Shown here: one piece after another, positions 1 to 64,000 of the stretch | Position numbering within the stretch: position 1 is the first letter of the stretch | Layout of the letters: each line of letters starts with the position of its first letter | Virus record (IMG/VR): IMGVR_UViG_3300031998_000001 | Span: 269,064 to 333,063 of that record | Direction: 5' to 3' (one strand) | DNA length: 64,000 nucleotides | DNA from: a virus | Taxonomy: Duplodnaviria; Heunggongvirae; Uroviricota; Caudoviricetes | Program-made: the position numbers and the translations under genes | The notes under the pieces: model-generated | The model's database searches: none | Told to the model about the DNA's origin: nothing | The model's input: the letters and a program-made list of their open reading frames with translations, nothing else

Positions 1-38
1 ACAAACAACAAAATGTCAAACCAAAAAACACAAACAAA

Positions 39-620
39 ATGAAATCACAAGCAACAAATTCAGGAAAGCCCTCATTTGACGAGGCAGTAAAGGCAGAATC
101 ATTCAAGAACATTGTTCGCAACCTCTGCAAGAAGCACAATAAGATTAACGACCCAGACTGGGAACAAGAGTTTCAAATCGCTCTCTGGGAAGGTATCACA
201 AAGTACAATCCCGAACGCGGTGAGTTCTGGTCTTACATATACTTCGTACTGTCAAGCCGCGCTATCGAACTGGCAGCGAAGGACAGGCTCGTCCAACTTC
301 CACACGACACTATCTGCGGTAATCACGGCAGAGCAGTAGAACGCAATGTCGCGCTCGAACTGAAGGAAGAGGTCATAGCAGATAATGACGACTATCTGGT
401 CGAGGACGCAACGACCGCAATCGCACTCCGTCAGGCTCTCGACAGGCTCACACCGGACGAGAGATACTTAATCGAGGTCAAGTACGGTATGCGAAAGGGC
501 AACGGCGAATACACAGGCGAACAGGTTGACAAGATAGCCGCTGAAATCGGTTACTCACGGTCAAAGTCGTGGAACTTGCACGACAGCGCAGTGTCAAAGT
601 TACGCAAAATGTTACGCTAA
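39..620 (+). CDS. Phage sigma-70-family RNA polymerase sigma factor
   Basis: Region 2-like QE..IALWEGITKYNPERGEFWSYIY and region 4 HTH (ALDRLTPDERYLIEVKYG...IAAEIGYSRS...LRKML). Confidence 0.85.
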   Translation: MKSQATNSGKPSFDEAVKAESFKNIVRNLCKKHNKINDPDWEQEFQIALWEGITKYNPERGEFWSYIYFVLSSRAIELAAKDRLVQLPHDTICGNHGRAVERNVALELKEEVIADNDDYLVEDATTAIALRQALDRLTPDERYLIEVKYGMRKGNGEYTGEQVDKIAAEIGYSRSKSWNLHDSAVSKLRKMLR

Positions 621-632
621 AATTCACAGGCG

Positions 633-875
633 ATGGAAACAAAACTCACTTCACCCATTACAGCAACTCTCCTGCAACCAGACAGACGCTGGGCAGGGGA
701 GTTGGTTGCATCCGAAGTTGAACTTCGGGAGTATGCACGCAACTCGTTCCTGCGCGACAATCATATCAAGTACCGCAAGTATTGCGAGGAGTGGCTCTCT
801 GGGCTTACACCAGAGCAGTGGGAAGGAATTAAGATTTGGAAATATTACGAAGAGTCGGGGAACTTGAAGAAGTAG
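633..875 (+). CDS. Hypothetical protein
   Basis: 80-aa ORF collinear with neighbours. Confidence 0.6.
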   Translation: METKLTSPITATLLQPDRRWAGELVASEVELREYARNSFLRDNHIKYRKYCEEWLSGLTPEQWEGIKIWKYYEESGNLKK

Positions 876-923
876 CACCCCTCTGGCGCATATAAATATA
901 ACGATTATATATTTAATTTTCAA

Positions 924-1229
924 ATGACAACAGAAAAGGAAAGGGAACTTCGGGACAAGATGGTGTCGGTGATAGCCGACATCCTGCCAGAGCGTTTCAA
1001 TGTTCAGGCGGAAATGTGCGTTGAACTTGCCGACAACACGACCGAATATACGGACTGCACGGCGGGCGACAGCCTTGCGTCAGACCTTCTCGTAACCCGC
1101 GTGTATCTTGCGGACGGGAATGTTATGGCGGACTGTCGGGACACTTGCTTCAAGAAGGACTTGCAGATACCGCTCGCCGAGTTCAGCGAGGGCAATGTCG
1201 AGAGTATATTACGGGCTGTGTTATGGTAG
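924..1229 (+). CDS. Hypothetical protein
   Basis: 101-aa ORF downstream of a TATAAATA motif at 891. Confidence 0.7.
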   Translation: MTTEKERELRDKMVSVIADILPERFNVQAEMCVELADNTTEYTDCTAGDSLASDLLVTRVYLADGNVMADCRDTCFKKDLQIPLAEFSEGNVESILRAVLW

Positions 1230-1618
1230 CGGATGCGGTTTCAAGCCTGCGCGGTGAGATACCGCCGAGAGGGGACTACCGCAACTGCGACAACCCCTAC
1301 TTCATAATCAACTTCTTCATTGACGGGAAGTCCGAACCGCTGTACGAACTCGAAGAGATACTCGTGTCATACGAGATTGACGATGTGAGGAAGACACTCG
1401 AAATAGAGTTCCATACATTCGTCCGCGTAGGGAGCAACCCCTGCGAGGCGTTGAAGGACTTTCGGGAACTGAAGATAATTATGTACCGCCTCGACAGGAA
1501 GGGCGAATGCACCGCACGGAGGGAGTTCAACAACTGCCGTGTCCTTTCACACGCCCAGCGCATAATAAAGGGCGGGGTGAGGCGCATAAAGGAGACATTC
1601 GTGTTCTCGTTTGAATAA
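1223..1618 (+). CDS. Hypothetical protein
   Basis: ORF 1145..1618; ATG 1223 overlapping the previous stop is the likely start. Confidence 0.6.
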   Translation: MVADAVSSLRGEIPPRGDYRNCDNPYFIINFFIDGKSEPLYELEEILVSYEIDDVRKTLEIEFHTFVRVGSNPCEALKDFRELKIIMYRLDRKGECTARREFNNCRVLSHAQRIIKGGVRRIKETFVFSFE

Positions 1619-1637
1619 CACTTAACACATATACATT

Positions 1638-2084
1638 ATGAGCAAGGAAGAATATCTACATTCAATCGGGCGGAGAATAGAACGCCTTGATGACATATAC
1701 GAAGGTATAACGACATACCTCATCGGGGAACTCTCGAAGGGGGACAACTGCACGGACGCGGTGGTCGGGAACTTCGACTACAAGGACTGCATATACATCG
1801 TTGCCGACGGGGGCGAGAGGGAGTCCGTCAAGAAAAGGCTCGGCGAGAGGGAGGTAAGGAAGATAATCACATTCAACGAGTGCAGGCGGGAGCGTATGCT
1901 CGGTATGTCGTACCCGTTGCTCGTCAGCCACCGTGCGCTTATGAAGTTTATGAGCAGGTCGCTCGCGCTCGGTGAACTCCGTGTAGCATCGAAGTTGAAC
2001 AAAATCGGCTTTTTCCAACGGCTGAAATTCCTGTTCGGTGGCGAAATCAACGACCTCGTGTCGTTCGACATAGAAGCCATCTGA
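1638..2084 (+). CDS. Hypothetical protein
   Basis: 148-aa ORF with phage-typical codon usage. Confidence 0.7.
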   Translation: MSKEEYLHSIGRRIERLDDIYEGITTYLIGELSKGDNCTDAVVGNFDYKDCIYIVADGGERESVKKRLGEREVRKIITFNECRRERMLGMSYPLLVSHRALMKFMSRSLALGELRVASKLNKIGFFQRLKFLFGGEINDLVSFDIEAI

Positions 2085-2131
2085 CTATAAATAAGCAATA
2101 TATAACAAAAATAACCGTGCTGGATTTTTTT

Positions 2132-2162
2132 CTGAAATCCGTGCGGTTTTCCTATATATTGA
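2132..2162 (+). promoter_or_regulatory. Class A bipartite phage promoter CTGAAAT-N14-TATATATTGA
   Basis: Same motif with exact 14-nt spacing at nine positions upstream of genes in this window. Confidence 0.8.
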
Positions 2163-2185
2163 AATTACAAAGACTACTGCGAACT

Positions 2186-2686
2186 ATGAACGACGACACA
2201 AAGAAACTCATACTTGAAAAGGCAAAGGAGCAGGAGATACTCGGCAACGAATATGTATCGCTGGAACAGGGTGCGAAAATCCTGATAAACGGCGCATACG
2301 GGGCTACTGGAACGCCAGCATTCGGATTCTATGACAGGGACTTCGCGGAGTGCATAACCAAGCAGGGCAAGAACGCCATACTCTATGCGGAAAGGTGCAT
2401 CAACAGTTACTTTATGAACGAGTGGGTACACGATACTGGGCTTCACAGGGCGATGGGCATAGAGGTTCACGGTGAGGTCAAGGGCGAGGTCAGCGTTTAC
2501 ATTGACACGGATTCGCTGGCTGGCGATTCTCTTATAACATTGTCGGATGATGTAATTGCCGTTGAAACGGAACACGGCATCAAAGTCTATCGTATGGACG
2601 ATAAAGTCAAGATACGCCGTAATGATATTGAAATGGAGATTTCGGCATCGGAAATGAAAGACGATGATATGCTAATTGTGGAATAA
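2186..2686 (+). CDS. Family-B DNA polymerase middle fragment (region III to YIDTD) fused to split-intein N-fragment (2513-2683)
   Basis: KILINGAYG (region III), AECITKQG, VYIDTD followed by intein block A-like SLAGDSLITL then a stop. Confidence 0.9.
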   Translation: MNDDTKKLILEKAKEQEILGNEYVSLEQGAKILINGAYGATGTPAFGFYDRDFAECITKQGKNAILYAERCINSYFMNEWVHDTGLHRAMGIEVHGEVKGEVSVYIDTDSLAGDSLITLSDDVIAVETEHGIKVYRMDDKVKIRRNDIEMEISASEMKDDDMLIVE

Positions 2687-3894
2687 TGGGCGGTATGGTG
2701 CATATTACACAGGACATATTGACGGGGCTTGAAGGCAACGGGACGACCAAATGCGAATGCTGCGGCAAATCAATCTGGTATGACACGACAAAGGTGTATA
2801 TGAGAAGCAACGGTACATATGGTAACAAATACGAGGGTACTACATACAGGAGTTCCAAAAACATATATGGTGTGAAGTACCCAATTCGTGTATGCCAAAA
2901 ATGCCTTGAAGAAAAATATCCAGACTTCGCGGATAAAAACAAATCAAGAATATTCAACACATTCAACAAGTATGTGGCGTATGCCTTTGGGATACCTGAT
3001 GAAATAATAAGAAAGAAAAACCAGTCGAGTGCCATTACCCTTGAGAATTGCATAAGAAAGTATGGCGAGGAAAGGGGAACTGAAATGTTCAATGAGTATA
3101 AAAGAAAGCAGGCATATTCCAATACATTCGAGTACAAGAGGGATAAGTTCGGATGGTCAAAGGAGCAGTTTGACAAGTATAACGCTTCAAGGGCTATCAC
3201 AATGTCCAATTTAATAAAACGGCACGGTGATGATGAAGGTATGCGAATCTGGAAGCAATATATCGAAAGGCAATCGTACACATCAACTTCCAAATATTTG
3301 TCCGAAATGTATGACGAATATGACAAGGAAACGATACGGTTGCTGAAATCCTGCAAGTTGGAAGGGTTCATTAGGCGTTATGGTGAAAGTGAAGGGTGTA
3401 GAAGATACGATGATTTTATAAACACCATCACTAAAAGGGATTGCAACACAGACAAGTATCACCAGTCCGAGATTGGCTTTAACTTCTTTGAGAAACTAAT
3501 TGAAAAGTTATCGGAGTCGGGGTGTCATTTCAAATATTATTATGGGGATTGCGAATTTAAGAAATATTCACACATAACGAACTCGTTGTACTCGCTGGAC
3601 TTTTATATACCCGAATTGAATGTTGCCGTTGAATTTAACGGAGACTACTGGCACGCCAATCCAGACATATACGAAGCCGATTGGTTTCACCCAGTAAAGA
3701 AACAATATGCCCGCGACATTTGGAAGCACGACAAGGAAAGGACTGAAGTTATTGAACAGGAATTTGGTATGACGGTATTTGTGGTGTGGGAAAAATCCAT
3801 TCTTACAGCAGAGAATATGGACAATACTATTTGTGAACTTTTAAATAAGATAAGGTATGTATCAGAAAATCAAGAAAATCACAAAAACGAATAA
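2686..3894 (+). CDS. Free-standing homing endonuclease (Vsr/DUF559-like) between the split-intein halves
   Basis: C-terminal YSLDFYIPELNVAVEFNGDYWH motif; repeated (K/R)(Y/H)GxxxG units; AT-richer than flanks. Confidence 0.8.
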   Translation: MGGMVHITQDILTGLEGNGTTKCECCGKSIWYDTTKVYMRSNGTYGNKYEGTTYRSSKNIYGVKYPIRVCQKCLEEKYPDFADKNKSRIFNTFNKYVAYAFGIPDEIIRKKNQSSAITLENCIRKYGEERGTEMFNEYKRKQAYSNTFEYKRDKFGWSKEQFDKYNASRAITMSNLIKRHGDDEGMRIWKQYIERQSYTSTSKYLSEMYDEYDKETIRLLKSCKLEGFIRRYGESEGCRRYDDFINTITKRDCNTDKYHQSEIGFNFFEKLIEKLSESGCHFKYYYGDCEFKKYSHITNSLYSLDFYIPELNVAVEFNGDYWHANPDIYEADWFHPVKKQYARDIWKHDKERTEVIEQEFGMTVFVVWEKSILTAENMDNTICELLNKIRYVSENQENHKNE

Positions 3895-5332
3895 AATTAC
3901 AATCGAGCAGTTGTATGCACTCGGCAGACAGAATATGGGTTCTACCCCGAATGGGCACGAAAGCGTTGACTGCCCGTTCGGTATCCTTAACATAGGCAAT
4001 GACCTGCAAGCATATTACGGAGATGTAAGGCGTGTGATAAGGCACAAGGTCTCGAAGGAAAAGTGGGCTGTTGAGGATTGCTTCGGTAATGTGGTTTTCG
4101 TCACCGGCGACCACTCGCTTATGGTTATGCGCAACGGGGTGCTGGTAAAATCTACCCCGAAGGAGATGTGCGTTGATACCGATATGCTTGTGTCGGTTAC
4201 AGAAGGCGATATTACGGCAAATGGCATCGTGCGATGCGAATGTGTCGGGGTGTTTGACGATGAATATGTATATGATATTGAAATGAACGACGACACGCAT
4301 ACTTTTGTTGCGAACAATATGCTTGTCCATAATTCCTGTTACACATCCTACGACCAGATTATAGCCACTACGGACTGGTGCTACAAGGAGGGTGAGACGA
4401 ACTGGCGCATAAAGTTCCGCAAGCCGAACGACAAGCCTAACGAATACCGATACAGGTATTTCTGCGGGCGCAGGTCGGAGGAGTATGTGAAGCGGATATT
4501 CGGGCTTGACAACAAGGAGAAGGTCGCCGAGTATGAACTCGAAAGGGTGAGGGGCGAGGTAAAGGACTTCGTGCTTCTCATCAACGAACTCAAGATGGAA
4601 AAGTATTTCAGGCTGTGCTTCGACAGGTATGCCGAAATGTTGCAGACGGAGAACTACCTCGACTTTGAACTTGAGACATATTCGGACGCTGGCATCTGGC
4701 TCGCCAAGAAGAAGTATGTGCAGAACTTGCGCTGGAGCGACAAGTTGTCGAAGATTGACTGCTACCCGCCGTACTCGAAGATTAAGGCGAAGGGGATAGA
4801 GATGATACAGGCATCCGCCCCAGCCGCAGCGAGAAAAATCATAAAGAAGATTGTGGTGTGGATGTTCGAGCATCAGGGCTTCACGATAAACGAACTCCGC
4901 GACCAAGTGAAGGAGTGTCGGGCGGTGTTCGACAATTCCGACCCGAACGATATGTGCTGGAACAAGAAGCCCAACGGCTACGGCAACTATGTGCTGAAGG
5001 ACGATGTTGAACTTGTGCTCGCATCAAAGTGCCCGCCCACAATCTCGGCTTGCGCCCTGTACAACTACCTGCTGAAGCACAACGCCAGACTTATGAGCAA
5101 GTACCCGCTTCTTCGGGACGGAAACAAGTACAAGTATTATTACTGCGTGCCGATGCACGGGATTGAGATGTTCGCATACGAGGCTGGGCTTCTCCCGAAG
5201 GAGTTTGCGCCAGCGATAGACAAGGATGCCTGCTTCGAGCACGGGGTGCTCGACCCGCTGAACAGGATTATAACATCAATGGGCTTCAACAAGTTGTCCG
5301 TAAAACTCGAAGCGTTCAACAAGTTGTTTTAG
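3857..5332 (+). CDS. Split-intein C-fragment (3857-4333) fused to family-B DNA polymerase C-terminal palm/thumb
   Basis: Block B TGDHSL, block F/G YVYDIEM...FVANNMLVHN|SCY, then AKKKY and KAKGIEMIQAS polymerase motifs. Confidence 0.92.
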   Translation: MYQKIKKITKTNKITIEQLYALGRQNMGSTPNGHESVDCPFGILNIGNDLQAYYGDVRRVIRHKVSKEKWAVEDCFGNVVFVTGDHSLMVMRNGVLVKSTPKEMCVDTDMLVSVTEGDITANGIVRCECVGVFDDEYVYDIEMNDDTHTFVANNMLVHNSCYTSYDQIIATTDWCYKEGETNWRIKFRKPNDKPNEYRYRYFCGRRSEEYVKRIFGLDNKEKVAEYELERVRGEVKDFVLLINELKMEKYFRLCFDRYAEMLQTENYLDFELETYSDAGIWLAKKKYVQNLRWSDKLSKIDCYPPYSKIKAKGIEMIQASAPAAARKIIKKIVVWMFEHQGFTINELRDQVKECRAVFDNSDPNDMCWNKKPNGYGNYVLKDDVELVLASKCPPTISACALYNYLLKHNARLMSKYPLLRDGNKYKYYYCVPMHGIEMFAYEAGLLPKEFAPAIDKDACFEHGVLDPLNRIITSMGFNKLSVKLEAFNKLF

Positions 5333-5341
5333 GAGGTTCAT

Positions 5342-6127
5342 ATGGAAATCAGGGGAAAGGTACACTGCTTCTTCGAGCAATCGGGAACATTCAAGAACGA
5401 GTTTATCAGGTTGGGGATACCAGCGGAGGACTACGACCTGAAGGACAACTTCGGTCAGACGGATAATGTCGTTGATTTGTTCGATGCGATAGAGGACGCA
5501 TACGAAGGCAAGCCGAGCCTGTTCGACAATATAACGCCAGACGATTTGATATTCGCCTTCTTCCCGTGCATAAAGTTCTGCAATGTGGCGGAGTTCAACC
5601 AGAGTTCAAAGGCTGATGTTATGCGCAGGCACGGCGCGTCGGTAGAAAAGGTGTACGCCTACCTGAAGAAGGAGAGCGACGAGAGGTATTTCTTCTACCA
5701 GAAATGCCTGAAAATGCACGCAGTCGTGGAGATGCGCGGGCTTCGTATGATAATGGAAAACCCGTGGGGCGAACTCAACTACACAAACCACTTCTGGTTC
5801 AAGAAGGTGACGCTGATAGACAGGGACAGGACGAAAAGGGGCGACTACTTCGTCAAGCCCACTGGATACTGGTACACGAACTGCGAGCCGACTATGCTCG
5901 AAACATACCAGCCCGTAGCACCAGAGAAGCGCAAATGGGTGTCGGCTGGAAGTTGGACGGACGATGTGCATAAGTTTACATCGGAGCAGGTGGCGAAGCC
6001 GTCAAGGAAGATGGGCGAGTGTTCGGAGGAACGCTCGCTGATTAGCCCAGACTACGCCCGCAACTTCATCTGCGACTTCGTGCTTGGGATAAGGCAGGAC
6101 GGGATAACGAAAGGCAAACTATTCTAA
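5342..6127 (+). CDS. C5-cytosine methyltransferase-like protein (paralog of 31677-32405)
   Basis: N-terminal VHCFFEQSG, FFPC (motif IV-like PC) and IMENP (motif VI-like). Confidence 0.55.
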   Translation: MEIRGKVHCFFEQSGTFKNEFIRLGIPAEDYDLKDNFGQTDNVVDLFDAIEDAYEGKPSLFDNITPDDLIFAFFPCIKFCNVAEFNQSSKADVMRRHGASVEKVYAYLKKESDERYFFYQKCLKMHAVVEMRGLRMIMENPWGELNYTNHFWFKKVTLIDRDRTKRGDYFVKPTGYWYTNCEPTMLETYQPVAPEKRKWVSAGSWTDDVHKFTSEQVAKPSRKMGECSEERSLISPDYARNFICDFVLGIRQDGITKGKLF

Positions 6128-6149
6128 CGCAATAAATAGATTATATATT

Positions 6150-6605
6150 ATGAAGAATTTTGACGACACCAAGACGGTTGCGAACAACGCGAAACTCGAA
6201 GCCGAGTTCCGTGACGAGCGTGCCGACTGGAATGTGAAGATAGGCGAACTGCTTGACAGCGTGCGCAACAACAGCAGGCTTTCGGAGGCGCAGGCTTTCG
6301 GGCTTTCGTACAGGCAGATGCTCGTGGAGAAGATGACGCAGTACAGGATTGCGATGCACAAGAAGTCTGGCACTTTCGACAAGGTGAAGGTCGAGAGGTA
6401 CAAGCAGTATATGACGGAGGGCGACTACAAACTCACGGCTTCGGAGAGGGCTGACTTCGTTTCCGCAGACCTCTCGGCGGTGAAACTCCAGTTGCAGTTG
6501 CTCCAAGACCAGATAGACTGGATTGCCGAGACATTGCAGACGCTTTCGAGTTTGCAGTTCGCCATAAAGAACAAGATTGAAATCATAAAGGAGGAAATCG
6601 CGTAA
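6150..6605 (+). CDS. uvsY: UvsY-like recombination mediator
   Basis: Helical 151-aa protein with ADL...LQ...FAIKNKIE C-terminus typical of T4 UvsY; replication context. Confidence 0.7.
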   Translation: MKNFDDTKTVANNAKLEAEFRDERADWNVKIGELLDSVRNNSRLSEAQAFGLSYRQMLVEKMTQYRIAMHKKSGTFDKVKVERYKQYMTEGDYKLTASERADFVSADLSAVKLQLQLLQDQIDWIAETLQTLSSLQFAIKNKIEIIKEEIA

Positions 6606-8149
6606 TGATACTCGAAATAAAGCAACGACCAGAAACCAACGACCTCACATTCTCCTATGTTGACAAGAGCGGGGAGATACGGCACTGCGTATGCCCGATT
6701 ATAGACAGGGACAGGAAGATTGACGACAACTTCAACTGGGTGGAATGTTCGGCAAACGACAACCAGAGGATACCCGGCAAGATGAACTGGAACGGAAGGT
6801 GCGTCAAGAGAAGCGTGCATTCCGTATTTGACGCATACGACAAGAGCAAGACTGGCTTCGAGAAACTCACGCAGTCGAGATGTATGGAAATCATACAGTC
6901 GCGGTACGGTGGGGACTTTCTCGATGAGGTCAACTGCTTCAAGATGCCGAAGATGACATTCATTGATATTGAAACTGGTATGAGCGAGGACGGCTTCGAG
7001 CGACCAGAGACCGCTGGTCAGCCAGTCACCGTGATAGGTATGGCTACGGAGAGCCACGAGATAACGGTGTTCGGGACGCGGGTGCTCAACAGGGACGAGC
7101 AGGACAGGATACAGTACCTCATAAACGAGCATACGAAGTCCCTCCCCTCCCAGATACACTTCGACTTCAAGTACAAATACTTCGCGAAAGAGGAGGATAT
7201 GCTTGAATGTTTCTTCAGGGAGATGAAGCATATGGGTATGATAAGCGGGTGGAATGTGGTCGAGTTCGACTGGGCGTACCTCTACAACAGGGGCAGGATA
7301 CTCGGCAAGAACGCCAAGTACCTCGCTGGCGAGTTCAATATGTTGAGCGGAAAGGACAACATACCCACGCACATCCCGATTGTTGACTATATGGAGTGCT
7401 ACCGCAAGTGGGACAGGAGCGTGGAGCAGAAGGAGAACTACAAACTCGACCAAGCGGGCTACGATGTACTGAAAATGCAGAAGGTTCACTTCGACGGCTC
7501 GTTGCAGGACTTGTACGAGAGGGACTTCCCGATGTATGTCTATTACAACGCAATCGACTGCATACTCGTCGAGCAGTTGCACGAGAGGTTGCGCCTTGCC
7601 GACATCGGCTGTACCCTCGCTTGGATTGCGAAGACACCAGTGAACAGGATGATGAGCGTGGTCGCGACAACCGAAGGTGCGCTCACGGACGCATACAGGC
7701 GGAGCGGAAGGGTGGTTGCCGACAGCAAGTGGAAGGCGGGCAAGGACGCGGAGGGCTACGAGGGTGCTTTCGTGAAAGAGCCAGTGGTCGGTCTGCACCT
7801 CTATGTTTCGTGCAACGACTTCGCCTCGCTGTACCCGAACATAATCAGGACGCTGAATATGTCCCCCGAAACATTCTACAAGAAGGTGGACGAGGACGAT
7901 ACGGTCGCAAAGGAGAAGTGGAAGAAGAAGGGCTACATAGTAAGCGAGAGCGGGTGCGTGTTCCAGCCGAACACCACACCGGGCGTGTTCGCCACCCTCA
8001 TCGGCGACCTCTACAAGCAGAGAAAGGCTTTCAAGAAAAAGAGTTATGTCTGCGCGGACAAGCAGAGGAGGCTCGAAGAACTTGCCGAGAGGATAGACCT
8101 GACGGACGAGGAGGCGTTAGCCGAAATGCACAAGATACTCGGCGAATAA
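6605..8149 (+). CDS. Family-B DNA polymerase N-terminal subunit (3'-5' exonuclease + region II)
   Basis: ExoI FIDIET, ExoII GWNVVEFD, ExoIII YNAID, YEGAFV, DFASLYPNII; ends just after KQRKAFK (fingers). Confidence 0.92.
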   Translation: MILEIKQRPETNDLTFSYVDKSGEIRHCVCPIIDRDRKIDDNFNWVECSANDNQRIPGKMNWNGRCVKRSVHSVFDAYDKSKTGFEKLTQSRCMEIIQSRYGGDFLDEVNCFKMPKMTFIDIETGMSEDGFERPETAGQPVTVIGMATESHEITVFGTRVLNRDEQDRIQYLINEHTKSLPSQIHFDFKYKYFAKEEDMLECFFREMKHMGMISGWNVVEFDWAYLYNRGRILGKNAKYLAGEFNMLSGKDNIPTHIPIVDYMECYRKWDRSVEQKENYKLDQAGYDVLKMQKVHFDGSLQDLYERDFPMYVYYNAIDCILVEQLHERLRLADIGCTLAWIAKTPVNRMMSVVATTEGALTDAYRRSGRVVADSKWKAGKDAEGYEGAFVKEPVVGLHLYVSCNDFASLYPNIIRTLNMSPETFYKKVDEDDTVAKEKWKKKGYIVSESGCVFQPNTTPGVFATLIGDLYKQRKAFKKKSYVCADKQRRLEELAERIDLTDEEALAEMHKILGE

Positions 8150-8175
8150 GAAATTAGTTGTTCATACTTTGTTAC

Positions 8176-8210
8176 GGGACGGGATGTGCGCCTGCCTTCC
8201 GTCCCTTTTC
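8176..8210 (+). terminator. Rho-independent terminator
   Basis: GGGACGG...CCGTCCC stem followed by a T-run. Confidence 0.6.
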
Positions 8211-8263
8211 TCGGCATTTATAAATAATGTATATATAGCGATATGACATAAAGGTTTTTGACT

Positions 8264-9166
8264 ATGATAACAATACCCGAAATAAAGGAGGCGAACATAA
8301 TCGAGATACAGGGGACGGACAGCCTCAATGCGAGCCGAATAACAATAAACCACAACTTCCGCTCGGTGAACGGAGTGATAAGGAAGATAATCGGTGTCAT
8401 CGAGGAGGGTGCGCTTGACGGCAACAGCCAGTTCAAGGGTTCGTTCGACAATGTTGACAACTTCATCAACCGCACCGCAGGCGAACTTGGGGACGAGTGG
8501 CAGTACACTGGCTCGGCTACGACCACCATAAGCGACCAGACGCTTTCGCGGGGGGATATTGTCATAGTGAACTCCGTCACAAGCGGAGGTCGGATAAACG
8601 GAGTGCTGGTGGTTTCGGCTAACAGCGGAGGCTCAACGGCAGGGTGCGTGACAAACTCGCAGACACCATCCCCGCTCGAAACGGACACGATAGTTCTCGG
8701 CTCTGGCAGGAACACGGTGAAGCCGTCCGTGTATAAAATATCCGACAATGTTGAGTTTGACAGCAAGATAATACTCACCTCCAGAGCGGTCAACGAATAT
8801 ATAAGGCGAGTCATTGATGAACTTGACGCGGGCACATACGACTTGGCGAAGTATAATGATGTGGACGGTATTCTCCTTATCTACAGGTTGCTCGAAGACA
8901 ACGGCATAATAAAGAATGTTGAGCAAGACCCCGTGAAAGTTCCAATTCTCCGAAAGGTATGTAGAAAAGTTCCGCTCCAATGGAACGAAGACGAGGGCGC
9001 ATATGTCGGCAAATTCAACCACAAACTCGGCAATGAGGTCATAGTCCAGATATATGACGGTGATATGAACTTGATTTCCTGCGGCATAAGGAACACGGAA
9101 GAAAACGGAGGGACTACCGAAATCGCTTCTGGCGACCAAGTGGTGATTGCGTGCGTAATCGGGTAA
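8264..9166 (+). CDS. Hypothetical, probably virion structural protein
   Basis: 300-aa ORF after TATAAATA (8219). Confidence 0.6.
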   Translation: MITIPEIKEANIIEIQGTDSLNASRITINHNFRSVNGVIRKIIGVIEEGALDGNSQFKGSFDNVDNFINRTAGELGDEWQYTGSATTTISDQTLSRGDIVIVNSVTSGGRINGVLVVSANSGGSTAGCVTNSQTPSPLETDTIVLGSGRNTVKPSVYKISDNVEFDSKIILTSRAVNEYIRRVIDELDAGTYDLAKYNDVDGILLIYRLLEDNGIIKNVEQDPVKVPILRKVCRKVPLQWNEDEGAYVGKFNHKLGNEVIVQIYDGDMNLISCGIRNTEENGGTTEIASGDQVVIACVIG

Positions 9167-9167
9167 C

Positions 9168-9197
9168 AAATTTTACGGGCATAAATTTTACGGGCAT
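9168..9197. repeat. Two tandem copies of 15-bp AAATTTTACGGGCAT
   Basis: Directly visible perfect duplication. Confidence 0.85.
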
Positions 9198-9226
9198 AAA
9201 AAAAAGGCGGGGACAACCCGCCTTTT
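9198..9226. terminator. Bidirectional terminator between convergent genes
   Basis: A-run, GGCGGG-loop-CCCGCC, T-run. Confidence 0.75.
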
Positions 9227-9269
9227 AATTTATAATTGAACTGTCCCCTTTATAAATTGTCCGTACTGG

Positions 9270-10448
9270 TTAGTAGTCCCACTCGTCATCCCTTCTTGGC
9301 GGATTGACTAAATCGCTACAACCCATAATAATGTCATTGTCATTATCATTATTACTCGCCCACTCGTTGAATGTGTTATACATATATTCGCCAATGATAC
9401 TGCCTATCGGGAACTTTTCAACAGGATACCATCCGCCGTTTTTCCATCCCAATGATACCTTAAAGTTTTTCATATCCCTGTGAAGTTCAACTTCTTTGTC
9501 TTCGTAATCATAGCAGTCCCAGAAATCCGCCGTTCCATCTGCGTCTATATAGAATACATCCCAGTCGTCATTGTGCGAAAGTTGACATTCTACGGTTGCC
9601 TTGATTTCATATTTGCTATCTTTAATGTGCTTGTAACTTTCCTTACCGAAGCAGAATGAAACCGACTTGAATATGTCGTTGACTTCCTTTTCGCTCGTAC
9701 AACCGAGAAAATAAAGCAAGGCTATTGCAGGCTCGTCGATTTTCCCGTTCTTTGTGATGTCATTCACTATGCCAGCGTCACGGATGCCAGAGATGTCGAT
9801 GTCGCTGTAGTCCCCGTCAAGCCCTCGTTCTGGATAGAGGTTTTTTATGATGCCCACGAGTTCGACTTCGGTCTTCGGGGTGAACATTGTCCCGTCATTC
9901 ACTATCATCTCGTTTATCCTGCGCCCCCTGCGGTATGAACGGCTTTCGGCTACAATGCTGTACTTGTCCTCGATAAAGTTGAGGTACATACGGAATACCT
10001 GCGCAATCTCCGACTTGCCCTTATTCCAAGGCTCAAACATATAAAGTTTGTCCTGTACAATTTTCTTGTGGAAACTGCATATCGCTGCGTCCTGCACCTT
10101 TCCACCGCCATAAATCCTGTCAATGTTTACAGCCATATTGAAGAACTTTTCACCCAAGTCTGGATTTGTCTTGATGTGGTCTTTTATCGGTTCATACATT
10201 GCGCCTATGTACCAGTTGATGTCCTTCAGTACATCGTGGATACCGCCGAAGTCGCTCGGATTGATTTTGCCATTATGGTCAAAGAACACTTTTATTCTTT
10301 TGAGGTCGTCTTTACGCTTGGCTGCGGTCATAGCCTCGTGTGCGTACTTCCTGTGGTTTTTTTCCTCATTGTCCTTCCCGTCCAGCCACGGTGCGAGCGG
10401 GTGGATTGCTTCATTTATGAAATCGTCGAGTTTCTTAATGTATGTCAT
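9270..10448 (-). CDS. Hypothetical protein with MTYIKKLDDFINE N-terminal tag (putative internal head protein)
   Basis: Long ORF; minus-strand TATAAATA at 10478-10485; N-terminal motif shared with other ORFs. Confidence 0.7.
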   Translation of the reverse strand: MTYIKKLDDFINEAIHPLAPWLDGKDNEEKNHRKYAHEAMTAAKRKDDLKRIKVFFDHNGKINPSDFGGIHDVLKDINWYIGAMYEPIKDHIKTNPDLGEKFFNMAVNIDRIYGGGKVQDAAICSFHKKIVQDKLYMFEPWNKGKSEIAQVFRMYLNFIEDKYSIVAESRSYRRGRRINEMIVNDGTMFTPKTEVELVGIIKNLYPERGLDGDYSDIDISGIRDAGIVNDITKNGKIDEPAIALLYFLGCTSEKEVNDIFKSVSFCFGKESYKHIKDSKYEIKATVECQLSHNDDWDVFYIDADGTADFWDCYDYEDKEVELHRDMKNFKVSLGWKNGGWYPVEKFPIGSIIGEYMYNTFNEWASNNDNDNDIIMGCSDLVNPPRRDDEWDY

Positions 10449-10492
10449 ATTGTTCAAAAATTATATTATATATAACTTATTTATATTTCATT

Positions 10493-12382
10493 TCAGTACC
10501 AGCATCCGACCTTGTACGACTTGCGCATAAGTTCCCCGTTCTCGACCCACAGGAACTCCACTATCGCGTTGCCCCTGACCACAAGCCGAGCCGTTGCGTG
10601 CGGTTTAAGCCTCGTGTCGTATATGAGCCGTCCCGTCGTGTCGTATGCGTATGCGTCCGTAATTGCGCCTCCCGCCACAAGGAGTATGCACCCTCCGTCA
10701 TACATTATGTTCGGGAGTTCTGCCCGCCTGCCCTGCCTCATCGCCACTATTATCTCCGACGCTTCGGGGTAGTATGCCTCGGACTGCGACCACACCGAGT
10801 CGTATTGCACGAACTTGTAGTAAGTGGTGTCCCAGCGTATGTCGGCATCCATATACGAGTAGTTTGTTGTTATGGTCGAGTTGCCCCCGCACAATGTCGG
10901 CTGCCAAGCGAACACCTCCCAGTCCGTTGCGTCGGGGCTTCTCATAAGGCTGAAGCCAGCATTGCGCCTTTCCGTCGCCGTAGCCCATTCGAGCAGGTTT
11001 CCGCAGTCGGTTTCCGTAACCGTGAAGTAGAGCAGTGTTATCGGAAGCGGTGTCGGGACATTCACATCCACGATTACATTCTTGTAGTAACTCCCGCACC
11101 TGACCGTAAGCGTGTCACGCCCGTCGGCGAGTATGTTCACATTCCTGTCGTCGATTTCGGTCAAGCCCCTGTCCGTCGAACCCCAAGCCGTGCCAGCAAA
11201 GTCGGACACCATAAAGTTCGTATGTATGTCGTCATAAGTTTCCGAGTTGGAGAACAGCGCGTATGACTTCGCCACCGCAATCACGCTCTCGTTTGTAAAG
11301 TCCTTTGGATACGGATAGCCATTGGTAAATGTCCACCCGTTTAATTGGGCAGCCAATCCATCTTCTATTGTTTCATCAGTACGCTTTGCAACTCCTTTGC
11401 CTGATGTATTTAATGTAGTCCGAAATCCATCATAATAATTATCGCTTATTTGACAAGTGCTTATGAATTGCGTTTCTGATATTTTACCAACGATTGCGGA
11501 CGGACTACCATTTTTGGCAACAACAAGCCCAGCACTCAAACAACTATCTATAACTATATCTTTATAGTACCCACCAACAATACCTCCAAAAAATGTATTT
11601 TCATTTCGACGACCATCAATATTGCCACAATTTAAGCAATTTCTAATCGTTGTATGCTGTCTTGCGTATCCTAATATTCCACCCACTGATGAATATCCAT
11701 TACAGTCGGACAGATTTATACATTTCTCTATAAAACATTCAGGGTCATTTGAAACATTATTGCCTGTGGGTCCGCTCCTGCCAACTATTCCGCCTACGCA
11801 TTTTACATTGCCCGTAGTTCTTATTTCGCCAGAAGTTGAACATTGGTACACACTTGCGCCGCATTTCAATTCACCGACAATACCGCCTACATATAAATCC
11901 CTTCCTGTAGCGGTATTGTCAGAAGTAATGACCGTTATGCTTCCTATGAAATGACAGTTCCGTACAAGTGTTCCCTTTTTCTGCGCAAGCCCGACAATCC
12001 CAGATATATGTCCACTATCATCTGTCGAAACAATAACACCCTTCACAATTACATTTTCCACTACGCCTTCCAGCAAGCCGAAAAGGGCAGAATAATTACC
12101 GCCATTAGTTATATGCAAGTTTGATATTGTGTGGTTCTGTCCGTCAAACACACCCTTGAATGGTCGGGCTGTGCTGTCGCTAATGTATCCTATCGGTGCC
12201 CACGCACTTGTAAGCACAATGTCATTTGCAAGTTCTATTCTAATGTTCTCGTATGTGCGCAACCCCATATTTACCGAATCGGCTATCACCCGAAGTTCCG
12301 TTTCGGAAGATATGCTTATCGTCCGCGCATATCCGGCTATGCACACCACAAGGCACACCAACAGTGTAATCGCTTTCTTCAT
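10493..12382 (-). CDS. Secreted GLUG-repeat beta-solenoid protein with a Bacteroidota T9SS-cargo-like C-terminal region
   Basis: Signal peptide MKKAITLLVCLVVCIAGYA, FKGVFDGQNHTISNL, repeated VGGIVG, PLPITLLYF...LEWATATE..N.GF module. Confidence 0.8.
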   Translation of the reverse strand: MKKAITLLVCLVVCIAGYARTISISSETELRVIADSVNMGLRTYENIRIELANDIVLTSAWAPIGYISDSTARPFKGVFDGQNHTISNLHITNGGNYSALFGLLEGVVENVIVKGVIVSTDDSGHISGIVGLAQKKGTLVRNCHFIGSITVITSDNTATGRDLYVGGIVGELKCGASVYQCSTSGEIRTTGNVKCVGGIVGRSGPTGNNVSNDPECFIEKCINLSDCNGYSSVGGILGYARQHTTIRNCLNCGNIDGRRNENTFFGGIVGGYYKDIVIDSCLSAGLVVAKNGSPSAIVGKISETQFISTCQISDNYYDGFRTTLNTSGKGVAKRTDETIEDGLAAQLNGWTFTNGYPYPKDFTNESVIAVAKSYALFSNSETYDDIHTNFMVSDFAGTAWGSTDRGLTEIDDRNVNILADGRDTLTVRCGSYYKNVIVDVNVPTPLPITLLYFTVTETDCGNLLEWATATERRNAGFSLMRSPDATDWEVFAWQPTLCGGNSTITTNYSYMDADIRWDTTYYKFVQYDSVWSQSEAYYPEASEIIVAMRQGRRAELPNIMYDGGCILLVAGGAITDAYAYDTTGRLIYDTRLKPHATARLVVRGNAIVEFLWVENGELMRKSYKVGCWY

Positions 12383-12592
12383 AACGCCTGACAAGATGCT
12401 ATATTGTATTATTTATATGTGGAAAGAGAATGGGGGAGCGTTTCATCCCACTCCCCCGAACACCAGTCCTTTCTGCGAGAAATTGGTAGCGAAATTCATT
12501 CTGCAAGCCTGATGTATGCTGACGGCAAATGCTACCTCCGTGTATGTTATTTATATCTTGGCGCGTACTGGTGTTTTTTTTTCAACAAATTT

Positions 12593-12623
12593 CTGAAATC
12601 TATTCCGTTTCCCAATATATTAG
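12593..12623 (+). promoter_or_regulatory. Class A promoter CTGAAAT-N14-AATATATTAG
   Basis: Conserved motif upstream of the methyltransferase cluster. Confidence 0.8.
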
Positions 12624-12641
12624 CAATAAATAGTCTGGAAG

Positions 12642-13526
12642 ATGAACAACTTGCAACCCGTCATAAAATGGTCTGGCTCGAAGCGAAGCCAAGCAAAGGC
12701 GATAGTGTCCCTCGTCAGCGGGCGTTACGGCACTTACTACGAGAGTTTCTGCGGAGGGTGCTCCGTCCTCTACTACATACTGAACAACCGACCAGAACTG
12801 TTCAGGAGATATGTGTGCAACGACATCAACGAGCCTCTAATCGAACTCTATCGCCTGATAATGTCAGACCACAGGCGCGTGTGGAAATCGTACACCGAAC
12901 TCTGGCACGGACTTAACGACGGGAAGGGTGCTGGCGACCTTGACAAGAAGAAGGAGTATTTCTACAAGGTCAGGGACGAGTTCAACAGGACGCACTCCCC
13001 CGAACTGTTCTTCTTCATTATGCGGACGACAACCAACGGTATGCCGAGATACAATGCGGACGGGGACTTCAACAACTCCTTCCATTTCACGAGGGACGGG
13101 ATAACGCCAGACGGTGCGCTCGAAGTCCTCGAAGAATGGTCTCGGACGCTCAACAGGCACAATGTGGAGTTCAGGAGCGGAAGTTACGACCGCATATCGC
13201 CAGAGGCGGACGACTTCCTGTATCTCGACCCGCCGTACTACAACACGAAGGGTATGTACTACGGAACTATAGACTTCGACGGGCTGTGGAACTACCTCCG
13301 TGGCGTGCCGTGCGACTACTTCTTGAGTTTTGACGGGCTTGCTGGAGACATCGACTTAACAGCCCCCGTGCCAAGTGACATATATGACGAGCACAGACTG
13401 CTCGACGGCGGGAACTCGTCGTTCCGCAGGCTGATAGGCAAATCCCGCGACACAATAGTCAGGGAAAGCCTCTACATAAGAAAGAAACGCAACACCAATA
13501 TATTGGCTATAAATAAGTTGTTCTGA
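12642..13526 (+). CDS. DNA adenine methyltransferase (Dam/D12 class)
   Basis: KWSGSK, ESFCGGCSV, ND, LYLDPPY motifs. Confidence 0.92.
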   Translation: MNNLQPVIKWSGSKRSQAKAIVSLVSGRYGTYYESFCGGCSVLYYILNNRPELFRRYVCNDINEPLIELYRLIMSDHRRVWKSYTELWHGLNDGKGAGDLDKKKEYFYKVRDEFNRTHSPELFFFIMRTTTNGMPRYNADGDFNNSFHFTRDGITPDGALEVLEEWSRTLNRHNVEFRSGSYDRISPEADDFLYLDPPYYNTKGMYYGTIDFDGLWNYLRGVPCDYFLSFDGLAGDIDLTAPVPSDIYDEHRLLDGGNSSFRRLIGKSRDTIVRESLYIRKKRNTNILAINKLF

Positions 13527-13537
13527 TATTCGTGATT

Positions 13538-14338
13538 ATGGCTGAATACAAGTTATACAACGGCGACTGCCTCGAAGTGATGAAGTCGATACCCGACGGA
13601 AGCATAGACCTTATTCTATGCGATTTGCCCTACGGCACTACGGCTTGCAGTTGGGATGTCGTAATTCCGTTCGAGCCGTTGTGGAAGGAATATGACAGGA
13701 TTGCAAAGGACACCGCCCCGATAGTCCTGTTCGGCTCACAGCCGTTCACTACGCTTATGGTCGCATCAAACATAAGGAACTTCAGGGAGGAACTCGTGTG
13801 GCTCAAAAACAAGAGCGGAAGCGGTCTGCACGCGGACAGGAGGCACATAAAGGTTCACGAGAACATAATGGTATTCTCGAAGGGGGCGTACACATTCAAC
13901 CCGCAGAAGTGGGAAGTGAAGGACAGGGAGTTCCTCGTACACAGGAAAGTCTTTGACTACGGATATGCCGACAACAACATATACGGAAGCGTGCGGGATA
14001 TGAAGAAGGCTGACGACGGGACGAGAAACCCGATAAGCGTGGTATCATACGAAGTCCCGTTCACACCGCAGAAGAAAAGGCAGTACACGGATGTTGACAT
14101 AAGGCTTCACCCGACACAGAAGCCCATCGCATTGCTCGAATACCTGATTAGGACATATTCCAACGAGGGCGATACGGTGCTCGACAACTGTATGGGAAGC
14201 GGTTCTACGGGTGTGGCGTGCATAAATACTGGGAGAAATTTCTTCGGCATTGAACTTGACGAGGAATACTACAAGGTCGCCGAGCAGAGAATCGGGGAAG
14301 CAAAAAGACAAACCACAGAAAGCATAAAACTATTCTGA
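13538..14338 (+). CDS. DNA N4/N6 methyltransferase (beta class)
   Basis: DLPYG, HPTQKP, VLDNCMGSGST, GIELD motifs. Confidence 0.92.
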   Translation: MAEYKLYNGDCLEVMKSIPDGSIDLILCDLPYGTTACSWDVVIPFEPLWKEYDRIAKDTAPIVLFGSQPFTTLMVASNIRNFREELVWLKNKSGSGLHADRRHIKVHENIMVFSKGAYTFNPQKWEVKDREFLVHRKVFDYGYADNNIYGSVRDMKKADDGTRNPISVVSYEVPFTPQKKRQYTDVDIRLHPTQKPIALLEYLIRTYSNEGDTVLDNCMGSGSTGVACINTGRNFFGIELDEEYYKVAEQRIGEAKRQTTESIKLF

Positions 14339-14339
14339 T

Positions 14340-15212
14340 ATGAACGAATATATCAAAAGTCCGATAAACTACACAGGCAACAAGTTCAAGTTGCTGGGGC
14401 AGATAATCCCGCTGTTCCCGTCAAAGATAAACAGATTCGTGGATGCGTTCGGCGGAAGCGGAACGGTAACGCTCAACACCAGCGCAAGGCAATACACATA
14501 CAACGAATTTGCGGAATATGTATATAAGATGTTCAGCGGGCTTATACACGGGGACTATGACGAGATAATAGAAAAGATAAACGCCACGATAGACGAATAT
14601 TCGCTTGACAAGACCAACGAGAACGGATACCTGAAATTAAGGGACGACTACAACAACGGCAGGAACGACTGGATAACCCTGTATGTCCTGTGCTGCTACG
14701 CATTCAACTCACAGGGGCGTTTCAACGGTGCTGGGAAGTTCAATATGCCTTTCGGCAAAGACCGCTCCTGCTTCAGCGATGTCCAGAAGGAAAACATACG
14801 GAGAATGAAAAACGGGTTCGACGGCAAATATGTAGGATGCACGAACCTGTCGTTCGACGAGATTGACTACTCCGCGCTCGGCTCTGGGGACTTCGTGTAC
14901 TTCGACCCGCCCTACTACGGAAGCACGGCGGTATATAACGAGAAGAACGGATGGACATACGCGCAGGAGAAGAAACTTGCCGAGATAGCCGATATGCTTG
15001 ACGGCAAAGGCATCAGTTTCGCAATATCCAACAACCTGAAATACGGAAACCAGATACTCGACGAACTGTGCGAACGCTACACGGCGATACATCTCGGAAG
15101 CAAGTACAACAACTCGTCATACCACAAGAAGGACAAGGAAGCATCGGACGATGAGGTTCTTGTAGTCAACTATGACATCAGCAGGTCAAACCTCCGCATA
15201 AAACTATTCTGA
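14340..15212 (+). CDS. DNA adenine methyltransferase (Dam/D12 class)
   Basis: NYTGNK, DAFGGSG, FVYFDPPY motifs. Confidence 0.92.
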   Translation: MNEYIKSPINYTGNKFKLLGQIIPLFPSKINRFVDAFGGSGTVTLNTSARQYTYNEFAEYVYKMFSGLIHGDYDEIIEKINATIDEYSLDKTNENGYLKLRDDYNNGRNDWITLYVLCCYAFNSQGRFNGAGKFNMPFGKDRSCFSDVQKENIRRMKNGFDGKYVGCTNLSFDEIDYSALGSGDFVYFDPPYYGSTAVYNEKNGWTYAQEKKLAEIADMLDGKGISFAISNNLKYGNQILDELCERYTAIHLGSKYNNSSYHKKDKEASDDEVLVVNYDISRSNLRIKLF

Positions 15213-15282
15213 CTATGAATAGACCTTGACAAATTACCGTAACCGCCAGCCTTATATATAAATATTATATAGTGTTTGGAAA

Positions 15283-16050
15283 ATGAAAGACTTTTTGAAG
15301 GACAACTGGCTGACGATACTTATACTCATTGCAGGCATAGTGCTTGCAATCCTGCTTGGGCGCAGTTGCTCGAAGCAGAGGGAACTCAAGGATGAAATCT
15401 CCCGATACGAGAACAACATCAAGGCTCTAAACGACACCCTCAAGAACTACAAGGACGGCACTTACCAGTGCGCCGAGATGAGGGCGTTGCAACTCCGCGT
15501 GGGCGAACTTGAAGATTCGCTCAAACTCGAAAGGGGCAAGGAGCCGATTACGATAGTCAGGTACATCACGGTGGTAGCCGACACGGTTTATGCGGACGGA
15601 GAGATAATACACGACACGACTTTGATATACGGTAGCGTATGCGATGCTGGGTCACTTACATTGCACTCCGAAGATACATTCGGGAAGAGTTCGAGGGTGC
15701 TCGACGCGACCATTCCGTATAAGATAGATACCCTCTGCAATATGGAAACCGAGAAAGGCAGGTTCACGATAAACCAGAACATATGGCTTGACGCGACGGT
15801 TTACCGTAACAAGAACGGGGAGAGTTTCCTACGGCTGAAAACCGACTATCCGAACATAACATTCAACAGCGGGACGGCAATAGCCATAGCGGACAGACCG
15901 TCGGAAAAGAAAAAGCACTTCGGTGTCTGCATCGGTCCCGCAGTGGGCTATGGGGCTGTGATAGGCAACAACGGAAAACTTGTATCGGGCGCACCCTACA
16001 TAGGCATAGGCGCATCAATCGGATGGTGTCCCGACAAACTTAAATTTTAG
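15283..16050 (+). CDS. Membrane-anchored protein, possibly spanin-like
   Basis: N-terminal TM helix, coiled coil, C-terminal amphipathic beta hairpin (GVCIGPAVGYG...YIGIGASIGW). Confidence 0.5.
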   Translation: MKDFLKDNWLTILILIAGIVLAILLGRSCSKQRELKDEISRYENNIKALNDTLKNYKDGTYQCAEMRALQLRVGELEDSLKLERGKEPITIVRYITVVADTVYADGEIIHDTTLIYGSVCDAGSLTLHSEDTFGKSSRVLDATIPYKIDTLCNMETEKGRFTINQNIWLDATVYRNKNGESFLRLKTDYPNITFNSGTAIAIADRPSEKKKHFGVCIGPAVGYGAVIGNNGKLVSGAPYIGIGASIGWCPDKLKF

Positions 16051-16054
16051 GACA

Positions 16055-16735
16055 ATGGCGGACAATGAAGAACAGAGGCACAGGCGAGACCAAGCCAACG
16101 AGATAGCCAATATGCTCAACGAGTTCTCTGCGGGGGTGGTTGACAACTTCGTGGACGAGAACACTATGGTATTCGACAACAAGGCGGAAGAGGAGGAACT
16201 CCAACGGCTCAAGGACGAGCAGGAGAAGGCGGAGGTCGCGCTTGCGACCACATCGAAGAACTCCGCGCAGGAACTCATAGACTCGGCACTCCAACTCTAT
16301 GCGAAGAAAACGGGGGACATAAGTTATGTCAAGTTCAAGGCGAAGAGCGATGTCAACGCATTCGGCAAGATACTCCAGCAGATAGAGATAAACGAGGACG
16401 CGATAAGGGAGATAATGAGGGACATAAAACTCAACGGTCCCAACCCGAACCTTATGCGCTGTCTGTCCGACCTGCAAAAGACGGAGATTGAACTCCTCAA
16501 AATCCGCTCCCAATACTTGCAGGAAATCGAGCAGTCGCTGAAACAGGTGTCAAGCGATGTGGAGATGTCGGAGGCGGTCGAACTCGAAAGCGAGGAGGAA
16601 ACCACGAGCGCGAAGATAAGAGGTCAGAGAGACCTGATGATAATGCTCGAACAGGCGAAGAAGGACAGCACGAAGCAAATCACGGAAATCACAAACCAAG
16701 AAAACAATAGCGGGAATGAAGATACAAATGGTTAA
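16055..16735 (+). CDS. Hypothetical coiled-coil protein
   Basis: 226-aa helical ORF. Confidence 0.7.
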   Translation: MADNEEQRHRRDQANEIANMLNEFSAGVVDNFVDENTMVFDNKAEEEELQRLKDEQEKAEVALATTSKNSAQELIDSALQLYAKKTGDISYVKFKAKSDVNAFGKILQQIEINEDAIREIMRDIKLNGPNPNLMRCLSDLQKTEIELLKIRSQYLQEIEQSLKQVSSDVEMSEAVELESEEETTSAKIRGQRDLMIMLEQAKKDSTKQITEITNQENNSGNEDTNG

Positions 16736-16967
16736 CGGGTATGTGCTCGTCAAGGACGACAAACTCGAAGACATAACCACGAAAGCAGGCATAGTGATAC
16801 CGCAGAAGTGGCAACGCATAGCGACTATCGTCGCAGTCCCAGAGGGGGAAACAAGATACAGCGTGGGTGACAGGGTTATAAAGCCGATAGGCAAGGGAAC
16901 GCCCATAACGCTCGAAGGCGAGGAATACGAGGCGATAAGGGGCGAACTCCTATTCGCCAGACTTTAA
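16716..16967 (+). CDS. groES: GroES-like co-chaperonin
   Basis: YVLVK, TKAGIVIP mobile loop, VGDRVI, EGEEY. Confidence 0.85.
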   Translation: MKIQMVNGYVLVKDDKLEDITTKAGIVIPQKWQRIATIVAVPEGETRYSVGDRVIKPIGKGTPITLEGEEYEAIRGELLFARL

Positions 16968-17480
16968 CTTCTTCTTCTTCGTGAAACCGCTCGGTCTGCG
17001 GGTGGCGATGAACGACCTCGAAGGGTCTATCACCGCGTTTATCGTGTTGATGAATATCCTGTTGAGCAGGACTTCCGCGTATGAATTGTTGCGGCGGGCT
17101 ATCGTGAACGGAATGTTCTCGTACAACTTGCCCCTGAATGTTATGTTGAGGCGCGTCTTCACCCTTTCCTCGTCGCCCCTGTTTCGGATATTGCACTTCC
17201 CGATGTACGGGGTTTCAAACTCGACATCTCCGAGTTTCCACCTTACCTTGTCACCGTCAACTTCATATTCGTCCGCGTGTATGGAGCAGAACGAACCGTT
17301 GCCAGTGTCCATCTTGGCGACAACCTCGCCCATACCGTTTATGTCTATGGTTTCGAGATAACCGCACCTCACCTGAACTGTGTCAGACCTCCTGCTCTTG
17401 TGCTTCTCGCCGTCACTGCCATATATGAAAGCCTCCCAGAGAGGGCTTGAACCGAACTCGTCAAATGTCATAATATCCAT
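16950..17480 (-). CDS. Retropepsin-like (RimK-associated Zn-protease family) protease
   Basis: AKMDTGN...SIHA motif and C-terminal VLL.R...IDPS. Confidence 0.75.
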   Translation of the reverse strand: MDIMTFDEFGSSPLWEAFIYGSDGEKHKSRRSDTVQVRCGYLETIDINGMGEVVAKMDTGNGSFCSIHADEYEVDGDKVRWKLGDVEFETPYIGKCNIRNRGDEERVKTRLNITFRGKLYENIPFTIARRNNSYAEVLLNRIFINTINAVIDPSRSFIATRRPSGFTKKKKLKSGE

Positions 17481-17524
17481 TTTGCAAAGATATAAATATT
17501 ATATAGTATTTATAATTATCGACT

Positions 17525-19042
17525 ATGAGAACATTCGACAGGCTTTTTGAAAAGTACGGCATCGGCAGGCAACTCGACGAACTTATGCCAGCATACATAA
17601 CGGAGGGTGAAACATTTGACACCGACTGCTTCGAGCGCATATCGCTCAACGAGAGCGAGGAGAAACTCCCGACCAAGTATCCAGTCAAGGACGCACCGAA
17701 GGTAAAGGGCTGGTTCGGGCTTATCTCCGTAAGATATATGATGAAAGTGCGTGCAATACGCAAACTCTGCATCCAGTACATAAACTCCTATGTGGAGAGT
17801 GCGCTCAATGTGGCGAAGAATCTTGACAAGGTAAAGATGTTCAAGGAGATGAGAAACCTTGCAACCGACCTCGCTATGTCGTATGACGACAAGAAGAACC
17901 ACGAACGCTCGGTGAACACGAAGGCTGGTCTTGCATTTTTAAGCGGGGACAAGGCGTTGCAGGACAAACTCTCCGCAATACTCGGACAGATTGACACCCA
18001 CGCGCAGAAAAGCGACCAGTTGAAGGAATGGGCTGACCTGATGAAACTGAAGAGCAAGGAAATCGCCTGCAATGTGGTTTACAACGAAACACGCGAAATC
18101 ATCGAGAAGGAGGCTTCCGAAAAGGAAAAGCGGGAACTCAAGGAAATCGACAAGGAATTTGTCGAGGCGGGAAAAGGCGCAGAGGAAGCACTTGCAGAGG
18201 GCGCGGAAAAGACAAAGAAGAACAAGGAAGTCCACGAGTTGAAGGAGAATTTCAAGAAAAAACTCAAGGGCAAGACTGGCGACGATGTTCCGCAGGAATT
18301 AAGGGACAAGAACGGCAAGTTCAGCACCCAGAAGTTCAACAAACTCGCAAAGACCGAAAACGGATTGAAGCAGTTGCAGAATTTGCTTGACGGATTGAAT
18401 GAAAGTGCAAGTTATGTCATAACGAGTTTTGACAAGTTCAATGAAAGCCTTATGAACAAAATGGACTATGCCGTGATAGAGGTGCAGCACTTCGACGACA
18501 TCGAGAAGAGATGGTGCGTGGATGTATGGAAAACCCACAACCAGATGGAGGAGGGCAAGACCGTAGCGTATGTATATGAGGACGGCGATGTCGAGTTCAT
18601 CGACCCCGAAGCCGAACAAAGCAAGCAGGTACATCGGGAAATCATACACTTCCTCAAGACCCAATACAAGTGGTACACCAGCGGAAAGAAGTTCAACGAA
18701 AGTTATATCCCAATCAGGGGGAAGGTAGTAACCGACGGAGAACTCCGCAGGGCGATAGCACAGGCAGCGAAATACGACAACGGCACACAAAAAGTATATG
18801 CCGAGGACATTTCGGCAGAACCCGTAATACTCGACAGTTCGGTAATAAGAGGTATGAAGTGGGCTGTACTTGAAATCGAACTAAACGACGGTCAGATAGG
18901 AGTACGGGTGATGCCGTACAGGGGCAAGATGCGTGACGGGCATTATGTCGAAAGAGAGTACGACGTGCTTCCGCTCGAAGCGTTCACCGACGAAAGCGTA
19001 AACAGGCTCTATGACATCATAGAGAGGTACAACGACAGATAA
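17525..19042 (+). CDS. Hypothetical multi-domain protein (putative internal head protein)
   Basis: 505-aa ORF after TATAAATA; repeated xNES segments. Confidence 0.7.
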   Translation: MRTFDRLFEKYGIGRQLDELMPAYITEGETFDTDCFERISLNESEEKLPTKYPVKDAPKVKGWFGLISVRYMMKVRAIRKLCIQYINSYVESALNVAKNLDKVKMFKEMRNLATDLAMSYDDKKNHERSVNTKAGLAFLSGDKALQDKLSAILGQIDTHAQKSDQLKEWADLMKLKSKEIACNVVYNETREIIEKEASEKEKRELKEIDKEFVEAGKGAEEALAEGAEKTKKNKEVHELKENFKKKLKGKTGDDVPQELRDKNGKFSTQKFNKLAKTENGLKQLQNLLDGLNESASYVITSFDKFNESLMNKMDYAVIEVQHFDDIEKRWCVDVWKTHNQMEEGKTVAYVYEDGDVEFIDPEAEQSKQVHREIIHFLKTQYKWYTSGKKFNESYIPIRGKVVTDGELRRAIAQAAKYDNGTQKVYAEDISAEPVILDSSVIRGMKWAVLEIELNDGQIGVRVMPYRGKMRDGHYVEREYDVLPLEAFTDESVNRLYDIIERYNDR

Positions 19043-19112
19043 CATATATGTTACATAGGGACGGGTGGCTTTCGGGCTGACCGTCCCTCCCCTAAATAAA
19101 TAACCAGCAACG

Positions 19113-20837
19113 ATGAAGATATTAAGTTCGGAGGAGTTCATAAGCGAAAGCATAAGTGTTGCAAACAATGTGGGCGACATCCGCTTCTGCAAACTTACGG
19201 AAATGAAGTTCTGTAGCCTTGAACTGCTTTTCAGGGACTACTTCAAGAGGCTTGCGAACATAGACGACAAGTTGCTTAACGACTGGAACTCCGTAATGTT
19301 CGAGAACTACTACAACGACAAGGTAGGGGATTGGAAAAGTCTGCCAGAAGTGTGCGGGTGTTCATACGAATTTGTTTCAACCGACAAGGGCGACAAGTAT
19401 GTGTTCACATACGACACAGGCAAGGAGATTTGGGTGTACCCCGTAGTTGAGGCTAATGGCAAGCCGAAGGACTACATAGAGGTCAATCCGAGTTTCCCCT
19501 ACCTTATGTTCGCGGTAAAAACAGGAAGCAATGTGGCAAGGCTTCCCAGACTCGGCAAGATGTTCGACCTCAATGACTACAACTATGGACGGACAACAAG
19601 CCGACCGCCCCTGCTGAAACCGAGTGAACTTTTCGCTATGCTCGACGAGCACACGGCAAACTGGGGTGTCGAGGGCAGGTTGAGAGGCACGGTTGCAGAA
19701 TGCAGGAAGATAGTGTCGGACTACTGGACGGACACCACGAAGTCGGAATATATCCACAGGCAAAGGCATTTCACCAAGACCATAAGGTACTACCACAACT
19801 CGGAGTTGGCACTTGAAGTCGAATCCGAAGCGTATGGGACGCTCTACAACATAAGCAGGTATGCCAGCAGGCTCGGCGACAACGCCGAGATATACAGGAA
19901 ACTGTTTGCCTTTGCGATGAGGTACGACATAGAGGACGCGCTGGCTGCCGACATACATCCAAGCACCGTCGGAATGGTCAACAAGAAGAACATTCGTGTC
20001 AACAACACAAGGTATATTGCACGCAACCTCCCGAAAGACGACTATGAACTCATAGATACATACAGGAACAAGCACGGGGAGGTATGCGAACACTGCGGCA
20101 AGGAGCATATTGTCAACATTATGGTGATAGAGAACCCGCAGGGTGAAGTGTTCCACGTCGGCAACGAGTGCGTATGGAGGCTTGTCAACATACCAGAGGA
20201 GGAGTTCGATGAATGGAATCAGCCGTTCACCGACGCATACAACGCAATCAACCTCTACAACAAGAACGAGAAGAACGGCATACACCAGTATTGGTTCATA
20301 TACGGTGACAACGCATACTTCGTATATTGTGACAGACCTTTCGACCAATATGACTTCCTCAACACCGACAAGGCGTATGACCACGAAAGGAAAGAGCCAG
20401 TCAAGACCAAGTTCAAGTGCAAGGAGTACACTGGCGTACACAACATCACAGGGGGTGAGTCGATAAACTATACAGGTGTGGAGTTCCTCAAAAGGATGCT
20501 TCCCGTGTACTACAAGCAAGCGGTGGTAATCGACCACAACATAATGGACATCGTTGATACCGTCACAAAGAGCAAGACAGAAAACTGGAAATACATAACA
20601 TATGACGGCTTCAAGTATAACATAGGCATATTTGACAGGCTGGAGATTGTCCCCGACAAATATGAATTCGGGAAGGAATATACATATAATGAGGGCGACC
20701 TGAAAGTGGAGGTTCGCACAATATCGGAGAACTGGGAAGAATACCCGTACTGGAAGGCTACTCTCGGCAACTGCAAGGTTGAAGTGTCATACACCTGCGA
20801 TGAACTCGAAGGCACACCCAACCCGTACCTGAAATAA
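19113..20837 (+). CDS. Hypothetical protein with Zn-binding motif
   Basis: 574 aa; CEHC...HVGNEC; N-terminus MKILSSEEFISES. Confidence 0.7.
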   Translation: MKILSSEEFISESISVANNVGDIRFCKLTEMKFCSLELLFRDYFKRLANIDDKLLNDWNSVMFENYYNDKVGDWKSLPEVCGCSYEFVSTDKGDKYVFTYDTGKEIWVYPVVEANGKPKDYIEVNPSFPYLMFAVKTGSNVARLPRLGKMFDLNDYNYGRTTSRPPLLKPSELFAMLDEHTANWGVEGRLRGTVAECRKIVSDYWTDTTKSEYIHRQRHFTKTIRYYHNSELALEVESEAYGTLYNISRYASRLGDNAEIYRKLFAFAMRYDIEDALAADIHPSTVGMVNKKNIRVNNTRYIARNLPKDDYELIDTYRNKHGEVCEHCGKEHIVNIMVIENPQGEVFHVGNECVWRLVNIPEEEFDEWNQPFTDAYNAINLYNKNEKNGIHQYWFIYGDNAYFVYCDRPFDQYDFLNTDKAYDHERKEPVKTKFKCKEYTGVHNITGGESINYTGVEFLKRMLPVYYKQAVVIDHNIMDIVDTVTKSKTENWKYITYDGFKYNIGIFDRLEIVPDKYEFGKEYTYNEGDLKVEVRTISENWEEYPYWKATLGNCKVEVSYTCDELEGTPNPYLK

Positions 20838-20848
20838 CAAGTGGAAAT

Positions 20849-22558
20849 ATGGCAAGGGCATACACGGAAGATGAATTGCAGATATTGCAGATTAAGGACC
20901 CGACCGTAAAGTTGGACGAACTCACCATACTCAACACGGAGAGCAAGGACGGGAAGGCTATACCGAAGGAGAACTCGACCACTGGCGAGGAAAGCCGTAT
21001 GTACGCCTTCATACCCTATGTAAAGTTGAACAACCAGTTCGTCATAGTCCAGACCAACATCTCGGAGTTCAGTTTGAGTTGCAACGGCTTCGCCCCGAAA
21101 CTCTATATGAAGATAACCGACACGAACAACCAGTTCGCGACAAAATACTATCCGAAGGAAGGCTCTGTCGTGAATGTCTATATAGCGTCAATGGGGGATG
21201 AAAAAAAGTACAAGCCGATAAGACTTGACTTCCTTATCACGGACTTCAGCGAGTCGTCAACATTTATGGGGGACGAGAGTTCTGGCAACATCTCGGAGTA
21301 TTCGCTTTCGGGCGTGCTCAACATACCCGAACTCATATACCTCAACAACCACTTCGAGAGCGGGACTACGAGGGACGCGCTGCTCAACATATCCGATGAG
21401 GTCGGGCTTGGCTTCGCCACCAACATAGAGGCTACGGACGACGCGCAGGTATGGCTCTGCGGGTACGACACACTCGAAAACTTCATAACCCACATAACGA
21501 AGCACGCATACATAGACAACGAGAGTTTCTTCACATCGTACATCGACTGGTACTACAACCTCAACCTCGTGGAGTGCAACCGCCTCTTCTATATGGAGGG
21601 GGGGAACGGCAAGGTCACGGTCTATAACACCAACCACTATGAGAGCGACGACTTCGACAACGACTACGAGGAGGCTAACGCGAAGGAGGAGATAGATGAC
21701 GCGGAAGCCGACAAGGTTGACCTCTGGAAAGGCGTGGAGAGGGAATGGGAGTACGAACTCACGAACAACATAGCGGTAAGGAACTGGTCTCTGTTCTTCG
21801 ACAACTACAGGATAGTGAGCGACAACAGCCGTTGCCTTTCGGACGGATATGTGAAATACTCCCAATGGTGGAACAACTCGACTTCGGAATGGAAGTCGGA
21901 CGAGATTGCCACCCCAGCGTTCGAGACGAGCGGGCTTATGCCACTTAACAGGGGAAGGCTCATAGACGACGAGCCGAGCGAACTCAACCAGAAACTGAAG
22001 GCTTATGTCAACGGCGGGATAAACGGGGACGACTGCAACGAGCACTATGTGTATTCGGAGGCGTTCAACGATATGTGCCTCGCGGATATGGACAAGTACG
22101 GACTTGAAATCGAACTTCCGTGCTTCAACCCCGCGATAACGAAGTTCAGCCGTGTCAAGATAAGCATATTCGAGCGCAACCCGATTGCGATAGACAACAT
22201 CATCGACCACCCAGAGGAAGAGGACGCGACCGCGCAGGGGAAGAACGGTGAGACGATATACCTCAAAGACCACCCAGAGTTCCAGAGCGACAACACTCCG
22301 AGCATCGGGGAGGAAAGCGTGGGCGGTATAGGAAGCAAGTTCCAGACCAAGCCTATGCAGTCGTCGGACGGGACGCTCTACGCTGGCAACGGGGAGATAC
22401 TCGTGGAAAGCCTTTCGGGATACTATGTCGTGACTGGCGTTGAACTCTATATGGGGTACGACAGCACGACATTGAGGGAGAGGGTGAAACTCCGCAGGAG
22501 GGAAGGCAGACCGCCGCTGCGCAGCGACTATGACAGCAAGGTTACTGGCAAGAGTTAG
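20849..22558 (+). CDS. Putative tail/baseplate hub-associated structural protein
   Basis: Acidic 569-aa ORF with C-terminal LSGYYVVTGV, adjacent to a gp25-like gene. Confidence 0.55.
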   Translation: MARAYTEDELQILQIKDPTVKLDELTILNTESKDGKAIPKENSTTGEESRMYAFIPYVKLNNQFVIVQTNISEFSLSCNGFAPKLYMKITDTNNQFATKYYPKEGSVVNVYIASMGDEKKYKPIRLDFLITDFSESSTFMGDESSGNISEYSLSGVLNIPELIYLNNHFESGTTRDALLNISDEVGLGFATNIEATDDAQVWLCGYDTLENFITHITKHAYIDNESFFTSYIDWYYNLNLVECNRLFYMEGGNGKVTVYNTNHYESDDFDNDYEEANAKEEIDDAEADKVDLWKGVEREWEYELTNNIAVRNWSLFFDNYRIVSDNSRCLSDGYVKYSQWWNNSTSEWKSDEIATPAFETSGLMPLNRGRLIDDEPSELNQKLKAYVNGGINGDDCNEHYVYSEAFNDMCLADMDKYGLEIELPCFNPAITKFSRVKISIFERNPIAIDNIIDHPEEEDATAQGKNGETIYLKDHPEFQSDNTPSIGEESVGGIGSKFQTKPMQSSDGTLYAGNGEILVESLSGYYVVTGVELYMGYDSTTLRERVKLRRREGRPPLRSDYDSKVTGKS

Positions 22559-22587
22559 AAACCCAATATATAACTTATAAATAATGT

Positions 22588-22968
22588 ATGAGTAAACTCG
22601 CTGAAATGTTCTGCATACCAGAGGGAAGCCCAAGATATTCCCCAAGCGCACTCGAAATCAGGAATGCGCTCGTGAACCTGTTGCAGAAAATCGAGATGTT
22701 GCTCTATACGGAGAAAGGGAGCGTGCTCTGCCTCCCAGACTACGGGGTGAACCTCGAAAAGTACATCTTCGAGTCCAATGTGAGCGGGGAGTACATACGG
22801 TCGGAAATAAAACTCCAGATAATGAAGTATGTTATGTCAAGGGACGACAGCCAGTACAATGTCGATGTGAAGGTTTCGTTCCACGAGAAGCCGAACTCGT
22901 CAATCGGGTATATGTGCATAGTTGACATATACATATCGAATACCCTTATGTCGAGTTACATATTCTGA
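22588..22968 (+). CDS. Baseplate wedge gp25/GpW-like protein
   Basis: LLYTEKGSVLCLPDYGVNLEKYIFE signature. Confidence 0.8.
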   Translation: MSKLAEMFCIPEGSPRYSPSALEIRNALVNLLQKIEMLLYTEKGSVLCLPDYGVNLEKYIFESNVSGEYIRSEIKLQIMKYVMSRDDSQYNVDVKVSFHEKPNSSIGYMCIVDIYISNTLMSSYIF

Positions 22969-22971
22969 CGG

Positions 22972-25900
22972 CTACACGACCTCGAACATACACCTGTCCG
23001 AGACATAGACATTCCCGTTCGTATCGCGAAGCACAAGTTTCACATTGTATCTTCCAGTGTCCCTGAAAAGGTGGTGGAAGTTCTTATGCGTGCTTGTTAT
23101 GACTGGGGTGTTCGGGTTGTCCAAGTTCCTGACCTCCCACCGAGGACAGCACTTGCCGTTTATCCTCGACATAGAGTAGTTGAGGTTTATGTCGGTGTTC
23201 TTCGGGACTGCCGTGTATGTGTTCATATATGTAGTGTCAATCCAAGACGGGTTGAAAATCCATTCGCTGAACCAACGCCTCATAATGCCGTATATCCCGC
23301 TTGCAACCGCAACGGACTCGACACGGCTGTTGCCGTCAACCGCCATAACCGTAACGGTGTCTCCGTGTGAAACAAACTGACCGCATATCGTCTCTCCGCT
23401 TCCAGCACCGTCATAAATCCACCACTCCCCAGCCTTTGCCGTGCGTCCAAGCCAGTCCGAAACGGAAACCTCCGAGTTCCCGAAACAGCCAGCGGGCTTC
23501 GGCAGCCTCCAGATACCGTCAGTCTGGACAGCCCTGTTGATTGTCGTGTTGACCGTAGCCTCCCGTATGCCCAAGTCAGTATGACGGGCGACCGCAATAA
23601 TCTCATAGCCAGTTTCGCCCAAGTCAGTGTCGGGGAAATCCGTCTGCTCGAACCTGTTGAACGGGGAGACATAATGGTACTCGAACTCGCTTATCACATC
23701 CTCCTCGCAGGCGTTGAGTGCGTTGACCACGAGCAGTATGTCGGGTGTCCCCTCGACAGCATCGGGGAATACGAAACGCCCGTAGCGGTTGTCGTCCGTA
23801 ATGACCTCAAGCATAGCCCTCGCGCCGCTCCAAGTCCGATTGCCCTCGCTGTCGAAGCCTCCGAGAGTGAAATGCGGGCGTATGTCCCCGCCTATCACGG
23901 TGGAGTTCCAGTCAAGGTGTTCAAGTCCGAGCCAGTTGATGTCCTTCACATTGTCCCAGAAGTATATGCCGTTCCAGTCCCCGTATGGCGAATTGCTCTC
24001 GTCCTGATTGAATGTATGGACGACCATACGCTCGTCGATGTCGTCCGAGTCGTAATACTCGCCAGCGAATGTCGCCCTGTCGAGGCTCTCGTATGTAGCC
24101 GTGTTCATATCGTCCCAAGTGGCGTTGCCCGCAATGAACGGGAAGTCCCACCCGAAGTCGGCACTGAACCAGTCGAGTTCGGAAACATCGCCCCAAGTTT
24201 CATAGACATCAGCCTTGTGCCTGAACCAGCCAGACACCTCCACATTCTTCGGAAGCACCTCCACGCACTCCGTCTTTATGCGCTCCGATATTGAGTTGTC
24301 GAAGCCCCTTATGAGGCAGCGCACGCTGTACTTGCCGACATAGGGCAGGAGTATGCCTATGTCCCCGTAGCCGTAGCGGAACTCTCCCGTAACGGAACAG
24401 AAGAACTCTGGCGAGCCGTCCTCCTCCTTCCATATCTCCCAAGTTATGCGCTGGTGGTTGGCGATATGGTTCTCGCACTCGTCCCAGATATAGTCGCCCA
24501 TATCCCACTGGACTGCGGAAGCGTCGTCCCAACTTGTCCCAAGCCCCGCGCACTGGAGGCGGACAAGCGCACCGACAAGCGCACCGTCGTTGTCTGGCAG
24601 ATGCTCGTTCATATCCGCCGAGAATTCGTTTGCACGGACGGAGTTGTACCGAAGGTTCGGATAGTAGTGGGAGAAGTTGGCTACATAGTAGTTGCCAGCC
24701 TTCTCGCCCTTGCCTATGAAGTATTCGTAGTAGTTCCAAGTACAGCCGTTGTGCGTGTCCTTCACATCATAGAGGGCTGGGTGACCGAGCAACGAAATCG
24801 GCTTGCCGTTGCGAAGCGTAACACCGTCTATCACGCACTCGTCGTCAAGCCCGTCAAGGTCGTCCTCGCTCTCCGCCACAATCGGCATAAGGACATTGCT
24901 CTCCTCGTCAAGCACATTGTAGTCCCTGACATACTCGTTGTAAATCTCCTCAAGCGTAACATCCCTGCTTGTCGGCTGGGATATGCTCTCGTTGAACACA
25001 TCGAACCTGCGCAAGTCCTCAAGATAGACATCCTCGTCGTCCGTAATGACATTGAAGTCGCACTCGCACCCGACAAATGTATCGAATGTCTTTCTGTCGC
25101 TCACATTAGTCCGCACCACATTATAGTCGAAGCCGAACATCTCCCCGACCATATCGACTATGTGGCAGTTGAGGGGGAGGAACTCCTTTTCGAGTTTCCT
25201 GCGGAAAGCATAGAGTTTTATCACAGCCTCCTCTATCGTGAAGGCGAACACCTCCTCCGTCTCTGGCAAGTCGTGCGCGGTGCGTCGGTATGCAGCCTTC
25301 CTAATCCTGTCTATGTCCCAAGCGAGCGTCATACGGTTGGTCTTGCGGAACTTCCTGCTCGGAAGCGTGATGTTCCGCCCGCCTGCCGAAACCCTCTCCC
25401 TGTCCACAAGGGAATAACTCGTGGCGATGAAGTAGTTGCCGTAGTCCTCGCTCGTGACATCCACATTCTTCCACCACTCCTTTATGTGTATGTTGTCATA
25501 GCCGAAGTACCTGATTACATTTATGAGGGACTTGTAAGAACCGATGTACGGATAGATGCTATGACCTTCCATAAGTATCTCCTTGCGCTTCTCGTTCATA
25601 AGGCGGTAGTCCACCTTCTGCTCCTTTATGTCGCTCTCCTTGAATATCTTGAAGTCATCGTTCGTTATCCCGTAGCCGAGATTGGCGCACATAACGGAAT
25701 ACCTTTCGTCCTCCTCTATGCTCTCCGCATAGACGCTTATCTCCGCAACCCTCGTGAATGTCTTTTCCGTACTGTTGAAATATACAAGCACGAGGTCGCG
25801 CCTGAAAGTATTGTACTTGCTCTCGGTGTTGCAGAAGCACAGGTCAACCGTGCTCGCCTCTGGAACAAGCCCGTCTATCTCGTAGTTGACATACTTGAGT

Positions 25901-26391
25901 TCACTTTCAAGGTCAGCACCGCTCACCCTGCAAACAGTTCGGGGGAGGCTGTCAATCCTGACCTCGCCCGTGAGTTCGATGTTCGGGCAGTCATACTCGT
26001 TGTACACAAGTGCGCTCGTGTCCTCTGGCGGACACTGGCTATGGTCGAAGCGGAACATATTTATCTCCCCGACCTCCGTGTTCGAGTCGTCCCACACCCA
26101 AGCGTAGTAGTCCCCGTCCGAACCGCCCGCCGAAAGCGACACCTTGCCGTACTCATAGACCTTGACACCGCCGACGAGGTGCTTCCCTATACCCTCGCCC
26201 TCGCTCTCGTAACTCATATGCCGTGTCGGATACTTCTGCATACAGAGTATCTTCTCCGTCTCGAACAGCCCGCGACTAACCTTGTCGATAAGCACAGTCC
26301 CCCTCCACACGCCGTCGGCATCCTGCTTCCAGCCGTAGTCGTGACCTCGCTTGTCCATAAACATCAAGTCGGAAAAACCCACATTCGCCAT
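22972..26391 (-). CDS. Large virion structural protein with PKD-like modules (baseplate/tail)
   Basis: About 1139 aa; W-D-rich spacers; GKYSVRC and GRYNVKL PKD-like strands; divergent TATAAATA motifs at 26401/26421. Confidence 0.65.
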   Translation of the reverse strand: MANVGFSDLMFMDKRGHDYGWKQDADGVWRGTVLIDKVSRGLFETEKILCMQKYPTRHMSYESEGEGIGKHLVGGVKVYEYGKVSLSAGGSDGDYYAWVWDDSNTEVGEINMFRFDHSQCPPEDTSALVYNEYDCPNIELTGEVRIDSLPRTVCRVSGADLESELKYVNYEIDGLVPEASTVDLCFCNTESKYNTFRRDLVLVYFNSTEKTFTRVAEISVYAESIEEDERYSVMCANLGYGITNDDFKIFKESDIKEQKVDYRLMNEKRKEILMEGHSIYPYIGSYKSLINVIRYFGYDNIHIKEWWKNVDVTSEDYGNYFIATSYSLVDRERVSAGGRNITLPSRKFRKTNRMTLAWDIDRIRKAAYRRTAHDLPETEEVFAFTIEEAVIKLYAFRRKLEKEFLPLNCHIVDMVGEMFGFDYNVVRTNVSDRKTFDTFVGCECDFNVITDDEDVYLEDLRRFDVFNESISQPTSRDVTLEEIYNEYVRDYNVLDEESNVLMPIVAESEDDLDGLDDECVIDGVTLRNGKPISLLGHPALYDVKDTHNGCTWNYYEYFIGKGEKAGNYYVANFSHYYPNLRYNSVRANEFSADMNEHLPDNDGALVGALVRLQCAGLGTSWDDASAVQWDMGDYIWDECENHIANHQRITWEIWKEEDGSPEFFCSVTGEFRYGYGDIGILLPYVGKYSVRCLIRGFDNSISERIKTECVEVLPKNVEVSGWFRHKADVYETWGDVSELDWFSADFGWDFPFIAGNATWDDMNTATYESLDRATFAGEYYDSDDIDERMVVHTFNQDESNSPYGDWNGIYFWDNVKDINWLGLEHLDWNSTVIGGDIRPHFTLGGFDSEGNRTWSGARAMLEVITDDNRYGRFVFPDAVEGTPDILLVVNALNACEEDVISEFEYHYVSPFNRFEQTDFPDTDLGETGYEIIAVARHTDLGIREATVNTTINRAVQTDGIWRLPKPAGCFGNSEVSVSDWLGRTAKAGEWWIYDGAGSGETICGQFVSHGDTVTVMAVDGNSRVESVAVASGIYGIMRRWFSEWIFNPSWIDTTYMNTYTAVPKNTDINLNYSMSRINGKCCPRWEVRNLDNPNTPVITSTHKNFHHLFRDTGRYNVKLVLRDTNGNVYVSDRCMFEVV

Positions 26392-26431
26392 AACTGCAAA
26401 TATAAATATTATATATAAGTTATTTATATCA

Positions 26432-26875
26432 ATGACAAAGACAATAGAACTTACAGTAGGCGAGATGGTACGCGCCTTCGCGAAGAACCATACATTCAAC
26501 GGCTTCGTGTACTACTGCGGGAACGGGATGTTCGCGGACTCGCTCACGGGAGACCCAAGAGTACCGAACTCGAAACCGCTTCTCTACACCCCGAAGTATG
26601 TAGTGCCAGAATCGGAGACGCGCATAAAGAGCGAACACGAGCATAACACTGGCTACCCCACCGACTATTCGTCATACGGGGACAAGGTATATACGGTAAA
26701 GTCCTTCGACCTGTTCTCGACCATAGACGAATACAACATAGAGAAACTCACGATAGTCGAGAAACTCCCGAAGGGATACACCCCCGAAAGATTCCCAGTG
26801 CTCGCGAAAGTCCTCGAACTCGCATACGCAGACGAGCCAGACTACAAGGTCGATGTCATAAAGGAATGGAAATAA
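26432..26875 (+). CDS. Hypothetical protein
   Basis: ORF after TATAAATA 26401. Confidence 0.7.
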   Translation: MTKTIELTVGEMVRAFAKNHTFNGFVYYCGNGMFADSLTGDPRVPNSKPLLYTPKYVVPESETRIKSEHEHNTGYPTDYSSYGDKVYTVKSFDLFSTIDEYNIEKLTIVEKLPKGYTPERFPVLAKVLELAYADEPDYKVDVIKEWK

Positions 26876-26892
26876 TAAAACACAATAACGAT

Positions 26893-27660
26893 ATGGTACA
26901 CATCAAGAGACTGAACGAAATGAACAAGTATCAAGCAGCAATGGTCAATATGCTCAATGCCTGCGATACTCTCCGCATAGGAAGCGCATCGCATACATTT
27001 GCCTGTGCATTCGGGAACGGCGACTGGGAGGATTTGCCAGAAACACACAGGCGGATTAGCGGTCAGTTGCGTTCTACCGTGGAGGGAGACGGAAGCATTG
27101 AGATTGAATGGGACTTGAACCTTGATACTGGCATAATCGCTGGCTGGGACAGCGGTCTTGTCGAGATATACTTCAAAGTAACCGATATGGGCGAGTATAT
27201 GCTTATGAAGGACGGCAAGCCCGTGTGTGAAGTTACGGGCGAGTATGTCCCGAAGTTCTTGCAGATAGAGGGAAAGAATACATACGGCGACTATATTTCG
27301 ATTATGATTGACGAGAACGGTCATATCAACGGCTGGAACGGCAACTTGAAGCGTCAGGTGTTTTCGTTCTTCCGCAAGTACGGGCGGTATGTCGGCGCAA
27401 AGGGAGTTTCCGAAAGCAGGGACGACAGCAGGTACTGCTATTTCAGCGAGCCGAGCATTTCGATGGAAGTCTATGTTCCAGAAACATTCGATGACGAGTT
27501 CAAGTCGCAGTTCGACGATATGGACAACAGGCAACTTTACAATGCCGTAAAGGAACTCTACGACCTTGTTGCTGGAGACCCGATGCCGAACAAGTACGAC
27601 AGGGACGAACTTCTCTCTTGGATTTACGAATATGCCTGTGAGATGCTTGAAAACGAATAG
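26893..27660 (+). CDS. Hypothetical protein with MVHIKRLNEM tag; shares a domain with 57743-58327
   Basis: IEWDLNLDTG...YVP.F...YGDYI...I.GW shared with ORF 57743. Confidence 0.7.
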   Translation: MVHIKRLNEMNKYQAAMVNMLNACDTLRIGSASHTFACAFGNGDWEDLPETHRRISGQLRSTVEGDGSIEIEWDLNLDTGIIAGWDSGLVEIYFKVTDMGEYMLMKDGKPVCEVTGEYVPKFLQIEGKNTYGDYISIMIDENGHINGWNGNLKRQVFSFFRKYGRYVGAKGVSESRDDSRYCYFSEPSISMEVYVPETFDDEFKSQFDDMDNRQLYNAVKELYDLVAGDPMPNKYDRDELLSWIYEYACEMLENE

Positions 27661-27664
27661 AGCA

Positions 27665-27988
27665 ATGATGGACTGCACAAATCTGACATTGCCCGTGAAC
27701 AACTACTGGGGCGGGCTTATCGAGAGCGGAAAGATAGACTGGGACTATCGGGAGGTGAAGCCGTACTGGATTTCGAGGATATGCTCCTGCGCATCTGGCA
27801 CGACCGATGTCCGCACCATAGCAGGCACAATCCGAAACTTCAAGACAGCCACATTCACCAACAGGCACAACGGTCACAAGTCCGTGTTCGAGATAAGGGG
27901 CATAGAGGTCGTGGACGGGACATTCTATGACTTCTTCCAGAACGGCGTGTTCTACTTCATAATAGGCATCGGCAGGAAGATACGGTGA
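27665..27988 (+). CDS. ASCH/PUA-like domain protein
   Basis: LTL...W...IESGK...YREVKPYWISR motif. Confidence 0.65.
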   Translation: MMDCTNLTLPVNNYWGGLIESGKIDWDYREVKPYWISRICSCASGTTDVRTIAGTIRNFKTATFTNRHNGHKSVFEIRGIEVVDGTFYDFFQNGVFYFIIGIGRKIR

Positions 27989-28012
27989 CGGCTCGATAGC
28001 CGACACACACAA

Positions 28013-28045
28013 AAAAAGGCGGTCTGCACGAGTCCGCCTTTTATT
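28013..28045 (+). terminator. Rho-independent terminator
   Basis: AAAAGGCGG...CCGCCTTTT. Confidence 0.7.
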
Positions 28046-28055
28046 TCGCACTTTT

Positions 28056-28086
28056 CTGAAATCATTATATATTCACTATATATTAG
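28056..28086 (+). promoter_or_regulatory. Class A promoter
   Basis: CTGAAAT-N14-TATATATTAG. Confidence 0.8.
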
Positions 28087-28116
28087 TAATGGAAGAAACA
28101 TTAAAATTTTAGTGAT

Positions 28117-28839
28117 ATGACAAGGATTTTAGACTTACAAGATGTCCTCTCGGCAGTACCGCCGAAAGCGACAGCCACCTACGCTCCGATAGAGCACGGT
28201 GTAATTCACGACAAGATTATCGAGTGCATAGGCAAGAACAACTTTTCGCTTGTCGATACATTCGCGAAAGGCAAGAACACGGACAGTTGCATAGTCAACT
28301 ACACGCTCGCGGACAAGGAACGCAACTATGACCTCTCGAACGAGATGGGCATCCGCATCGGCTGGAAGAACAGTTACAACAAGACCGTTTCGTTCGGCTT
28401 CGCAATCGGCTCGGAGGTGTTCATCTGCACCAACGGTATGGTGCGTGGCGAGTACACAATCAAGAAGCAGCACCGCCAGAGGGACTTGCAGAACTATGTC
28501 ACCGACCTCATTGAAGAGTATTTCGGCAACATCCGCGAGACGCACAACGCGAATGTCGAACTCGCAAAGCACCTTATGGGCAAGGAGGTGTTCGAGGACG
28601 ATGCCCGCGAGATAATCGGACAGTTGTTCATAGACAACAAGATACTCAACACGAAGCAGTTGAGGGTTATGTCGAACGAACTCTACCACTCCACCAAGTT
28701 CCACAACTTCAACGAGTGCGAGACGATAACCGCGTGGGACTTGTACAACCACGGCACGACCGCCCTGAAGTCGTCAGCGGTCGTCAACGACTTCTCGAAG
28801 CACGAGGACTACAACAACTTCTTCATTAAAAAATTCTAA
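28117..28839 (+). CDS. DUF932-like protein
   Basis: NSYN...G..VFICTNGM and TAWDLYN.GT motifs. Confidence 0.7.
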   Translation: MTRILDLQDVLSAVPPKATATYAPIEHGVIHDKIIECIGKNNFSLVDTFAKGKNTDSCIVNYTLADKERNYDLSNEMGIRIGWKNSYNKTVSFGFAIGSEVFICTNGMVRGEYTIKKQHRQRDLQNYVTDLIEEYFGNIRETHNANVELAKHLMGKEVFEDDAREIIGQLFIDNKILNTKQLRVMSNELYHSTKFHNFNECETITAWDLYNHGTTALKSSAVVNDFSKHEDYNNFFIKKF

Positions 28840-28846
28840 CAAAAAT

Positions 28847-28877
28847 CTGAAATGAGAAGAACATTCCCATATATTAG
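28847..28877 (+). promoter_or_regulatory. Class A promoter
   Basis: CTGAAAT-N14-CATATATTAG. Confidence 0.75.
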
Positions 28878-28918
28878 TGATGGAAAGAAAAACAATTAAC
28901 AACTAAAAAAATTAGGTT

Positions 28919-29407
28919 ATGACACTTTACGAATTACAACAGGAACAGTTGGAGTTGAACGCACTCCTCGAAGAAAACGGCGGTGAACTTACACCAGAAC
29001 TGGAAGAACGCCTTATGATACACGACTACGATGTCCAGCAGAAGATGGAATCGTACTGCAAGGCAATCAAGCAGTATGAAGCCGACATCGAAGGTTTCAA
29101 GGGCGAAATCGAACGCCTGAAAGCCCGCAAGGACTCGGCTGACAAGGCAATCGAGAGAATGAAGTCCGCAATGGTCAATGCAATGACCACTTTCGGATTG
29201 AGCAAGGTCGAAGCAGGAACATTCAAGATTGGCACTCGCAAGAGCCAGTCCCTCGAAGTCCTCGACGAATCGCTCGTTCCAGACAAGTTCAAGAACGAAG
29301 TCGTTACAATCAAGGTTGACAAGAACGCCATCAAGGACGCTATGAAGGCTGGCGAGGAAGTCAACGGCGTAAAACTCAACGACAACACGAGCATCTCAAT
29401 CAAGTAG
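28919..29407 (+). CDS. Siphovirus Gp157-family protein
   Basis: MTLYEL start, coiled coil, C-terminal VDKNAIKDAMKAGEEVNGV. Confidence 0.85.
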   Translation: MTLYELQQEQLELNALLEENGGELTPELEERLMIHDYDVQQKMESYCKAIKQYEADIEGFKGEIERLKARKDSADKAIERMKSAMVNAMTTFGLSKVEAGTFKIGTRKSQSLEVLDESLVPDKFKNEVVTIKVDKNAIKDAMKAGEEVNGVKLNDNTSISIK

Positions 29408-29492
29408 CACTCAACACCCAACATTCATAATTTTACATTTAGGTTTGACGGAATGGTGGAAACGCCATTCCGTTTTTAAAGAAAAAAAAAAG

Positions 29493-30341
29493 ATGGACAC
29501 CAACGACATAACGCCAGTAGAATACATAGACGGTATATATGTCAAGCGGGAAGACCTGTTCAAGCCGTACTCGTTCTCGAACGCAAACGGGAGCAAGTTG
29601 AGGCAGTGCATACTTCTTGTCGAAAAGAACATCGGCAGGGCGAAGAACGGTGTTGTAACTGGAACTTCGGTGGTTTCCCCGCAGTCGGTCATCTGCGCAA
29701 GCGTGGCAAAGGCTATGGGAATACCCTGCACGATAATATACGGGGGGACTAACGAGCAGTCTCTGGCGAAGAAAGCATATCCTACGCTCGCAAAGGAAAT
29801 CGGGGCGAACATCGTAATCGGAGGCAAGTTGGGCTACACATCCGTATTGCAGGCGAAGGCTACCGAATACGCGGAGAAGAACGATGCGTTCCAGATAAGA
29901 TACGGCTTCGACCTGATTGACAACTTGGATGTGTTCGTCGAAAGCGTCGCAAGGCAGGTCGAGAACATACCAGATGTCGATAATGTTGTCATCACGACGG
30001 GAAGCGCAATAACCCTCATCGGCTTGCTCTACGGCATAGCACTCCACAAGAAGAACATAAGGAATGTGTATGCCTATGCAATCGCGCCGAACCGCGAGGA
30101 AAAGATACGCGAGTTCAGAAACCTGATTTACATCAGGGACGACATCGCCCTGCCGACAGACAAATTGAGGTACATCGATTATTTCGCGGAAGTCGGATAC
30201 AACTACAACAAGGGCGTAAACGAAAAGATTGGCGATGTCATCCTGCATCCGAAATACGAGGCTAAAACATACCGCTGGCTGAAACAGGCTGGACTGGAAG
30301 GCTCTACGCTGTTCTGGATTGTCGGCGGGGACATAATATAA
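29493..30341 (+). CDS. PLP-dependent enzyme (fold type II, ACC deaminase/D-Cys desulfhydrase-like)
   Basis: TPVE...YVKREDL...NGSKLRQC, TGSAIT, HPKYEAK, LFWIVG. Confidence 0.8.
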   Translation: MDTNDITPVEYIDGIYVKREDLFKPYSFSNANGSKLRQCILLVEKNIGRAKNGVVTGTSVVSPQSVICASVAKAMGIPCTIIYGGTNEQSLAKKAYPTLAKEIGANIVIGGKLGYTSVLQAKATEYAEKNDAFQIRYGFDLIDNLDVFVESVARQVENIPDVDNVVITTGSAITLIGLLYGIALHKKNIRNVYAYAIAPNREEKIREFRNLIYIRDDIALPTDKLRYIDYFAEVGYNYNKGVNEKIGDVILHPKYEAKTYRWLKQAGLEGSTLFWIVGGDII

Positions 30342-30351
30342 GGAGAAAGAT

Positions 30352-30606
30352 ATGGAAGGAAGAAAGATATACGACTACAGGTGGAGAGAGCCGTTCGGCA
30401 CGAACTGGTACACCACCCGATGCGAAGTGATAGGGGAGTACCCGAAGTCACTCAAGATTAAACTTCTCGGCTGTGGGAAGAACGGTATGCGCCCGGGCAC
30501 GGAACTCACCGTAAGGAAGGCTTCCGTCATCGGCTGGCAGGCTGAACAGAAGAAAGCCACAGCGACAGTTGACGACGGTTGGAAGGAATATACATACTTC
30601 TATTAG
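30352..30606 (+). CDS. Hypothetical protein
   Basis: 84-aa ORF tightly packed in an operon. Confidence 0.65.
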   Translation: MEGRKIYDYRWREPFGTNWYTTRCEVIGEYPKSLKIKLLGCGKNGMRPGTELTVRKASVIGWQAEQKKATATVDDGWKEYTYFY

Positions 30607-30609
30607 GAT

Positions 30610-31653
30610 ATGATAAGGGTGTTCACTACATTCAGCGGTTATGACAGCCAGTGCGTTGCGCTCGAAAGGCTCGGACTGGAATACGAACTCGTAGGCTGGT
30701 CGGAAATCGACAAGTACGCGATAGAGGCGCATAATGCGCTTTTCCCACAGTATGCCGAACGGAACTACGGGGACATAAGAAGCATTGACTGGTCGCAAGT
30801 TCCTGATTTCGACCTGTTTACTTATTCATCGCCTTGTACGGACTTCAGCATCGCTGGCTTAAAGCAGGGCGGTGAGAAGGGAAGCGGAACTCGCTCTTCG
30901 CTGTTGTGGGAATGCGAAAGGGCTATCTCCGAGAAGCGTCCGAAATATCTCGTTATGGAGAATGTCGCGACGCTTATGGGGGAAAGTTTCATAGACCTCC
31001 TGAACAAATGGCTCAAGACGCTCGAAGGCTACGGATACAAGAACTTCGCGAAACTCATCAACGCGAAGGACTACGGGGTTCCACAGAACAGACTGCGCAC
31101 CATAGTTGTCAGCATACATCAGGACGAGAACACCAAGTGGCACGAGATAATGTACAACTTCCCAGAGCCGAAAAGAACGAAGGGGAAAATGAGCGACATA
31201 CTCGAAAACGAAGTCGATAGGAGATATTATATCGGAATGGACGGCAAGAGTCTGGAAATAATACCGAGGCGCAATATGTACGAGTACGACACTTCAAATG
31301 TGATAGCGATGATTTCTGGAAAAGGATACGGCACGAAGTTCGAGTCCATAAGGCGGGTGTACGACATAAACGCCCTTGCGCCCACGATTACGACATACGG
31401 TGGCGGAAACAGGGAGGCGAAGATTATGCTTGAGGATTCGGACGGCAGGAAGTCGGTAAGGAAACTGACGGAGCGCGAATGCTTCCGACTGATGGGGCTT
31501 AACGACGCGGAGATAGACGCGATAAAAGCCACTGGTGCAAGCAGGACACAGCAGTACAAGATGGCTGGAAACTCAATCTGCGTCAACGCGCTCTCGGCTG
31601 TGTTCGACAAACTTTTCGTGCATACTGCGGACAAGGAAAAACGGTTATTCTGA
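30610..31653 (+). CDS. DNA (cytosine-5)-methyltransferase
   Basis: FSG, SSPC, MENV, QNR.R, RKLTEREC, AGNS motifs. Confidence 0.95.
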   Translation: MIRVFTTFSGYDSQCVALERLGLEYELVGWSEIDKYAIEAHNALFPQYAERNYGDIRSIDWSQVPDFDLFTYSSPCTDFSIAGLKQGGEKGSGTRSSLLWECERAISEKRPKYLVMENVATLMGESFIDLLNKWLKTLEGYGYKNFAKLINAKDYGVPQNRLRTIVVSIHQDENTKWHEIMYNFPEPKRTKGKMSDILENEVDRRYYIGMDGKSLEIIPRRNMYEYDTSNVIAMISGKGYGTKFESIRRVYDINALAPTITTYGGGNREAKIMLEDSDGRKSVRKLTERECFRLMGLNDAEIDAIKATGASRTQQYKMAGNSICVNALSAVFDKLFVHTADKEKRLF

Positions 31654-31676
31654 TAAATACTATATAAAGCCTATAT

Positions 31677-32405
31677 ATGGAGATAAGGGGAAAGGTACAC
31701 TGCTTCTTCGAGCAATCGGGAACATTCAAGAACGAGTTTATAAAACTCGGCATCCCAGCCGAAGACTACGACATACAGGACAACTTCGGTCAGACCGACC
31801 ACTTCGATGACTTGTTCAAGGCGATAGAGGATGCCTATGACGGCAAGCCGAGCCTGTTCGACGGCATATCGGAGGACGACCTGATATTCGCCTTCTTCCC
31901 GTGCATATACTTCTCGCCACTGTCCCAGATGTCAATGTACTGGACTTGCATCAACTACAAGTCAAAGACGACGAAGGAAACGACAGACCTCATACTCGAA
32001 AGGTCGCACAACAGGGAACTGTTCTTTGCCCTTGCGGTCAAGATGCTTGCCGTGGCGAAGATGAGAGGTTTAAGGCTCATTATGGAAAACCCGTGGGCTG
32101 AACAGACATTCCTCAAGGCTAACTTCGTGATGCCCCCTACGCTTGTCGATATGGACAGGAGCAAGAGGGGGGACTACTTCACCAAGCCTACGGCATACTG
32201 GTACATAAACTGCGAGCCGACGCACGGCATATCATACCAGAAGTCAAAGATACACAAGACGCACGACAGCACGAGGGGCAGCGGAACTGCTGGGATATGC
32301 TCGGAGGAGCGGTCTATGATTAGCCCAGACTACGCCCGCAACTTCATCTGCGACTTCGTGCTCGGCATAAAGCAGAAGGGAATATCATTCGACAGACTGT
32401 TTTAA
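31677..32405 (+). CDS. C5-cytosine methyltransferase-like protein (paralog of 5342-6127)
   Basis: Near-identical N- and C-termini to ORF 5342; FFPC and IMENP. Confidence 0.55.
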   Translation: MEIRGKVHCFFEQSGTFKNEFIKLGIPAEDYDIQDNFGQTDHFDDLFKAIEDAYDGKPSLFDGISEDDLIFAFFPCIYFSPLSQMSMYWTCINYKSKTTKETTDLILERSHNRELFFALAVKMLAVAKMRGLRLIMENPWAEQTFLKANFVMPPTLVDMDRSKRGDYFTKPTAYWYINCEPTHGISYQKSKIHKTHDSTRGSGTAGICSEERSMISPDYARNFICDFVLGIKQKGISFDRLF

Positions 32406-32416
32406 AGACAAGATAT

Positions 32417-33601
32417 ATGGAAAACAATATCACACCAATCGAAACAAAATTCTGGAAGCCGTCGGTGACTTCGCAGTTCAGGATATGCCCAGTGCCGTTC
32501 CACTTCGACACATACAGGGGATGCCAGTACGGTTGCCTGTACTGCTTTGCACGCGACTTCATCCAGTTCACAAGGAGAAACAGGGAAGGAAGCGAGCAAC
32601 ATCAGGCGTTCCTCGAAGGCAACTTCCCGAAAGGACTTGAACGATGGATAGAAAGGACGATGGATTCCGACTACAACTACGACAGGGCGGAGGAAGTGGC
32701 GTTCAAGGAAAGGATACCAGTGAAGATAGGCGCGACGGCAGACCCGTTCCCGCTGATAGAAAAGACAGCCCTCATAACGCACGACTGCCTGCGGGCATTC
32801 GACAAGTACGACTACCCAGTCCAGATTTCAACGAAGAACCCAGAGGTGTTCCTCGAATACGCAAGCGAGTTCGTCAACTCCAACATAGCACTGAATGTAA
32901 GTTGCAGTTTCTGTGACGATGACATTGCAAGGAAGATAGAAACTGGTGCAATATCACCGACAAGAAGATTCGAGGCTATAAGGAAACTCTCCGAAATGGG
33001 CTTCAGGATTACGGTCAGGATACAGCCGTTCATACTTCCGTATTCGAGCGATGTCGCCGAACGCTTCATAAGCACGCTGAAAGACTGCGGTGCGTGGGGA
33101 TTCCAGACGGAAGGCTTGAAGATAAGGGTAGTTCTTCCAGACAACGAACACCTCCTCTACGAGAAGATAGGTGATACGCTCGGCTTCGACATCATAGGCG
33201 ACTTCAAGGCAAAGGGGACGAAGGAAAGCGGCGACAGGGTTTACTGCGAGGACGACAAGCGGGCTATGCTCGCCAGATACACCGAACTGTCTAAAAAGTT
33301 CGGGATAAAGTTCTTTAACGCCGACAACCTCATCGACAAGGCATACGGAGACGGATGCGAATGCTGTGGCACGGAATTTTTGAGAGACCACAAGATATGG
33401 GGCGGAAGTTCGCGGGCGAGGATTATGGGCTATGACGAAAGTATGAACTCGGAGGAACTCGGCAAATGTCTCATCAACTTCACGCGGTCGCAGGCGAACG
33501 CAAGGAATACCATAAGGGAAGCAAGCGACGAATACTTCAGGCAGGAATTGAAGAGGCAGTGGAACGAAAACTTTGAACGGAACAGCAAGAAACTTTTTTA
33601 A
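32417..33601 (+). CDS. Radical SAM protein (spore photoproduct lyase-like)
   Basis: DTYRGCQYGCLYCFA (CxxxCxxC), GATADPF, STKN, RIQP. Confidence 0.85.
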   Translation: MENNITPIETKFWKPSVTSQFRICPVPFHFDTYRGCQYGCLYCFARDFIQFTRRNREGSEQHQAFLEGNFPKGLERWIERTMDSDYNYDRAEEVAFKERIPVKIGATADPFPLIEKTALITHDCLRAFDKYDYPVQISTKNPEVFLEYASEFVNSNIALNVSCSFCDDDIARKIETGAISPTRRFEAIRKLSEMGFRITVRIQPFILPYSSDVAERFISTLKDCGAWGFQTEGLKIRVVLPDNEHLLYEKIGDTLGFDIIGDFKAKGTKESGDRVYCEDDKRAMLARYTELSKKFGIKFFNADNLIDKAYGDGCECCGTEFLRDHKIWGGSSRARIMGYDESMNSEELGKCLINFTRSQANARNTIREASDEYFRQELKRQWNENFERNSKKLF

Positions 33602-33617
33602 CACAGGAGAAGCAAGT

Positions 33618-34202
33618 ATGAGTACAAATGCAAAGGAACTGCTCGGAAACTTCATAAAGGAGGCGGAGGACGAGGCGAAACTGCAAACCGAACTCGAAGC
33701 CGAATGGAACGAATACGAAAGCAGGAAGCAGGAGGGTGCATACGACTTGGTGAAGCGTATGTTTACAAACAGCGATGAGGTGTGGTACGACATCACGGAC
33801 TACGAGAAAACAAAGCAGTCGTTTATGATAAACCGCATATTCTCAATCCAGTACCCCGTAAGCGCAAACAATATGAACGCACTAAAGGCTAACCCTCTCG
33901 GCATAGTGGAAACTTGGCGACGGGTGGCACGGGCTTGGAAGAGAACTCCGCAATGGGTGTTTACAAAGGCGGAGAAAGCGGAGGCGACCAACCCGCTTAA
34001 AAAATTCAGCGAGGAAACGCTCCGATACTATATGACGGAACACTGGTGCGGGGAAAGGGAAATGCTCGAACAGTACAACCTTAACGGTGACGAGTTCCTT
34101 GAAGAACTCAAATATATCGAGGATTATGTTACGGGCAACAAGAGTGCCATAAAGGAAAAGAAACTGAAAAGGAGGAAAGGGAAGAACAATGGACATAACT
34201 GA
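33618..34202 (+). CDS. Possible clamp-loader small subunit (T4 gp62-like)
   Basis: FMINRIFS...ANNMN resembles gp62; weak similarity only. Confidence 0.45.
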   Translation: MSTNAKELLGNFIKEAEDEAKLQTELEAEWNEYESRKQEGAYDLVKRMFTNSDEVWYDITDYEKTKQSFMINRIFSIQYPVSANNMNALKANPLGIVETWRRVARAWKRTPQWVFTKAEKAEATNPLKKFSEETLRYYMTEHWCGEREMLEQYNLNGDEFLEELKYIEDYVTGNKSAIKEKKLKRRKGKNNGHN

Positions 34203-34866
34203 AATCAACAGTTCGATATGCTCGCTCGTACACGACATAGAGATACCGCTCGATGTGAAAGGTTCTATGGCGGACGCGGAAATGTACAGGCTCACAAGGG
34301 ACGAGGCGGTGACTATGTTCTCGCCAGAATACCTCAAGTTCCTGCTTGCCGACAGGAGAAGGGTGCTCTATGCGGTGGCTGTGAAACACAACAAGGACGG
34401 GGAACTTTTCTGCCTTGACGACAACATATACAGGGCTTTCAACTTCGTGGAGATTGCGCTCGCGCTCGATGTGTTCCCGAACCTTAACTCCGTGTCGTTC
34501 ACCACGACACCTCTCCCAGAGAACACGGACAGCATACTTACATTCACGGACGATGCCAATCCCGCACTCAACGCGAAGGTCGGAGTGTCCGCGCTCGGCA
34601 TAAGGCTTCGCGACTGGTTTGACGAAAAGGCGACGGACGAAATCAACAGGCAGGTATTCATACACAACGACAAGTTCAACAACGCGATGACGAAGGACAA
34701 CCTCATACTCATCAACCAGTTCGGAAGCCTGCTCGACATTTGTGCAAGCGCATACGCCTCTCTCGGCAGGAACACCGAGAACAGCACTATGCCCCTGTTC
34801 GACACCGTGCCGAAGGCTCTCGCCAGCACACCGACATTCATATTCACGGACTTCCTCGAAATATAG
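34189..34866 (+). CDS. Hypothetical protein
   Basis: 225-aa ORF in an operon. Confidence 0.7.
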   Translation: MDITEINSSICSLVHDIEIPLDVKGSMADAEMYRLTRDEAVTMFSPEYLKFLLADRRRVLYAVAVKHNKDGELFCLDDNIYRAFNFVEIALALDVFPNLNSVSFTTTPLPENTDSILTFTDDANPALNAKVGVSALGIRLRDWFDEKATDEINRQVFIHNDKFNNAMTKDNLILINQFGSLLDICASAYASLGRNTENSTMPLFDTVPKALASTPTFIFTDFLEI

Positions 34867-34892
34867 CAATAAATAGCCAATATATAAGCAAG

Positions 34893-36422
34893 ATGATAAC
34901 GGTCGAAATAGGAGAAAACAAGAAGCGTATGCTCATAACCAACTGCACGGAAAGCGAGTACAACCAGTTGAAGATGGACTATACGCGCAAGGCGGAAGGA
35001 TACAAGTTCAGCCCCCTCTACAAGAAGAAGATATGGGACGGCAACATAGAGTTCATATCTGGGGCAAGCCTCCCGATAGGGAGTTACGAATACCTGCGCT
35101 CGATATGCGAGAAGCACAAGTTTGAATTGAAGTTGAACGGGGTGGAGAACCTCTGGGACAACGAGATAACGCTCGAAAGTTTCAGGGCTTGGTGCGAAAG
35201 GTTCTTCGCGGACGGGATTATGCCCCGCGACTACCAGATTGAGGCAGCCTTCAACATATTGAAGTACAGGCTCTCGATAAGCGAACTCACCACTGGTGGC
35301 GGAAAGACGCTCGTGTGCTTTATGGTATTTGCGTACCTGTTCGATACGAAGAAGGTCAGCGGGAAAGTCCTTATGATAGTGCCGTCCGTGCAACTCGTGC
35401 TACAGGGCATAAAGGACTTCAAGGAATACAACAGCGAGAAACTCCCGATAAAGGTCGGGGGAGTGTGCGGAGGTCAGAAACTCAAGGGGGACGAGAACAT
35501 AATAATCGGCACATACCAGTCGCTCGTCATCAAGGTCAACGAAGGCTCTGACCTGTTCGGGAAAACCTCGATAGTGGTCGTGGACGAAACCCACAAGTTG
35601 CCAGCGAAGAGCATAAAGACCGTTATGGAGCAACTGTGGCACTGCGACTACCGATTCGGCGTGACGGGAACTCTCCCGAAGGAAAAGTCGGCGGAGTATC
35701 TAACCCTGCTCGAATACTTGGGTCCGAAAGTGACGGACATAAAGGCGAAGCAGTTGCAGGAACTCGGCTACATATCGTCCTGCAAGATAACCCAACTCAC
35801 GCTCGACTACGCGACGGACGAGGCGAAGGCGAACCTCGGCAACGCGATAAAGTACCTGCGCGGGGTAAAGAAGGGTGCGGAGGCACTCGCGCTCGAACGC
35901 AACTTCGTCATAGAAAACGAAAAGCGTTTCAACTTCATAATGAAACTCATAGGGAAATGCACGAAGAATACGCTCGTGCTGTTCCACCACATCGAATACG
36001 GCAAGCGGATGTACGAGAGGCTCAAGGATATTATGCCCGAAAGGAACATATACTACATAGACGGTGCGACCGCAAAGGAGACGAGGGAGAAAATCATAGC
36101 CGAGATGAACAGGGCTAACGACGGCTCTCTGCTCGTCGCGTCATACCAGACATTGAGCACTGGCGTATCGTGCAACCAGATTTCCAATGTGATGTTCACC
36201 GAGAGTTACAAGAGCCTCTTTATGGTAATCCAGTCCATAGGTCGTGCATTGAGGTTGAAGGACAAGGAGGATGCCGAAAAGAACAAGGCTACAATCATAG
36301 ACATAGTGGACGACCTGCGCTACGGCTCTGTGTCCAACTACACCTATGTCCACGCGATTGAGAGGAGAAGGCTCTACAAGCAGTACGAGTATCCGTTCAC
36401 GGTAAAGAACATAAAGTTCTGA
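34893..36422 (+). CDS. uvsW: UvsW-like SF2 helicase
   Basis: WDG, PRDYQ, TGGGKT, DETH, TGT, QSIGRALR, DIVDDL. Confidence 0.92.
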   Translation: MITVEIGENKKRMLITNCTESEYNQLKMDYTRKAEGYKFSPLYKKKIWDGNIEFISGASLPIGSYEYLRSICEKHKFELKLNGVENLWDNEITLESFRAWCERFFADGIMPRDYQIEAAFNILKYRLSISELTTGGGKTLVCFMVFAYLFDTKKVSGKVLMIVPSVQLVLQGIKDFKEYNSEKLPIKVGGVCGGQKLKGDENIIIGTYQSLVIKVNEGSDLFGKTSIVVVDETHKLPAKSIKTVMEQLWHCDYRFGVTGTLPKEKSAEYLTLLEYLGPKVTDIKAKQLQELGYISSCKITQLTLDYATDEAKANLGNAIKYLRGVKKGAEALALERNFVIENEKRFNFIMKLIGKCTKNTLVLFHHIEYGKRMYERLKDIMPERNIYYIDGATAKETREKIIAEMNRANDGSLLVASYQTLSTGVSCNQISNVMFTESYKSLFMVIQSIGRALRLKDKEDAEKNKATIIDIVDDLRYGSVSNYTYVHAIERRRLYKQYEYPFTVKNIKF

Positions 36423-36459
36423 TGCCACACAATATATAAATAAGTTATATATAAGCGAA

Positions 36460-36690
36460 ATGAAAGCGAGAAAAAAGGAAATATCACTTCCGCTGTGCTA
36501 CCTGAACATCAGCGAAGCGGAGCAGAAGAAGGCGCAGAAATTCATCAGGGAGCGGATGAAATCCGAGGGAATTTCGCTCCAAGACTTCTCGTTTTCGTTC
36601 GACGACACTTCGGGAATAGGCGTGGGAATATCCATTACATTCACGAAAACAGGTGAAACACAGGACATTACGGACTACGGAAGGTGGTAG
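36460..36690 (+). CDS. Hypothetical protein
   Basis: 76-aa ORF after TATAAATA; FDDTSGIG...DITDYGRW. Confidence 0.7.
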   Translation: MKARKKEISLPLCYLNISEAEQKKAQKFIRERMKSEGISLQDFSFSFDDTSGIGVGISITFTKTGETQDITDYGRW

Positions 36691-36711
36691 TGAAAAAAAA
36701 TGAAAATTTTT

Positions 36712-36742
36712 CTGAACTTTATTGGGAAACCCAATATATTAG
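36712..36742 (+). promoter_or_regulatory. Class A promoter heading the tRNA/CRISPR/ncRNA island
   Basis: CTGAACT-N14-AATATATTAG. Confidence 0.75.
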
Positions 36743-36920
36743 TAGTGAAGAAAGATTGGTCGGAACGACAAGCCAAGCAAAGCACAAGAGGTGAAATCGG
36801 GAAGCCAGTCCGAAATCGACAGAAGGTCTTTGAAATGTTGACACAGCCCAAAAATACAGGAAACCGCTTCGGAGCGCAAAGTGCTTCAACGGGTGCAACG
36901 GAGAGGCTTCCTTTAGACAA

Positions 36921-37025
36921 GTACGGGTGGCAGAGTGGCTGATTGCGCCGCTCTTTGCTCGCCGAAAGGCAAGCGGGGGCGGTATGGGCGCAAGCCCATC
37001 GGAGGTTCAAATCCTTCTCCGTGCT
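36921..37025 (+). ncRNA. tRNA-like RNA (type II body) with anticodon arm extended by a GCC-GAAA-GGC hairpin
   Basis: Acceptor GTACGGG/TCCGTGC, D arm, long variable arm, GGAGG-TTCAAAT-CCTTC T arm; no 7-nt anticodon loop. Confidence 0.7.
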
Positions 37026-37097
37026 CACTTTTTCAATTTTTCATTTTTTTCATTTTTTCATAGATTGGTTTTATTTTGTGAAGGGCGTATCAAACGG

Positions 37098-37336
37098 TTC
37101 AATAAAATTTAATAGATTTTATAAACAACCAATAAACCCAACAACGCCTATTGCATTATGGTTGCCTTAAACCATAAGCGTATAAATAATAAGGCGAACG
37201 AACAATAGGCAGCCGTACTGCCGAATTTAAGCCTGTGGACTGCCCGACTATGGATGACCGTTCAGCAATGAACCTAAAAAGTAGTGGCAGGATGAAGCAG
37301 GAAGGAGAAACTGATTTATTAGGTTTTTCCATACGG
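37098..37336 (+). mobile_element. Non-autonomous IS607-like element retaining a TnpB 3' end/omegaRNA scaffold
   Basis: ACGG at both junctions, AT-rich left end, TnpB-tail-like reading GERTIGSRTAEFKPV...MKQE; removal restores hairpin AAGGGCGTATC...GATACGCCCTT. Confidence 0.6.
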
Positions 37337-37358
37337 TAGCGATACGCCCTTTAAAGGA

Positions 37359-37440
37359 GGGAGAGTCGCGTAGTGGCAATCGCACCTGACTGTAAATCAG
37401 GCGGGGCAACCCTTCGGAGGTTCGAGTCCTCCCTCTCCCA
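37359..37440 (+). tRNA. tRNA-Tyr(GTA)
   Basis: Cloverleaf, CCTGA-CT-GTA-AA-TCAGG, long variable arm. Confidence 0.95.
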
Positions 37441-37575
37441 CGATTTGATTTTGTTTTGTGTGTAGAGGTGCTGTCGGACGACGACATTGCTCGCACAGCA
37501 CCTTTTTGGTTTTTAGGATTATATTTTTCATTTTATATTATTTTTTAATCTTCACACCTGTCGTTCCGACAGGTG

Positions 37576-37665
37576 GTCATCTTCTTCCAACGGCAGGAAA
37601 CCACCCCCGATGCCGAGCAGTCGGATAAAGGGGAGGAAATGCGGGTTCGATTCCCGCAGGTGGCA
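37576..37665 (+). ncRNA. tRNA-like RNA with anticodon arm extended by a CCGA-GCAG-TCGG hairpin
   Basis: Acceptor GTCATCT/AGGTGGC, D arm TTC...GAA, T arm GCGGG-TTCGATT-CCCGC. Confidence 0.7.
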
Positions 37666-37697
37666 CAAACTTTTTAGATGTCAAGTAGGAGTATAAC

Positions 37698-37825
37698 GGG
37701 CTATGGTGAATTGCACTGAATCAAGAAAGCATAAAAAATCCAACAACAATGTCAAATAACAGGGTGTCTGCCTCTTAAAAGTTTCTTGAGCCGAAGGACA
37801 CCGTATGCGATGAAACCGTACGCCC
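37698..37825 (+). ncRNA. Pseudoknot/triplex RNA motif, copy A
   Basis: TCAAGAAA/TTTCTTGA and GGTGTCT/GGACACC crossing helices inside an outer stem. Confidence 0.7.
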
Positions 37826-37860
37826 AATGTACTCTGAAACTCGTCAAGTCAAACGCAAAC

Positions 37861-37984
37861 GGGCTGGCAGGGCGGTGAGATGCACTGAATCAAGAAAAGA
37901 ATAATGGTACATACAGCAAGGGTGTCTGCCTCTTTAAAAGTTTTCTTGAGCCGAAGGACACCGAAGGCATCGAACCGCAAGCCT
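37861..37984 (+). ncRNA. Pseudoknot/triplex RNA motif, copy B
   Basis: Same core as copy A, covarying outer stem, different loop. Confidence 0.7.
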
Positions 37985-38162
37985 TATCCGTAACACCAAG
38001 CACCCCCCTCACACCAGATTTCCGAAGTTACAAATTCGCTGTCTGGACGCGGTGGTGCGAAAAGTCAAGCGCAAAGTACAAGCGTGTACCAGTGGAACTC
38101 TGGCGTTCCGCAGAAATGCGGGGAATAAGCAAAGGCGGTACGATAACCCGCCCAACCCACCA

Positions 38163-38239
38163 CGCACCGTAGCATAATACTGGCAGTGCAAGGACGCTAA
38201 ACCCGTCCTGAAGTCCTCGTTCGAGTCGGGGCGGTGCGG
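38163..38239 (+). tRNA. Atypical tRNA, apparent anticodon AAA (Phe?)
   Basis: Acceptor CGCACCG/CGGTGCG, normal T arm, 6-bp anticodon stem with CT-AAA-CC loop. Confidence 0.55.
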
Positions 38240-38245
38240 CAATAT

Positions 38246-38321
38246 TGCGGGGTAGAGCAGTTGGTAGTTCGTCAGGCTCATAACCTGAAGGTCGGCGGTT
38301 CGAGTCCGCCCCCCGCTACCA
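38246..38321 (+). tRNA. tRNA-Met(CAT), initiator-like
   Basis: Unpaired 1:72, TCAGG-CT-CAT-AA-CCTGA, encoded CCA. Confidence 0.92.
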
Positions 38322-38557
38322 TCTTATAACATTTTGGTAGAAAACCACCCAGACACGAAGAGTTAAATACCCGTGGAAGTCGGGCGCGTGTCGCCAGCAA
38401 CGGCACGCGGAGCGGGTGGTTATTAAAGAGCGCAACCGTTTTTAATTTCATAAAATTTCCGCCACCCTACGGGTTATCGTGGCGGTTTTTACACAAACGC
38501 ACATTGCCGACAACAGGTTTCGGACAAAATTTCCGAAGCGGAAGGCAATGTCGGAAA

Positions 38558-38585
38558 CTGGATATAAGCAAATTACACATATCGT
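38558..38585 (+). promoter_or_regulatory. CRISPR leader-proximal sequence shared by both arrays
   Basis: 26/28 identical to 42528-42555, abutting the first repeat in each array. Confidence 0.7.
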
Positions 38586-39146
38586 ATTGTTGTGGCATAC
38601 CGTATTACGGGTGCTGACAACTTTGCAGCGTGGAGGTGCAAGGCACTGGAAATTGTTGTGGCATACCGTATTACGGGTGCTGACAACTTCGGAGACAGCC
38701 ATTCGCAGATACCGTAATTGTTGTGGCATACCGTATTACGGGTGCTGACAACATATTATACAATTTCAATATATTGTGAATTATTGTTGTGGCATACCGT
38801 ATTACGGGTGCTGACAACACTCCCTGCTCACCACATACGAACATTACGATTGTTGTGGCATACCGTATTACGGGTGCTGACAACCATCAATGAATTGCTG
38901 AAAGTCTATTGTTTATTGTTGTGGCATACCGTATTACGGGTGCTGACAACTGCAAGAGCGACAAGTGGAATGATGAAATTGTTGTGGCATACCGCAGGGC
39001 GGATGCCGACAACTACCATAGGCGAGCAAATCTGGAAGTTATGGATTGTTGTGGCATACCGTATTACGGGTGCTGACAACATATACCTTTGCCGCTCGTT
39101 CAACAGTCAAATTGTTGTGGCATACCGTATTACGAGTACTGACAAC
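38586..39146 (+). CRISPR. CRISPR array 1: 9 repeats of 36 nt (ATTGTTGTGGCATACCGTATTACGGGTGCTGACAAC), 8 spacers of 27-31 nt
   Basis: Repeats start at 38586, 38652, 38717, 38783, 38849, 38915, 38978 (variant), 39045, 39111 (variant). Confidence 0.98.
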
Positions 39147-39433
39147 CGAGGTGAAACGATATATCCTCGCGGGGCATCTGGGTCGAGCCGACTTGTTCGG
39201 CTTAACGAGAACGGCAGACAGCGTTCCAGCCCCGAAATCTCCCGATAGGGGGAAGCGCGTTGTGCGCAAACCATAAGACAGGTCTGCTCCCCAATCTGGA
39301 AAGGGGCTTTAAACGGAGACCAGCATCAGACGGACGGTAGGGCATCTGGTGAAACTTACAGCACGCCCCCAATTCGCAGGGGGAACTTTGCCATCGGCTC
39401 GCTGTGGTCGCGGTGCTCCGATTATCTACAAGT
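39147..39433 (+). ncRNA. 287-nt structured segment bracketed by CRISPR repeats
   Basis: Several perfect stems (CGAGG/CCTCG, CGGGGC/GCCCCG, AGCCGA/TCGGCT, GAACG/CGTTC, AGCAC/GTGCT); no credible ORF. Confidence 0.55.
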
Positions 39434-39469
39434 ATTGTTGTGGCATACCGTATCACGGGTGCTGACAAC
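39434..39469 (+). CRISPR. Isolated CRISPR repeat (TATCACGGG variant)
   Basis: 35/36 match to the consensus repeat. Confidence 0.9.
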
Positions 39470-39620
39470 TTACTTACGACCAAGGTCGATGTTGCCTTTC
39501 TTAAACCCGATTGCTTCGGGGAGTTGCCGTGAATAATGCAGTGGCTATGTTTCCGCAAAACGCACGGCGAGCCAAGAAATCAGTGGGATGGCAACACTCG
39601 CCTTAAATTATGAAAGCATA

Positions 39621-39694
39621 CTTCCCGTAGCCCAACTGGATAGAGCGTCTGCCCCCGGAGCAGAAGGCTGATGGTTCGAGTCCATTCGGGAAGA
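39621..39694 (+). tRNA. tRNA-Arg(CCG), C at position 33
   Basis: TCTGC-CC-CCG-GA-GCAGA. Confidence 0.88.
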
Positions 39695-39736
39695 CACAGG
39701 CACGAAAGAACAATAACATAATATAACTTTTTGAAT

Positions 39737-39949
39737 ATGAACTGGAAGAAATGGACAGCAATCGGCATCACCGTAGCGGTGGTCGCAACAGGCATAATCC
39801 TTCACCTCGTACAGCCGACAATAAGTTTCGCTTGGACTGAACTTATGTGCGCCTGCGCATTCATAGCGGGTGGCGTATCGGGCTATCTCATCAAGGGCAA
39901 GATGCCAAATGACGGGAACAAGTACCAGTCGGTAGAGGGAAAGGAATAG
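39737..39949 (+). CDS. Small two-TM membrane protein
   Basis: Two hydrophobic helices and a charged tail; the only clear ORF inside the RNA island. Confidence 0.7.
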   Translation: MNWKKWTAIGITVAVVATGIILHLVQPTISFAWTELMCACAFIAGGVSGYLIKGKMPNDGNKYQSVEGKE

Positions 39950-40010
39950 GACAAAAAAAAAAGGACACCACCTCTGCGCATCGGGCGCGGAGGTCGGGTG
40001 TGCATATAAC

Positions 40011-40086
40011 GGTGTCTGTGGCGCAACTGGTAGCGCAGTGGATTGTGGTTCCAAAGGTTGCGAGTTCGAGCCTCGCCAGACACCCA
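40011..40086 (+). tRNA. tRNA-His(GTG)
   Basis: G-1, GTGGA-TT-GTG-GT-TCCA. Confidence 0.92.
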
Positions 40087-40095
40087 TTATCACAC

Positions 40096-40224
40096 GGAAG
40101 CATTGGATGGAAGTGCAAGTACCTACTGGGAACTTCCTGAAAGCGCAAGCAAAGTCGAGGTCTAACGGTACTTATGACCGAGGTAATGGCGGGGCGTTGG
40201 TTCGAGTCCAACACAATGTTTCCA
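40096..40224 (+). ncRNA. tRNA-like RNA with acceptor stem and T arm but a replaced body
   Basis: GGAAGCATTG/CAATGTTTCC closing stem, GTTGG-TTCGAGT-CCAAC T arm, internal AAGTACC/GGTACTT stem. Confidence 0.55.
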
Positions 40225-40231
40225 TTTACAC

Positions 40232-40318
40232 GGAGAGTTGCAGGAGTGGTAACTGGTCAGATTGCTAATCTGAAGCCCGCCTCTGGCGGCAGGGGTCCGA
40301 ATCCCTTACTCTCCGCCA
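40232..40318 (+). tRNA. tRNA-Ser(GCT)
   Basis: TCAGA-TT-GCT-AA-TCTGA, long variable arm, G73, CCA. Confidence 0.93.
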
Positions 40319-40485
40319 AGCAACATATTGTCGGGTAGTCGCGAATATCTTGGCGGTATGGTCGGAAAGAAGTGAATGCGATGCGATTGCGCAAGACCAT
40401 TGCGTTTAGAGTTCAAATCTCCTCTATGGTCTAACAAGGTCATATAGTTTAGTCTGGTTAAAACATTCTGACGCTTTTTTAAATC

Positions 40486-40557
40486 GCGGGAGTAGTTCAG
40501 TGGTAGAACATCGGCTTCCCAAGCCGAGGGTCGCGGGTTCGAGTCCCGTTTCCCGCT
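40486..40557 (+). tRNA. tRNA-Gly(CCC)
   Basis: TCGGC-TT-CCC-AA-GCCGA. Confidence 0.95.
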
Positions 40558-40790
40558 CAACACATAGGCTGTGGACAAGGTGGGCGAAAGTATTTTTTCC
40601 ATAGTTTTACACCAACGCCCGCCTTTTCCTAAACGCATTGGAGAGATAGAGGACTTGCCTTCTAAACAAGCAGTACGGGGGAACTTGCATCCGACCTCCG
40701 TTTCAATGCGGTAGAACTCCGCTCCCGTGACAGCGACGAATGATGCAATAGCGGTTCACGGGATACCTCAAGAAACTTCATTTTTCAAAA

Positions 40791-40863
40791 GCCACAATAG
40801 TTCAACTGGTAGAACGGCGGTATCGTAAACCGCAGGTTGCTGGTTCAATTCCTGCTTGTGGCT
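40791..40863 (+). tRNA. tRNA-Thr(CGT)
   Basis: GCGGT-AT-CGT-AA-ACCGC. Confidence 0.93.
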
Positions 40864-41059
40864 CAACAATTTCGGGGGCTTGCAACGCTGCCACTGCGGG
40901 TGGAAGCCAGCGACAAGAACTTGTGTGAAGCCGAAACGCAGTCCTTCGGGAGAGGGGCGAAGGGGCAAGCGAGATGTGTCCCACTTTTTTAAAGTAACAG
41001 GCTTTAATAAATATTTATCATTCCCGAAAGGCTGTGCGGAACAGCCTCTCGGCTTTTAC

Positions 41060-41132
41060 GGGGATTTAGTTCAGTTGGTAGAACATCTGGTTCGCAATCA
41101 GAAGGTCGCGGGTTCGACTCCCGCAATCTCCA
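41060..41132 (+). tRNA. tRNA-Ala(CGC)
   Basis: G3:U70, TCTGG-TT-CGC-AA-TCAGA. Confidence 0.95.
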
Positions 41133-41138
41133 CACGGA

Positions 41139-41210
41139 TGGGCGATAGTGTAATTGGTAACACAACGGTCTCTGAAGCCGTTATAGCAGGTTCGAGTCCT
41201 GCTCGCCCAA
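41139..41210 (+). tRNA. tRNA-Gln(CTG)
   Basis: ACGGT-CT-CTG-AA-GCCGT. Confidence 0.93.
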
Positions 41211-41367
41211 CGACAAAAATCAATCATCTGTAGATTACATACTGTTTTTAGTTGTAATTGAAGCGACCGCCGTGAGGCGGACGCAGGCTGGCGGTTGGAT
41301 AATGACGCGTAAAGGCGGTTGTGAAAGCCAACGGAAAGCACTACATCGTTAAGTGCCAGCCACCATA

Positions 41368-41502
41368 ATAGGCAGCCGTACTGCCGAATACAAGCCTGTG
41401 GAGAACCCAACCGTGGATGACCGTTGCGTAAGCAACCTAAAAAGCGGTGGTTCTGCGAAGCAGGAAGGAAATGCCTAAATTTCATTAGGTTTCTCCATAC
41501 GG
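41368..41502 (+). ncRNA. Orphan TnpB omegaRNA-like scaffold, copy 2
   Basis: Homologous to 37205-37336 with compensatory stem changes; ends in CCATACGG; no left end upstream. Confidence 0.65.
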
Positions 41503-41760
41503 TATGACAGCCTCTAACCGTAGCACATTACAAAACAAACGCTGTCATTACATAAATGGTCAGAGGCATAACGCCGAGCGCAGGTATGGTATGCGTTCAA
41601 GTCGCAGTCACGGAAGCCCCAGATAAAAATGGGAGGTGCTTGCGGTCAAGCGAGTGGTCAGCGGGCTTGCACTCGGTGTGGCAACAATGGTCGTTTCCGA
41701 ACTTACGACCATTCAAAAAGATAAGGTAGTGGCTTGGGAGGGAAAAGAAACTCTCGATAC

Positions 41761-41832
41761 GCTCCTTTCGTCTAACGGTCAGGACGCGAGATTCTCAATC
41801 TCGTAATGCGGGTTCGATTCCCGCAGGGAGTA
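41761..41832 (+). tRNA. tRNA-Glu(CTC)
   Basis: CGAGA-TT-CTC-AA-TCTCG. Confidence 0.93.
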
Positions 41833-42039
41833 CAATGGCGAACACACGACAATCCAAACTGAAGGGGAACTGGAAAACCCTCGCTCCGAGATAACATCAG
41901 CGCAGAGAGGTTGGTGAGGCAACCGTAAAAGTAATCCTGTGTGCAAGCAAGAAGGAAGTTCGGGTTCAAGTCCCGATGAGGATTATTGTTGAAGAGGGAT
42001 ATGATTCAACCATAGCACTTATGGTGCTGTGCAAGGGTT

Positions 42040-42174
42040 ATAGGCAGCCGTACTGCCGAATACAAGCCTGTGGAGAACCCAACCGTGGATGACCGTTGCC
42101 TATGCAACCTAAAAAGCGGTGGTTCTGCGAAGCAGGAAGGAAATGCCTAAATTTCATTAGGTTTTTCCATACGG
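42040..42174 (+). ncRNA. Orphan TnpB omegaRNA-like scaffold, copy 3
   Basis: Nearly identical to 41368-41502 but with different flanks. Confidence 0.65.
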
Positions 42175-42213
42175 TATCACTACTCGCGGTGGATGTGGAA
42201 ATAACCGCGATTT

Positions 42214-42287
42214 GGTCAGTTGGTGAAGTTGGTTATCATACCTGCCTGTCACGCAGGTGTTCACGAGTTCGAGTCTCGTACTGACCG
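42214..42287 (+). tRNA. tRNA-Asp(GTC)
   Basis: CCTGC-CT-GTC-AC-GCAGG. Confidence 0.93.
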
Positions 42288-42309
42288 CAGACAAAGACAA
42301 AGAACGAGA

Positions 42310-42442
42310 GGACTTGTATGACTTGCAAATGTCACGGACTCAAACAAGAAAAGTTTATAGGCTATTAGAGGATGACTGTTTCTTTAATTTGTTTTCTTGT
42401 ACTGAAGGTCATCACTGCCGTGCCACCAAGCCGTGCAAGTCC
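42310..42442 (+). ncRNA. Pseudoknot/triplex RNA motif, copy C (diverged)
   Basis: ACAAGAAAA/TTTTCTTGT and GATGACT/GGTCATC crossing helices inside a long outer stem. Confidence 0.65.
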
Positions 42443-42446
42443 AAAT

Positions 42447-42520
42447 GGTGCGTTAGTTCAGTTGGTTAGAATGCCAGCCTGTCACGCTGGAGGTCGCGGG
42501 TTCGAGTCCCGCACGCACCG
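42447..42520 (+). tRNA. tRNA-Asp(GTC)
   Basis: CCAGC-CT-GTC-AC-GCTGG. Confidence 0.95.
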
Positions 42521-42555
42521 CAATAATCTGGATATAGGCAAATTACACATATCAT

Positions 42556-42780
42556 ATTGTTGTGGCATACCGTATCACGGGTGCTGACAATCAGGGGAAA
42601 GAGGTTCTGAACATTGATGAGATTGTTGTGGCATACCGTATTACGGGTGCTGACAACGGAAGTACGCGGAGTTCGCTCAATATGATGATTGTTGTGGCAT
42701 ACCGTATTACGGGTGCTGACAACGAACTACCAAAAGGCGGCAAAATGATAATTGTTGTGGCATACCGCAGGACGGATGCC
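42556..42780 (+). CRISPR. CRISPR array 2: 4 repeats (last one a truncated variant), 3 spacers (30, 30, 27 nt)
   Basis: Repeats at 42556, 42622, 42688, 42751; sits between tRNA-Asp and tRNA-Arg. Confidence 0.97.
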
Positions 42781-42788
42781 ATCATACT

Positions 42789-42860
42789 GGCTTGATAGTT
42801 CAATGGATAGAACGGCGGTTTCCTAAACCGTAGATTCGGGTTCGATTCCCGGTCGGGCTA
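42789..42860 (+). tRNA. tRNA-Arg(CCT)
   Basis: GCGGT-TT-CCT-AA-ACCGT. Confidence 0.92.
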
Positions 42861-42952
42861 CAAAAAATCCGCTTTCAAACTTGCGCACGCCTTTATGTCG
42901 GCTAAACGGGTGTTATGCGCAAGTCCCTGAAACGGGGCTTGCAAACGACTAC

Positions 42953-43023
42953 ACAGGTGTAGTTTAATGGTAGAATGGTGGTCTCCAAAACCATAGGTGA
43001 GGGTTCGATTCCTTCCACCTGTG
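42953..43023 (+). tRNA. tRNA-Trp(CCA)
   Basis: GTGGT-CT-CCA-AA-ACCAT. Confidence 0.93.
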
Positions 43024-43157
43024 CAACAAAGCCCGCCGAAATGTGCGCACGAGTAGGCGGGAGCGTACCTATCCGAAGCAAACCGCAGTCCCCCAACAAA
43101 TATACACACTGCGGCTGTAAAGTTCGGACAGCGAATCGTATGTGTCGCTGGAAGTTC

Positions 43158-43193
43158 GGTGGCTCTTCGGTTTTATAAGCCACCACTTTTTTT
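43158..43193 (+). terminator. Terminator closing the RNA island
   Basis: GGTGGCT...AGCCACC stem plus T-run. Confidence 0.6.
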
Positions 43194-43224
43194 CTGAAAT
43201 TCCTATTTATTAACTATATATTAG
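43194..43224 (+). promoter_or_regulatory. Class A promoter for the protease-like/Cas operon
   Basis: CTGAAAT-N14-TATATATTAG. Confidence 0.8.
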
Positions 43225-43255
43225 TGTTGGAAAGGAAACATTAAAGCGACAGGCT

Positions 43256-43768
43256 ATGTCAACAAAGATAAAAGTAACATTGGGATTGTTCAGCAAGGCT
43301 GACGACCGCATCTACACAAAGGACAGCATAGAGATGGCTGTCAAGTCATTCAACGAAAGGATAGAGGAAAACGGCTTCGTAACTGGAAGCCTCCGACACG
43401 GAAGCGAAGGGATACCAGTAAGCGGTTGGGAGGCGTTCACTATGCCGTCAAGGATAGAAACTTTGCTCAACGCGGAGGCACTCGAAAACGCAACGCACAA
43501 AATCACAAGTGCCAGCGCAAGCGAGGACGGAAAGAAAATCACTGGCGAGATAGAACTGCTCAACACCCCGAACGGAAGGCTCGTGAAGGATATGCTCTCG
43601 GACGGAGTGAAACTCTATATGTCGCCCCGCGTAATCATAGACGACACTGCGGACGACAGCGGCGAGAATGTCGAAAGGCTCGACAGCATAATGACATTCG
43701 ACATCACCGACACCCCGATATACGAAGACGGGGAGGAACTTGAGATAAACGCAAAATTCAACAGATAG
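43256..43768 (+). CDS. Prohead protease-like protein (T4 gp21 fold), divergent
   Basis: RIY, GSLRH, ATHKIT, GEIELLNTPNG, G.KL.MSPR, TFDI..TP. Confidence 0.7.
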   Translation: MSTKIKVTLGLFSKADDRIYTKDSIEMAVKSFNERIEENGFVTGSLRHGSEGIPVSGWEAFTMPSRIETLLNAEALENATHKITSASASEDGKKITGEIELLNTPNGRLVKDMLSDGVKLYMSPRVIIDDTADDSGENVERLDSIMTFDITDTPIYEDGEELEINAKFNR

Positions 43769-43789
43769 AAATAATTAAAACAAACGGCA

Positions 43790-46186
43790 ATGGCACACAG
43801 AAAAAAGAAAGATGACGAAGCAACGCTATCGTACAAGTTCAAGGTAAAGGTCATAGAGGGCGACCTGACGGCAGACGACATAACGAAGTGTATCGCGGAA
43901 AACGCGGAGCAGGGCAACCATTTCTCCGAGTTCATACACAAGAACCTGACATCAAAGACAATAGGCGAGTTTGCAAGCCAACTTCCAGCCGAGAAGAGAC
44001 AGTTCGGCTACTACCAGTACGCAATCGGGGGCACGATGCCCGCCAAGAAGAACGCAAGCGACGAGGACAAGCCGAAGGGCGAACTCATAGACTGGTCGAA
44101 AAAGCCGTTCTATGTCCTTTTCTCGAAGGGATACAGCGCGACGCACGCGGTGAACCTGATTTTCAATGTTTACCTGAACTCCGAAGAGGGCAAGGCGTTT
44201 TCGGCAAAGAACTCGATGAACTTGTCAAAAAGCCAGTTCGCGTACAGCGGGTTCGTCCAGATTGTATGCGCCAACTACGCCTCGATGCTGGCGAACGCAC
44301 GCCCAGACAAGATAAAGTTCGAGGAGATAACCGAAGCCACCGATGACGGCACGAAGAAGATGCAGGTCGTAAGGGAGATGGCGGAAAGGTATCTGATGAA
44401 GCCAAAGAACTTCGCCAGCAGGATTGAATACCTCGAAGCAAACAACACGAAGGGCAAGTTCGACAAGACGATACAACGCCTGCGCCTGCTCCAGCCGTTC
44501 TTCGAGAAGAACGAGGAGAGCATAACCGAACTCTACTACGATTTGTCCGTCAAGGCACTTGAACACTCTGGACAATGCACATACAAGGGCGGACGCACAA
44601 TCTCCATACTGGAAATAGGCGACATAAGGATTTCACGCAAGGAAAACGCGAAGGGATACCTGCTCACAATTCCCATAAACAGGAAAAGTGTCGTGTTCGA
44701 CCTGTACGGAAGAAAGGACACGATAGGCGGGGACGGGCGCGACCTCATCGACATAATGAACACGCACGGGAGTTCGTTGCAGTTCACGGCAGACGAGAAC
44801 GACATATACCTGACGATTACAGCGACAAAGAATTTCATCAAGGAGAAGCCGACTTTCAACGAGGATACCGTTCTGGGCGGGGATGTCAACATCAAGCACT
44901 CGTACACGGTATTCAGCGCATCACCGAAGGACATTCCAGACTTCGTTAACTTCTACGAATATTTCGCGAAGGACGGCGAGATAATGAAACTCGCACCGAA
45001 GCCGATGTGGGACTACATCGTTGCCGCAGCAACGAAGTTCCTCACGATACTCCCCATAGAAACGCCAGCGATAAGCGCAACGGTATATGGGAAGAGGACG
45101 GAGGAAGGCATAAGCAGGGCTACATTCAGGGAAACGCAGAAACTCATAGCACTCGAAAAGGCAATCGAAAGGGTTATGAAGCAGGTTTTCGACAAGTACA
45201 ACGACGGCAAGCACCCGCTGGAAGCCATATACATCGGAAACGCAATAAAATACAGAAGGCTCATAAAGGGCTACCTCGCACAGAAAAAGAAATACTATTC
45301 CGCGCACAGCGAATACGACAAGGCGATGGGCTACACCGATGACGACACCGACAGGAAGGAGAATATGGACGAGAGACGCTTCGACGACTCAAAGAAGTTC
45401 AGGTACACCCCAGAGGCGCAGGCGTTGCTCGACACTATGCACACAATCGAGAAGAAGATTGTAGGATGCGTGTCCAACGCAATATCATACGCATACCACA
45501 AGTTCGATGAAAACGGCTTCAATGTGATTGCGCTCGAAAACCTGACCTCCGCCACATTCGCCAAGAAGTACAAGAGCGACAAGCCAGAGAGCATAAAGAA
45601 ACTGCTCAACTTCGACAAGTTGCTCGGCAAGACGCTCGATGAGGCGAAAGCCAGCAAGAGCATATCAAAGCACCCCAACTGGTATGAACTCGTAGCCGAT
45701 GAGAACGGATGCGTATCGGACATAAGGATAACCGACGAAGGTCAGTCCGCTACATACAGAAGTCTGGTGACCGAAACCATTATGAAGGTCTCCCACTTCG
45801 CCGAAACGAAGGACAGGTTCATAGGGCTTGCCAACTCTGGCAGGTTGCAGGTCGGACTCGTGCCGTCCCAGTACACTTCGTACATAGACTCCACCACGCA
45901 CACACTGTACGCGGTAATAGAGGACGGCAAGACCGTACTCGCACCGAAGGAGGTCGTAAGGGCTTCGCAGGAAAGGCACATAAACGGACTGAACGCGGAC
46001 TACAACAGCGCACTCAACCTGAAGTATATGATAACGGATGAGAATTTCAGGAAGACCTTCACATCCGAGACCAGCGCGGACAAGTTCGGATGGGGCAAGC
46101 CGATGTTCAGCCCGACCACCAGAAGTCAGGACGAAGTGTTCTCCGCGATAAAGAAAATCGGGGCGATAACCGTGCTGGAAGATTAG
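43790..46186 (+). CDS. cas-lambda: Compact phage type V CRISPR effector, Cas-lambda family
   Basis: 798 aa; RuvC-I GGDVNIKH, RuvC-II IALENL, RuvC-III HINGLNADYNSALN; adjacent ATTGTTGT...ACAAC 36-nt repeats typical of Cas-lambda loci. Confidence 0.92.
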   Translation: MAHRKKKDDEATLSYKFKVKVIEGDLTADDITKCIAENAEQGNHFSEFIHKNLTSKTIGEFASQLPAEKRQFGYYQYAIGGTMPAKKNASDEDKPKGELIDWSKKPFYVLFSKGYSATHAVNLIFNVYLNSEEGKAFSAKNSMNLSKSQFAYSGFVQIVCANYASMLANARPDKIKFEEITEATDDGTKKMQVVREMAERYLMKPKNFASRIEYLEANNTKGKFDKTIQRLRLLQPFFEKNEESITELYYDLSVKALEHSGQCTYKGGRTISILEIGDIRISRKENAKGYLLTIPINRKSVVFDLYGRKDTIGGDGRDLIDIMNTHGSSLQFTADENDIYLTITATKNFIKEKPTFNEDTVLGGDVNIKHSYTVFSASPKDIPDFVNFYEYFAKDGEIMKLAPKPMWDYIVAAATKFLTILPIETPAISATVYGKRTEEGISRATFRETQKLIALEKAIERVMKQVFDKYNDGKHPLEAIYIGNAIKYRRLIKGYLAQKKKYYSAHSEYDKAMGYTDDDTDRKENMDERRFDDSKKFRYTPEAQALLDTMHTIEKKIVGCVSNAISYAYHKFDENGFNVIALENLTSATFAKKYKSDKPESIKKLLNFDKLLGKTLDEAKASKSISKHPNWYELVADENGCVSDIRITDEGQSATYRSLVTETIMKVSHFAETKDRFIGLANSGRLQVGLVPSQYTSYIDSTTHTLYAVIEDGKTVLAPKEVVRASQERHINGLNADYNSALNLKYMITDENFRKTFTSETSADKFGWGKPMFSPTTRSQDEVFSAIKKIGAITVLED

Positions 46187-46215
46187 CGCATATTATTCTC
46201 ATATCTAAAATTGGA

Positions 46216-46247
46216 AGGACACCTGCGGACGCGGGTGTCCTTTTTTC
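46216..46247 (+). terminator. Rho-independent terminator after cas
   Basis: AGGACACCTGC-GGAC-GCGGGTGTCCT plus T-run. Confidence 0.85.
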
Positions 46248-46325
46248 TTAAAATGCCAATTTATAAATAATATATAACTTATATTTTACTTTTCATTTTT
46301 GTTTAACTAAAAAGAGATAGACTAT

Positions 46326-47528
46326 ATGAACATCCAGCGGATTAAAATCACAAACCCCGTTGATTTTGAAGAGACCATCCTTAACATACCCGTAGAGAAG
46401 GGTGAGAAGATTTTAAGCAAAGAGCCATACGCGCTCGAACTCCTTAACAGATACCGTGGCATAAGCAGGGACGACATCAAGGCTTGTGCAGAGTTTGAGA
46501 AGTCAAGCGGAACGCAACTCCTCGACAACGCGATAGTGCAGAAGTCTGGCGACAGGTACTACTTTGAACTTTCGCCGAAGTATTCGCTCGTATCGAATGT
46601 GAAGAGCGAGAAGCACATCGACCCGTCACTGTTCGACGAGAACGCACGCTACAGGATGCCCGTCATCGTGACGAAGCAGGCTGGCGGGAAGATTGCCATA
46701 AGCACACAACACAGCCTTATGCTCTCCACGAAGAAGGAACTCATAGAGGCGAGCGCGAAGGCGAAGAAGGAGACCGCTTGGGAGTGTACGATAGAGGCGC
46801 AGGTGAACGGCGGGTATCGCGTTGACATAAACGATGTCAAGTGCTTTATGCCCGGTTCGTTCGCAATGCCGTACAAGTTGAAGGACTACTCCTCGCTTCT
46901 CGGAAAGAAACTCAATGTAGTTCCGATTTCATATTCGGCGCAGCACGACAGCATTGTCGTTTCCCACGTGGACTACCTCAAGATACTCCGCAGTGCCGAA
47001 CTCGTGCAGATTGCAGAGAACCTCGAAGCAGAACCGAACAGGCAGTACAGGGGAACGGTAACGAAGATTGGCGTGAACTACATCCTCGTCACATTCCTCA
47101 ACGCATCCTGCGCGAAGATACCGACAACCGATATGGGAGAGGAACTTACCGCAATGTTCGCCAACAACGAACTTGTGGTCGAGGAGACCGAAATCGACTT
47201 CTACATCGACACGATTATCGACACCCAGACGATTATGGCTACCCAGAACTTCCGTTCAAGGGAAATCTGGAACTCCATAAAGGAAAGCCTCAATGTCGGC
47301 ACGAAGGTTACTGGAACTATCCAGAATGTAAGCGGAAACCTCGTTTTCATCTGGCTGGACGAATATGATGTAATCACGGCTATCGCACGCTTCGAGAACC
47401 ACACATACGAAACTGGCTCGCAGATTGACCTCATCATCAAGAATGTCAATGCCGACAAGCGCATAATCGAGACTTCGGTCGCAAGCAAGCGGTATGACGA
47501 GAGGTTCGGTCGCAGGCAACAGCAGTAG
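46326..47528 (+). CDS. Ribosomal protein bS1-like multi-S1-domain protein
   Basis: GGYRVDINDVKCFMPGS...IVVSH and further S1-like repeats (VGTKVTGTIQNV...VNADKRII). Confidence 0.8.
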   Translation: MNIQRIKITNPVDFEETILNIPVEKGEKILSKEPYALELLNRYRGISRDDIKACAEFEKSSGTQLLDNAIVQKSGDRYYFELSPKYSLVSNVKSEKHIDPSLFDENARYRMPVIVTKQAGGKIAISTQHSLMLSTKKELIEASAKAKKETAWECTIEAQVNGGYRVDINDVKCFMPGSFAMPYKLKDYSSLLGKKLNVVPISYSAQHDSIVVSHVDYLKILRSAELVQIAENLEAEPNRQYRGTVTKIGVNYILVTFLNASCAKIPTTDMGEELTAMFANNELVVEETEIDFYIDTIIDTQTIMATQNFRSREIWNSIKESLNVGTKVTGTIQNVSGNLVFIWLDEYDVITAIARFENHTYETGSQIDLIIKNVNADKRIIETSVASKRYDERFGRRQQQ

Positions 47529-47643
47529 GCAGGGATATTTTTACACATCTTAATACTCGGAGGGCGGAAGCATCCCCAAATGCGCCCGCCCTCATTTTTT
47601 ATGCCGTATGGTGTTATATATAAATATTATATAATAGATTGTT

Positions 47644-48192
47644 ATGATATACCGCATAGCGGGTATTGATAACTGGTATCTTTGCGGAATTATGAAATGG
47701 AAATTCAACAGCAGGACAGGTATGATGGAACCCGAAAGGAAGTCGGGATTCAATGTGAGCGGACGGATGGGCGGAATAATGGTCGAGGACTTCGACAGGC
47801 ATATCCAGTTCCTCATACACTACGGCTCTGACGAGGTGTCGCACTGCGTGGGCTGTACGGCAAGATGCCTCAACCTGTTCGATGTGAACACCGCGAGGAG
47901 AATAGCCGACGAGATAGGGAGGGTGGCGAGAAGCCACAACACCCGCACCAAGTATTCGGACTTCAGGTATCTCGCAAGGGGTATGAAGGTCGATGAGTGC
48001 GAGGGAAACCCCAACCCGCCAGTATCGGGGATGGGCGACATAGAGTTCCCAAGCGACGGCAGACCCGGAAGCGGCGATATGCTCGAAAGACCGAGAAGAA
48101 GGAGAAGGCGCAGGCTTCCTACGGCTATCCAGCCGAAGCAAAAGACGATATTGTCGTTCGACGACTTCGTAAGGGAGAACGACTATAAATAA
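47644..48192 (+). CDS. Hypothetical protein
   Basis: ORF after TATAAATA; C-terminal ILSFDDFVRE. Confidence 0.55.
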   Translation: MIYRIAGIDNWYLCGIMKWKFNSRTGMMEPERKSGFNVSGRMGGIMVEDFDRHIQFLIHYGSDEVSHCVGCTARCLNLFDVNTARRIADEIGRVARSHNTRTKYSDFRYLARGMKVDECEGNPNPPVSGMGDIEFPSDGRPGSGDMLERPRRRRRRRLPTAIQPKQKTILSFDDFVRENDYK

Positions 48193-48212
48193 TAACCAAA
48201 CACTACAAGAAA

Positions 48213-50255
48213 ATGGCATACACTCCGTTATTAAAGAAACTCAACAGGCAGGGAAGCACATTCTACACATTCAGCAGTGCTGCGAAGGATTTGAGCAAGT
48301 GCTTGGGCAACAGTTCGGTGCTTGAGTTCAGGTTCTCGCACTTCGCCCTCCTCAACATACCTGACATAATAAACGCCTACTCCCCGACAACGGTCGTGGC
48401 ACAGCCGACGGGGAACAAGATGGACATCACCAGCGGGGAGAGGTTCAAGTGGTGGACTAACATAGAGCACAAGAAAAAGACGAGTTATATGCTCGCGACT
48501 ATGCTCCAGAACTATGTGTTCAACTTCGAGGAGTGCCTCATTTCAAGGAGCGTCCCGACGGACACGCACAGAAGCCTTGCCGAAAGGGTGTTCTGGCACT
48601 GGATGTACCACACTGGCGCAATCTCGTGGAGAGAGGCTGTGCAGGGAAGCGAAGTCGTGCCGACACGCACAAGGCGCATAGAGGGCAACGAGGGGACGGA
48701 AGCATACAGCAGGGTGGTGCAGTATCTCGGCAACATAGACATCACGAACAATGTTGACATAAACTCGGATGCCTACACCGAACTCTACATACACACCCCA
48801 GCGGAAGCGGGCTACACCCCGAAGATACTATGGCTCAACGACAACACTGGCGAGAACGACATATTCGCGAAGGACACGACCTATGAGTGCGAGAACCGCT
48901 CGACGATATTCGGTCAGGGGGAGGAGAACCCGAACTACACTTCGGACGAGGCTGACGACAACCCAGAGGAACTCTCGTACTGCGCGATATACGATGTCAA
49001 CGGCAACGGGCAGGACGACTGCTACATAACGGAGGACAGCGACAACGAGGGCGTGTGCATAGACTTCGACGCGGAGAGTTACTGGGACATTATGAACAAC
49101 GCGAGCGTCAACACTATGGACGAGTACAATGCAAGCGGAATGGCGGACACATTCGAGTTCAACGCGGTGCTCGTGTACTACGACATAATAGACAAGGGGG
49201 ACGGGAGCAGGACAAGCAACCTCTACGGGATTATGTTCCTCGACGATGTTATTTCGGTGAACGGGGGCGAGTATGTCCAGAGATACCCGAAGTACAAGCC
49301 GACGGAGGGGGCGGTCAACGGCAACTCATACGGCTTCAAGTTGAACCTGCGCATAGACATAGAGCCGAACAAGCAGGGGATAACAACACTCGTCAACGAG
49401 TACAACACATATTCGATGGGCTTGTTCGCGGATGCCATAATGCGCATTCAGGAATGCACGAACACATTTATGCACATTCGGGACGAGCACTATGAACTCG
49501 CAAGGAAATACAATGAACTTGAAACGATAATCAAGTCCATATACAGCGTGGACGCGCTCAAGAAGAGGGTGGACGAACTCGAACGGACGATGGAGGACGC
49601 TGGCATAGCACTCTCCGACACCAACGCCATACTCGACATCATATACAACAACGGAAGGCGGATAGACGAACTCGTGGAGGGGAAACTCCCGAACAGCCTC
49701 GCTCTCGGACTTGATGTGATAAAGTCTGGCTACGGCATAGACATAGACACTGGGGACAACAAGTCCGCCCGCATAGCGTTGAAGGGGATAGGCTGGCAGC
49801 AATGCCCCGTGACGCTCGTCAACGACCAGTCGTTCGGAGTGATAGGCAAGGACAACCCGATTTCACTCGGCAACACGGAGAGGGGCGACAACAGGATAGT
49901 CGGCATAATGGTTGACGGGAACAATATGGTCAGGATACACACGGATGCCGTGGCACTCTGCCAGCACGACATAGAGGTCTATATTGACGACAGCCTTTCG
50001 AGTTGGCACAACGGTCAGACGCTCCGAATAGTGTTCCCGACACTCCCGAAGGCGACGCTCAACACGCACAGGATAAAGATATACACCGACAAGGCTTGCA
50101 GGAGCGGACACCAGACGGACGGTATGGGCTACGGTTGCGAGTGCATAGTGGTATCTGGCGAACTCGTGAACGACAACCCGATTATAGACATAACCTGCAT
50201 AGACGAAAACTTCACACTCGGCAACGACTCAATCATAGCCGATGTAATAAGATAG
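48213..50255 (+). CDS. Putative virion structural protein
   Basis: 680-aa acidic ORF after TATAAATA with a central coiled coil. Confidence 0.65.
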   Translation: MAYTPLLKKLNRQGSTFYTFSSAAKDLSKCLGNSSVLEFRFSHFALLNIPDIINAYSPTTVVAQPTGNKMDITSGERFKWWTNIEHKKKTSYMLATMLQNYVFNFEECLISRSVPTDTHRSLAERVFWHWMYHTGAISWREAVQGSEVVPTRTRRIEGNEGTEAYSRVVQYLGNIDITNNVDINSDAYTELYIHTPAEAGYTPKILWLNDNTGENDIFAKDTTYECENRSTIFGQGEENPNYTSDEADDNPEELSYCAIYDVNGNGQDDCYITEDSDNEGVCIDFDAESYWDIMNNASVNTMDEYNASGMADTFEFNAVLVYYDIIDKGDGSRTSNLYGIMFLDDVISVNGGEYVQRYPKYKPTEGAVNGNSYGFKLNLRIDIEPNKQGITTLVNEYNTYSMGLFADAIMRIQECTNTFMHIRDEHYELARKYNELETIIKSIYSVDALKKRVDELERTMEDAGIALSDTNAILDIIYNNGRRIDELVEGKLPNSLALGLDVIKSGYGIDIDTGDNKSARIALKGIGWQQCPVTLVNDQSFGVIGKDNPISLGNTERGDNRIVGIMVDGNNMVRIHTDAVALCQHDIEVYIDDSLSSWHNGQTLRIVFPTLPKATLNTHRIKIYTDKACRSGHQTDGMGYGCECIVVSGELVNDNPIIDITCIDENFTLGNDSIIADVIR

Positions 50256-50259
50256 GACA

Positions 50260-50988
50260 ATGGCGAACATAGTTCACATAGGGATAGACTTCAGCATAAA
50301 CTCCCCAGCGGTGTGCATAGAGACCAACGGGAACAGCATCAGGTGGTTGAGCCTCTTCAACTGCGACGGAAAGCAGTGGCAGAGACCGAACCCGACAAAG
50401 GAGTTTATGTGGCACAACAGACTCATAGGCACAGTCAGACTTGCCCCGTACATAAGGTACAAGGCGGACAACAAGACCGACTACATAGAGGAGCAGCAGC
50501 AGAAGATAAAGGACGCATATGCCCTCGCAATGCACATTGTCGAGCAGATACGGCAGACGATACCCTGCGAGGACTACGAGATAGCGACAATCTCGCTCGA
50601 AGGCTTCGCATTCGGAAGCAAGGGCAACTCGTTCATAGACCTCATTATGTACAACTCGATACTTCGGGAAAAACTATTCCACGAGTTCGGGGGGAAGGTG
50701 ATATACATCATACCGCCAGCGCAAGCGAAGAAACTCGCATACAAGGGCAACGCCAACAAGGAGGATATGATTAGGGCTTTCGTGAACTCCGAAGATGCCC
50801 TGTTGAGAAGCACGGGGCTTTGGAAACTTCTGTCGAGGGAAACGATTGACGCGAACTCCGTGAAGCCAGTTGACGACCTTGTGGACAGTTACTGGATTAT
50901 GAAGAGCGGGAAACTCGAATGGCGGATACGCAACGGGCTTGAGGAGAGGGAAGTGCCGAAGAAGAAGGCGAGGTCGAGGAAGAAATAG
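50260..50988 (+). CDS. RuvC-like Holliday junction resolvase
   Basis: IGIDFSINSPAVC, LEGFAFG, KKLA..GNANKEDM, DDLVDSY. Confidence 0.85.
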   Translation: MANIVHIGIDFSINSPAVCIETNGNSIRWLSLFNCDGKQWQRPNPTKEFMWHNRLIGTVRLAPYIRYKADNKTDYIEEQQQKIKDAYALAMHIVEQIRQTIPCEDYEIATISLEGFAFGSKGNSFIDLIMYNSILREKLFHEFGGKVIYIIPPAQAKKLAYKGNANKEDMIRAFVNSEDALLRSTGLWKLLSRETIDANSVKPVDDLVDSYWIMKSGKLEWRIRNGLEEREVPKKKARSRKK

Positions 50989-51035
50989 GCTCTCGGCTCG
51001 GCAACATATAAATAAGTTATATATAGGCGACAACT

Positions 51036-51659
51036 ATGATACACATCAAAAGATTAGACGAGATGATACAGTCCAGCACGCTGAACGAAGGTGCTGGCGC
51101 GGGATACACCGTAGCGATAGACAACATCAAGTGGAACGATGTAGTCAGCGTAAGAAGAAAGGACGACAGGTACTACGAGGTTGTTCTCAACATAGCGGAA
51201 TGCGACGAGTGCAACTGGTATGTCGAGGACTACTACCATTCGATAAACGCGGAGCAGTACATTGAACTCACTGGCAACTACGACTGCCGAAAGATAGACG
51301 GCGGGACAATCACCTGCACGGTTGACGCGGATACGGTCGCATTGAAAACACAGTGCGAAGAGCCAGTCAAGGACAGCGATGTGCGCTCGTATATGTTGAG
51401 CGACATAGAGAGCACACTGAACATCTCCTGTGCTTACGGAGGCGGATGGTCGCACTCGAATCTCGGCGAGGAGTTCACCCTCAAGGGAAGCCGATACACA
51501 ATCGAGAACGGAGAAAACCACATAACCAATATGGGCGCGTGGGAATATATGGGCGTTGATGTTTCCGCAGTAACGATAAGGAGCAAGACTATGGGTCCAG
51601 CCATCGACGACTACTTCGAGAACGACGACGACTACGACGAGCAACTCGCGGATATGTAA
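51036..51659 (+). CDS. Hypothetical protein with MIHIKRLDEM tag
   Basis: ORF after TATAAATA 51007. Confidence 0.7.
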   Translation: MIHIKRLDEMIQSSTLNEGAGAGYTVAIDNIKWNDVVSVRRKDDRYYEVVLNIAECDECNWYVEDYYHSINAEQYIELTGNYDCRKIDGGTITCTVDADTVALKTQCEEPVKDSDVRSYMLSDIESTLNISCAYGGGWSHSNLGEEFTLKGSRYTIENGENHITNMGAWEYMGVDVSAVTIRSKTMGPAIDDYFENDDDYDEQLADM

Positions 51660-51687
51660 ATATTGTCAAACATTAAATTATACCGAA

Positions 51688-52026
51688 ATGAAAAAGATAA
51701 CCGATTTTCTTAACAAGTGGGGGTTCGTAATCGTAATCTGCCTTATGGTTCTCATATACGCGAAGTCCTGTTCGACTGGGAGAAGCGTTGACAAGTGCAA
51801 CAAGCGTATCGACAGTATGGAGAAAGCGATTGCGACCAACGATTCCGTATTCGGCGTGGCATTGGATGAAATCGACGGCAAGTGCATAGGGAGGGATGAT
51901 ATGATTTACCTTCTCCGCACGACCGAGAACACCAAGACGCTCATAACGGAGGAACTTGTGGACAAGAAGCAACTCTCGTTGCAAGACCTCTACAACGGCA
52001 TAACCGAACTTGAGAATAAAAGATAG
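51688..52026 (+). CDS. Membrane-anchored coiled-coil protein
   Basis: N-terminal TM followed by KSC. Confidence 0.65.
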   Translation: MKKITDFLNKWGFVIVICLMVLIYAKSCSTGRSVDKCNKRIDSMEKAIATNDSVFGVALDEIDGKCIGRDDMIYLLRTTENTKTLITEELVDKKQLSLQDLYNGITELENKR

Positions 52027-52032
52027 GAAGCG

Positions 52033-52800
52033 ATGGCTACGAGGATAGAAGAACTTGCATCGAACGGAACTCTCTACTACCGTGGGGACGAGTGCCTTGA
52101 AATAGCACCGTTCGACAACTACTATATGTTCACGGTCTATAAGGAAAGCCCAGATGTCAACAAGGTTGACGAGAGCGTTCCCCTCGACCTCACGCACATA
52201 GGGTTCATCTATCTCCTCTTCCCAGACGGGGAGAACGAAATCCGCATACAGAACTACACCGAAGCCAAGAATGTGGATATGGTCAACGGTCAGGTGGTGT
52301 TCAGGATTGACAAGGCTACGGCGAAGAGGATACTCGCGACTTCGGGCAGGACATTCTACATCACTACGCAGATGACGGACGGAAAGACGGCGGGCGACGA
52401 GACAGTCCTCTACACTGGCAAGTTCGTGGACTTCGCGACTGGTATGTCAAACTCCCTCACGAGCACGGTGGCTACGCTCAAGGCGACGATTAACGACCTC
52501 AAGGTCAAAATCGAGGAGGATGCACTCACATACAGCGGGCAACTCGACATAGCCAACGAGAAGATAAAGTCCCTTGAAGCGACGATAGAGGCTAACGAAA
52601 AGACCATAAGGGAACTTCAGGACACGATAGACGCATACGACAGCGATGTGGTTGACTACATAAAGGCGAACATACTCACGACCGAGTACACCAACAAGGA
52701 TGCGACAAAATTCCCAGCAACAAAAAGGGAATCCCAGTCAACCTCAACAACAACTTCATCGAGGGAAAGGGAGACGGAGGACTTCAAGGTAACAAGATAG
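52033..52800 (+). CDS. Hypothetical protein (beta domain plus coiled coil)
   Basis: 255-aa ORF in an operon. Confidence 0.7.
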   Translation: MATRIEELASNGTLYYRGDECLEIAPFDNYYMFTVYKESPDVNKVDESVPLDLTHIGFIYLLFPDGENEIRIQNYTEAKNVDMVNGQVVFRIDKATAKRILATSGRTFYITTQMTDGKTAGDETVLYTGKFVDFATGMSNSLTSTVATLKATINDLKVKIEEDALTYSGQLDIANEKIKSLEATIEANEKTIRELQDTIDAYDSDVVDYIKANILTTEYTNKDATKFPATKRESQSTSTTTSSRERETEDFKVTR

Positions 52801-52804
52801 CGGT

Positions 52805-52969
52805 ATGGGTTGCAACTGCGGAAAGTCAAGGAAGGTCAGCCAGCAGGCTGAAAAGGCTCTCGGCTCGGAAGCCGAAGGTAAGCGGGAGCGCACCCAGAAC
52901 ACAAAGTCAAGCAACAACAGGATGTCCAAACTCGCTATGCTCAAAAAGATATGGGAAGAAAGCAAGTAG
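52805..52969 (+). CDS. Small MGCNCG-motif protein (54 aa, below the ORF-track cutoff)
   Basis: ATG 4 nt after the previous stop; fills the gap to the next promoter. Confidence 0.65.
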   Translation: MGCNCGKSRKVSQQAEKALGSEAEGKRERTQNTKSSNNRMSKLAMLKKIWEESK

Positions 52970-52994
52970 CCCAAGCCCGACACCGAACATTTTT

Positions 52995-53025
52995 CTGAAA
53001 TCCTTATCTGTTCACTATATATTAG
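52995..53025 (+). promoter_or_regulatory. Class A promoter
   Basis: CTGAAAT-N14-TATATATTAG. Confidence 0.8.
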
Positions 53026-53049
53026 TAGTGGAAAGGAAAGACACAACTG

Positions 53050-54969
53050 ATGGAAATGGAAGCAAAACAGCAGCAGCAGAACCGAACCCCGATATACACG
53101 AACGGCGGTGCGGAGAAGCCAGTTGAAACATTATCGCCAAAACGGATAAAGTTCCGAGACGAAGAGACACGCAAGGCGATGGAACTTCTGTCGCAGGACT
53201 ATACTGGCGTGCTCATACTCGGAGAAGGCGGTGTCGGAAAGACGGCACTTGTCGGGAACATCGCATACGCGCTCACTCTCCCGCAGGCTGGAAGCCTGTA
53301 CGGGAAGAAGGTTACAAGGGTGAAACTCGACGAGATATACAGGTTCATAAACACCCCGTTCGATGTTGACAACAGGCTCTGCGCGGTAATGAACGACATA
53401 ATGGCGGAAGGCTCGGTAGCCTTCATAGACGACATAGACTCATACACGAAGGAGAACAACCTCGACCTGCTCGTGGTCAACAACTTCGTGAAGGCTGGCG
53501 CAAAGGTGATACTCTGCGCGAACACGACATTCAAGGGGAAGTCGTACCTGAAGAACTTCGGCGAGGTGGCGATTGCCGAACTCACGGACGAGCAGACGAT
53601 GGAACTGCTCGGTGACGCGACCGAGAAGGCAGACCACCTGTTCGGCTTCGAGAAGAATGTAATCAGGAAACTCGTGGAGAGCGCAAGCAAGTACAAGTGG
53701 AAACTCAACAAGCGCACGCTCCACCAGCCCGGTTCGGCTTTCTCCCTCTACAACGCTGTAGTGGCTCACGAGAAATACGACTATGCCCTCAAGCATTTCC
53801 AAGTCCACACACAGAACTGGGTTGACACTATGGAGGAAGGCGGGGACGAGATAGACTTCAACAAACTCCTCCTCAACAAGACCAACTACAACAACGAGAT
53901 GCTCTCGAAGCATACGAGGGCTACATACGACACGACAAGGAAGAATGTCGAGGTTGACAGCATATACGAAGTCCTGCACGAGTTCACGGGCGTTAACATA
54001 AACGCGCTCAAGAGCGACAGCGTGGCGATGCTCCGCTCGCTCGGAGACGCATTGAAGTCGCAGGTGTTCGGTCAGGACGAGGTGATTGACAAACTCACGA
54101 AGAGCATAAAGCGCAACAGGCTCGGCGTGGCGAAGAAGAAGGGGGCTATGTGCAACTATATGTTCATCGGCTCTACTGGGACTGGCAAGACATTCCTCGC
54201 GAAGAAACTCGCGAAGGAACTGTACGGAAGCGAGGACAACCTGCTCCGATACGATATGAGCGAGTACAGCGACGAGATAAGCGTGAACAAACTCATCGGT
54301 GCGCCTCCGGGCTATGTCGGATACACCGAAGGCGGTATGCTCGTGAAAGACCTCGAAGCGCACCCGCAGTGCGTAATACTGTTCGACGAGGTGGAGAAGG
54401 CTCACCCAGCGATATACAACCTCCTGCTCCAACTGCTTGACGAAGGCTACATAACGGACAACACCCAGCGCAAGGCGAGCGTCAAGGACTGCGTGATAAT
54501 ACTCACATCGAACATCGGTGTCAAGTCCGCGCTCGACTACAAGTCGGTTGGCTACGGAAGCGAGGAGAAGAAGAAGCAGCAGTCGGACGATGCGCAGAAG
54601 GCAATCATAGAGAACCAACTCCACAAGCGTTTCGCGCCAGAGTTCCTCAACCGCCTCGACGGTATATGCTACTTCGAGAACTTGGGCGACGCGGAGTTCA
54701 ACCGAATATACGACCGCGAACTCAAGGCTGGCACGGAGGAGATAGCCGAACTCGGCTATACGCTCAAGACCGACAGGAAGGTTCGCGCCCTCATCGTCGA
54801 TGAGGCGAAGAAGGAAAATCTCGGTGCGAGGGCGTTGCTCCGAGTAATCCAGCAGAAACTCCTCGATGTCGTCACCAACATTATGATTGACAACGAGGGC
54901 GACAAGAGGGTGATACAGGCGACAGTCAACAAGGACAACGAAATAACCGTAAAACTTGCCAGCAAATGA
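53050..54969 (+). CDS. ClpB/ClpC-like double AAA+ ATPase
   Basis: GEGGVGKT (degenerate D1), GSTGTGKT, DMSEY, IGAPPGYVGY, FDEVEKAH, PEFLNRLD, GAR. Confidence 0.92.
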   Translation: MEMEAKQQQQNRTPIYTNGGAEKPVETLSPKRIKFRDEETRKAMELLSQDYTGVLILGEGGVGKTALVGNIAYALTLPQAGSLYGKKVTRVKLDEIYRFINTPFDVDNRLCAVMNDIMAEGSVAFIDDIDSYTKENNLDLLVVNNFVKAGAKVILCANTTFKGKSYLKNFGEVAIAELTDEQTMELLGDATEKADHLFGFEKNVIRKLVESASKYKWKLNKRTLHQPGSAFSLYNAVVAHEKYDYALKHFQVHTQNWVDTMEEGGDEIDFNKLLLNKTNYNNEMLSKHTRATYDTTRKNVEVDSIYEVLHEFTGVNINALKSDSVAMLRSLGDALKSQVFGQDEVIDKLTKSIKRNRLGVAKKKGAMCNYMFIGSTGTGKTFLAKKLAKELYGSEDNLLRYDMSEYSDEISVNKLIGAPPGYVGYTEGGMLVKDLEAHPQCVILFDEVEKAHPAIYNLLLQLLDEGYITDNTQRKASVKDCVIILTSNIGVKSALDYKSVGYGSEEKKKQQSDDAQKAIIENQLHKRFAPEFLNRLDGICYFENLGDAEFNRIYDRELKAGTEEIAELGYTLKTDRKVRALIVDEAKKENLGARALLRVIQQKLLDVVTNIMIDNEGDKRVIQATVNKDNEITVKLASK

Positions 54970-55232
54970 GAGTTTACATAAAGAACGAAACATTGCACCC
55001 CAGAAACGAAAAGTGCCTCAAAAGGCTTCTAAACAGCAAATACAAGGGGTATGAGTTTTCAACGGGGCTTCACAGCATAACGCTCGAACGGGTGGACGAA
55101 CTCAACGCGCTCGTCCGCGACATAATAGGGGAGTTCGGTCAGACAAGCATATATCCGTTCATAACCCCGTTCAACGACACTATGTGCATTTCGTTTCGGG
55201 AGATGGACATCGACACAAGGCGGTTCAAGTGA
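54966..55232 (+). CDS. Hypothetical protein
   Basis: 88-aa ORF coupled to the Clp stop codon. Confidence 0.6.
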   Translation: MRVYIKNETLHPRNEKCLKRLLNSKYKGYEFSTGLHSITLERVDELNALVRDIIGEFGQTSIYPFITPFNDTMCISFREMDIDTRRFK

Positions 55233-55233
55233 T

Positions 55234-55377
55234 ATGGAAAGGAAGGATTGCAGACATCTCGGAAAACTCGCGGGGACTGGTACGGAAATGTGCCTTGCCG
55301 ACGATGATGTGTCGTTCCCGAAGTGCTCGGACAAGTGCCCGCACTATGAAAAGGCGGTTTCCGAAAGAAAAAACTGA
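55234..55377 (+). CDS. Small Cys-rich protein (47 aa)
   Basis: MERKDCRH...MC...KCSDKCPHY; fills the gap. Confidence 0.5.
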   Translation: MERKDCRHLGKLAGTGTEMCLADDDVSFPKCSDKCPHYEKAVSERKN

Positions 55378-55404
55378 AATCGCAATAGATAAACTATATA
55401 TTAG
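55374..55404 (+). promoter_or_regulatory. Class A promoter
   Basis: CTGAAAT-N14-TATATATTAG directly upstream of the IntC-helicase gene. Confidence 0.8.
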
Positions 55405-55431
55405 GAATCGAAAGGAAAAGGTTTTTGGATT

Positions 55432-56760
55432 ATGAACTTTGCATACGGCATACAGCCAAGCCTCCACCAGCCCGAAAGGAAGTTTGTCGGGAAGGCGGAC
55501 ACGGACGAATGGGAGATAATGACGGACAACGGGTGGAAGGATGTCAAGACGGTAGGCAAGACAGTCCCGTACGAAGTATGGGAGGTCTGGACTGACGGGA
55601 ACAAGTTGCTCCGCTGTGCCGACACCCACATAGTGTACGACGAAGAATGGGACGAGATATATGTCTGCAACCTCAACTCCCAGTCGAGACCAGATATGGT
55701 GCAGACGGCTGACGGGGAGGAGATGGTCGAGGTCGCGTTCAACACGCGGGAGAGGGAGAATATGTACGACATAGAGGTTGACGATGTTGACCACAGGTAT
55801 TACGCCAACGGCTTCGTCTCCCACAACAGCATATTCCTGTGCAACGATGCCACGACATTCTGCCGTATGGGGAAGAATGTCATCTACATCACCTGCGAGA
55901 TGAGCGACCGAAAAATCATAAAGCGTATCGGCGCGAATATGCTCGACATAGAACTGAAGGACTACAACCGCATCGCGTCCGACCAGCGTCTTATGTTCGA
56001 CAGGATACAGGCGTTTCGGAGCAAGCAGTTGACACCTCTCGGAAGGCTGTTCGTCAAGGAGTACCCGACAGGCTCGGCTACGGTGATAGATGTTGAGAAC
56101 TATATGAAGAAGATACAGGAGAAGCACGGGATAAAGATAGATGTCCTCGTAATCGACTATATCAACATTATGAGGAACTACCGATGTTCCGATGCCTCCA
56201 ACACATACATATACATCAAGACGCTCGCGGAGGACTTGCGCGGACTTGCGGTCAAGTATGAGATACTTGTGATAACCGCAACGCAGATTAACCGAAGCGG
56301 GTTCGACACTTCGGACATAACGGTGGCGAATATGAGCGAAAGTACGGGCTTGCTCAACACGGCAGACCAAGGCTACGGCATCATTCAGGACGCGACAATG
56401 AGGGCGGACAAGTTATACAACCTCAAGATACTCAAAATCAGGGACGGCTACGGGAAGAACCACAAGATGGTGCTCTCGATAGACTACAAGAAGATGAGGC
56501 TCGTCGAGGAAGGCACCGTATATGACGAAAACGGCGATACGGTTATGGACACGAGAGGCTCGACAAGGGAAACCGCATCGGCTACGAGGAGTTTCAACCC
56601 AGCGACAGACGGGGGCAAGACCATAGCGGAACGCTTCAACCCAAGCGACAACGGATTCGGTCTGCCGAGCGGTTCTGGCGCAGGCTCGAAGAAGCAGGAC
56701 ATTGTTACCGAAGCACCGAAGGTATCGGAGAATGTAGATATAAACAACTTGGACTTTTAG
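55432..56760 (+). CDS. Split-intein C-fragment (55432-55827) fused to the C-terminal half of a gp41/DnaB-like replicative helicase
   Basis: CADTH (block B), MYDIEV...YYANGFVSHN|S; then YITCEMS, VIDYINIM, AEDLRGLA, TATQINRSG. Confidence 0.92.
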   Translation: MNFAYGIQPSLHQPERKFVGKADTDEWEIMTDNGWKDVKTVGKTVPYEVWEVWTDGNKLLRCADTHIVYDEEWDEIYVCNLNSQSRPDMVQTADGEEMVEVAFNTRERENMYDIEVDDVDHRYYANGFVSHNSIFLCNDATTFCRMGKNVIYITCEMSDRKIIKRIGANMLDIELKDYNRIASDQRLMFDRIQAFRSKQLTPLGRLFVKEYPTGSATVIDVENYMKKIQEKHGIKIDVLVIDYINIMRNYRCSDASNTYIYIKTLAEDLRGLAVKYEILVITATQINRSGFDTSDITVANMSESTGLLNTADQGYGIIQDATMRADKLYNLKILKIRDGYGKNHKMVLSIDYKKMRLVEEGTVYDENGDTVMDTRGSTRETASATRSFNPATDGGKTIAERFNPSDNGFGLPSGSGAGSKKQDIVTEAPKVSENVDINNLDF

Positions 56761-56763
56761 GCT

Positions 56764-57135
56764 ATGGAAAGAAAGCGGGAAGGACTATGGACAAGGAAGG
56801 GAGTGCCGTTCCATACTTGGTACACGCTCAACCGCAACCCGCACGACCTCTGCCCCCCGCCTATGTCGGAGGCGGACTTCGAGAAGTTCCTGCTACGCTA
56901 TCTCGAAAAGGACTTCCTCACGACACTATCCCTGTCCGATGCGCAGACGCGGACGGAACTCCTGTGGACGATACTGTACCACTACTCGCCAGAGTTCAGG
57001 GAGGAATGGGAGGACACCAGAAGGAGAAGAAGGCAGGTCAACAAGCCGAAATGGGAAAGGAAGTTAAACATATTCACATATAAACTAAAAAGGAAAGCAA
57101 ATGGAGCATTCAAGAAATTTCAAGGAAAGGAATGA
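56764..57135 (+). CDS. Hypothetical protein
   Basis: 123-aa ORF in an operon. Confidence 0.65.
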   Translation: MERKREGLWTRKGVPFHTWYTLNRNPHDLCPPPMSEADFEKFLLRYLEKDFLTTLSLSDAQTRTELLWTILYHYSPEFREEWEDTRRRRRQVNKPKWERKLNIFTYKLKRKANGAFKKFQGKE

Positions 57136-57364
57136 TGTCCGCGTAGTATCAATAGAAAGGGCGGGAAGCGGATACCCGCTCGGTGACTGGCTCTATGATG
57201 TCGTGGTCGATGCCTACGGGGAAATAGAGGAACACAACGGAGTGGTGGCGAACAGGGACTTCAGGAGTTTCAAGGACTCGCTCATAAGGAGGATGAACAG
57301 GCTGAACATAGACAACGAGGCGGAAACGGAGGAAATGTTCAGGGAAGCCAACTATATGGGATAG
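57101..57364 (+). CDS. Hypothetical protein
   Basis: 87-aa ORF. Confidence 0.55.
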   Translation: MEHSRNFKERNDVRVVSIERAGSGYPLGDWLYDVVVDAYGEIEEHNGVVANRDFRSFKDSLIRRMNRLNIDNEAETEEMFREANYMG

Positions 57365-57411
57365 CACTCTCCGTATAAATAAGATGTTAGTAACTTTTAA
57401 ATCTAATTGAT

Positions 57412-57633
57412 ATGAACCTGAAAGATGCAATAAGCGTAGTGGAACAGGCACTCGAAATCGCACGCAAGGCTGGGGTATATACATTCGCGGACAGCGCGAT
57501 GATATATTCGGCACTCGGCACTCTCTCACAACTCAAGGAAGCGCAGGCGCAGGCGGAGGCGGGAAAGTCGGAACAGCCGAAACCAGAAGAGCCGAAGGGC
57601 GAGGAAGCACCGAAGAAAAGGAACGAAAAATAG
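57412..57633 (+). CDS. Hypothetical protein
   Basis: 73-aa ORF between TATAAATA and a terminator. Confidence 0.7.
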   Translation: MNLKDAISVVEQALEIARKAGVYTFADSAMIYSALGTLSQLKEAQAQAEAGKSEQPKPEEPKGEEAPKKRNEK

Positions 57634-57653
57634 TCGGGTGCGTGCCAGATGAC

Positions 57654-57682
57654 AAAAAAAGGCGGGCAAGACTCGCCTTTTT
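57654..57682 (+). terminator. Rho-independent terminator
   Basis: AAAAAGGCGGG...CTCGCCTTTTT. Confidence 0.7.
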
Positions 57683-57693
57683 GCACATATAAT

Positions 57694-57724
57694 CTGAAAT
57701 AAAATATTTTTTCCTATATATTGG
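57694..57724 (+). promoter_or_regulatory. Class A promoter
   Basis: CTGAAAT-N14-TATATATTGG. Confidence 0.75.
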
Positions 57725-57742
57725 TTATAAATAACATCTACA

Positions 57743-58327
57743 ATGGAAAAGCAAAAACTTATATTCAGGCTGCACATCCCGTTCTGGAACGAGGACGACC
57801 ATCCGTTCACGATAATCGGAAAGGACGCGGAAGAAACTCTCCCCTTTGTAACTGGCTATGTTGACGGTTCACAGGAGATAATATGGAACATAGACATCGA
57901 GACTGGCAAGGTCTTGGAATGGAACGGCAACGCCGTCTATGTGTTCGACAAACTCCGCGACAACGGGACATACGAACTCGTGATAGGCGATGATGTCGTA
58001 AGGACGCTTATGAACTATGTGCCAGACTTCTGCTGTATCGGCGAGAACGGCTATGGCGACTACATAAAACTCGATGTCGATGCCGACGGTTGCATACGCG
58101 GATGGAACAACAAGTTGAAGGACGAGTGCCTTACATTCTTCAACGCCATAACCCTCGATACGCTTGCAAGGGCTGGCGGGCTTGACGGGTGGTACGCGAT
58201 GAACTACGACCCGCACGAGGAAGGCAGGCAGTTGATAAGACCGAACCTGTTGCTCATATCGGATGACGGACAGTACAAGTGCTTGGGCGATGTAGTTGAA
58301 AACTTCTTGAAGGGGGGACGGAAATGA
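57743..58327 (+). CDS. Hypothetical protein, domain paralogous to 26893-27660
   Basis: WNIDIETG...YVPDF...YGDYI...IRGW. Confidence 0.7.
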   Translation: MEKQKLIFRLHIPFWNEDDHPFTIIGKDAEETLPFVTGYVDGSQEIIWNIDIETGKVLEWNGNAVYVFDKLRDNGTYELVIGDDVVRTLMNYVPDFCCIGENGYGDYIKLDVDADGCIRGWNNKLKDECLTFFNAITLDTLARAGGLDGWYAMNYDPHEEGRQLIRPNLLLISDDGQYKCLGDVVENFLKGGRK

Positions 58328-58773
58328 TTATCTGCGGTTATCAGGGAATAGGCAAGTCAACCGTTGCGGGGCAACTATATACGATTGACCTCGAAAGCAG
58401 CAACTTCTACATTGACGGGGAGAGGGACGAGAACTGGTACAAGGTCTATGCGAACTTTGCACGGCACTTGTCCGAGCAGGGCTACATTGTGTTCACGGCA
58501 AGCCACAAGTTGTTCCGCGAATATATGAACTTACAGGGCATAGAGTTCGTGACCGTATCTCCCGCGCTCGAACTGAAGGACGAGTGGGTGGAGAAGTTGA
58601 ACCAGCGTTACCTTGCCGACAGGACGGAGAAGAACTATCGGGCGTATATGAACGCGAAGATAAGTTACGAGGACAATATAAGGGACTTGCAGTCGGAAAA
58701 GAACGCCTACATCATAAATAGTATGGACTATAAGATGTACGATGTCATTCGTGAAATCAGCGAAAGGTTTTAA
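58324..58773 (+). CDS. Small P-loop NTPase/kinase
   Basis: N-terminal IICGYQGIGKST, DLESS. Confidence 0.8.
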   Translation: MIICGYQGIGKSTVAGQLYTIDLESSNFYIDGERDENWYKVYANFARHLSEQGYIVFTASHKLFREYMNLQGIEFVTVSPALELKDEWVEKLNQRYLADRTEKNYRAYMNAKISYEDNIRDLQSEKNAYIINSMDYKMYDVIREISERF

Positions 58774-58829
58774 CTTATGTTTGTCGGAATAGCCATATTG
58801 TGCGCTGAAGATATTAAAATTGAATAGGA

Positions 58830-59213
58830 GTGGTACATATTAAAAGGATAAATGAAATGAACGGAATTGCAAACTTAACGGAAAGGCACAAGGAAATATA
58901 TTGCATATTGTCATCACTCGCGAAGCGAGTCGGGGACTGCCAGTTTTGCGTGTTTCCGATGGACGACCCCGACTTCACGGAAGTTGAAGACGGCACGCTT
59001 TTCATAAGCGTTGGCGGCGGTCATAACGGCGGAAGCGCGGTCGGAGGTTTCAAGGAAAACTGGGAGGAGTATTTCGATACGCTTTCAAAGTTTGTCCGTA
59101 TGGCGAGCGATAGCGGATTGCGGCTATGGATGGTCGATGCAAGCAATGACTGCCTTGACGATATGTTTACCGTTCGGTTCGGTGTTGGTGATAAAAATAG
59201 AAAGGAGCGATAA
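58830..59213 (+). CDS. Hypothetical protein with MVHIKRINEM tag
   Basis: Shared N-terminal motif. Confidence 0.65.
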   Translation: MVHIKRINEMNGIANLTERHKEIYCILSSLAKRVGDCQFCVFPMDDPDFTEVEDGTLFISVGGGHNGGSAVGGFKENWEEYFDTLSKFVRMASDSGLRLWMVDASNDCLDDMFTVRFGVGDKNRKER

Positions 59214-59214
59214 A

Positions 59215-59808
59215 ATGCACGAATGGGGCGACCAGTGGTTCAAGGAGCACGGAGACCACCTTTACAGCGCGATTGACGCTTTGGAAAAACGCATACGCAA
59301 GTGGGCGTTGATGCCAGTATGCGGGAAGGAGAAATACGGAACCTACAGGGACGAATTTCTTTCGTTCTGGGACGGAAGCATCGGTTCGCTTTTCTGCGGT
59401 TACAGGATATGGTGGGGTGCTAACTGGTGGACGAAACTGTGGTTCAAGTTAGACCACTATCTCATCCCGTACAGGAAGTCGCAGTTCGGCTGGCTTCGCG
59501 GAGGCATTGCCGACTTCAACAGGCTCATAGGGCTTGTTCGCCTTGTCAACTGGTGGCAGGCTCGAAGGCTCAACAAGGCGTTCCAAGTGACCTGCAAGGA
59601 GTACCCCGATGTGATTGACGAACTCGTAATGGACACGGACTGCTACAGGTGCATAAAGCCGTGCCGTTGGGGTGATGTTGACGGGGAGGCGATACACCGC
59701 AAGTATTGGATACCCCTGAAGCCGAAGACCGAAACGGTAACTTTCGAGTGCAGTGGCGTTACTTGCACTGCGCAGGTCGAAGTTGAACAAGATGATGAAA
59801 CTAACTAA
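59215..59808 (+). CDS. Hypothetical protein
   Basis: ORF 59011..59808; ATG 59215 just after the previous stop; KEKYGT.R motif. Confidence 0.65.
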   Translation: MHEWGDQWFKEHGDHLYSAIDALEKRIRKWALMPVCGKEKYGTYRDEFLSFWDGSIGSLFCGYRIWWGANWWTKLWFKLDHYLIPYRKSQFGWLRGGIADFNRLIGLVRLVNWWQARRLNKAFQVTCKEYPDVIDELVMDTDCYRCIKPCRWGDVDGEAIHRKYWIPLKPKTETVTFECSGVTCTAQVEVEQDDETN

Positions 59809-59820
59809 CCAAATAGTTAA

Positions 59821-60432
59821 ATGAGCGAAAAGAAATTTTATGCAGGGGTTGTCGATATATTCGACAAGGACATCAACGGCAACCCAGAGAAAAGTTGCGA
59901 AATGGTTATCAGCGATACTGTTCCTGAAATAACGCACGATTCGTGGTTCTTCCGCTATTATGCGAATTTTCATAAGTACGAAACACTCGATGTGTCGTCA
60001 CAGAATGAACTTATGAACGAAAGAAGAATAGATTGTTTCTGGAATATGCTCCTCAAACGGCTCGAAAAGGAAAGCACCAATGAGATTGTCGGCGATGTAT
60101 ATGAACTGGGTGAGGAGACCTTGGAAAAAATGAAAGCGATACGCGACGATGCGGAACGCGAAATGACAGCCATCAGGAATGAAATTGTGGCGTTGTCCAG
60201 AAAGCACCTTGAAATTGCGTGCAACGCCAACGGTCGGATGCGCGAACTTCTCGAAAAGGACGGTAGGGTTGTAGATGGCAGAGAACTCGTCGAAATGACG
60301 GGCGAGGTCGCGCTATTGGAGCATAGCGCAGTGGCTAATCCGAAAGTCCGTGACCTTTTTGGTCTCAAGGAACTTTGGTGGGGCAAACCGCAAAACGGCA
60401 ATTCCGATGAAAAGCAGGACAAAAACGAGTAG
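59821..60432 (+). CDS. Hypothetical protein
   Basis: 203-aa ORF. Confidence 0.65.
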   Translation: MSEKKFYAGVVDIFDKDINGNPEKSCEMVISDTVPEITHDSWFFRYYANFHKYETLDVSSQNELMNERRIDCFWNMLLKRLEKESTNEIVGDVYELGEETLEKMKAIRDDAEREMTAIRNEIVALSRKHLEIACNANGRMRELLEKDGRVVDGRELVEMTGEVALLEHSAVANPKVRDLFGLKELWWGKPQNGNSDEKQDKNE

Positions 60433-60434
60433 TT

Positions 60435-60944
60435 ATGCCAGCGACAATACTTGACGGGAACAGATACTTGGAGATGGAAGACGCATTGTTCAATATGTAC
60501 AATGCGATTTCCAGCCTGCGCAGGCTCGTGATACTCTGCGAGCGCGAAGGCGAGATAACATACACGGACGAGGGGCGGGGTCTGTACTCGAACCTGAACG
60601 ACCTGCAACGGGCATACCTGCACTTCGAGGAAGGGGGCATAAGGCACATATTCTCCGAAGCGGAGATAACCGCGACACCGAGAGGCGAAAATCCTATGCT
60701 CGACCAACTCATAGACGAGTATTACGAAAGGCACGGCAAGCGGATTTCCTGCGGTGAAGCCGAAGGTGTGTACGAGGGCATAGGCGAGGACTATATGGAC
60801 TTCTACAGAATATTGCGCACGGACACTGGCGATGAAGTCTGGTGCAGGCTGTGCGAGGAAATGAAAGTGATTGGCAACGAAAACGATAAAGGCGATGGCA
60901 ACAAAAAAGAACAACGGGACGCTGACACAGAAGGAGGCTTCTGA
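60435..60944 (+). CDS. Hypothetical protein
   Basis: 169-aa ORF. Confidence 0.65.
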   Translation: MPATILDGNRYLEMEDALFNMYNAISSLRRLVILCEREGEITYTDEGRGLYSNLNDLQRAYLHFEEGGIRHIFSEAEITATPRGENPMLDQLIDEYYERHGKRISCGEAEGVYEGIGEDYMDFYRILRTDTGDEVWCRLCEEMKVIGNENDKGDGNKKEQRDADTEGGF

Positions 60945-61383
60945 AAGGGCGTACAGGAACAACAGGAAGTACAAGGGCGAAGGTGATGAACTCGCACGGG
61001 CTATGTTCGTAAGCGGTATCCGCTACGAGCATTCAAGGCGCACGGACAAGGAAGCGTGGAAGGCAAAACTAAACAAAGTAATCGGGTTGCAGAAGGAGGC
61101 GGACAACTTCATAGACAAGTGCCACGATGCTGGCATAGACCTGTTCGAGACGACGCTCTACGAGAACTTCTCGAAGATGACGGACGACTACATTATGGAA
61201 CTCTGCGGGGGCGACAAGGAACTCTTCGACGATGTGCAGTGGTACATATTCGAGTACCTCCCGCACCTTGAGGAGAACGATGCCGAGCCGTGCAAGGAAA
61301 ACGCAATGGCGCACGATGGGGACGACAACCCGATACTTTATGATATGGACTCGCTCGCGGAGTGGATACTCGCGGGAGCATAA
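60895..61383 (+). CDS. Hypothetical protein
   Basis: ORF 60871..61383. Confidence 0.65.
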   Translation: MATKKNNGTLTQKEASERAYRNNRKYKGEGDELARAMFVSGIRYEHSRRTDKEAWKAKLNKVIGLQKEADNFIDKCHDAGIDLFETTLYENFSKMTDDYIMELCGGDKELFDDVQWYIFEYLPHLEENDAEPCKENAMAHDGDDNPILYDMDSLAEWILAGA

Positions 61384-61394
61384 GGCGCAATGAT

Positions 61395-61682
61395 ATGGAA
61401 AAGAAACTGCTCACGGAGGAAATGTTGCTGAAGGGCGGGTTCGTCTTGCAGGAAGGCTTGGACTTCCCGTTCGACTTCACACCGCTCTATGAGCACCCCG
61501 ACACGAAGGTATATGCGATAAACTCGATGTGCGGGAACGACGGCTCGGAGGACGAACCAGTGTGGCTGTGGGGCTTCAACGACAACGGCAAGCCAGAGGG
61601 CGAGGGGACTACGCTTGACGAGTTCAACGGATTTCTTTCGGAGAACGGATGCGAAACATTAAAAACATCAGGGGAGGAATAG
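61395..61682 (+). CDS. Hypothetical protein
   Basis: ORF 61362..61682. Confidence 0.6.
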   Translation: MEKKLLTEEMLLKGGFVLQEGLDFPFDFTPLYEHPDTKVYAINSMCGNDGSEDEPVWLWGFNDNGKPEGEGTTLDEFNGFLSENGCETLKTSGEE

Positions 61683-61899
61683 ATATGCCGATAGTACCGA
61701 GTATGAAAGATATGGGCTTCGACATTCAGCCGACCATAATATATGAGAAAGTCGGAGAGGTATGCGTGGGGAGAAAGAGACGGAAGAAAGCGCACGGCGC
61801 GGAAGCCGATACTCTTGGAAAAGAAAAGCCCGATAGGAATGAATAATAAAAAAAAAGGAACTCAACGCTCCTTTTTTTATTATTCTTATGGATGCTCCG

Positions 61900-62610
61900 T
61901 TATTCTACCTCATAACAAGAATCATTATAGAAATCATTCAATTCGTCTCCTTTTTCTCTTACCATATCAGAAATTTCATTAAAATCATTTTTGAAATCAC
62001 CAATCATCTTATTTTTGTCCGAAGGATTTAGCAAATCGCACCCATTCACCAATTTGGTATAAGTTTCTATTGCTTTTGCCACTTCATCTTTATCTAATTC
62101 AAAATCTATGATATTCCCATCTTTGTCAATAGTTGACCAACCAGTAATACGAAAATTACATCTTACCTCTCTAACCTTGATGATGTTTTCGTCATTATAT
62201 TCTGGATTATGACGAGTAATCTTATTATATGAAAAATATCCATTGTATTTTTTATGACTCTGCAAATCAAACTTATAATAATCAGGAAACGAATATGCGT
62301 TTGGTTTGGTATGACTCCATCCAGTTATACGATTTTCTTGAACAAATTTGTCAAGATAGTTGTTAAAATCAATTATTAGATTCTCATTTTTCGCTATCTT
62401 GTTTGATACGGTCGGTCTTGACATAAACCACCACCACAAGTCCATTTCATATTCAAAGGCGTGGTCGCCCGACGACCATTTATCTAATTCTTCGTGTTCA
62501 GCGGGTTCATAATAGTCATCTTTCCAATCATTATAATGGTCACCATCAAATTCATATCCGTGTGATTCTACGATATGTAAATATTCATCAAATTTCATTA
62601 TATGTGACAT
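61900..62610 (-). CDS. AT-rich hypothetical protein with MSHIMKFDEY tag
   Basis: 236-aa ORF; minus-strand TATAAATA at 62639-62646. Confidence 0.7.
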   Translation of the reverse strand: MSHIMKFDEYLHIVESHGYEFDGDHYNDWKDDYYEPAEHEELDKWSSGDHAFEYEMDLWWWFMSRPTVSNKIAKNENLIIDFNNYLDKFVQENRITGWSHTKPNAYSFPDYYKFDLQSHKKYNGYFSYNKITRHNPEYNDENIIKVREVRCNFRITGWSTIDKDGNIIDFELDKDEVAKAIETYTKLVNGCDLLNPSDKNKMIGDFKNDFNEISDMVREKGDELNDFYNDSCYEVE

Positions 62611-62765
62611 AGTTTCAAAATTTATATTATTCTACTATTATTTATATTTTGTGCTTCCGCTGGGATTTGCTACCTTTGCCGATGAAAAGACGGAAGCCGA
62701 TACTGCGGACGCACCGAAAGGCAGTTCGGTGGAAATATAAATAAGTTAGTATATAACTTATCGAA

Positions 62766-63119
62766 ATGGTACACATTAGAAGAATTGATGAAATGGCTTC
62801 CCAGACACCAAAGGCAAGCGAAGTATATGATAAGGTCGTAAAAGGATGTAGTCCCTTTGAACTTTATGCAGAAAAAAATACCGATAAAAAACGAGGAAAG
62901 ATAATATTCAGACATAAATTTAGTAACGGTCACGAAACCGTTGAACTGTATTTTAGTAAAGAAACGGACGACATATATAGTTGTGTAATGTATAAGGATA
63001 TTAAAGGTCTTATGATACAACATTTTAGTAATGCAAAAACAATAAAGGACATAGATACCAAAACTTCTGATGAAGTTGCAACCGAAATAATCTACTACAT
63101 TAAAAGAGGATACTGCTAA
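62766..63119 (+). CDS. Hypothetical protein with MVHIRRIDEM tag
   Basis: ORF after TATAAATA 62736. Confidence 0.7.
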   Translation: MVHIRRIDEMASQTPKASEVYDKVVKGCSPFELYAEKNTDKKRGKIIFRHKFSNGHETVELYFSKETDDIYSCVMYKDIKGLMIQHFSNAKTIKDIDTKTSDEVATEIIYYIKRGYC

Positions 63120-63141
63120 CAATTAACAACCAAAGCATATT

Positions 63142-63651
63142 ATGTCATCAAATTCAAACTACGGAATTATCCACAAGACGGACATCGTGAAGTTCCAGAG
63201 GCAGTGCCTTGCACCGTTGAGGGACGAAAAGATAGGCGAGACGCTCGAACGGGCGGCTGAACGCTATATGAAGATAAGGGCGGACATCATACTGCTCGAA
63301 GCCGAGAAGAAGGCAATAGTCTCCCATATACGCTCGTTCGAGGACTGGGAGTATTTCCTTGATGCCTTCTCGGACACCTACCAGCCAGATGTGCCATACG
63401 AGAAGTTCAACTCCGTGTCGGTGTATTCGGTCAGGGACGAGGGAGGCTACGGCAAGGATATGGTGTGCCTCGAATATGACGAGCGCGGTTGCGGGGCAAC
63501 CAAGTCGGCAAAGTGCGTGACCTTCGGGTGCTGTGCCTTTAAAGACCTGCTCGACATAGAAAGCATCATCGCCGAGCGCAAGCGGTACTATGAAACGGAC
63601 GACGGCGGAACGGACTGCTGTCGGACAATCTATTGCGGTGCGGAGGCATAA
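63142..63651 (+). CDS. Hypothetical protein
   Basis: 169-aa ORF. Confidence 0.65.
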   Translation: MSSNSNYGIIHKTDIVKFQRQCLAPLRDEKIGETLERAAERYMKIRADIILLEAEKKAIVSHIRSFEDWEYFLDAFSDTYQPDVPYEKFNSVSVYSVRDEGGYGKDMVCLEYDERGCGATKSAKCVTFGCCAFKDLLDIESIIAERKRYYETDDGGTDCCRTIYCGAEA

Positions 63652-63656
63652 AATAC

Positions 63657-63683
63657 AAAGGCGGTGTAACAACCGCCTTTTTT
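63657..63683. terminator. Bidirectional terminator
   Basis: AAAGGCGGT...ACCGCCTTTTTT between convergent genes. Confidence 0.75.
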
Positions 63684-63703
63684 AATATATAGCCTATTTA
63701 TAA

Positions 63704-64000
63704 CTATCTTCTCTCGAACACTATGCTCATACCGAAGCAGTAGTTCTTTTTCTTCTTTATGTTATAGACAAGTTTGGTGTTAAGCCCGCCCGAAGCATAT
63801 ACGCCCTTCGTAACATCGTCCGTGATGCGAAGCCCGTCCGTGTACTTGCCCGTGTCGTCCACCCCGAAGTACGAGTAGTCCTGAACTGGCGAGTATGCCG
63901 AAGCGTCCTTCACCCAGAGCGAGATGTCCTTTATCCTGTAGAGTTTTAGGAGGTTCTCGTTTATGTAGGCATCTATGTCGTCGTCTATCGTCTCCTTGTC
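63704..64000 (-). CDS. C-terminal end of a gene starting beyond the window
   Basis: Frame open from the window edge (DKETIDDDIDAYINENLLKLY...) to the stop at 63704. Confidence 0.7.
   Translation of the reverse strand, partial: DKETIDDDIDAYINENLLKLYRIKDISLWVKDASAYSPVQDYSYFGVDDTGKYTDGLRITDDVTKGVYASGGLNTKLVYNIKKKKNYCFGMSIVFERR

Follow-up and report, generated by a model that had tools for sequence, protein, structure and literature searches.

Gene-less omegaRNA scaffolds of a putative IS607-family tnpB element among the tRNA genes of a large phage

Among the tRNA genes of a phage, within a window of 64,000 nt (the whole stretch of DNA analysed, taken from a 388-kb record that is about 93% complete), lie three copies of a module of 132-135 nt, each followed by a different sequence and situated near CRISPR arrays and a Cas-lambda gene. 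The locus raises the questions of what these modules are, where the sequences that follow them came from and what, if anything, they do for the phage. An earlier note, made from the sequence alone, had proposed a domesticated, trans-acting set of TnpB guides.

Identity and family of the modules

The three modules of about 135 nt described in the earlier note were confirmed at the following positions:

37205..37336, + strand: copy 1, omegaRNA scaffold and right end; reads as a TnpB tail; 96-97% match to the tnpB B and tnpB D core scaffolds
41368..41502, + strand: copy 2, omegaRNA scaffold; 91% match to the tnpB-linked scaffold of L089; left end absent
42040..42174, + strand: copy 3, omegaRNA scaffold; 0 differences from X19, a contig from an RNA library

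Copies 2 and 3 are identical at 132 of 135 nt, and copy 1 has 105-107 aligned nt in common with them. As the note had stated, the window is devoid of tnpB and copy 1 translates as a TnpB C-terminal tail; elsewhere in the record, where it had suggested looking, four intact cognate tnpB genes (A, B, D and E) end in the same scaffold, which bears out the reading of the modules as TnpB omegaRNA scaffolds, and a fourth gene-less copy is present. All five TnpBs inspected retain the RuvC D-E-D residues. Sequence comparison identifies the modules as right ends (omegaRNA scaffolds), stripped of their gene, of a tnpB element of the IS607 family. The exact scaffold pattern had no match in viral contigs, and nothing in GenBank phages was closely related to the region (best cover 5%).

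The compensatory stems quoted in the note (CTGCC/GGCAG versus GAACC/GGTTC, ACTA/TAGT versus ACCG/CGGT, and GTTCA/TGAAC versus GTTGC/GCAAC) are present in the sequence. In an alignment of 30 sequences, two-sided changes occur in 19 of 29 pairs and 97% of cells pair, as against 77% in shuffles, none of 500 of which scored as high; folded singly, copies 1, 2 and 3 give z-scores of -2.4, -3.5 and -3.0, respectively. Where copy 1 differs from copies 2 and 3 by compensatory changes, the same variants recur in tnpB-linked scaffolds (e.g., that of L089); they hence descend from two parent lineages and are not evidence of selection on the gene-less copies. Copies 2 and 3 match this genome's tnpB scaffolds at 80-85% and belong to another element lineage, which makes their compatibility with the resident TnpBs an assumption; together with scaffold F they form one clade (support 99/91) whose 5′ edge is common to within 3 nt, and all eight strain changes listed for copies 2 and 3 avoid the core helices. 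In the covariance-model search suggested in the note, RAGATH-18 (RF03064) matched copy 1 weakly over its full length (32.3 bits, E 0.0034) but short of the gathering score of 44.9, and did not match copies 2 and 3 up to E 5, while Rfam at gathering level detected tRNAs only.

Scaffold matches were found at 115 of 160 homologous tnpB loci, and an IS607 transposase lies 5′ of 11 of 95 such loci; all three transposases scanned passed the NCBIfam cut-off of the serine-recombinase TnpA model NF033518. The TnpB of this phage scores higher with the NCBIfam IS200 model than with the IS607 model, passing neither cut-off. In 86 distinct ends, which were chosen by the motif TACG and place the element boundary to within one base, conservation is lost directly after TACG(G/A)T: the base after TACG is G in 69, A in 14 and T in 3, the next is T in 81, and the sequence is then near random. 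An IS200/IS605 (Y1) family for these ends was considered and rejected, as the genome's single Y1 fragment has a different right end. GGG precedes 23 of the 33 distinct left ends found among the 95 loci and TGGG occurs in two empty sites, from which we infer that GGG is the target motif of homologous elements. The common upstream TAM anticipated in the note is thus seen in the family and before copy 3 (AGGG), but not at copy 1 (GCG) or in the empty allele of copy 2 (GGA).

ISFba1 and others are described, in the part of PMC11061315 drawn on here, as IS607-family elements with a RAGATH-18-derived reRNA and a TAM of AGGAG or GAGGG. The present elements resemble these in the structured RNA at the tnpB 3′ end, given the weak RAGATH-18 match of copy 1, and in the G-rich TAM (here GGG, from comparison); they differ from that description in that the scaffold overlaps the tnpB tail, falls below the Rfam cut-off, resides in a phage and occurs in three copies without tnpB, and in the higher IS200 score of the TnpB. 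CboIStron, an IS607 TnpA-S/TnpB system whose TnpB cuts the empty site according to the sections of bioRxiv 10.1101/2023.11.20.567912 used here, is alike in its TGGG target and TAM, the scaffold end CGG and the serine transposase, but the present modules contain no group I intron and no serine transposase was found in this record.

Insertion sites and predicted guides

The sequences flanking each module were compared with those of related phages and strains:

37080..37087, + strand: left host flank of copy 1, the 5′ arm of an interrupted hairpin; ends GCG, not the family GGG
37088..37204, + strand: left end of miniature element 1, including TATAAATA at 37181-37188 and a tnpB remnant of ~14 nt
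37337..37358, + strand: predicted guide 1, the flank right of the insertion; its 22 nt run up to the first base of tRNA-Tyr (37359-37441)
41266..41366, + strand: conserved structured RNA 5′ of copy 2; 88-90% match to L167/L168; z -2.6; no Rfam match
41503..41524, + strand: predicted guide 2, the ancestral flank; 22/22 nt the same as in empty alleles of sister phages, with homology breaking after it
41541-41548 and 41558-41567, + strand: two short segments complementary to guide 2, read from the sequence; fold z -2.2; absent in L167/L168
42002..42039, + strand: left flank of copy 3, with AGGG at 42034-42037 and the first left-end bases TT at 42038-42039
42175..42207, + strand: predicted guide 3 and remaining right flank, before tRNA-Asp (42214-42288)

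Copy 1 is recognisable as a whole miniature element, both ends retained, that interrupts a hairpin. Its flanks, when joined, are predicted to fold into a stem of 11 bp capped by a loop of 4 nt (-17.1 kcal/mol), and its left end matches that of tnpB element B at 70% over 97 nt and that of L089 at 68% over 112 nt. The left end includes TATAAATA, which we take to be a late-promoter-like motif. A related-strain contig, X10, parts from the window beyond 37089 and does not carry copy 1; a scan for the empty site returned 11 hairpins, none with similarity in the flanks, and did not find the empty allele.

The empty allele of copy 2 was found in two viral contigs (L167 and L168) and in three runs (X5, X6 and X7, as joined contigs). 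Predicted guide 2 is demonstrably the flank of an old insertion; the structured RNA upstream is also present in the empty alleles, the left junction lacks 15 nt of host sequence, and in all sampled empty alleles the guide is preceded by GGA rather than GGG. Guides 2 and 3 can both pair with adjoining sequence, and the two complementary segments downstream of guide 2 could sequester it.

The view that copies 2 and 3 both lack a left end holds for copy 2 but not for copy 3, directly 5′ of which stand AGGG and the TT that was recognised by the family left-end consensus. In run X13, positions 42002-42207 are missing as one block, predicted guide 3 included; a scan with the upstream motif gave two candidate matches, and no empty allele of copy 3 was found. 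Predicted guides 1 and 3 look like the flanks of hairpins or cassettes that were interrupted. The copies vary by strain, being absent in X10 (copy 1), X13 (copy 3) and L167/L168 (copies 2 and 3), with absence scored only where one contig joins across the site. Copy 3 is covered by contigs of two RNA libraries, as is copy 2 together with its guide, and neighbouring DNA is covered too; such contigs may derive from DNA carry-over and reveal neither strand nor RNA ends.

Guide matches and the CRISPR neighbourhood

Guide 1 had no exact 17-mer match in viral contigs. Guide 3 had exact matches in two viral and three prokaryote records, all unrelated and none behind GGG, and no relevant match in 185,579 prokaryote genomes, while every match of guides 2 and 3 to GenBank phages had an E value of 0.3 or worse. 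Self targets that are TAM-flanked with up to four mismatches in 16 were not found. The guide searches proposed in the earlier note located guide 2 in sister phages but no foreign target for guides 1 and 3 in the sequences covered, and its claim of a domesticated repertoire of acquired guides is not supported; a CRISPR-like guide array was rejected likewise, guide 2 being a flank and not foreign-acquired DNA.

Domesticated TnpB repressors (TldR-like) are nuclease-dead TnpBs with guides to own or host genes; this alternative was set aside, since the D-E-D residues are intact and there is no self target.

L169 matches guide 2 at 20/20 positions with a GGG motif, on its face an unlikely coincidence. 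Other exact 17-18-mer scans yield 0-3 unrelated matches. The L169 helicase is closest to phages of Alphaproteobacteria, and L169 was rejected as a target of guide 2, the match being probably due to chance and an alphaproteobacterial-like phage an unlikely co-infector.

The adjoining Cas-lambda locus named in the note is confirmed by comparison with a known structure, and comprises the following:

38586..39469, + strand: CRISPR array 1, with 36-nt repeats and a lone repeat at 39434; outside the elements
42556..42779, + strand: CRISPR array 2, a neighbour of the elements
43790..46186, + strand: Cas-lambda gene, 798 aa; E 3e-79 to PDB 8DC2 and 9e-98 to Cas Lambda2

No Cas-lambda relatives were confirmed in viral contigs, and 11 extracted spacers had no convincing target among the loci compared (best 17 nt). 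Cas-lambda (PDB 8DC2, 9IZP) adjoins the modules with its arrays and gives no sign of using these RNAs, and no tie to it was seen beyond a common tRNA/ncRNA region. It is exceedingly improbable that the modules act as tracr-like or decoy RNAs of Cas-lambda: the one argument for this is proximity to two arrays and a cas gene, whereas four tnpB genes at a distance from the CRISPR locus carry this scaffold at their ends and related phages have gene-less copies beside tRNAs. By eye, the modules have no more than a 10-nt word in common with the reversed CRISPR repeat.

Retention of the scaffolds and their possible role

Among 50 scaffold hits in 23 phage records, 17 are broken elements, which by hand-assigned classes comprise 12 that keep at most ~45 nt of tnpB, four that keep ~100-500 nt and one cut into the scaffold. 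Loss of tnpB right to the scaffold edge in 12 of 17 has a binomial probability of 3e-14 under a uniform model, a figure inflated by non-independence (sister loci, shared parents) and by detection bias, truncated scaffolds being harder to detect. Eight of these 12 adjoin tRNAs; counted as a distance of up to 300 nt, a tRNA is near 8 of 11 gene-less scaffolds, compared with 8 of 90 that are tnpB-linked. The tree implies repeated origins of the gene-less state, with 8 changes of which at least 5 are forced. Remnant lengths range from 2 to ~45 nt, and the left junctions of copies 2, 3 and F differ, F retaining 40 nt of an L089-type left end, yet all stop at that edge. Retention of gene-less scaffolds thus looks non-random.

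Standalone omegaRNAs acting in trans have been reported (PMC10691335; PMC10055086), with a biological role stated as unknown in the part of PMC10691335 drawn on here. The modules conform to this known type, and the comparisons that support this are unusually clear; they are free of effector and transposase, and the cognate effector is encoded elsewhere in the genome. With the PATE-like elements of the same two accounts they share being gene-less and omegaRNA-bearing, with effector genes in the same genome and action in trans either expected or, in published cases, demonstrated; the published elements, as those excerpts present them, are bacterial IS200/IS605 derivatives with both ends, whereas copies 2 and 3 lie in a phage tRNA operon without a usable left end. 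Two ends are found in copy 1 but not in copy 2, and copy 3 keeps just 2 nt of the left one. Copies 2 and 3, lacking a usable left end, could spread only by homing. T4 SegB, a free-standing phage homing endonuclease (as cited in the portion of review PMC13565253 used here), offers a parallel in the likely biased inheritance of a tRNA-gene region in co-infection, although specificity would here be RNA-guided and the nuclease encoded elsewhere.

On balance it is probable that the guides are all old insertion flanks and that the modules have been kept because the four TnpBs load them in trans and cut empty sister alleles. An IS607-type element would have inserted behind a G-rich motif, as left-end and empty-site comparisons demonstrate for the family, and tnpB was then deleted up to the first hairpin of the scaffold, as the junctions show; copies 2 and 3 also lost their left end, wholly or for the greater part. 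Transcription of copy 1 may start from the late-promoter-like motif and that of copies 2 and 3 may occur within the tRNA operon, the scaffold and flank then being trimmed by tRNA processing or by TnpB. TnpB A, B, D or E would bind this RNA and, by analogy with the published behaviour of IS607 and IS605 TnpBs, cut DNA carrying TAM plus flank, which is intact only in phages without the insertion, so that the cut would fall on empty alleles. Repair from the filled allele might spread the module without a transposase, or the cut might merely handicap a rival. Action in trans is plausible, and the modules would probably serve as guides, supplied in trans, for homing into empty alleles of sister phages or for excluding these. 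The note had named competing phages or empty alleles as targets; empty alleles remain the likely ones, but no TAM-flanked target was found in plausible competitors. With GGA before guide 2 in empty alleles and GCG at the copy 1 site, these particular targets may escape cutting.

The same non-canonical motifs at natural empty sites would suit inert relics of the same origin, a compact folded RNA being tolerated in a non-coding RNA region from which the long coding part was purged, as would the intermediate remnants (~100-500 nt of tnpB), the one decayed scaffold and the strain variability of the copies. That reading is somewhat unlikely, though its chance is considerable; breakpoints cluster at the scaffold edge, three distinct left junctions end there, and strain changes leave the core helices untouched. 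A domesticated, reprogrammable repertoire used in an immune-like manner against host genes or unrelated competitors, beside Cas-lambda, is quite doubtful. It would account for the presence in one genome of three or four scaffolds that lack a gene and differ in guide, their enrichment at tRNA clusters, the differing guides of sister phages at a fixed scaffold in another phage group and the L169 match, but guide 2 is an ancestral flank, L169 is an unlikely co-infector, the self, prokaryote (guide 3) and GenBank phage (guides 2 and 3) searches gave no relevant target and the copies are not fixed among strains. Very unlikely is a mobility of scaffold-only units, through processed omegaRNA or one-ended IS607 recombination, by which the 5′ edge would reflect mechanism, not selection. 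The single clade of copies 2, 3 and F with its common edge fits such mobility, as does the processing by TnpB of its own mRNA to a defined 5′ end (PMC10278001); remnant lengths differ, however, and the 40 nt of left end in F, the whole left end of copy 1 and the motif plus TT of copy 3 indicate DNA insertion followed by deletion.

Homing or exclusion in trans, the preferred reading, is directly testable, since one genome holds four intact TnpBs alongside four guides without a gene, and an empty allele occurs in nature. If the modules are inert, they still account for a recurring 'unknown RNA' of phage tRNA clusters. A literature search, covering main texts and mostly outside subscription journals, turned up no publication dedicated to TnpB omegaRNAs that lack their gene and lie in tRNA clusters of phages.

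We regard as unlikely, though worth stating, a broader proposal for large Bacteroidota-type phages, in which gene-less omegaRNAs of tRNA operons would be a selected inter-phage weapon, freed by tRNA processing and loaded by any resident TnpB, with new guides captured by the right end at a GGG|T site in a primitive adaptive targeting of sister tRNA-region alleles that spares the phage's own. A new lead bears on guide change at a single gene-less site, where related phages have different guides matching sister and not self DNA; should guides truly be replaced at a scaffold that stays fixed and gene-less, this would be a candidate step from transposon guides to CRISPR-like adaptive targeting. In related phages the guide of a gene-less scaffold matches sister DNA behind GGG and not its own allele, and in another phage group a fixed gene-less scaffold is followed by different guides in sister phages, one of which is an inverted copy of nearby DNA that begins exactly behind GGG.

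Standalone scaffolds and their element family

The virus record that contains the window (387,654 bases) carries every tRNA gene detected in it by ARAGORN in a cluster of 15, and three omegaRNA scaffolds without a tnpB gene sit within this cluster, in the same region as two CRISPR arrays and a Cas-lambda gene. Sequence analysis reproduced the module positions and the adjacent Cas-lambda locus reported in the earlier note. The modules are standalone omegaRNAs of IS607-type elements, a known kind, and the feature is real.

Scaffolds and related features (copies 1–3, window positions; others, phage record contig)
37205-37336, copy 1, gene-less scaffold
41368-41502, copy 2, gene-less scaffold
42040-42174, copy 3, gene-less scaffold
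C1:351899-352043 (L172), scaffold F, gene-less, outside the tRNA cluster, core 94-95% like copies 2 and 3
G000 C1:239175-240380 (L001), tnpB C, of another family, 36-37% to the remaining tnpB genes
G000 C1:375844-376107 (L006), truncated Y1 transposase; an IS605-type right end without tnpB overlaps it on the opposite strand

Copies 2 and 3 are identical at 132 of 135 nt, and copy 1 has 105-107 aligned nt in common with them. A 30-sequence alignment supports the predicted scaffold fold, with two-sided changes in 19 of 29 base pairs and 97% of alignment cells pairing vs 77% when shuffled and 41-63% after sliding, scores that are inflated by the relatedness of the sequences. A 10-nt word at the end of copy 2 and start of its guide (41497-41506) is also found in the reversed CRISPR repeat, probably by chance.

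None of the five tnpB genes of the phage genome lies in the window, as had been observed, and looking elsewhere in the genome, as had been proposed, revealed four (A, B, D, and E; mutually 86-89% identical, RuvC D-E-D intact) that terminate in the same scaffold as copies 1–3. The two ends of the record (C1:1-128 and 387527-387654) overlap inside the scaffold of tnpB E; the assembly thus breaks at a repeat and the right flank of E is uncertain. The fifth gene, tnpB C, is bordered by inverted repeats of ∼30 nt and a direct repeat of 8-9 nt, which is unusual for tnpB elements. No serine transposase was matched in the record (∼93% complete), and its Y1 fragment belongs to another family.

Among 160 homologous loci fetched with TnpB D (the best 80 viral and best 80 metagenomic), 115 contain the scaffold. 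Conservation ceases after TACG(G/A)T at the right end (86 distinct ends). Of 95 distinct loci, 35 carry a left-end motif, representing 33 distinct ends. GGG precedes 23 of the 33, and two empty sites read TGGG and then T. An IS607 transposase lies upstream of tnpB in 11 of the 95 loci, and all three of those scanned exceeded the NF033518 cut-off. The G-rich motif resembles those of the IS607 TnpB of CboIStron (TGGG; bioRxiv 10.1101/2023.11.20.567912) and of RAGATH-18 TnpB systems (AGGAG or GAGGG; PMC11061315), and the scaffold end is comparable to the CGG of CboIStron, so that by sequence the modules match IS607 TnpB systems. In Rfam, copy 1 gave a full-length RAGATH-18 match below the family cut-off. 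In 60 of the 95 loci, the 350 nt upstream of tnpB yielded no left-end motif, and many of these loci directly follow host genes or tRNAs; they look as if they survive as transposase-free homing genes.

Origin of the copies and of their guides

Copy 1 is a complete miniature element. Its left end is 70% identical to that of element B, ∼14 nt of tnpB separate this end from a scaffold 96-97% like those of B and D, and it carries the TATAAATA motif, also found before intact tnpB genes, which resembles a late promoter. Its flanks, once joined, make a single hairpin, and a related strain (X10) diverges from the window sequence at the insertion point; empty-site and guide searches recovered no empty site.

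Empty alleles of copy 2, found in the viral contigs L167 and L168 (sister phages) and in contigs of three sequencing runs, lack the scaffold and consist of the same upstream RNA, 15 extra bases and then the exact 22-nt guide 2, which must therefore be ancestral flank. Sequence comparison establishes this identity and the origin of the modules. The earlier idea of a domesticated, acquired guide repertoire is unsupported, as is a tie to Cas-lambda. In every empty allele recovered, guide 2 is preceded by GGA, which may reflect escape, a site that cannot be used, or a variant that is tolerated. Just 3′ of guide 2 (41541-41567) lie two short inverted copies of it that are absent from the empty alleles and could mask the guide.

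Copy 3 is preceded by AGGG and TT, that is, the target motif and first left-end bases, and the close strain X13 lacks its scaffold and both flanks as a single 206-nt block. In the scaffold tree, copies 2 and 3 group with F in a clade whose sister is the tnpB-linked scaffold of locus L089, and F retains a 40-nt piece of left end of the L089 type, including the promoter-like motif. The compensatory stem changes described previously are real but inherited, since the L089 scaffold already has the stem variants of copies 2 and 3. As loose ends, X13 contigs show a CRISPR repeat in place of the copy 2 downstream flank (41578) and a copy-1-type scaffold directly after a tRNA 3′ end (42041). The sister phage L167 has a gene-less scaffold of its own (5726-5870, minus strand), of another tnpB lineage, ∼150 nt beyond its empty copy 2 site.

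Retention and proposed function

Guide searches found no TAM-flanked target in the phage's own genome, and no relevant match for guide 3 in prokaryote genomes or for guides 2 and 3 in GenBank phages. A single 20/20 match of guide 2 with GGG, in a phage similar to alphaproteobacterial phages, was taken as chance. Of the targets envisaged earlier, this leaves the empty allele of sister phages, matched by guide 2, as the only credible one judging from sequence.

We lean toward the modules being selfish guides. Gene-less scaffolds would borrow resident TnpB in trans, TnpB with a borrowed guide would cut empty alleles during co-infection, and the modules would spread by recombination, needing neither left end nor transposase. 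Empty-site cutting by TnpB and standalone omegaRNAs acting in trans are reported (bioRxiv 10.1101/2023.11.20.567912; PMC13565253; PMC10055086; PMC10691335); for the present modules we infer transcription as discrete RNAs, TnpB loading and cleavage. The second RNA-guided system envisaged earlier would hold in the weak sense of TnpB plus trans guides for empty alleles, and is unsupported in the strong sense. Among the papers listed by literature searches, none dealt with gene-less TnpB omegaRNAs in phages in this arrangement.

That the modules are inert relics is a serious, though less likely, rival. A covariance model run on 23 phage records gave 51 matches (one a duplicated record end), which were compared with tnpB positions and classed by hand. 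Broken elements account for 17 of the 50: 12 retain at most ∼45 nt of tnpB (8 of them with a tRNA within 300 nt), four retain ∼100-500 nt and one is cut into the scaffold. In tnpB-centred loci a tRNA is nearby for 8/11 gene-less vs 8/90 linked scaffolds (Fisher 8e-6), sets that overlap with the record census and include sister loci. The gene-less state requires eight changes on the scaffold tree, at least five forced by well-supported branches, in a tree built on few columns with unsettled bootstrap. Copies 2 and 3 were found again in several strains, and the eight strain changes listed for them all lie outside the core helices, seven at the tip of the last hairpin, which is variable (three of these at paired positions). 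Contigs of two RNA libraries span copy 3, and copy 2 plus its guide; neighbours are also covered and DNA is a possible source. Short of proof, the evidence favors selection for an intact, transcribed omegaRNA. Elsewhere, at L098:1668-5069, one intact tnpB is surrounded by four gene-less scaffolds whose 3′ end is variant, each ≤175 nt from a tRNA gene.

Possible guide turnover and neighboring RNAs

In another phage group, a gene-less scaffold of the same element family follows tRNA-Lys, with different guides at the same site:
L015:160-520
L115:371-730
L209:909-1270
L126:1-160

The L209 guide matches the tRNA-Lys of L015 at 15/16 positions behind GGGG and is mismatched in the seed by L209's own tRNA. 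That of L115 matches the opposite strand of neighboring DNA behind TGGG (15/16 in L209, 14/16 in L015 and L126), and L115's own copy of this site is altered. This single site suggests guide turnover with self-avoidance; insertion disrupting the tRNA and subsequent repair would explain part of the pattern. Guide change at a fixed gene-less scaffold in sister phages is a novel lead.

Other RNAs occur around the modules. Two related ∼90-nt elements (37712-37803 and 37880-37972), without Rfam matches, have crossing, pseudoknot-like complementary segments and are possibly, as a guess, small ribozymes. Structured intergenic RNAs at 41266-41366 and 41570-41990, likewise unmatched in Rfam, are conserved (83-90% to L167/L168). 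A tRNA at 38163-38240, called Phe with an AAA anticodon at position 37, goes undetected by Rfam and is conserved in L167/L168.
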